Shown: one piece after another, positions 1 through 24,000 of the stretch
How positions within the stretch are numbered: the stretch's first letter is position 1
How the letters are laid out: the number at the start of each line of letters is the position of its first letter
Assembly (NCBI GenBank): GCA_902727925.1
Contig: CACVAW010000061.1
Coordinates: forward strand, 42,739-66,738
Length of the DNA stretch: 24,000 nt
Origin: an uncultured Campylobacterales bacterium
GTDB taxonomy: Bacteria; Campylobacterota; Campylobacteria; Campylobacterales; CACVAW01
Direction: 5' to 3'
Notes under the pieces: model-generated
Database searches by the model: none
What the model was told of the DNA's origin: nothing
Seen by the model: the letters and a program-made list of their open reading frames with translations, nothing else
Translations under genes and position numbers: made by a program

Positions 1-1
1 T

Positions 2-832
2 GTGTTGCACTATTTTACTTCAAATAAAGCTAAATACTTTATTCTAAATATTATTACAAGTTTATTAATACTGATTTTTTCATTGTTATTTATTAATATG
101 TATGGTATGTACTCAGTTTATTATAGTTATTTTATTACTCCTATTATAGTATTAATTATTAGTATACTTTTTTTTAGGAATGTGGAACTACGTCAATTTA
201 GAATAAATAAGTTAGGGTTTAAACTTATTTCAATGAAGTTATTCTCATATTCAACTATGGCTTTGGTCTCAGCTTTATCCACCCCTATTGCTTTAATTTT
301 AGTCAGGATAGAGATTGAATCAAAATTAGGAATTGAAAATTTAGGTTATTGGCAAGGTTTATGGCGAATTTCTGAAGGTTACTTATTATTAATAATGACT
401 ATTCTAACTATATATTTTTTGCCATTAATTTCTAAAATAAAGGTTAAGAAAAAGTTAGACATTGAAGTAATATCTTTTCTTAAAAAAATATTACTAATAT
501 CGTTTATAATGTTATTAATAATTTTTATATTAAGAGAATTTATTACGAGTTTACTCTATACAAATGACTTTATAATTATTAATCAGTTTTATATTTATCA
601 AATGATTTCTGACTTTTTTAAAACAATAGCATTAGTATATGGTTTTGTATTAATTTCACTAAAAAAAACAAAAATATTTATTATACTTCAAGTTATATAT
701 TCATTATCATTTTATCTTATATATAAGACGTATGAGTTTAGTAGTCTTCTTGATGTATATAAAATATATTTGATTTTTTCATGTATATATTTAATAATAA
801 TTTTTTTGACTTACAAAATTAAGGTGAAATAA
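2..832 (+). CDS. Polysaccharide/O-antigen flippase (Wzx-like, MOP superfamily), C-terminal part; 5' end lies outside the window
   Basis: The frame is open from the window edge and the product is strongly hydrophobic with many TM segments. The segment 'GYWQGLWRISEGYLLLIMTILTIYFLPLISK' resembles the conserved mid-region of Wzx/WzxE-type flippases. The stop overlaps the next start (TAATG, 830-834), and glycosyltransferases lie next door. Confidence 0.6.
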   Translation: MLHYFTSNKAKYFILNIITSLLILIFSLLFINMYGMYSVYYSYFITPIIVLIISILFFRNVELRQFRINKLGFKLISMKLFSYSTMALVSALSTPIALILVRIEIESKLGIENLGYWQGLWRISEGYLLLIMTILTIYFLPLISKIKVKKKLDIEVISFLKKILLISFIMLLIIFILREFITSLLYTNDFIIINQFYIYQMISDFFKTIALVYGFVLISLKKTKIFIILQVIYSLSFYLIYKTYEFSSLLDVYKIYLIFSCIYLIIIFLTYKIKVK

Positions 833-1617
833 TGCAAGATTTAGTTTCAGTACTAGTACCTTCTTATAATCATAGTAAATATATAATAGAAACTTTAGAA
901 AGTATTAAAAAATCTTCTTATAAATCTATAGAGATTTGTATTATTGATGATGGTTCATCAGATGATTCTATTTTGATAATTCAAAAATGGATAGATAATA
1001 GTCTAATGAATATAAAATTTAAACATAGAAAAAATAGAGGCTTGACTAAAACATTAAATGAACTTTTAGAAATGGCTTCTGGACGTTATATTGTGTTATT
1101 GGGTAGTGATGATGTATTAACAGAAGATAGTATATTGCAAAGAGTTGTATTTTTGAAATCTAATCCTCATAAGAAGGCAGTTTTTACAGATGCTTATATA
1201 ATAAATAGTATTGGTGAAAAGATATTTAATAGTGCTTTATTTGAATATAAAAATACAAACAAAAATAAATTATTAGATAGTGAATTAATAAAAGAAGAAC
1301 TTATTTTAAATTGGAACGTTCCTGGACCAGTTTTATTATTTGAAAAATCAGTTATAGAAATGATTGGTAATTATAATGAAAATTTAATTGTAGAAGATTG
1401 GGATTTTTACTTAAGGTTAGTTTCAAATGATTTATTAATATATCAAGATAAAGCATTATCCGGTTATCGGTTACATAATTCAAATACAATAAATAATTCC
1501 GAGTTACATTTTAAAATTAAAATAGATAGATTAAAAACAGTGTTTTTAAATTTTTTTAAATTTGATTTTAAATATAAAATTTTATTTTTAAAGCTTATTT
1601 TTTCTAAGATAAGATGA
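832..1617 (+). CDS. Family 2 glycosyltransferase
   Basis: The N-terminus 'VSVLVPSYNHSKYIIETLESI...ICIIDDGSSDDS' is a typical GT2 signature, followed by an acidic 'LLGSDDVL' DxD-like motif. It is translationally coupled on both sides (TAATG at the 5' end, ATGA at 1614-1617). Confidence 0.85.
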   Translation: MQDLVSVLVPSYNHSKYIIETLESIKKSSYKSIEICIIDDGSSDDSILIIQKWIDNSLMNIKFKHRKNRGLTKTLNELLEMASGRYIVLLGSDDVLTEDSILQRVVFLKSNPHKKAVFTDAYIINSIGEKIFNSALFEYKNTNKNKLLDSELIKEELILNWNVPGPVLLFEKSVIEMIGNYNENLIVEDWDFYLRLVSNDLLIYQDKALSGYRLHNSNTINNSELHFKIKIDRLKTVFLNFFKFDFKYKILFLKLIFSKIR

Positions 1618-2726
1618 AGTTTGTTTTTCTATTATTACCTTTTATGGTAATAAATTCTTTTAATATAGGGACACTTAATATTCCTATTACATATATAATA
1701 ATATTTATTTTATATGTTAAGTCTTTTAGTTATAAATTACCTAAAAGTACGTTTTATTTTTTTATAATATTCTTTATGATACTTAGTTTACAATTTGTAC
1801 TCAATGAAACAATTGTAATTAATAATTATATAAAACTTTTAAGTATAATACTTACATATACTGTATTATATAGATATCGAAAAACATTAATACAAAACTT
1901 AAAATATTTTAAAATAGCTATATATATTACATTAGTTTATGCTTTATACCAGTACTTAATAATATTACTTCAGCTTGATATTCGCTCATTTTATGCAATT
2001 ATACCAGTTTGGGAATGGAATAATAATTTATGGCACTTGATTATGACTACTCCAAATATAAGAGTTTCTGGTTTTACATTGGAACCAGCTTTTTTATCTA
2101 TCTTTATTGCTTTTGGATTCATTATAAATCATTTGTTCTATAGAGAAAGAACTTTTTTCATAATATTATTTATGTTATCTTTTTTGTCATTATCAAGAAA
2201 CCTACTTATTTTTTTAGTCGTATTCTTCTTCCTTTTGTTTTTACATAAATTTATCAAAACAAGATTAGTTTATATTTTCATTTTTATATTAACTTTTTTA
2301 TTACCTCCAGTATTACTTTATTTAATAATTGGCAATTTTTCTAACTATGATGTTTCAGTTTTTATGAGAACGATACCATTTGTAGTGTTTTTTACAGAAA
2401 CTAATTTTGGTGAAATTTTAATTGGTACAGATTATAGTATGATAATAAAAAATTCAACTTATGAGAGCTTACTTTATTCATTATTTCCCAGTAGTTCTGA
2501 AAATTTGGCAAAAGACCCTAAAAGTTTTCTTGCTTCTTTATTATTTTCTTACGGAATTATTGGTCTAGTAAGTTATATTATTTATGGTATTAGTATTTCT
2601 AAGAAAAATACAATAAACTTGATTTATTTAAGTTCATTTAATTTAGTAATATTTAATGTTAGCATTTTATATTGGCCGATACTATGGATATTTTTTCTCA
2701 TAATATATGAGAATAAAGAACACTAA
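1614..2726 (+). CDS. Wzy-like O-antigen polymerase / O-antigen-ligase-family integral membrane protein
   Basis: The 370-aa product is very hydrophobic, with roughly 10 predicted TM stretches. It has a loop motif 'RVSGFTLEPAFLSIFIAFGF' of the R-x-x-G-x-x-x-EP type seen in Wzy/EpsG-like polymerases. It sits between a flippase and glycosyltransferases. Sequence-level recognition is weak. Confidence 0.5.
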   Translation: MKFVFLLLPFMVINSFNIGTLNIPITYIIIFILYVKSFSYKLPKSTFYFFIIFFMILSLQFVLNETIVINNYIKLLSIILTYTVLYRYRKTLIQNLKYFKIAIYITLVYALYQYLIILLQLDIRSFYAIIPVWEWNNNLWHLIMTTPNIRVSGFTLEPAFLSIFIAFGFIINHLFYRERTFFIILFMLSFLSLSRNLLIFLVVFFFLLFLHKFIKTRLVYIFIFILTFLLPPVLLYLIIGNFSNYDVSVFMRTIPFVVFFTETNFGEILIGTDYSMIIKNSTYESLLYSLFPSSSENLAKDPKSFLASLLFSYGIIGLVSYIIYGISISKKNTINLIYLSSFNLVIFNVSILYWPILWIFFLIIYENKEH

Positions 2727-2740
2727 ACTAGGAGAAAAAA

Positions 2741-2857
2741 TTGTATAAAATTTCAATAATAATACCAACATATAACGCACAAGAGTATTTACCAAAGTTA
2801 TTAAATAGTCTTAAAATCTGTATAGTTCAAAAGCTAAGAGGTAGAAATAAATCTTGA
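2741..2857 (+). pseudogene. 38-codon remnant of a GT2 glycosyltransferase N-terminus (TTG start behind an AGGAG RBS at 2730-2734)
   Basis: It translates to (M)YKISIIIPTYNAQEYLPKLLNSLKICIVQKLRGRNKS*. Nucleotides 2745-2818 are near-identical to 3743-3816, the 5' end of the intact GT2 at 3721, and the first 38 nt are identical. The frame then diverges and stops. Confidence 0.7.
2745..2818 (+). repeat. Direct repeat copy A (about 74 bp), partner at 3743-3816
   Basis: By manual alignment the first 38 nt are identical and there are about 5 mismatches over the first 70 nt. The offset between copies is 998 bp. Confidence 0.85.
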
Positions 2858-2924
2858 CTAAATCTTAGCTTGATTTTCAGGACATTATCTTATTTGGATA
2901 TTATTACAAATAAAAGGAGCTTAC

Positions 2925-3737
2925 ATGATATATGATAGAGAATATTTTTCTAAAATAATTGCAGATAAAATTTTAAAAAATGAGAATGAAATTTATGAAC
3001 AGTTCAATTCAGGTAATAAAATTTCATCTTTTATAATAGATGAACTACTTCCAGTAGAGGAGGCTACAAAAATCTATAATAGTTTTCCTAAACCTGAAGA
3101 TATGAAAGTAAAAAAAAGTTTAAGAGAATACAAATTTATAGATGCTCAATTGAATAAACATAATAAAATACTTGAAGAAATAACTTATGCCTTTCACGAA
3201 AAAATAGTAATTGATGCTATTAGTAAAACGATTAAAATTAATGGACTTATTGCAGACGAACAGTTATATGCTGGAGGGTTAAGTCGAATGGAAAAAGGAC
3301 AATATTTAAATCCTCATTTAGATAATTCACATAATAAAGATAGGTCTTTATACCGAGTATTAAATCTTTTATATTATGTTTCTCCTAATAGAAAAATTGA
3401 AGATGGTGGTAATTTAGAACTATGGGATGAAGGACCTAAAAAAGAGCAAAGAACTATATATTCAAAATTCAATAGACTTGTTGTTATGATTACAAATAGA
3501 GATTCATGGCACTCCGTTAGTAAGTTAGAAAAAGGTGCTAGATGTTGTATTTCAAATTATTACTTTTCAGAAAAACCTTTAACTAAAGAAGACTATTTTC
3601 ATATTACTTCTTTTAGAGGTTTTCCTAATCAATATATACGCGATAAAGTTTTGTTATTGGATATAAAATTGAGAATGGGACTTAGAAAAATATTTAAAAA
3701 AGGTATAGTAGATAACTCTCATGTATATAAAAAATGA
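2925..3737 (+). CDS. 2OG-Fe(II) oxygenase superfamily protein (prolyl-4-hydroxylase-like fold)
   Basis: It has an HxD...H iron-binding arrangement: 'NPHLDNSH' followed by 'GGNLELWD' and a distal 'RDSWHSVSKL'. A strong RBS (AAGGAG) lies 6 nt upstream of the ATG. Confidence 0.6.
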   Translation: MIYDREYFSKIIADKILKNENEIYEQFNSGNKISSFIIDELLPVEEATKIYNSFPKPEDMKVKKSLREYKFIDAQLNKHNKILEEITYAFHEKIVIDAISKTIKINGLIADEQLYAGGLSRMEKGQYLNPHLDNSHNKDRSLYRVLNLLYYVSPNRKIEDGGNLELWDEGPKKEQRTIYSKFNRLVVMITNRDSWHSVSKLEKGARCCISNYYFSEKPLTKEDYFHITSFRGFPNQYIRDKVLLLDIKLRMGLRKIFKKGIVDNSHVYKK

Positions 3738-4671
3738 TATAAATAAAATTTCAATAATAATACCAACATATAACGCACAAAGATATTTACCAAAGTTATT
3801 AGATAGTATTAAAACTCAATCTATAAAAAATTATGAACTACTAATAATAGATTCAAGTTCATCTGACAAAACAGTTGAAATTGCTAAAGAATATACTGAA
3901 AATGTGATAGTAATACCTCAAAGTGAATTTGATCATGGTGGTACGAGAGCTAAAGCTGCACAAATAGCTTCAGGGGAGATTCTTGTATATCTTACTCAAG
4001 ATGCACTTCCTTGTGATGATTATACAATAGAGAGTATCATAAAAGTATTTGAAGATGAAAAAATAGGTGCTGCTTATGGTAGGCAGTTAAGCTATGATGA
4101 TACTAATCTTTTTGGTAAGCATCTACGAGAGTTTAATTATAGTAAAAATTCATATATAAGAGATAAAAGTGACATTAAACAATTTGGTTTGAAAACAGCT
4201 TTTTTATCTGATAGTTTTGCTGCTTATCGTAAGAGTGCTTTACAAGATATAGGATTGTTTAAAAGTGATTTGATACTAGGTGAAGATACTTATGCAGGTG
4301 CAAAAATGATATTAGATGGATATAGTCTTGCTTATGTTAGTGAAGCACAAGTATATCATTCCCATAGTTATACCGTGTGGCAAGAATTTAAAAGATATTT
4401 TGATATAGGTGTATTTCATAAATATGAAGACTGGATACTGGAGCGTTTTGGTAAGGCTGAGGGTGAAGGGAAGAGATATATCAAATCTGAAGTTAAGTAT
4501 CTACTTAAGAATAAATCTTGGTATCTATTGCCTGAATGGTTTGTACGCAATGGTATGAAATATTTGGGGTATAAATTAGGTCAAAAATATGAAAAACTAC
4601 CAAAATGGATGATAAAAAGAATGAGTATGCATCATAGATGGTGGGACAAAAAAATAGACTCTAAAAAATAA
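3721..4671 (+). CDS. Family 2 glycosyltransferase
   Basis: It carries 'ISIIIPTYNAQRYLPKLLDSIKTQSIKNYELLIIDSSSSDKT' and a 'YLTQDALP' acidic motif, both typical of a GT2 subfamily. It overlaps the upstream gene by 17 nt, and its stop overlaps the next start (TAATG). Confidence 0.85.
   Translation: MYIKNDINKISIIIPTYNAQRYLPKLLDSIKTQSIKNYELLIIDSSSSDKTVEIAKEYTENVIVIPQSEFDHGGTRAKAAQIASGEILVYLTQDALPCDDYTIESIIKVFEDEKIGAAYGRQLSYDDTNLFGKHLREFNYSKNSYIRDKSDIKQFGLKTAFLSDSFAAYRKSALQDIGLFKSDLILGEDTYAGAKMILDGYSLAYVSEAQVYHSHSYTVWQEFKRYFDIGVFHKYEDWILERFGKAEGEGKRYIKSEVKYLLKNKSWYLLPEWFVRNGMKYLGYKLGQKYEKLPKWMIKRMSMHHRWWDKKIDSKK
3743..3816 (+). repeat. Direct repeat copy B, partner of 2745-2818
   Basis: See copy A. 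This copy lies inside the 5' end of the intact GT2 gene. Confidence 0.85.
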
Positions 4672-6029
4672 TGCAAAAACTAAACCTCAAAGAATCACAA
4701 ACTATAGAATTCAAAGAAGTATGGAAAGACGAGTACTTAAAAACTATATGTGCATTTGCTAATAGTGATGGTGGGGTGATATATATTGGTATTGATGATA
4801 GCTCAAACATAGTAGGTTTAAAAGATACAAAAAATATCATAGAAGTTTTGCCAAATAAGGTAAATAATAGACTTGGTCTTATAGTGGATATTAATTTAAG
4901 ATATAAAAGTAGCTTAGAGTATATCGAGATGATAATCCAAAAAACATATGCACCAATATCATATAATGGAAAGTTTTATAAAAGAAGTGGTAGCAATACA
5001 ATTGAATTAAATGGAGTTAATCTTACAAACTTTTTACTTAAGAAGTATGGCAAGACTTGGGATGATGTTTCTGAAGAAAAATTTGGGCTTGATGAGATAG
5101 ATTTGAGTACTATTGAGAAGTTTAAAAAGCTCTCAAGAGATAGGATACCAGATATACAAAGTCAAACGAATTTAGAAGAACTATTAAGAAAACTTAATCT
5201 ATATGATGGTGAATATCTTAAAAGAGCTGCGATTTTGTTATTTGGTAAGAATCCACAAATGTATTATGTGCAGTCTCATTCTAAGATAGGTAGATTTTTA
5301 AGTGAGACTGATATTCAAAGTAGTGATATCATAGAGGGTAACCTCATAGATCAAGTAGATAAGATTATGGATGTGTTAAGGCTGAAGTATCTTAAAGCTT
5401 ATATCTCGTATGAGGGAATGCATAGAAGAGAAAAGCTTGAATATCCATATGAAGCTCTTCGTGAGGCTGTAATAAATGCACTCATACATAGAGACTATAC
5501 AAATACTTCAAATCTTCAAATAAAAGTATATGATGACAAGCTTGTCATGTATAATGGAGCTACACTAAGTAGTGAAGTACCTATAGATAGGTTTGATAAG
5601 CCTCATCAATCAAAGCCATTTAATCCTACTATGGCAAATGTATTTTATAAGTGTGGGTTTATAGAGAACTGGGGAAGAGGTACACTTAATATCATAGATG
5701 ATTGTGTAGAGTACGGACTACCTAAACCTTTGTTTGAATATGAGTGGACTGCTGTAAGGACTACATTTTTTAAAACCACCCAAGAAACCACCCAAGAAAC
5801 CACCCAAGAAACCACCCAAGAAACCACCCAAGAAACCACAAAGAGCAAAATAGTAAAACTACTAAAAGAGAATCCCAAATACACAAAACAAGATATGATG
5901 AACATACTAAATAAAGGTGACTCAACAATAAAAGAGCATCTTGCAAACCTCAAAAGAGAAGGTATAATAACAAGAGTAGGAAGCACAAAATCAGGATATT
6001 GGAAAATACTAAAAGGAGATAATGAATGA
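4671..6029 (+). CDS. AlbA_2 (Schlafen-type) / HATPase_c_4 / C-terminal winged-helix protein. This family is usually annotated as 'putative DNA-binding, RecG-like ATP-dependent helicase-related transcriptional regulator'
   Basis: The N-terminus 'ESQTIEFKEVWKDEYLKTICAFANSDGGVIYIGIDD' is the AlbA_2 signature. The mid-region 'YPYEALREAVINALIHRDYT' is the HATPase_c_4 signature. The C-terminus 'KIVKLLKENPKYTKQDMMNILNKGDSTIKEHLANLKREGIITRVG' looks like a wHTH. The gene is coupled to both neighbours (TAATG at 5', ATGA at 3'). Confidence 0.75.
   Translation: MQKLNLKESQTIEFKEVWKDEYLKTICAFANSDGGVIYIGIDDSSNIVGLKDTKNIIEVLPNKVNNRLGLIVDINLRYKSSLEYIEMIIQKTYAPISYNGKFYKRSGSNTIELNGVNLTNFLLKKYGKTWDDVSEEKFGLDEIDLSTIEKFKKLSRDRIPDIQSQTNLEELLRKLNLYDGEYLKRAAILLFGKNPQMYYVQSHSKIGRFLSETDIQSSDIIEGNLIDQVDKIMDVLRLKYLKAYISYEGMHRREKLEYPYEALREAVINALIHRDYTNTSNLQIKVYDDKLVMYNGATLSSEVPIDRFDKPHQSKPFNPTMANVFYKCGFIENWGRGTLNIIDDCVEYGLPKPLFEYEWTAVRTTFFKTTQETTQETTQETTQETTQETTKSKIVKLLKENPKYTKQDMMNILNKGDSTIKEHLANLKREGIITRVGSTKSGYWKILKGDNE
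5775..5840 (+). repeat. Perfect 12-bp tandem repeat (ACCACCCAAGAA) x5 plus a partial unit, encoding (TTQE)5-TT
   Basis: Read directly from the sequence. The repeat is in frame (4 codons per unit) and lies between the HATPase_c_4 region and the C-terminal wHTH of the 4671-6029 protein. Confidence 0.95.
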
Positions 6030-7411
6030 TAAATATAATACTTTGTGGTGGCAGTGGTACAAGGCTTTGGCCAATAAGTAGGTCTCTTATGCCTAAGCAG
6101 TTTGTGAAGCTTTTTGGAAGTGAAAAAAATGAAAAAAATAAGTCATTATTTCAGCTTACAGTACAGAGGAATTCAAAAGTATGTGATAGCCAGTTGATAG
6201 TATCTAATCAAGATCAGTATTTCTTAGCTCTTGATCAGCTTGAAGAAATAGGTAAGAGTAAAAATAAGTATCTACTTGAGCCAGTAGGTAGAAACACAGC
6301 ACCTGCAATTGCACTTGCTTGTATGGCACTTGATCCTGAAGAAGTAGTACTTGTGACTCCAAGTGATCATCTTATAAAAGATGAGGATGAGTATAAAAAA
6401 GTACTAGATAAGGCACTAGACTTAGCAAAGCAGGACAACCTAGTGACTTTTGGGATAACTCCTACATTTGCTGAAACTGGATTTGGGTATATTGAGTCTG
6501 ATGGTACTAGTGTGAAGGCTTTTCATGAAAAGCCTGATATAAATACAGCCAAAAGTTATCTTGAAGCTGGGAATTACTATTGGAATTCTGGGATGTTTTG
6601 TTTTAAGGCTGGGGTGTTCTTGGGAGAGCTTAAGAAGTACTCTCCTAGTATATATGAAGCTTGTACAAATGCGTATAGTCCAAGTGACACGAATATGACT
6701 AGAATATCTATAGATGATATGAAGCTTATTCCTGAGGATAGTATAGACTACGCAGTGATGGAAAAAAGTGATATTGTGAAGGTGATAGCATCTGATATTG
6801 GGTGGAGTGATGTGGGGAGCTTTGATGCTCTTTATGAGGAACTTCCAAAAGATGAGGATTCAAATACTCTTAACCCTAATCATATATCAATAGATAGCAA
6901 GAACAATCTGATATACGGGGATACTAAAAAAATTGCTACTATTGATGTAGATAACCTCATAGTAGTAGATACAGGTGATGCACTTCTTATATCAAAAAAG
7001 GGAAGTTCTCAAAAAGTAAAAAAAGTAGTCAAAGAGTTGAAAAACTCAAACTCAGAACTTCATAATATTCACCTCACAGGATATAGACCATGGGGGTCAT
7101 ATACGGTACTTGAAGATAGTCCAGGATATAAGATAAAACGAATAGAAGTAAAACCAGGTACAAGACTATCTCTTCAAAAGCATTATCATAGAAATGAACA
7201 CTGGATAGTAGTATCAGGTACAGCTACTGTTACTATTGATGATGAGATAAAGATTGTTAGACCAAATGAGAGTACTTATATTAAAATGGGTCAACTTCAT
7301 AGATTAGAAAACAAAGGGAAAATTCCTGTTGTGATTATAGAAGCTCAAGTTGGTGAGTATACTGGAGAAGATGATATTGTGAGAATTGAAGATGATTTTG
7401 AGCGTGTTTAA
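6026..7411 (+). CDS. manC: Mannose-1-phosphate guanylyltransferase / mannose-6-phosphate isomerase (bifunctional type II PMI-GMP)
   Basis: It has the N-terminal nucleotidyltransferase motif 'ILCGGSGTRLWPISR' and 'YYWNSGMFCF'. The C-terminal cupin carries 'GYRPWGSYTVLE' and 'HYHRNEHWIVVSGTA'. At 461 aa the length is typical. Confidence 0.9.
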   Translation: MINIILCGGSGTRLWPISRSLMPKQFVKLFGSEKNEKNKSLFQLTVQRNSKVCDSQLIVSNQDQYFLALDQLEEIGKSKNKYLLEPVGRNTAPAIALACMALDPEEVVLVTPSDHLIKDEDEYKKVLDKALDLAKQDNLVTFGITPTFAETGFGYIESDGTSVKAFHEKPDINTAKSYLEAGNYYWNSGMFCFKAGVFLGELKKYSPSIYEACTNAYSPSDTNMTRISIDDMKLIPEDSIDYAVMEKSDIVKVIASDIGWSDVGSFDALYEELPKDEDSNTLNPNHISIDSKNNLIYGDTKKIATIDVDNLIVVDTGDALLISKKGSSQKVKKVVKELKNSNSELHNIHLTGYRPWGSYTVLEDSPGYKIKRIEVKPGTRLSLQKHYHRNEHWIVVSGTATVTIDDEIKIVRPNESTYIKMGQLHRLENKGKIPVVIIEAQVGEYTGEDDIVRIEDDFERV

Positions 7412-7424
7412 CGCTCAAAATTTA
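7396..7424 (+). terminator. Rho-independent-type hairpin overlapping the manC stop codon
   Basis: A perfect 10-bp stem pairs TTTTGAGCGT (7396-7405) with ACGCTCAAAA (7411-7420) around a 5-nt loop, followed by TTTA. It sits between convergent genes. Confidence 0.6.
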
Positions 7425-7459
7425 TATATGATTTATTGTGCTATATATAGTTAACAGTC

Positions 7460-8797
7460 TCATTTAAAATCTTTTTCATTAAATTTAGCAATGATCTTAT
7501 TTATTTTTAACATGTCATTATGTGAATACATGTTAGATATGAGGTTTTTTCTATTTATTAATGACTTGAACTCTGAAATTTCATACCTTAAACCATCACC
7601 TTCAAACTCATAATTAAAATTATATTCTTTATGAATATCTTCAAATTTTATTTTAAATTCTCTTGTTAACCACCATGGAGCAGGTATAACTATATACCCC
7701 TTGGTTCCTGAAATAACAGCTTCTCCTTCTGATTTCATACCGATACCAACGGTAGAAATAGAAACTTTATTATCTTTATGTTTACAAATAATTGTATTAG
7801 ACAAATCAACATTATTATCTTTTTGAGTATAAAATACTATATCTTCTACATCACCTAGAAGTTTTGTAGCTAATAATAGTGGATAAGTCGATAGTTCATT
7901 TGTAGCACCGCCAAATGGACTTTGCCATTCTCTTAATGTTCTATCTTCAATAAGCTTGGTAAAGGTAGCTTTGACTTCTATAACATCTCCAATAATTCCA
8001 CTTTTAATCTCATCTAATAGTTTATTAAATGCGGGCAAGAAGGCTGTTTTAACAGCTTCTAATAGAATTAAATTATTTTCTAACGCTAATTCCACCAATT
8101 CTTCTACTTCTTTGACTTTAAGAGTAATTGGTTTTTCACATAATAAATGTTTTTTATTATGTAAAACTTTTTTACTCTGTTCATAATGATTCTCATGTGG
8201 TGAAGCTATATAAACAGCATCAATATCAGACTTCAGAAAAGAGTCTAAGTTATCAAATCCATATAAAATATCATGATTTTGAATAAAAGATTTAACATTT
8301 TTCATGTCTCTTGAATATACACTATGTACTTCTATTCCCTCAACAAATGAACATTCAGTGGCAAATCTATGAGCTATTCTACCTGTACCTATTATACCTA
8401 ACTTGATACTATCAATACTCTTTCGAAGTTGCGTACTAGAGATATCTTTAGTTCTGGGTAGATATATTACTTCACAAAAGTCTTTTAAATAATCAAATTT
8501 TCCAATCCAATCATCACCTATGACAAATCTATCTACTTTATAGTGTTTAATGTCTTCAATTTTTTGATTTTTATGTGTTTCCACAATTACTTTATCAACA
8601 AAATCTAATTTTTTAATTGCATTTAATCTTGTTTCTAAATCCTGAACAACATTTAGTTTTCCTCTAGATCTATCATATATTTCAGAGGTAACACCTACTA
8701 TTAAGTGATCACCAAATTCTTTTGCTCTTTTTAAAATATTTAAATGCCCTATATGAAATAAATCAAATGTACCATATGTAATTACTATTTTTGCCAT
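7460..8797 (-). CDS. Fusion protein: TagD-like (glycerol-3-phosphate-type) cytidylyltransferase N-domain plus Gfo/Idh/MocA-family NAD(P) oxidoreductase C-domain
   Basis: The N-terminus 'ITYGTFDLFHIGHLNILKRA' carries the HxGH motif, and 'RTKDISSTQLR' is the RTxGISTT-type motif. From about residue 130, 'KLGIIGTGRIAHRF' is a Rossmann motif and 'EKP' (in 'CEKPIT') is typical of Gfo/Idh/MocA. An AGGAG RBS lies upstream on the minus strand. Confidence 0.75.
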   Translation of the reverse strand: MAKIVITYGTFDLFHIGHLNILKRAKEFGDHLIVGVTSEIYDRSRGKLNVVQDLETRLNAIKKLDFVDKVIVETHKNQKIEDIKHYKVDRFVIGDDWIGKFDYLKDFCEVIYLPRTKDISSTQLRKSIDSIKLGIIGTGRIAHRFATECSFVEGIEVHSVYSRDMKNVKSFIQNHDILYGFDNLDSFLKSDIDAVYIASPHENHYEQSKKVLHNKKHLLCEKPITLKVKEVEELVELALENNLILLEAVKTAFLPAFNKLLDEIKSGIIGDVIEVKATFTKLIEDRTLREWQSPFGGATNELSTYPLLLATKLLGDVEDIVFYTQKDNNVDLSNTIICKHKDNKVSISTVGIGMKSEGEAVISGTKGYIVIPAPWWLTREFKIKFEDIHKEYNFNYEFEGDGLRYEISEFKSLINRKNLISNMYSHNDMLKINKIIAKFNEKDFK

Positions 8798-8936
8798 AAT
8801 GAGTTTCTCCTAATCCAAAAAAATCTACTACTCAAAACATAAATAACACTCATACTTCTAAAGTATAGAAAGGTAGAAAGTTTGATAAAAGTTTTTTTAT
8901 TTTCTGTATTTGTTGAACTTATAAAATTACTTTATT

Positions 8937-10184
8937 TTACATATATTTTTTTAGTACTTCAGGTATTTCTATGCTTCCATCTGCTTTTTGGAAGTTTTCC
9001 ATTATGGCTATCATAGTTCTTCCTACGGCTAGACTTGATCCATTTAGAGTGTGTAGGAATTTATTTTTACCATCTGTGTCTTTATATCTTATTTTGGCTC
9101 GTCTTGATTGAAATTCTTGTGTATTTGAGATAGAACTTATTTCTCTATAGCAATTTTGCGCGGGAAACCATACTTCAAGATCAGTGGTACTTGAGGCACT
9201 AAATCCTAGGTCTCCAGTACATAGGTTCATATGTCTGTGAGCGAGTCCAAGTGAGCTTAGTAAGTCACTCGCACACTTTACCATCTCATCAAATATCTTA
9301 GCACTATCATCAGGATGAGATAGTACTACAAGTTCTACTTTGTCAAATTGATGTTGTCTTATCATACCTCTTGTATCTCTTCCAGCACTTCCAGCTTCTT
9401 TTCTAAAGCACGGTGTATAAGCTGTAAGTTTTACAGGTAGGTCATCTTTTGCAACTATTTCATCATTATATATATTGGTGAGGGGTACTTCAGCTGTTGG
9501 GATTAGAAATAGGTCTTCACCTTCTATTTTGAATAGGTCATTTTCGAATTTTGGGAGTTGTCCAGTTCCTGTCATTGTAGGTCTATTTACTATGAGGGGT
9601 ACACATACCTCTTCATATCCTCTCTCACGGTTGAAGTCGATCATATAGTTGATCAAGGCTCTTTCTAGTCTGGCTCCATCACCTCTTAGAAGTGAGAATC
9701 TACTTTTTGCTAGTTTTACACCTCTTTTGAAGTCTATCCAGCCATTTTGTTCTGCTAGGTCTGAGTGTTCTAGTACAGGAAAGTCAAATGTAGGGATGTC
9801 TAGGACTTTTTTAATCTCTATATTTTCGCTTTCATCTACGCCTATTGGTACTGTATCAGCAGGTATATTAGGGATGATAAGAGCTTTTTGTTGTAGGGTT
9901 TCTTCTATTTCTCTAACTTCTTCTTGAAGAGTTGCCATATTCTTTTTATTTTCTGCTAATTTTGCTTGAAGTTCTTTTATATCTTTGTTTTCTTTTTTGT
10001 ATACACCAAAAAGTTTACTTTGTTTATTTTGATCAGCTTGTAGTACTTCTAGAGCTGTTCTTTTCTCTTTTAGTTTTTGAAAAGATGTTTTTATTTCATT
10101 TAGTGACTCTGTTGAAACACCTTTTTTGAGTAACTTCTCGCCTACTTCATCAAAGTTGTTTTGTAAGTTTTTTAAATCTATCAT
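8937..10184 (-). CDS. serS: Serine--tRNA ligase
   Basis: It has an N-terminal coiled-coil arm and the class II core motifs 'TAEVPLTN', '[25 protein letters not shown]' and '[16 protein letters not shown]'. At 415 aa the length is typical. Confidence 0.95.
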
Positions 10185-10199
10185 TATTATATGCCTTGC

Positions 10200-10538
10200 T
10201 TATATGTCATCATTGTTTTTTGTAGATTCTATTATAACAAATACAACAGAAACTAGGTTAGCTACCAATGCTCCAACGCTAAGAGCAACTGCTGTAGTAG
10301 TACTATCAAATATAACCATAGCCAAAAATGCTGGAATAAGGTGCAAGTCTGATACTAGTGAGCTTGCTAGCATTTGAGCTGAAAGAGCATTTTTTATACC
10401 TATTTTAAGAAATGTTGACATTAGGTTGAACCCAGCTGCTATGAAAAGTATCACAGCGTCATTAAGATATACAAATCCTGCAACTGTAGTCAAACTCATA
10501 AGAGTAAAAAATGTGTATGTAATTCTTTCCCAATTCAT
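10200..10538 (-). CDS. Small integral membrane protein of unknown function (112 aa, about 3-4 TM segments)
   Basis: The ORF has hydrophobic segments and ends 15 nt upstream of serS on the same strand. I recognise no family. Confidence 0.45.
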   Translation of the reverse strand: MNWERITYTFFTLMSLTTVAGFVYLNDAVILFIAAGFNLMSTFLKIGIKNALSAQMLASSLVSDLHLIPAFLAMVIFDSTTTAVALSVGALVANLVSVVFVIIESTKNNDDI

Positions 10539-10554
10539 GTATATCCTTGTTAAT

Positions 10555-10619
10555 TGTAAATTATGAATGATGAGTTATGAATTAGTAGGTATACTAAAAT
10601 TCATCATTTATAATTTACA
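10555..10619. repeat. AT-rich 22-bp-arm inverted repeat (hairpin) immediately 3' of the four-helix-bundle gene
   Basis: The left arm TGTAAATTATGAATGATGAGTT (10555-10576) pairs with AATTCATCATTTATAATTTACA (10598-10619). 20 of 22 positions are complementary, and both mismatches are G:T on the plus strand. The loop is 21 nt. Confidence 0.8.
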
Positions 10620-10621
10620 AT

Positions 10622-10972
10622 TTAATTTCTAGCCTTAGTCGTTATGATTATTGAAGAAATTATTTTTTTAATTTCTTCAATTTTTAGTTTCATATCAGAA
10701 AAAGTATTATCATTAATATAATCAGACTTGAATAAAAGTTCTAACCAATACTCAGTCTCATTAGCTTCTTTTTGAGCTATAGCCATTTTATGAATAAAGT
10801 CTGCTTTGCTTTCAGCATGTTGAGATTCTCTTATCATAGCTCCTATAGATGTTCCACTTCTTAATATCTGTTTAGATAGAACAAACTCGTTTTTAGATTG
10901 AAGAAATTTAAAAATTTTTATAATTTCTAAAGCAAATTCAAAAGACTTATTTTTAATTACATTTTTTTTCAT
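10622..10972 (-). CDS. Four-helix-bundle protein (23S rRNA intervening-sequence protein / Avd-like family)
   Basis: It has 'LRSGTSIGAMIRESQHAESKADFIHKMAIAQKEANETEYWLELL', the hallmark core of the TIGR02436-type four-helix-bundle family. At 116 aa the length is typical. Confidence 0.85.
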   Translation of the reverse strand: MKKNVIKNKSFEFALEIIKIFKFLQSKNEFVLSKQILRSGTSIGAMIRESQHAESKADFIHKMAIAQKEANETEYWLELLFKSDYINDNTFSDMKLKIEEIKKIISSIIITTKARN

Positions 10973-10987
10973 AAAAAATAAATCCTT

Positions 10988-11027
10988 AATTCATCATTCA
11001 TCATTTATAATTCATAATTCATAATTT
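10988..11027. repeat. Repeat-rich 5' flank of the four-helix-bundle gene, related to the 10555-10619 arms
   Basis: The sequence is TAATTCATCATTCATCATTTATAATTCATAATTCATAATTTT. It contains AATTCATCATT...CATCATTTATAATT, a direct copy of the 10598-10614 arm and therefore the reverse complement of the 10555-10576 arm. Confidence 0.7.
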
Positions 11028-11028
11028 T

Positions 11029-12003
11029 TTACAGCGTCCCACCACTTTCATACATTGCTCTTTGCTTTGCTTTTTCTATCTCTTTTTTCTTTTTTAATGC
11101 TAAGCTTTCTCTAAATTTAAAGAGATCAAACCTTAAGTACTGAAGCATATTTGAAGCTATGAAAACAGAACTGTATGTTCCTACTATTACACCAACAAGA
11201 AGTGTGAAACTAAATCCTTTTATTATTTCTCCACCAAATAGGTATAGAGTCAGTACTACAAAAAATGTTGTTAATGATGTAAGTATAGTACGTGATAATG
11301 TTTGCGATACGGAACTATTTATTAGGTCAAAAAGTTTTTTTATTCTAGTTACTATTATGTTTTCTCGTATTCTATCAAATACTATTATAGTATCATTTAG
11401 TGAGTACCCAAGTATTGTTAGGAGTGCTGCAAGGATATCTAGATTGATATCTATTTGAAATAGTACTAAGAATCCTAGACAGATTGTTATATCATGGAAT
11501 AAAGCTATGATTGAAGATATAGCAAATCTAAATTCAAACCTAATAGCAACATAAACAAGAATAACTAACATCGAAAGAGCCATTGCAAGTAGGCCTTTTG
11601 TTTTTAGCTCATCTCCGATTTTTGGTCCTACTATATCTTCTCTTCTTATCTCAAAGTTTCCAGTGTCTTTTAGTAAGACACTTATTTCTTCACTTAGGTT
11701 TGTAGATATATCGTTGTTTGAACTTCCTATTCTTATGATAATTTCATCAGGCGAACCAAATTCTGTGATACTTGCACTTTTGAATTTTTTTTCAACAGAC
11801 AGAGTGTTTCTTATCTCTTGTAGTGGTGCTGGTTTGTCATATTTGATTTGTACTAGTGTCCCACCTGTAAAGTCAAGTCCATAGTTAAGACCTTTTGTCA
11901 TTATAAGACCAAGTGAAGTTACTACTAATATTATTGATATTATAAGAGCTAGTTTTGATTTTCCCATAAAGTCATAAGTTTTATTTTTAGAAAAAATTTG
12001 CAT
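11029..12003 (-). CDS. secF: Protein translocase subunit SecF
   Basis: It has 'GLDFTGGT' near the N-terminus and a C-terminal six-TM block with 'GYSLNDTIVFDRIRE'. It lies directly downstream of secD, sharing 1 nt (12003). Confidence 0.93.
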   Translation of the reverse strand: MQIFSKNKTYDFMGKSKLALIISIILVVTSLGLIMTKGLNYGLDFTGGTLVQIKYDKPAPLQEIRNTLSVEKKFKSASITEFGSPDEIIIRIGSSNNDISTNLSEEISVLLKDTGNFEIRREDIVGPKIGDELKTKGLLAMALSMLVILVYVAIRFEFRFAISSIIALFHDITICLGFLVLFQIDINLDILAALLTILGYSLNDTIIVFDRIRENIIVTRIKKLFDLINSSVSQTLSRTILTSLTTFFVVLTLYLFGGEIIKGFSFTLLVGVIVGTYSSVFIASNMLQYLRFDLFKFRESLALKKKKEIEKAKQRAMYESGGTL

Positions 12004-13553
12004 TACTTAACCACCTTTATGCCAAACCATAAGTTACTGTTTTTAATTCTTTTTTCAAAAAGTTGATAAATACCTCTTGTACCAACAATCGCTGTAAGCA
12101 TTGAAGCAAGTATTCCTATACTAATAGTGATGGCAAATCCTTTTATAGGACCAGTTCCGTATCCATAAAGTATAATAGCAACAAGTAAAGTAGTTATATT
12201 TGCATCAAATATTGCAGAAAATGCATTTTCATAACCTTCTTTGATAGATTGCTTGATACTTTTACCTTCTCTTAAAAATTCTCGTATTCTTTCGTTTATG
12301 ATTACATTTGCGTCCACTGCCATACCGACAGTAAGTACAATTCCTGCCATTCCAGGTAGAGTAAGAGTAGCTCCAAAGAATGCCATGACAGCAAGTATTA
12401 TAAATAGATTTGATATTAGTGCAAGGTTTGATATTAGTCCACTTGTTTTGTAATAAACAAGCATAAAGATAATAACCATCAAAAACCCAATAAGCAAAGA
12501 TATCATACCAGCATTTATACTATCTGATCCAAGTGATGGTCCAACACTTCTTTTTTCAAGTAGTACTATAGGAGCAAGTAAAGCTCCACTTCTTAGAGCT
12601 ACTGCTACATCTCTAGCTTCTTCTAAGCTAAATTGCCCTGTGATTTGTCCAGATCCTGCAATTCTTGCTTGTACAGTTGGTGCTGAGTAGACTTTATTAT
12701 CAAGCACAACTGCAAGTCTATTTCCTATATTATTTTCAGTAAAGTTTGCAAATATTTTTGCACCAATACTATTTAAGCTAAAGCCTATCATTGGTCTGTT
12801 TTGTTGATCAAATTCCACTCTAGCATCTGTGAGCATGTCACCCTCAACTATAGGAAGTTCTTTTACAAGGTACTTTAGGTTTTCATCTGAGATATCAGGA
12901 AGTATTATATTGTTAAATTCACTTAGTTTTTTTTCACTTATATCATATACTTGATCAGCTCTTGGTTCATCAACAGCCATAAGTTGCAGGTGTGAAGGAG
13001 CTGCTATTAGTTCTCTTATTCTTTTTTCTTCAGCAGGAGTTTTTACACCAGCGATTTCGACTAGTATTTTATCTTTGCCTTGACGAGCAACTACAGGTTC
13101 ACTAAGACCAAACTGATTTAGTCTATTTCTTATAGTGTCAATTGCTTGGTTAAGTGCAAACTCTTTGATATCTAATTTTTCTTGCTCAGTAAATTTTATT
13201 TTATATATATTATTGTCTTGGGATATCAAAACGCCTTTATATTCACCAAGAAGTTTATCTAAGTTTGCTTTTTCATCATTATCAAGAAGTTCAAAAGATA
13301 TTATAGAGTCATTTACTCTTAAGTCATCTATATATATCTCTTCATCTTGGCAAGAATACTTTATACCTGTAGCTACAGATTTGAGCTTTGATTTTATAGC
13401 TTCTTCATCTTTGATTCCCAGAAGCATATTTATTCCACCTTGAAGATCAAGGCCTAAGTTTATTTTTTTACCTTCCATATTTGTTAAAGACGGTAAAGAA
13501 AATACTATTCCAAATATAAAGGTAATAGCAAATAAAACAATTCTAAAATTCAT
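12003..13553 (-). CDS. secD: Protein translocase subunit SecD
   Basis: It has 'LGLDLQGG', a periplasmic domain, and a C-terminal TM block with 'GIVLTVGMAVDANVIINERIRE'. At 516 aa the length is typical. Confidence 0.93.
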   Translation of the reverse strand: MNFRIVLFAITFIFGIVFSLPSLTNMEGKKINLGLDLQGGINMLLGIKDEEAIKSKLKSVATGIKYSCQDEEIYIDDLRVNDSIISFELLDNDEKANLDKLLGEYKGVLISQDNNIYKIKFTEQEKLDIKEFALNQAIDTIRNRLNQFGLSEPVVARQGKDKILVEIAGVKTPAEEKRIRELIAAPSHLQLMAVDEPRADQVYDISEKKLSEFNNIILPDISDENLKYLVKELPIVEGDMLTDARVEFDQQNRPMIGFSLNSIGAKIFANFTENNIGNRLAVVLDNKVYSAPTVQARIAGSGQITGQFSLEEARDVAVALRSGALLAPIVLLEKRSVGPSLGSDSINAGMISLLIGFLMVIIFMLVYYKTSGLISNLALISNLFIILAVMAFFGATLTLPGMAGIVLTVGMAVDANVIINERIREFLREGKSIKQSIKEGYENAFSAIFDANITTLLVAIILYGYGTGPIKGFAITISIGILASMLTAIVGTRGIYQLFEKRIKNSNLWFGIKVVK

Positions 13554-13556
13554 TAA

Positions 13557-13829
13557 TTAATCTTCTTTCTTTTTAGATATAAATTCTTTGTCTATTTTTA
13601 CTTCGATACCAGCGTCTAGTTCTGCTTTTATAAAAGTAGCTTCATTTTTAAGAACTTTTACGATTAGTCCACCGTTAGTTACTATAGTATCACCTCTTTT
13701 TAGAGACTCTAACATCTCTTTGTGTGATTTTTGAGATTTTTGTTGAGGACGAATTACCAGAAAGTAAAATATAGCGAAAAAGAAAACGAAAGGTAGAAGT
13801 AAATCTACAAAAGAAGCTGAGTTTGACAT
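13557..13829 (-). CDS. yajC: Preprotein translocase subunit YajC
   Basis: It has 'FYFLVIRPQQKSQKSHKEMLESLKRGDTIVTNGGLIVKV', the canonical YajC motif, and sits directly upstream of secD. Confidence 0.9.
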   Translation of the reverse strand: MSNSASFVDLLLPFVFFFAIFYFLVIRPQQKSQKSHKEMLESLKRGDTIVTNGGLIVKVLKNEATFIKAELDAGIEVKIDKEFISKKKED

Positions 13830-13930
13830 TTGTGTGTATCCTTGAGTGTTTTTAAGTCTATTTTAATTGCGTGATTATATCAATAGTAGTTATATATTAG
13901 CTTATTGTTTACTTTTCTAGGATAAAGAAC

Positions 13931-14422
13931 TTAAGCGACATTTCCAAATGTTTTTTTAGGTCTTGGATAGCCAACAGGATGATTAACCCAGTTCCAACCT
14001 ATTTGGTTTGTGTTACCTCCATATATTGGATCACAAAAGGTAGATTCTATTGTATAATAGAGCATTAAAGATACCCACTGGCTTCCCAAACCACTTTGTG
14101 AGAAGTTATTTAGTAGTTTTTCTTTTTTTGATTTTGGAAGAACATTGAAATTTTTTTCATAGAGATATTTTACACCTTGTTTTAATACTCTTATATCTCT
14201 TGAGTCAAATGAGCTATGTATAGAGACATTTTTAAGATATTTTGTAGATTGTAATTCTTTTGCACTTGGTCCGAACTTACTTTTAGGCATTAATATGTTT
14301 TGAGCATTTTCTATGGTTGTCCAAAAGTAGTTGTTTGTTTTTGCACAGCTAGTTATTGTTAAAGCTAAGATAGCACTTGATTTTATAAAGTTTCTTCTTT
14401 GCATTTTTATTTTCCTCTTCAC
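13931..14422 (-). CDS. Tat-signal protein of the gluconate 2-dehydrogenase subunit 3 family (the small subunit of GMC-type flavoprotein dehydrogenases)
   Basis: The twin-arginine motif 'QRRNFIKSSAILALT' is followed by a Cys ('TSC'). The C-terminus 'CDPIYGGNTNQIGWNWV' is typical of this family. The start may instead be the internal Met (MQRRNF, 14404). Confidence 0.55.
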   Translation of the reverse strand: MKRKIKMQRRNFIKSSAILALTITSCAKTNNYFWTTIENAQNILMPKSKFGPSAKELQSTKYLKNVSIHSSFDSRDIRVLKQGVKYLYEKNFNVLPKSKKEKLLNNFSQSGLGSQWVSLMLYYTIESTFCDPIYGGNTNQIGWNWVNHPVGYPRPKKTFGNVA

Positions 14423-14491
14423 AAATATACTATTATTTAATATGTTAAAGTTTATAATACTTAAAAAAACAAAGAGTGATCAATATAATTT

Positions 14492-15103
14492 ATGAAACTT
14501 ATTAACAATAATTCTGAAAATATAACAAAAGAACTAATTAATTCAAAAGAACTATTAGTTTTGAATAAGCCTAAAGGTTATGTGGTCACACGGTCTGATG
14601 AACGCCGCAGGAAAACAGTTTATGATCTTTTGCCTGATTGGGTTTTTGATGATGGATGGATGCCTATAGGAAGATTGGATTTAGAATCTAAAGGGCTTTT
14701 ACTGTTTACTACTAACGGAAGACTTGGTAATGCATTAACTAAGCCAGGAAATTGTATTAAAACATATCAGATTTGGGTTAGAGGTCATGTAACAGATGAG
14801 CATATCGTACAGGCTATAAGAGGGGTGGAAAGTAAAGATGAATTACTCAAAGCTCTAAGTGTGAAAAAAATAGGTACAGGTGGAGCAAAAACAAAACTTA
14901 TAGTACAAATAGATGAAGGAAAAAACAGACATATACGCCGTCTTTTTGGAGAGCTAAAAGACCTTAAGTTCGGAACATCTTTAAAGGTGCTAAGCCTAAA
15001 TAGAATTAGTATAGGTAATTTTAATCTTGATGTTGAGATTGGTAAGTGGCGTTATCTTTTGTTAGACGAAGAAAAAAGACTAACTAAGGGTATATTTCCA
15101 TAG
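14492..15103 (+). CDS. rRNA pseudouridine synthase, RsuA/RluB/RluE/RluF family (RluE-like, with no S4 domain)
   Basis: It has 'LVLNKPKGYVVT', the catalytic-Asp motif 'GRLDLESKGLLLFTTNG', and 'EGKNRHIRRLF'. Confidence 0.85.
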   Translation: MKLINNNSENITKELINSKELLVLNKPKGYVVTRSDERRRKTVYDLLPDWVFDDGWMPIGRLDLESKGLLLFTTNGRLGNALTKPGNCIKTYQIWVRGHVTDEHIVQAIRGVESKDELLKALSVKKIGTGGAKTKLIVQIDEGKNRHIRRLFGELKDLKFGTSLKVLSLNRISIGNFNLDVEIGKWRYLLLDEEKRLTKGIFP

Positions 15104-15151
15104 ACAAAGAATTTTTCTATAAAATCACGCTTTTAGTATTAAGGATTTTAT

Positions 15152-17170
15152 TTGTATAAAGAGTTGTTAATTGAAATTGGAGTAGAAGAACTTCCAGCCA
15201 TACCGTTTTTAAAAGAGTATAAAAATATTAAACAAAAATGGCAAAGTATATTGTCAAAATATAATTTAAATAGTGAATTTGAATTTAATTACACTCCTAG
15301 AAGACTAGTATTAATACATAATGAATTTCCTTTAAAACAATCAGACGTCAAAAATGAAATATATGGAGCTCCTACTTCTATAGCATATAAAGATGGCGTT
15401 CCAACAAATGCGTTGAATGGATTTTTGAAGAAAAATAATATCGAATTAAAAGACGTTAGTACTGCTACAAAAAATGGTAAAGAAGTACTTTTTTATGAAG
15501 AAAATATTGAGGGCAAGAAAAGTTCTGAACTTATTGGATCTATGATAGAAGAGTTTTTGTTTAGTCTTAATTTTGGTAAATCTATGAGATGGGGAAAAGA
15601 AAAGAAAAGCTTTATTAGACCTATAAGATGGGTGAATGTTGTGTTTGAAGATAACATTGATTTTGAACTTTTTGGAGTTAAAATTTCAAATCACTCATAT
15701 CCTCATAGAGACATCTCTTATGAATCCCAAGATATTAGTTCAAAAGAAGATTATTTTCTTTTCTTGGAAAACAACGGCGTTATATTAGATGAAAATATCA
15801 GAAAAGAAAAAATATTAAAAGAATTTAAAAGTATTGAAGAACAAAATAGTATTGACATAGAAATAGATAATGAACTACTAGATGAGGTTGTGGCTATTAC
15901 GGAATATCCAACAGCATTACTTGGTGAGTTTGATGAGAAGTTTTTACAAATGCCAAGTGAGATTATCATCATATCTATGAAAGAACATCAAAGATATTTC
16001 CCAGTATTTAAAGACGCAAAGCTTACAAATAAGTTTATTGTAGTTTCAAACTCTTTGAGTTCTGATAAATCTCTAATTGTAAAAGGAAATGAAAAAGTTC
16101 TTTTAGCAAGACTTGATGATGGACTGTTTTTTTATGAAAATGATAAGAAATCATTACTTCAGCCTGAGTTATTAAAAAATGTACTTTTCATGAAAGGTCT
16201 TGGAAGTGTTTATGACAAACAATTAAGAGAACAAAAGATAGCAAAAGCACTTTTTGATCAGTATAAAGATAGCTCAAACTTAGATGAAAAGCTACTTAGT
16301 AGAGCTGTGGAACTGAGTAAGGCTGATCTTAATACTGAAGTTGTATGTGAATTTGATAAGCTTCAAGGTCTTATTGGCTCGTATTATGCAGAATTTATGA
16401 ATGAAGAGAAGAAAGTAGTACTTGCTATAAAAGAGCAGTATTTACCTATTGGTCAAAACTCAGAACTACCATCAACACTTTTTAGTGCGATAGTTGCATT
16501 ATCTATTAAAATAGACACTCTTTTTTCTATGTTTAGTATAGGTAAAGTTCCTACAGGTTCATCTGATCCGTTTGCTCTTAGAAGAGCTGTGATTGGTATT
16601 ATTAAGACAGTATTAGAGTATAACTTGTCATTTGATTTTAGGAGTGTGTATAATGCCGTATCAGGCACTTACGAGACCTTTGATTTTGATAAGCTAGATG
16701 CCTTTGTAGAAGAGAGAATATATCAGTATTTTGATACTAATAACTCTATCATCGCGTCAGTACTAAAGACAAACGAAAAAGATATATACAAAATTGCCAA
16801 AAAAATAGAAGCAATAGAAAACATATCTAAACAAAAATCTTTTAAAGAGAATTTTTCTACATTCAAAAGAGTCTCAAATATAATAAAAGATTTGAATTTA
16901 AATGATATTAGTGTAGATATCTCATTATTAAAACAAAAAGAAGAGACAATCTTGTATAATGAAACAATCAAAGTATCAAATAAAAAATATGATTCATATC
17001 AAGAAAAAGCACAAGAGTTATTTGGATTAAAACCTTATATTGATGACTTTTTTGAAAATATTATGGTTAATGCAGAAGATGAAAAACTAAAAACGAATAG
17101 ACAAAGCATATTGGGTCTCATATATAAAGAGTTTTTAGAAATTGCAGATATAAAAGAGATAAGTATATAA
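15152..17170 (+). CDS. glyS: Glycine--tRNA ligase beta subunit (TTG start)
   Basis: The N-terminus 'ELLIEIGVEELPA' is the GlyS hallmark, and it also has 'TPRRL', 'RPIRW' and 'DPFALRRA'. At 672 aa the length is typical. An AAGGA RBS lies upstream. Confidence 0.92.
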   Translation: MYKELLIEIGVEELPAIPFLKEYKNIKQKWQSILSKYNLNSEFEFNYTPRRLVLIHNEFPLKQSDVKNEIYGAPTSIAYKDGVPTNALNGFLKKNNIELKDVSTATKNGKEVLFYEENIEGKKSSELIGSMIEEFLFSLNFGKSMRWGKEKKSFIRPIRWVNVVFEDNIDFELFGVKISNHSYPHRDISYESQDISSKEDYFLFLENNGVILDENIRKEKILKEFKSIEEQNSIDIEIDNELLDEVVAITEYPTALLGEFDEKFLQMPSEIIIISMKEHQRYFPVFKDAKLTNKFIVVSNSLSSDKSLIVKGNEKVLLARLDDGLFFYENDKKSLLQPELLKNVLFMKGLGSVYDKQLREQKIAKALFDQYKDSSNLDEKLLSRAVELSKADLNTEVVCEFDKLQGLIGSYYAEFMNEEKKVVLAIKEQYLPIGQNSELPSTLFSAIVALSIKIDTLFSMFSIGKVPTGSSDPFALRRAVIGIIKTVLEYNLSFDFRSVYNAVSGTYETFDFDKLDAFVEERIYQYFDTNNSIIASVLKTNEKDIYKIAKKIEAIENISKQKSFKENFSTFKRVSNIIKDLNLNDISVDISLLKQKEETILYNETIKVSNKKYDSYQEKAQELFGLKPYIDDFFENIMVNAEDEKLKTNRQSILGLIYKEFLEIADIKEISI

Positions 17171-17199
17171 TAACGCAGAAGTAAACTAGGAGAAAGACA

Positions 17200-18891
17200 A
17201 TGAAAATCAGTGGTTCACAAATGGTAGTAGAAGCTTTAAAGGCTGAGGGTGTAAAAGTAATATACGGATACCCTGGTGGAGCTATCATGAATATATATGA
17301 TGAAGTTTTTAAGCAAGACTACTTTGAACATATACTTGTACGTCATGAACAAGCTGCTATTCACGCAGCAGAAGGACATGCAAAGTCGACTGGCAAGACA
17401 GGTGTAGCATTTGTGACAAGTGGACCTGGTTTTACTAATGCCGTTACAGGACTAGCTGATGCTTATATGGACTCTGTTCCTATAGTTGTTATTAGTGGTC
17501 AAGTTCCTCTTCCTCTCATTGGTACTGATGCGTTTCAAGAGATTGATGCTGTAGGAATTAGTAGACCTTGTACTAAACATAACTACTTGGTAAAAGATAT
17601 TGAAGAGTTACCACGAATATTAAAAGAAGCTTTTTATATAGCAAACTCTGGACGTCCAGGACCAGTTCATGTTGATATTCCAAAAGATATAACAGCACAA
17701 CTAGGAGACTTCGAGTATCCCAAAAATATCACAATAGACACATATAAACCGACATATAAACCAAATATAAAACAGATAGAAAAAGCTGCAATTGCAATTA
17801 AAAAGGCAAAAAAACCTGTACTTTACATAGGTGGTGGTGTAATTCACTCAAATGCGACTAAAGAAGTAAGAGAACTTGCAACAACTACAAGTATACCAGC
17901 ACTTACAACTCTAAAAGCAACTGGTGTAATATCATGTGATGATCCTAATTTTTTAGGTATGGTAGGAATGCACGGAACATATGCCGCAAATAAGTCCATG
18001 AGTGATACTGACCTTATGGTATGTATTGGTGCTAGATTTGATGATAGAGTTACTGGTAAGTTAGAAGTTTTTGGAGTGGATGCTGAGATCATTCATATTG
18101 ATATCGATCCAGCTAGTATTGGCAAACTTGTTGAGGTTGACTATCCTATAGTTGGTGATGTAAAACTAGCTTTAGAGAAGCTAATCCCATTAGTTAAAGA
18201 TATCGATAAAACTAACTATGCTGAGTGGGTAAAAACTCTTGAAGCATATAAAAAAGAAAAACCTACAGACTATCAAGATGCTGACTTCCCAATTAAACCA
18301 CAGTGGGTAATCCAGACGGTAGGAAAATATTTAGAAAACAAAAAACATATAATAGCAACAGATGTTGGACAACATCAAATGTGGACAGCACAGTTTTATC
18401 CTTTTAAAGAGCCTAGAGAGTTTCTTACAAGTGGTGGACTTGGTACTATGGGATTTGGACTTCCTGCTGCAATGGGAGCAAAGAGAATAAATCCAGATCA
18501 TGTATGCATAAACTTTACAGGTGATGGCTCAATTCTTATGAATATACAAGAGCTTATGACATGTACAGCAAGTGACATACCTGTAATAAATATCATATTA
18601 AACAATAATCACTTAGGTATGGTAAGACAGTGGCAAACATTCTTTTATGAAAATAGATTTTCATCAACTCCAAATAAAACACAACCAGACTTTGTGAAGT
18701 TAACTGAAAGTTTTGGTGGAGTTGGATATCAAGTAAATACAAAAGAAGAGTTCCATAAAGCATTAAAAGATGCAATTGACTCTGGAAAAGTTGCAATGAT
18801 AAATGTAGCAGTAGATGAGATGGAAAATGTACTTCCTATGGTTCCAGCAAATGCAGGGCTAGATGAAATGATGCTTAGATTTGAAGACTAG
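17200..18891 (+). CDS. ilvB: Acetolactate synthase (AHAS) large/catalytic subunit, biosynthetic type
   Basis: It has 'GYPGGAIMNIYD', 'VTSGPGFTNAVTGLADAYMDSVPIVVISGQV' and the ThDP motif 'GGLGTMGFGLPAAMGA...GDGS...N'. At 563 aa the length is typical. Confidence 0.93.
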   Translation: MKISGSQMVVEALKAEGVKVIYGYPGGAIMNIYDEVFKQDYFEHILVRHEQAAIHAAEGHAKSTGKTGVAFVTSGPGFTNAVTGLADAYMDSVPIVVISGQVPLPLIGTDAFQEIDAVGISRPCTKHNYLVKDIEELPRILKEAFYIANSGRPGPVHVDIPKDITAQLGDFEYPKNITIDTYKPTYKPNIKQIEKAAIAIKKAKKPVLYIGGGVIHSNATKEVRELATTTSIPALTTLKATGVISCDDPNFLGMVGMHGTYAANKSMSDTDLMVCIGARFDDRVTGKLEVFGVDAEIIHIDIDPASIGKLVEVDYPIVGDVKLALEKLIPLVKDIDKTNYAEWVKTLEAYKKEKPTDYQDADFPIKPQWVIQTVGKYLENKKHIIATDVGQHQMWTAQFYPFKEPREFLTSGGLGTMGFGLPAAMGAKRINPDHVCINFTGDGSILMNIQELMTCTASDIPVINIILNNNHLGMVRQWQTFFYENRFSSTPNKTQPDFVKLTESFGGVGYQVNTKEEFHKALKDAIDSGKVAMINVAVDEMENVLPMVPANAGLDEMMLRFED

Positions 18892-18977
18892 AAGAGAAAA
18901 TTTTAGAAGAGAGGATAGAAAAGTTACTTAACTTTAGGGTATTGATAGATATTATTTCATATTTTCAAAGGAAAAAT

Positions 18978-19871
18978 ATGAAAGACAAATCAAGACTATA
19001 CCGAATCCTCTCTATCATCTCAGAATTAGAGCTAGGCAAAAAACTAAGCACAAAAGAACTCTCAAACAAATATAAAATAGATATAAGAACAATACAAAGA
19101 GACTTCAAAGAATACATACTAGAACTTCGTCCAGAGATACAAAAACAAAACAACAAATACTTCCTCAACTCCAAAACAAAATCAAGCAAAGAAAATATCA
19201 TAATATCGATATTTCAGAATATAGCTGACAATATAGGTGGCGAATTCTCAAAAAATGCAAATGAACTATTCTCAAAGCTAAAAGATGATGAAAATATACT
19301 ATACACACAAATAAATATAGAAAATATATCAGACAAACTAGACATCACAAAAGAGATACAAAATGCAATCAAAAATAAAACCACAATAAAGTGCGAATAC
19401 TCCATAAACAACTCATCATATAAAGCTACTATAAACCCACTAAAACTAGCTAACTACTCAGGATACTGGTACCTAATAGCCATAGACAACAAAGACAAAG
19501 TCCTAAAAAAATACTACTTCAACGAAATACAAAAAGTAAGTCTCACAAATAAAATTTTCACATATGAAAAAAATCTAGACAAAATATTAGCAAATGCTAT
19601 ATCAATATGGTTTGAACCAAAAGAACCTTATGAAGTACAACTTCTAGTATCTGCCACTATCTCTAAATACTTCCAAAGACAAGCCCTATCTCCTACACAA
19701 AGAATAATGAAAGAGTACAAAGACAAAAGCATAGAGATATCCATAGACATAACAAACGATATGGAGATAATCCCCATCATCAAGTCATACATACCACATA
19801 TAAAAGTGATAGTTCCTCAAAGAATAAAAGACAAAATCCAAAAAGATATAGAGAAATATATGAGTAATTAA
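18978..19871 (+). CDS. WYL-domain transcriptional regulator (N-terminal HTH + WYL + C-terminal WCX-like extension; BrxR/CapW-like architecture)
   Basis: The HTH is 'RLYRILSIISELELGKKLSTKELSNKYKIDIRTIQRDFKEY'. The WYL core is 'INPLKLANYSGYWYLIAIDNKDKVLKKYYFNEIQKV'. I prefer the ATG at 18978, which has an AAGGA RBS 6 nt upstream, over the TTG at 18942 used in the ORF track. Confidence 0.8.
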   Translation: MKDKSRLYRILSIISELELGKKLSTKELSNKYKIDIRTIQRDFKEYILELRPEIQKQNNKYFLNSKTKSSKENIIISIFQNIADNIGGEFSKNANELFSKLKDDENILYTQINIENISDKLDITKEIQNAIKNKTTIKCEYSINNSSYKATINPLKLANYSGYWYLIAIDNKDKVLKKYYFNEIQKVSLTNKIFTYEKNLDKILANAISIWFEPKEPYEVQLLVSATISKYFQRQALSPTQRIMKEYKDKSIEISIDITNDMEIIPIIKSYIPHIKVIVPQRIKDKIQKDIEKYMSN

Positions 19872-19889
19872 ACTATGCCATAGTATAAT
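19872..19889 (+). promoter_or_regulatory. Perfect 6-1-6 palindrome ACTATG-C-CATAGT overlapping a consensus TATAAT -10 box; candidate operator/promoter of the ATPase gene
   Basis: The palindrome spans 19872-19884 and starts immediately after the WYL stop codon. TATAAT is at 19884-19889. A GGGAG RBS is at 19912-19916 and the ATG at 19923. Confidence 0.5.
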
Positions 19890-19922
19890 AATATATATTT
19901 TTAGAATATATGGGAGTTTAAA

Positions 19923-21086
19923 ATGCAAGATATATTATATAGATCTAATCCATGGTGGGAAGAAAACTATTCGTTTGAGGGTATTACTAGAAATATTTAT
20001 TTAAACGAAATGAAACTTGTATTTGAGAATCCTGATATTGTTTTTTTGACAGGGCTTAGAAGGGTAGGTAAAACTACACTTATGAAAAGCTTTATTTCTC
20101 ATTTGATAAATCATAAAAAAATAGAACCACAACAGATATTTTATATTAGTCTTGATTTGTTAGCTTTGTCAGATTTGAGTATTCAAGATATTCTAAAAGA
20201 GTATAGAACATTACTCAAGTTGAGTAATAGTACTAAAACATATTTGTTTTTTGATGAAGTCACTGCAAAAAAGGATTATCATCAAGAGTTAAAAAATCTC
20301 TATGACTTAGAAAGTGTAAAAATATATGCTTCAAGTTCTAGTGCCTCATTACTCAAAGACAAAAATGCATATCTCACAGGGAGACAAAGAGTACTAGAAA
20401 TAATGCCTTTAAGTTTTGAAGAATATTTGAACTTCAAAAAAATCAAAATCAAAAAATCAGAATCATATTTACTTAAAAGCTACTTTGAGGATTATATGCA
20501 AAGTGGAGGTATGCCAGAATTTGTAAAAACAAAAGATATAAGCTATCTACAAAATCTAATAGACAATATAATATACAAAGACATAATCGCCCATAACAAT
20601 ATAAAAAATGAACAGACTATAAGAGACTTTTATAAGCTTTTAATGGAACGAAGTGGCAAACAACTAAGTCTAAATAAAATAGCAAATATATTAGATATAG
20701 GAGCAGATAGTGCTAGGAGGTATCTTAGCTATTTTGAAGAGACTTATCTCATATATACAGTAAAAAAATATGGCAAACTTAATGAAAGAATCAAAAACCC
20801 CAAAAAAATATACTCAGCAGATATAGGACTCAAAAATGTAGTAACTGGATTTAGAGATTTAGGTGCTGTATTTGAGAATATGGTCTATCTCAAAATCAAA
20901 TCTCAAAACCCAAGGTATGTATATGAAAATGGTATAGAACTAGACTTCATGACCGAAAACAAAACTCTAATAGAAGTTAAATATAACTCCAAATTAAACA
21001 AAAATCAAGAAAAATTATACGAAAAAATCGAAGCAAACAAAAAAATAAGAATCCAAAATATAGAAGATTTTTTGAAGTTCCTATAA
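19923..21086 (+). CDS. AAA+ ATPase with a DUF4143-type C-terminal region (COG1373-like; AAA_14 + DUF4143 with a restriction-endonuclease-like tail)
   Basis: Walker A is 'GLRRVGKTT' and Walker B is 'YLFFDEV'. The DUF4143-like segment is 'YKDIIAHNNIKNEQTIRDFYKLLMERSGKQLSLNKIANIL'. The C-terminal 'IELDFM...LIEVKY' is a D...ExK-like motif. Confidence 0.8.
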   Translation: MQDILYRSNPWWEENYSFEGITRNIYLNEMKLVFENPDIVFLTGLRRVGKTTLMKSFISHLINHKKIEPQQIFYISLDLLALSDLSIQDILKEYRTLLKLSNSTKTYLFFDEVTAKKDYHQELKNLYDLESVKIYASSSSASLLKDKNAYLTGRQRVLEIMPLSFEEYLNFKKIKIKKSESYLLKSYFEDYMQSGGMPEFVKTKDISYLQNLIDNIIYKDIIAHNNIKNEQTIRDFYKLLMERSGKQLSLNKIANILDIGADSARRYLSYFEETYLIYTVKKYGKLNERIKNPKKIYSADIGLKNVVTGFRDLGAVFENMVYLKIKSQNPRYVYENGIELDFMTENKTLIEVKYNSKLNKNQEKLYEKIEANKKIRIQNIEDFLKFL

Positions 21087-21293
21087 ACGACAGTATAAGT
21101 CGCTAATTTTTGATAGAATGTTGAGATTGAAAAGTATCATAAGAGAAGGAAATTTATGAAAAATGTAGAGATATTAAAAGATATCTTATAAACGACAGTA
21201 TAAGTCGCTAAAGTTTGATAGAATGTTGCAAATGAAAAGTATGATAAGAGAAGGAAGTTTATGGAAAATGTAGAGATATTAAAAGATATCTTA
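21082..21293 (+). repeat. Tandem duplication, 2 x 105 bp, about 92% identical (8 mismatches). It covers the intergenic region plus the RBS, start codon and first about 11 codons of the nuclease gene
   Basis: Copy 1 is 21082-21188 and copy 2 is 21187-21293, aligned by hand with an offset of exactly 105. Copy 1 carries a mini-ORF MKNVEILKDIL* (21156-21191). Copy 2 carries the real start MENVEILKDIL... (21261). Confidence 0.9.
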
Positions 21294-22487
21294 ATAAAGT
21301 TAAAAAGTTATGATGAGTATTTAAAAGAAAAAAAATCAGAAGGATATAACAATTATAACCCTTTAACAGTACTTAGAAAAAGCTATGATGAAGTTGGGTT
21401 GCATTCTGCTTTTATATATTCTTTAATCAACCCAAAAGGTAATCATTACCGAGATGATACATTTACTAAATTATTTTTAAAAATAGTTTTAAAATTAGAA
21501 AATTATGGGAAAATCTATGATGTGAGAAGAGAGTATATTATCGAAAATCAAAGAAGAATAGATTTTTATATAAATACTGAAAAGTACAAAATAGCTATAG
21601 AGATGAAAATATATGCAGGTGATCAAAAAAATCAAATATCTGACTACTATAAAGCTGTAAGAAAAATAGCAAGTGAAGATAGCAGTAAAGAAAAAGTATA
21701 CTATCTATCTCTGTATGAGAGAGATGCTACAAAATCAAGTGCTAAAGATCGTACATATACAAAAATATCTTTTAAAGATCATATTTTAAATTGGTTAAAA
21801 GAGTGTATTAAAGCTATTAAAAATGAAGACAAAAATGAATTATCAAACATAATACAATCTATAGAGTTCTATAAAGAAATAATACAAATACTTACAAAGC
21901 AAAAGCAAAAGGAAAAGAAAATAATGGATATAGTCGATTATGTAAAAGAGAAAAAAGTAAATTTAGAAGATATATTTAAAATAGCCCCTGATATAGTAGA
22001 AATCCAAGGAAAATTATTTTATGAGTTTTTTGAGAGTTTTACAGAAAGAATTGCACAATATTCAATTGATAATATGGACAATATAGATGATAATATAAAG
22101 AATAGAAAAAGAGTTTTTAATGAAAGAAAATGTAAAGATTTTTTTTCAAACAAATCATCATTAAATGCAGGTACATTTTTTAAAATAGATGATGAATATT
22201 TACTTAATATATTTATGGCTAAGAAAGCACTATATTGTGCTATAAGAAAATATACTAAAGATGGTGAGACATATGAGTTAAAGAGATTGAATAAAAGTAA
22301 TAAAGATGATAGTGAATTATTTTTGGAATTGAATCATTCCTCATATCCACATCAACACTTTTTTTCTTATAGTATGATACTTTCTGACGATAACTATAAA
22401 GTTATATATGACTTTGAGAATACAAGTTTTGCAGAAAATTTTTATAAGTTATTAAAGAAAATTAAACAATACAAAGAATCAATATGA
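21261..22487 (+). CDS. PD-(D/E)xK nuclease-family protein (PDDEXK_4-like N-domain, about 1-190) with an uncharacterised C-terminal half
   Basis: It has 'YNPLTVLRKSYDEVGLHSAFIYSLINPKGNHYRDDTFTKLFLK' followed by 'RRIDFYINTEKYKIAIEMKIYAGDQKNQISDYY'. This matches the D...E-x-K core and the trailing Q-[LI]-x-x-Y typical of this family. Confidence 0.75.
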   Translation: MENVEILKDILIKLKSYDEYLKEKKSEGYNNYNPLTVLRKSYDEVGLHSAFIYSLINPKGNHYRDDTFTKLFLKIVLKLENYGKIYDVRREYIIENQRRIDFYINTEKYKIAIEMKIYAGDQKNQISDYYKAVRKIASEDSSKEKVYYLSLYERDATKSSAKDRTYTKISFKDHILNWLKECIKAIKNEDKNELSNIIQSIEFYKEIIQILTKQKQKEKKIMDIVDYVKEKKVNLEDIFKIAPDIVEIQGKLFYEFFESFTERIAQYSIDNMDNIDDNIKNRKRVFNERKCKDFFSNKSSLNAGTFFKIDDEYLLNIFMAKKALYCAIRKYTKDGETYELKRLNKSNKDDSELFLELNHSSYPHQHFFSYSMILSDDNYKVIYDFENTSFAENFYKLLKKIKQYKESI

Positions 22488-22891
22488 AAATCCTAAACGC
22501 ATCAAAAATAAATTTCACTCTAACACCTTCAAAAGGCATAGAGATAACAGATGATATAAAAAGTGCTGACATAGTAGTGATAGAGGGAAAAGAAAACTAC
22601 CTCAAATACAAATCAAACTTCACAGATAAAATGAGGTATATACTCATATACCCATTTGACTTTGAGGGACAAAGACCTAAAAGTGATATGGACATTATAA
22701 AAAAAGAATTATCAAACTATATAATCATAGATAGAAATATAGCCAAAGAGTTCAAGCCAAAACCACCTAAAAATATATTTGAAAAACTTTTTAAGTCTAA
22801 AGAAATATCTATAAAAGAAAGTTTTGAGATGTTTGAGGAGATTATTTGGAAAGAGGTAGAAAAAATCAAAGGTAAAAATATTGGAATATAA
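22484..22891 (+). CDS. Hypothetical 135-aa protein, translationally coupled (ATGA overlap) to the nuclease gene
   Basis: The ORF overlaps the upstream stop by 4 nt. I recognise no family with confidence. See the findings for local collinear motifs reminiscent of FtsZ. Confidence 0.45.
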   Translation: MKILNASKINFTLTPSKGIEITDDIKSADIVVIEGKENYLKYKSNFTDKMRYILIYPFDFEGQRPKSDMDIIKKELSNYIIIDRNIAKEFKPKPPKNIFEKLFKSKEISIKESFEMFEEIIWKEVEKIKGKNIGI

Positions 22892-23077
22892 TCAAGATAA
22901 TTTTTTTGAAAAAGAAATTAATAATCAACAAAAAATGATAAATGAAAAATTAGAATCATATAATTCTAGTGACTTCTTTTTTAAATTACATAGGCTTATT
23001 AGAACTATTGAAGAGTTTATTATTATTTCACCAAATAAATATATCAATATTTAAGCAAAAAGTATTATAATACATCT

Positions 23078-23485
23078 ATGAAAATAGATGCAAGAAAAAT
23101 AAGTACAGAAGCTCAACAAGAGAAGCGAAATTTAGCAATAAAACTTAGGAAAAAAGGTATGACTTGCAAAGAGGTTGCTAATATTGTAGAGATCAATCAT
23201 ACAACAATATCAAGATGGTATGCAAGATATAAAAGAGATGGTGATAAATCTATAAAAGTTGGACAAAGGGGAAGAAAAATAGGAGCAAAGAGAAGTTTAT
23301 TCCCAGAACAAGAACAACAGATAATAAGACAACTAATAGATAAGAATCCACAACAGTTGCAGTTTAAATTTGCCTTATGGACAAGAGAGGCAGTGAGATA
23401 TCTTATAAAGCATGAGTTAGGTATAGATATGCCAATATCAACAGTAGGACATTACCTCAAGAAATGGAAGTTTAGACTTAATTAA
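23078..23485 (+). mobile_element. IS630-family transposase N-terminal DNA-binding fragment; the DDE catalytic domain is absent
   Basis: It has 'GMTCKEVANIVEINHTTISRWYARYKRDG' (HTH) and 'FKFALWTREAVRYLIKHELGIDMPISTVGHYLKKWKF', typical of the paired HTH region of IS630/Tc1 transposases. It ends at 135 aa, whereas full-length proteins are around 340 aa. Confidence 0.7.
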
Positions 23486-23551
23486 AGAAATGGGGGTTTA
23501 AAATTCTGGGTAAAGTATGGTATATTGGTAAGAAACTAAGGTATTTTTATA

Positions 23552-24000
23552 ATGGGTTATAAAAAAGTTCTAAAAAATGTCCAAAATGTGATAGTAAAGA
23601 AGTAATAAAAGTAGGTAAAAGAAGAGATATCCAGAGATATTTATGTAAGGTTTGTAAATCTAAATTTCAAAACAAAAGACGTACAAGAAAGCTTCAACAA
23701 GTTATATTTGAAGAGTATTTTTTAAAGAGACAAACATTAAAGCAACTAGCCAGTAAATATGGTAAATCAATACCATGGATAATGAAGCAAAGAGATGAAT
23801 ATAATATTGAGAGTAAAACGCATAATCCAAGAGCCATAAATCTAGTATGTGATGCTACATTTTATGGTAAGAAAAAAGATAAGTTAGGTACTTTAGTATT
23901 TAAAGATGTAGAGTCTAAAGAGATACTTATTTGGAAACATATTGAAAGTGAAACAGTAGAAGATTATAGATATTTAAAAGAAGAGTTGTATAACCTAGGT
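23552..24000 (+). pseudogene. IS1-family-like transposase (zinc-ribbon N-terminus), frame-disrupted at an A6 run and running off the window end
   Basis: The ATG at 23552 gives MGYKKVLKN..., which stops at 23605. The long open frame is (K)KCPKCDSKEVIKVGKRRDIQRYLCKVCKSKF...LVCDATFYGKKKDKLGTLVF. It opens at 23563, has no start codon of its own, and is reached by a -1 shift within AAAAAA (23572-23577). The pattern 'CPxC...G...QRYLCxxC' matches IS1 InsA. Confidence 0.55.

Follow-up and report, generated by a model that had tools for sequence, protein, structure and literature searches.

The window analysed here, a stretch of 24,000 nucleotides from an uncultured Campylobacterales bacterium, contains a glyS gene and an ilvB-type gene followed by four open reading frames, g1 to g4, all co-directional on the + strand. 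All four are present in the ORF listing of the window, and the same four genes are predicted independently on another assembly of the locus (L001). The ORFs, their motifs, the ATGA overlap between g3 and g4 and a palindrome upstream of g2 lie between ilvB and the debris of an IS630 element, in agreement with a sequence-only reading of this DNA, which had placed four co-directional genes between a housekeeping gene and IS debris. The GC content of this islet is 0.24-0.28, as compared with 0.34-0.36 in the adjoining ilvB region. Its right edge is marked by a truncated IS630 transposase (23078-23485, + strand, N-terminal 135 aa, considered as context only), which matches the NCBIfam model transpos_IS630 at 4e-21, under the cut-off of this model, and shares 59.5% identity with a 349-aa IS630 transposase over residues 5-135 of the latter. 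Beyond it lies another transposase-like ORF, which is frameshifted, and three independent assemblies break near 23050. The low GC content and the IS flank point to accessory DNA.

The first gene, g1 (18978-19871, + strand), encodes a 297-aa transcription regulator with the wHTH-WYL-WCX architecture, as assigned from Pfam, PADLOC and profile matches. It starts with an ATG preceded by an AAGGA ribosome-binding site, the earliest start given by the ORF finder being a TTG at 18942. Pfam matches are found for WYL (4e-8) and WCX (1e-7), with a weak N-terminal HTH (HTH_11/DeoR), and the PADLOC 'WYL' models match at 4e-21 and 1e-16. When a profile built from 20 members of the g1 family is used, the matches with DriD (8tp8 and 9pfq) are full-length (for 8tp8, 2e-16 over residues 11-299), and PafBC (6sj9) has the best E-value (1e-23), with its best stretch in the WYL region. 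The three-domain architecture is also that of BrxR and CapW, and g1 resembles these regulators in being co-located with defence-type genes; however, its sequence is similar to theirs in the WYL region only (4e-9 to 8e-5), its role as a repressor is putative, and in most of the pairs of a WYL gene with a g3-like nuclease gene, described below, the WYL gene is downstream of the nuclease gene, not upstream. The PafBC and DriD proteins have an identical domain order and are the best matches of the family profile, but they control chromosomal damage regulons, whereas g1 is part of an accessory islet, with nuclease genes next to it. A target promoter motif was not identified for g1, and an operator shared by the g1 and g3 upstream regions was looked for and not found.

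The g2 gene (19923-21086, + strand) starts 51 bp after g1 and encodes an AAA+ ATPase with a probable winged helix and a DUF4143 PD-(D/E)xK-like tail. The Pfam matches are AAA_14 (3e-29) and DUF4143 (3e-22), and the PADLOC model PDLC04787 of the candidate family PDC-S01 is matched at 1e-74 over residues 19-371. The Walker A and Walker B motifs and the C-terminal E..D..E.K motif are conserved across 49 homologues. By these profile matches, g2 is assigned to PDC-S01 as a predicted self-contained, single-gene cassette: it has the same architecture, a near-full-length model match and the same solitary habit, and nothing structural sets it apart from this family, whose defence activity is putative. 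Relatives of g2 form more than 100 protein clusters in Campylobacterota, at 63-74% identity. A survey of 26 non-redundant loci (133 neighbouring ORFs, relatives 45-74% identical) shows that these genes are solitary and occur in unrelated contexts, such as between dxr and a Dam-like methyltransferase gene followed by tsaD, between flagellin-glycosylation genes and fliD, or with RelB/YafQ and AAA_14 fragments; some loci have several copies or fragments (L083, L096), and a distant relative lies within a cas operon of type I-B. The 26 loci contain neither a WYL nor a PDC-S26 neighbour.

What is new for PDC-S01 is a conserved element upstream of the Campylobacterota g2 subfamily, for which no published description was found in the literature searched. 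In the window this element, TTAAACTA-TGCCA-TAGTATAA (19868-19889, + strand), was delineated by sequence matches and by aligning 18 upstream regions of the g2 family; it has a single match in the window, overlaps the -10 box TATAAT (19884-19889), and runs over the g1 stop codon (19869-19871) at its left end. The palindrome ACTATGCCATAGT (19872-19884), which had been proposed earlier as the target of g1, is real and is contained in this element. In g2 relatives the consensus, TTATACTA-N5-TAGTATAA, overlaps the -10 box at a distance of 17-35 nt before the gene: the fetched loci, 1.16 Mb in total, contain 19 matches with no more than one mismatch, every one of them 17-35 nt upstream of a g2-family start, and only four matches, each with two mismatches, are found elsewhere. 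The palindrome is present in all g2-relative loci that keep upstream DNA, with no WYL gene nearby, and an operator for g1 is not plausible for an element tied to g2 relatives in unrelated contexts. It may instead be an operator for autoregulation by the winged-helix region of g2 itself, as suggested by HTH matches, all of them weak, and by the lack of any other constant neighbour.

The gap of 174 nt between g2 and g3 is identical in the independent assemblies L001 and L002. A tandem duplication of 2 x 105 bp (21079-21288, + strand, 91% identity between the copies), unmentioned in the sequence-only reading, covers the g3 promoter/RBS region and the first codons, and creates an 11-codon mini-ORF (21156-21191, MKNVEILKDIL*). 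The promoter-like region of g3 is its own, duplicated and separate from that of g2.

The g3 gene (21261-22487, + strand) encodes a PD-(D/E)xK nuclease whose C-terminal half, about 200 aa long, is variable, as seen from Pfam (PDDEXK_4, 2e-31, residues 32-196 only), PADLOC (PDC-S26 model PDLC04983, 1.5e-52, residues 1-403) and an AF2 model, in which the pLDDT is >90 for the nuclease core and 50-80 for the C-terminal half. Residues D101, E114, K116 and Q125 are invariant in 27 homologues. Foldseek searches return only PD-(D/E)xK folds, with weak matches against the PDB, and the best viral match is a 200-aa phage PD-(D/E)XK protein (2e-8). The closest relative is merely 42% identical, and the C-terminal half, presumed to be a sensing or specificity domain, is highly variable. 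With its full-length model match and invariant D-ExK-Q core, g3 is a member of the PADLOC candidate family PDC-S26; its relatives are found inside type I R-M operons, the kind of embedding that defines such candidates, and adjoining Abi_2, Mrr, GmrSD and SIR2 genes. The domain calls made earlier are thus correct, as shown by the Pfam matches (WYL/WCX, AAA_14 with DUF4143, PDDEXK_4), and the motifs quoted for g2 (GLRRVGKTT, FFDEV) and g3 (RIDFYI...IEMKI) are present, all on conserved columns. The combination had not been recognised as a named system; g2 and g3 are already catalogued in PADLOC, as PDC-S01 and PDC-S26.

The g4 gene (22484-22891, + strand) encodes a 135-aa lineage-specific protein, and its ATGA overlap with g3, as noted before, is confirmed and indicates translational coupling. 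No family match was found in Pfam, PADLOC, NCBIfam or PHROG, and a single relative was found, both in 5.8 billion sequences and in 1.84 billion representative proteins. The dN/dS against the sole relative is 0.25; this relative, too, overlaps the stop codon of a PDC-S26-like gene, and it is followed by a DUF2779 gene. From these comparisons g4 is a real, selected gene, a near-ORFan, and it might act on the g3 nuclease as a modulator, inhibitor or adaptor.

Among 74 PDC-S26 loci, 11 have a WYL gene directly next to the nuclease gene; the set comes from the best 80 matches and is rich in Campylobacterota, so that these 11 cases are in part related to one another. Across the 74 loci WYL genes make up 11 of the 100 adjacent ORFs, as against 6 of the 416 more distant ones (Fisher p = 4e-5), and WYL is the top neighbour family of PDC-S26 both by Pfam and by clustering (14 loci). 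The pairs are found in both gene orders, in Campylobacterota and in Bacteroidota (Chitinophagaceae), and in L008 and L013 the codons overlap or abut. The family is catalogued as a single-gene candidate, but a WYL regulator is its partner here and in these 11 loci, often with a DUF2779 nuclease added in Campylobacterota (L010, L032, L031, L113, L114, L003) and with the ORFan g4 in two cases. On an annotated A. butzleri plasmid, genes for PD-(D/E)XK, DUF2779 and WYL proteins follow one another, and an IS630 is close by. DUF2779 gives weak Cas4 matches, and the literature presents it as a fusion of a Cas4-like nuclease with a second region resembling an exonuclease (PMC13621843). This solo-Cas4-like partner of the relatives' pairs is missing from the window, where no DUF2779 remnant was found by tblastn and IS debris is found at that place. 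Of the four genes of the islet, the recurrent partners that are side by side in other genomes are the regulator and the nuclease only.

This pattern bears directly on the possibility of a single system of four genes, with the WYL repressor controlling an ATPase, a nuclease and a small partner, and with the ATPase and the nuclease cooperating. The genes are co-directional and tightly spaced, with the g3/g4 overlap, an NTPase with a nuclease is a common defence layout, and in one Bacteroidota locus (L078) a PDC-S26 gene is directly followed by an AAA_14/DUF4143 gene. However, a g2-like gene is near a PDC-S26 gene in just 2 of the 74 loci from the best 80 matches, and the reverse survey of 26 g2-relative loci gave none; g2 brings along a conserved promoter and palindrome of its own in every context, g3 is preceded by a promoter-like region that belongs to it, and a nuclease-like domain is already present inside g2. 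Occasional chance adjacency is expected, as PDC-S01, an ATPase fused to a PD-(D/E)xK domain, is reported to rank fourth by frequency among the candidates of prokaryotes (PMC12988326). The co-occurrence of g2, g3 and g4 homologues is absent, the single system is largely refuted by these tests, and it is considered very improbable. Of the earlier proposal, the defence-type flavour stands, given the PADLOC models and the R-M, Abi_2 and cas neighbours, and its own reservation, that these could be neighbouring genes independent of one another, is to be preferred, except for the recurrent partnership of the g1 and g3 families.

It is also conceivable, but unlikely, that g1 and g2 are the functional pair, with the WYL protein controlling the downstream PDC-S01 gene and g3-g4 being a separate, unregulated neighbour. 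The short g1-g2 gap, with the g2 palindrome abutting the g1 stop codon, would fit such a pair, and the g1 coding sequence fills the position of the would-be -35 box of the g2 promoter, so that read-through from g1 could be important. BrxR homologues are found with a wide range of systems, and BrxR-type regulators are usually upstream of variable cargo (PMC9122601). Plasmid WYL genes of the g1 family in Campylobacterota precede diverse genes and adjoin a GNAT gene, an AAA/VWA trio and a rep gene, so g1 could equally regulate g2 here. Against this, the g2 relatives lack WYL neighbours in the 26 loci surveyed and yet have the palindrome wherever their upstream DNA is kept, and the g3 family has WYL genes as partners far more often than any others.

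A non-immune role is likewise rather unlikely. Here g2, spreading between intergenic sites, would be either a housekeeping DNA-transaction ATPase or a cassette of a selfish or addictive kind, and g3, accompanied by DUF2779 in its relatives, would be a repair or mobile-element-maintenance nuclease under a damage-responsive, PafBC/DriD-like WYL activator. This is in agreement with the unusual conservation of g2 relatives, with their positions between housekeeping genes, sometimes as multiple copies or fragments, and with the g1 family being nearer by sequence to DNA-damage-response activators than to BrxR/CapW. Moreover, DUF2779 is quasi-essential in JCVI-syn3.0 (PMC13621843), and the single PDC-S01 representative tried in E. 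coli B did not figure among the systems protecting against T7, T5 or T4 (bioRxiv 10.1101/2024.09.26.614923). On the other side are the R-M and other defence neighbours of PDC-S26 relatives, the g2 relative within a cas operon and the accessory character of the islet; PDC-S01 and PDC-S26 are candidates only, and both were picked because they are embedded in defence systems (bioRxiv 10.1101/2024.01.29.577857).

The locus is therefore probably best described as a small mosaic defence-type islet inserted after ilvB, made of three separable units: unit A, the regulator g1; unit B, the g2 cassette of about 1.25 kb, self-contained and with its own promoter; and unit C, g3 with g4. Its components correspond to known candidate families, g2 and g3 being catalogued as separate single-gene phage-defence candidates, and the g1-g2-g3 order could be an ancestral arrangement rather than the result of an insertion. 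Among the units, the link between A and C is the evolutionarily conserved one. The WYL regulator may keep the nuclease operon controlled until a nucleic-acid signal, possibly ssDNA as sensed by DriD, PafBC and CapW (for CapW, PMC11662680), binds its WYL domain; the operon would then be released or activated and the nuclease would degrade DNA, whereas g2 would work independently as an NTP-driven nuclease, and the islet as a whole may serve in defence.

The four co-directional ORFs proposed by the sequence-only reading are all present, and a second assembly of the locus has the same four genes. On the plus strand these are g1 (18978-19871), g2 (19923-21086), g3 (21261-22487) and g4 (22484-22891), the last of which overlaps g3 by ATGA, as had been pointed out. 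The domain assignments made for g1, g2 and g3 agree with the Pfam scan, in which the WYL and WCX regions of g1 score above the cut-offs and its HTH region below the cut-off, g2 matches AAA_14 (3e-29) and DUF4143 (3e-22), and the N-terminal half of g3 matches PF14281 (PDDEXK_4, 2e-31); no Pfam family matches g4. The g2 and g3 motifs quoted in the sequence-only reading fall on conserved columns. G-RRVGKT, F-DE and a C-terminal E..D..E.K pattern are conserved across 49 g2-family sequences, and D101, E114, K116 and Q125 are invariant in 27 g3 homologues.

The source is a low-GC Campylobacterales metagenome-assembled genome, and the GC content of the islet (0.24-0.28) is lower still when compared with the neighboring ilvB region (0.34-0.36). 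Upstream of the islet are glyS and an ilvB-type gene. Downstream of g4, in the 23078-24000 region, there is a truncated IS630 transposase (the N-terminal 135 of about 349 aa), and a second transposase-like ORF with a CxxC...CxxC zinc finger starts from 23563; this ORF is frameshifted, with an A-run separating it from its out-of-frame ATG (23553). Near 23050, at the IS, three independent short-read assemblies all break, which suggests that a multi-copy repeat is located there. In the window, no tRNA genes or Rfam matches are found, and the matches of the promoter and terminator scan are at chance level only. Elsewhere in the window, the plus-strand gene at 4671-6029, which lies amid a glycosyltransferase/sugar-nucleotide cluster, encodes a Schlafen AlbA_2 protein with HATPase_c_4 and ArsR-type HTH regions; it matches a PADLOC pAgo model (6.5e-22) as well as Argonaute-associated (Aga) models, and this Schlafen-type gene may be another defence-type gene of the window. 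On the minus strand, between serS and secF, a gene of the 23S rRNA-intervening-sequence protein family (10622-10972) adjoins a DUF6394 gene (10200-10538).

The proposal that the islet is an undescribed module is only partly supported. Two of the genes, g2 and g3, belong to the catalogued PADLOC candidate families PDC-S01 and PDC-S26, respectively, whereas g1 is matched by generic WYL models only and g4 by nothing in PADLOC-DB. Since its components fall in catalogued candidate families, the locus adds to kinds already known rather than forming an undescribed system. For g2, the PDC-S01 model PDLC04787 matches at 1.1e-74 (residues 19-371 against profile positions 9-374 of 412), and five more PDC-S01 models match too; the full-length HMM match, the AAA_14-DUF4143 fusion and the single-gene habit are all common to g2 and PDC-S01. 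For g3, the matches are PDLC04983 (1.5e-52, residues 1-403), PDLC04980 (7e-46) and PDLC04974 (1e-39), and g3 shares with PDC-S26 the full-length HMM match, the PDDEXK_4 core with its D...ExK motif and the defence-embedded relatives. The other PADLOC matches of the four proteins are weak (Cas3c, for the WYL part, PDC-M45C and mad8). The scan gives no match to a component of Gabija, Septu, Lamassu, PARIS, Wadjet, BREX or CBASS, in agreement with the earlier impression that no named system is present.

The phage defence candidates (PDCs) have been proposed because their members are found embedded in operons of BREX, DISARM or type I R-M systems (bioRxiv 10.1101/2024.01.29.577857), and phage protection is likewise a candidate function of the islet genes. 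PDC-S01, in the literature an ATPase with a fused PD-(D/E)xK domain, is reported to rank fourth in frequency among the defence entries of prokaryotes, and it has yet to be validated (PMC12988326). When tested in E. coli B, a PDC-S01 representative is outside the four candidates protecting against T7, T5 or T4 (bioRxiv 10.1101/2024.09.26.614923), and an experimental report on anti-phage protection by PDC-S26 is not found in the literature searched. PHROG has no match for g2, g3 or g4, and the best viral match of g3 is a 200-aa phage PD-(D/E)XK protein (2e-8, N-terminal half only). That the genes have roles other than defence is unlikely.

The neighborhoods of the relatives were compared in two sets: a g3-anchored scan with one genome per species, giving 79 loci among the best matches, 74 of them with a callable PDC-S26 gene, and a g2-anchored set of 26 non-redundant loci with 133 neighboring ORFs. 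Iterated profile searches of all ORFs, Pfam scans of the immediate neighbors and all-against-all clustering give results that agree. An AAA_14/DUF4143 gene is near PDC-S26 in two of the 74 loci (adjacent in L078, on the opposite strand in L004), and among the 133 ORFs around g2 relatives there are no WYL or PDC-S26 genes in any of the 26 loci. Together with the single relative found for g4, these counts do not bear out the expected co-occurrence of g2, g3 and g4 beyond chance, and they make it very improbable that the tight array is one four-gene system. Probably, the islet is a mosaic of three stacked, separable units, which would be a WYL regulator, an autonomous PDC-S01 cassette and a PDC-S26 nuclease with a private small partner.

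The g2 relatives have no constant neighbor in the 26 loci and are found as solitary genes in unrelated sites, such as between dxr and the gene of a Dam-like methyltransferase, between fliD and genes of flagellin glycosylation, and beside a RelB/YafQ pair. By these loci, g2 is a single-gene unit without an obligate partner, and it has its own promoter element. Its family is very large and unusually conserved, comprising more than 100 clusters at 63-74% identity in Campylobacterota. When the g2-relative loci are aligned, there is no conserved sequence 3' of the g2 stop, and direct repeats that could be insertion scars are not found flanking g2. In Sulfurimonas (L084 6001-8171, and L085), a g2 relative of 71% identity lies in the dxr-tsaD interval, and its stop codon overlaps the first codon of a gene for a D12-class (Dam-like) methyltransferase. 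On an Arcobacter cloacae plasmid (L115 3890-5636), a 32%-identical relative sits within a type I-B CRISPR-cas operon, with cas3 on one side and cas4 on the other. A further comparison locus (L083 124-3161) has an intact g2 relative with the RelB/YafQ pair plus two more g2-family fragments, one of which carries its own copy of the palindromic element discussed below; these fragments suggest that the cassette was inserted or duplicated locally more than once.

The alignment of the upstream DNA of g2 relatives (18 contexts) shows a conserved palindrome, TTATACTA-N5-TAGTATAA, whose right arm is part of the TATAAT -10 box, about 35 nt 5' of the start codon. A pattern search through all 1.16 Mb of the fetched loci, allowing at most two mismatches, gives 23 matches; four of these are elsewhere than upstream of g2 relatives, each with two mismatches, and all 19 of the 19 palindromes with at most one mismatch sit 17-35 nt 5' of a g2-family start. 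The copy at 19868-19888 is the single match within the window, and it includes the 13-nt palindrome at 19872-19884 that the sequence-only reading had correctly located and put forward for a test of binding by the g1 protein. A role as g1 operator is not borne out: the element goes with g2 relatives, and because these loci carry it without a WYL gene, it is to be assigned to the g2 cassette rather than to g1. At this locus the two genes are closely apposed, as the left palindrome arm overlaps the g1 stop codon and the -35 position of the g2 promoter is occupied by g1 coding sequence, and this is the sole clear palindrome near g1; regulation of g2 by g1 here is, in view of the loci lacking a WYL gene, rather unlikely. 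We infer instead that the palindrome is an operator for the probable winged-helix region of g2 itself (weak HTH_64 and DcuR-type matches at residues 229-297), which would bind it and repress its own promoter. The conserved palindromic promoter of the Campylobacterota PDC-S01 cassettes may be new; a description of it is not found in the literature searched, which covers sources other than subscription journals.

The g1 sequence alone matches no solved structure when used as query. A g1-family profile built from 20 members matches PafBC (6sj9) at 1e-23 and, over the full length, both the unnamed WYL protein 9pfq and DriD (8tp8) at about 1e-16, whereas CapW and BrxR are matched in the WYL region only (4e-9 to 8e-5). 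PafBC and DriD are damage-responsive WYL activators. Therefore, of the earlier assignment of g1 to the BrxR/CapW type, the HTH-WYL-WCX architecture stands, and g1 is a bona fide wHTH-WYL-WCX protein, but its sequence places it closer to activators of the damage-responsive kind than to repressors of defence systems. Relatives of g1 are also found on plasmids of Campylobacterota, beside a GNAT gene, an AAA/VWA trio and a rep gene; this varied plasmid cargo shows that the g1 family is promiscuous, as has been reported of BrxR (PMC9122601).

Among the neighbors of PDC-S26, the WYL/WCX regulator of the g1 family is the commonest partner, being the immediate neighbor in 11 of the 74 loci, which were drawn from the 80 best matches and are rich in Campylobacterota, so that the 11 adjacencies are not fully independent events. 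WYL genes account for 11 of 100 adjacent ORFs versus 6 of 416 ORFs at least four genes away (Fisher p = 4e-5). The pair occurs in both gene orders, with the genes overlapping or abutting in L008 and L013, and its hosts are Sulfuricurvum, Sulfurovum, Helicobacter, Campylobacter, Arcobacteraceae and Chitinophagaceae. A motif common to the upstream regions of these WYL/PDC-S26 pairs is not found. The octamer TTGATAGA, present at 18942, 21110 and 21215, lies 36-46 nt 5' of the g1 start and of the g3 start and at the matching spot in the upstream duplicated copy; it is weakly enriched in the window (5 observed, 2.3 expected), and could be a common -35 box or a regulator site, not significant on its own. 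As a g1 operator it was dropped, the enrichment being marginal.

Next in frequency beside PDC-S26 come type I R-M subunits, which is what one would expect of a PDC, with hsdM and hsdR around the gene, hsdS upstream in four loci, and hsdR and N6_Mtase also downstream; Abi_2, Mrr, GmrSD and SIR2 are further neighbors. In Campylobacterota, a trio of PDC-S26, DUF2779 and WYL genes recurs (L010, L032, L031, L113, L114 and L003), its order varying. The order is DUF2779, PDC-S26, WYL in L010 and L032, and PD-(D/E)XK, DUF2779, WYL, then IS630 on the A. butzleri plasmid p63 (L113 being A. butzleri plasmid NZ_CP104379.1); DUF2779 is also beside PDC-S26 in L031, on the Arcobacter plasmid p82 and on the contig of the g4 relative. 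DUF2779 matches Cas4 weakly, and the literature treats it as a solo-Cas4-like nuclease with a second exonuclease-like region fused to it (PMC13621843). In the window, tblastn finds no DUF2779 remnant and there is IS debris at the spot where the gene would be expected; therefore, the PDC-S26 unit here may be incomplete. The PDC-S26/DUF2779/WYL trio is not a multi-gene system in PADLOC-DB v2.0.0, nor is the WYL (+DUF2779) partnership found in the literature searched (again, sources other than subscription journals), and it may be new.

In the AF2 model of g3, the nuclease core is predicted with confidence and the C-terminal half less so, and Foldseek finds only PD-(D/E)xK nucleases (Bax1, R2 endonuclease, Cdn1, McrC and Hjc), all weakly. 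Family members differ strongly in the C-terminal half, which would fit a specificity or sensing role. Tandem PDC-S26 paralogues are also seen, three of them consecutive in L036 (5234-9296) and as three copies in L023, and in a Helicobacter cetorum MAG (L024 6105-14038) a block made up of a WYL gene with ORFs of 138 and 149 aa is present twice, about 6 kb apart, around the PDC-S26 gene. Between g2 and g3, a 105-bp tandem duplication of 91% identity (21079-21183 and 21184-21288), which the sequence-only reading does not mention, copies the first 9-10 codons of g3 along with its ribosome-binding site and promoter-like region. The duplication gives rise to a mini-ORF of 11 codons (21156-21191, MKNVEILKDIL*) exactly 105 nt 5' of the g3 start; its junctions have a C(T/C)TATAA microhomology in common with the g2 end, and its spacing is identical in L001 and L002, independent assemblies of the locus. 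A target-site duplication around g2 was considered and rejected, because both copies are downstream of g2.

For g4, one relative only is found in 5.8 billion sequences, and the same one in a filter-free profile search of 1.84 billion representatives; profile searches give no family. With this relative, dN/dS is 0.25 at dS 0.44, and g4 is a real gene. On its 904-bp contig, the relative likewise overlaps the stop codon of the gene before it, whose encoded C-terminus aligns with the final part of the PDC-S26 profile, and a DUF2779 gene follows. The AF2 model of g4 (pLDDT 45) is too poor for use.

The mosaic reading is built on what the comparisons show: the families to which the genes belong, catalytic motifs that are intact, g2 and g3 relatives that do not co-occur, g1 and g3 families that are associated, and a palindrome specific to g2. 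With these, g2 would be an NTP-driven nuclease, the g3 nuclease would degrade DNA, g4 would modulate it, and the WYL protein would control the nuclease operon on a nucleic-acid cue. A more far-reaching and tentative possibility joins two proposals, namely that PDC-S26 is the core of an undescribed multi-gene system and that PDC-S01 cassettes are autoregulated through a palindrome over their own -10 box. Such a system would consist of the nuclease, a WYL sensor-regulator, in Campylobacterota the DUF2779 exonuclease, and lineage-specific add-ons such as g4, and it would be switched on when the WYL domain senses a nucleic-acid signal.

The islet provides no new class of immune system, and it offers three modest, testable leads. 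The palindrome of the Campylobacterota PDC-S01 branch is a handle on the regulation of these cassettes and a marker of their boundaries. A tight, co-directional layout of regulator, ATPase, nuclease and small ORF can come from stacked independent cassettes, which is relevant to automated defence-system discovery. PDC-S26 with its WYL (and, in Campylobacterota, DUF2779) partners is maybe mis-scored as a single-gene candidate, and tests of the nuclease alone could then fail or be toxic. If the joint proposal is true, the PDC-S01 cassettes, among the most abundant defence candidates of prokaryotes, would be portable plug-in units.
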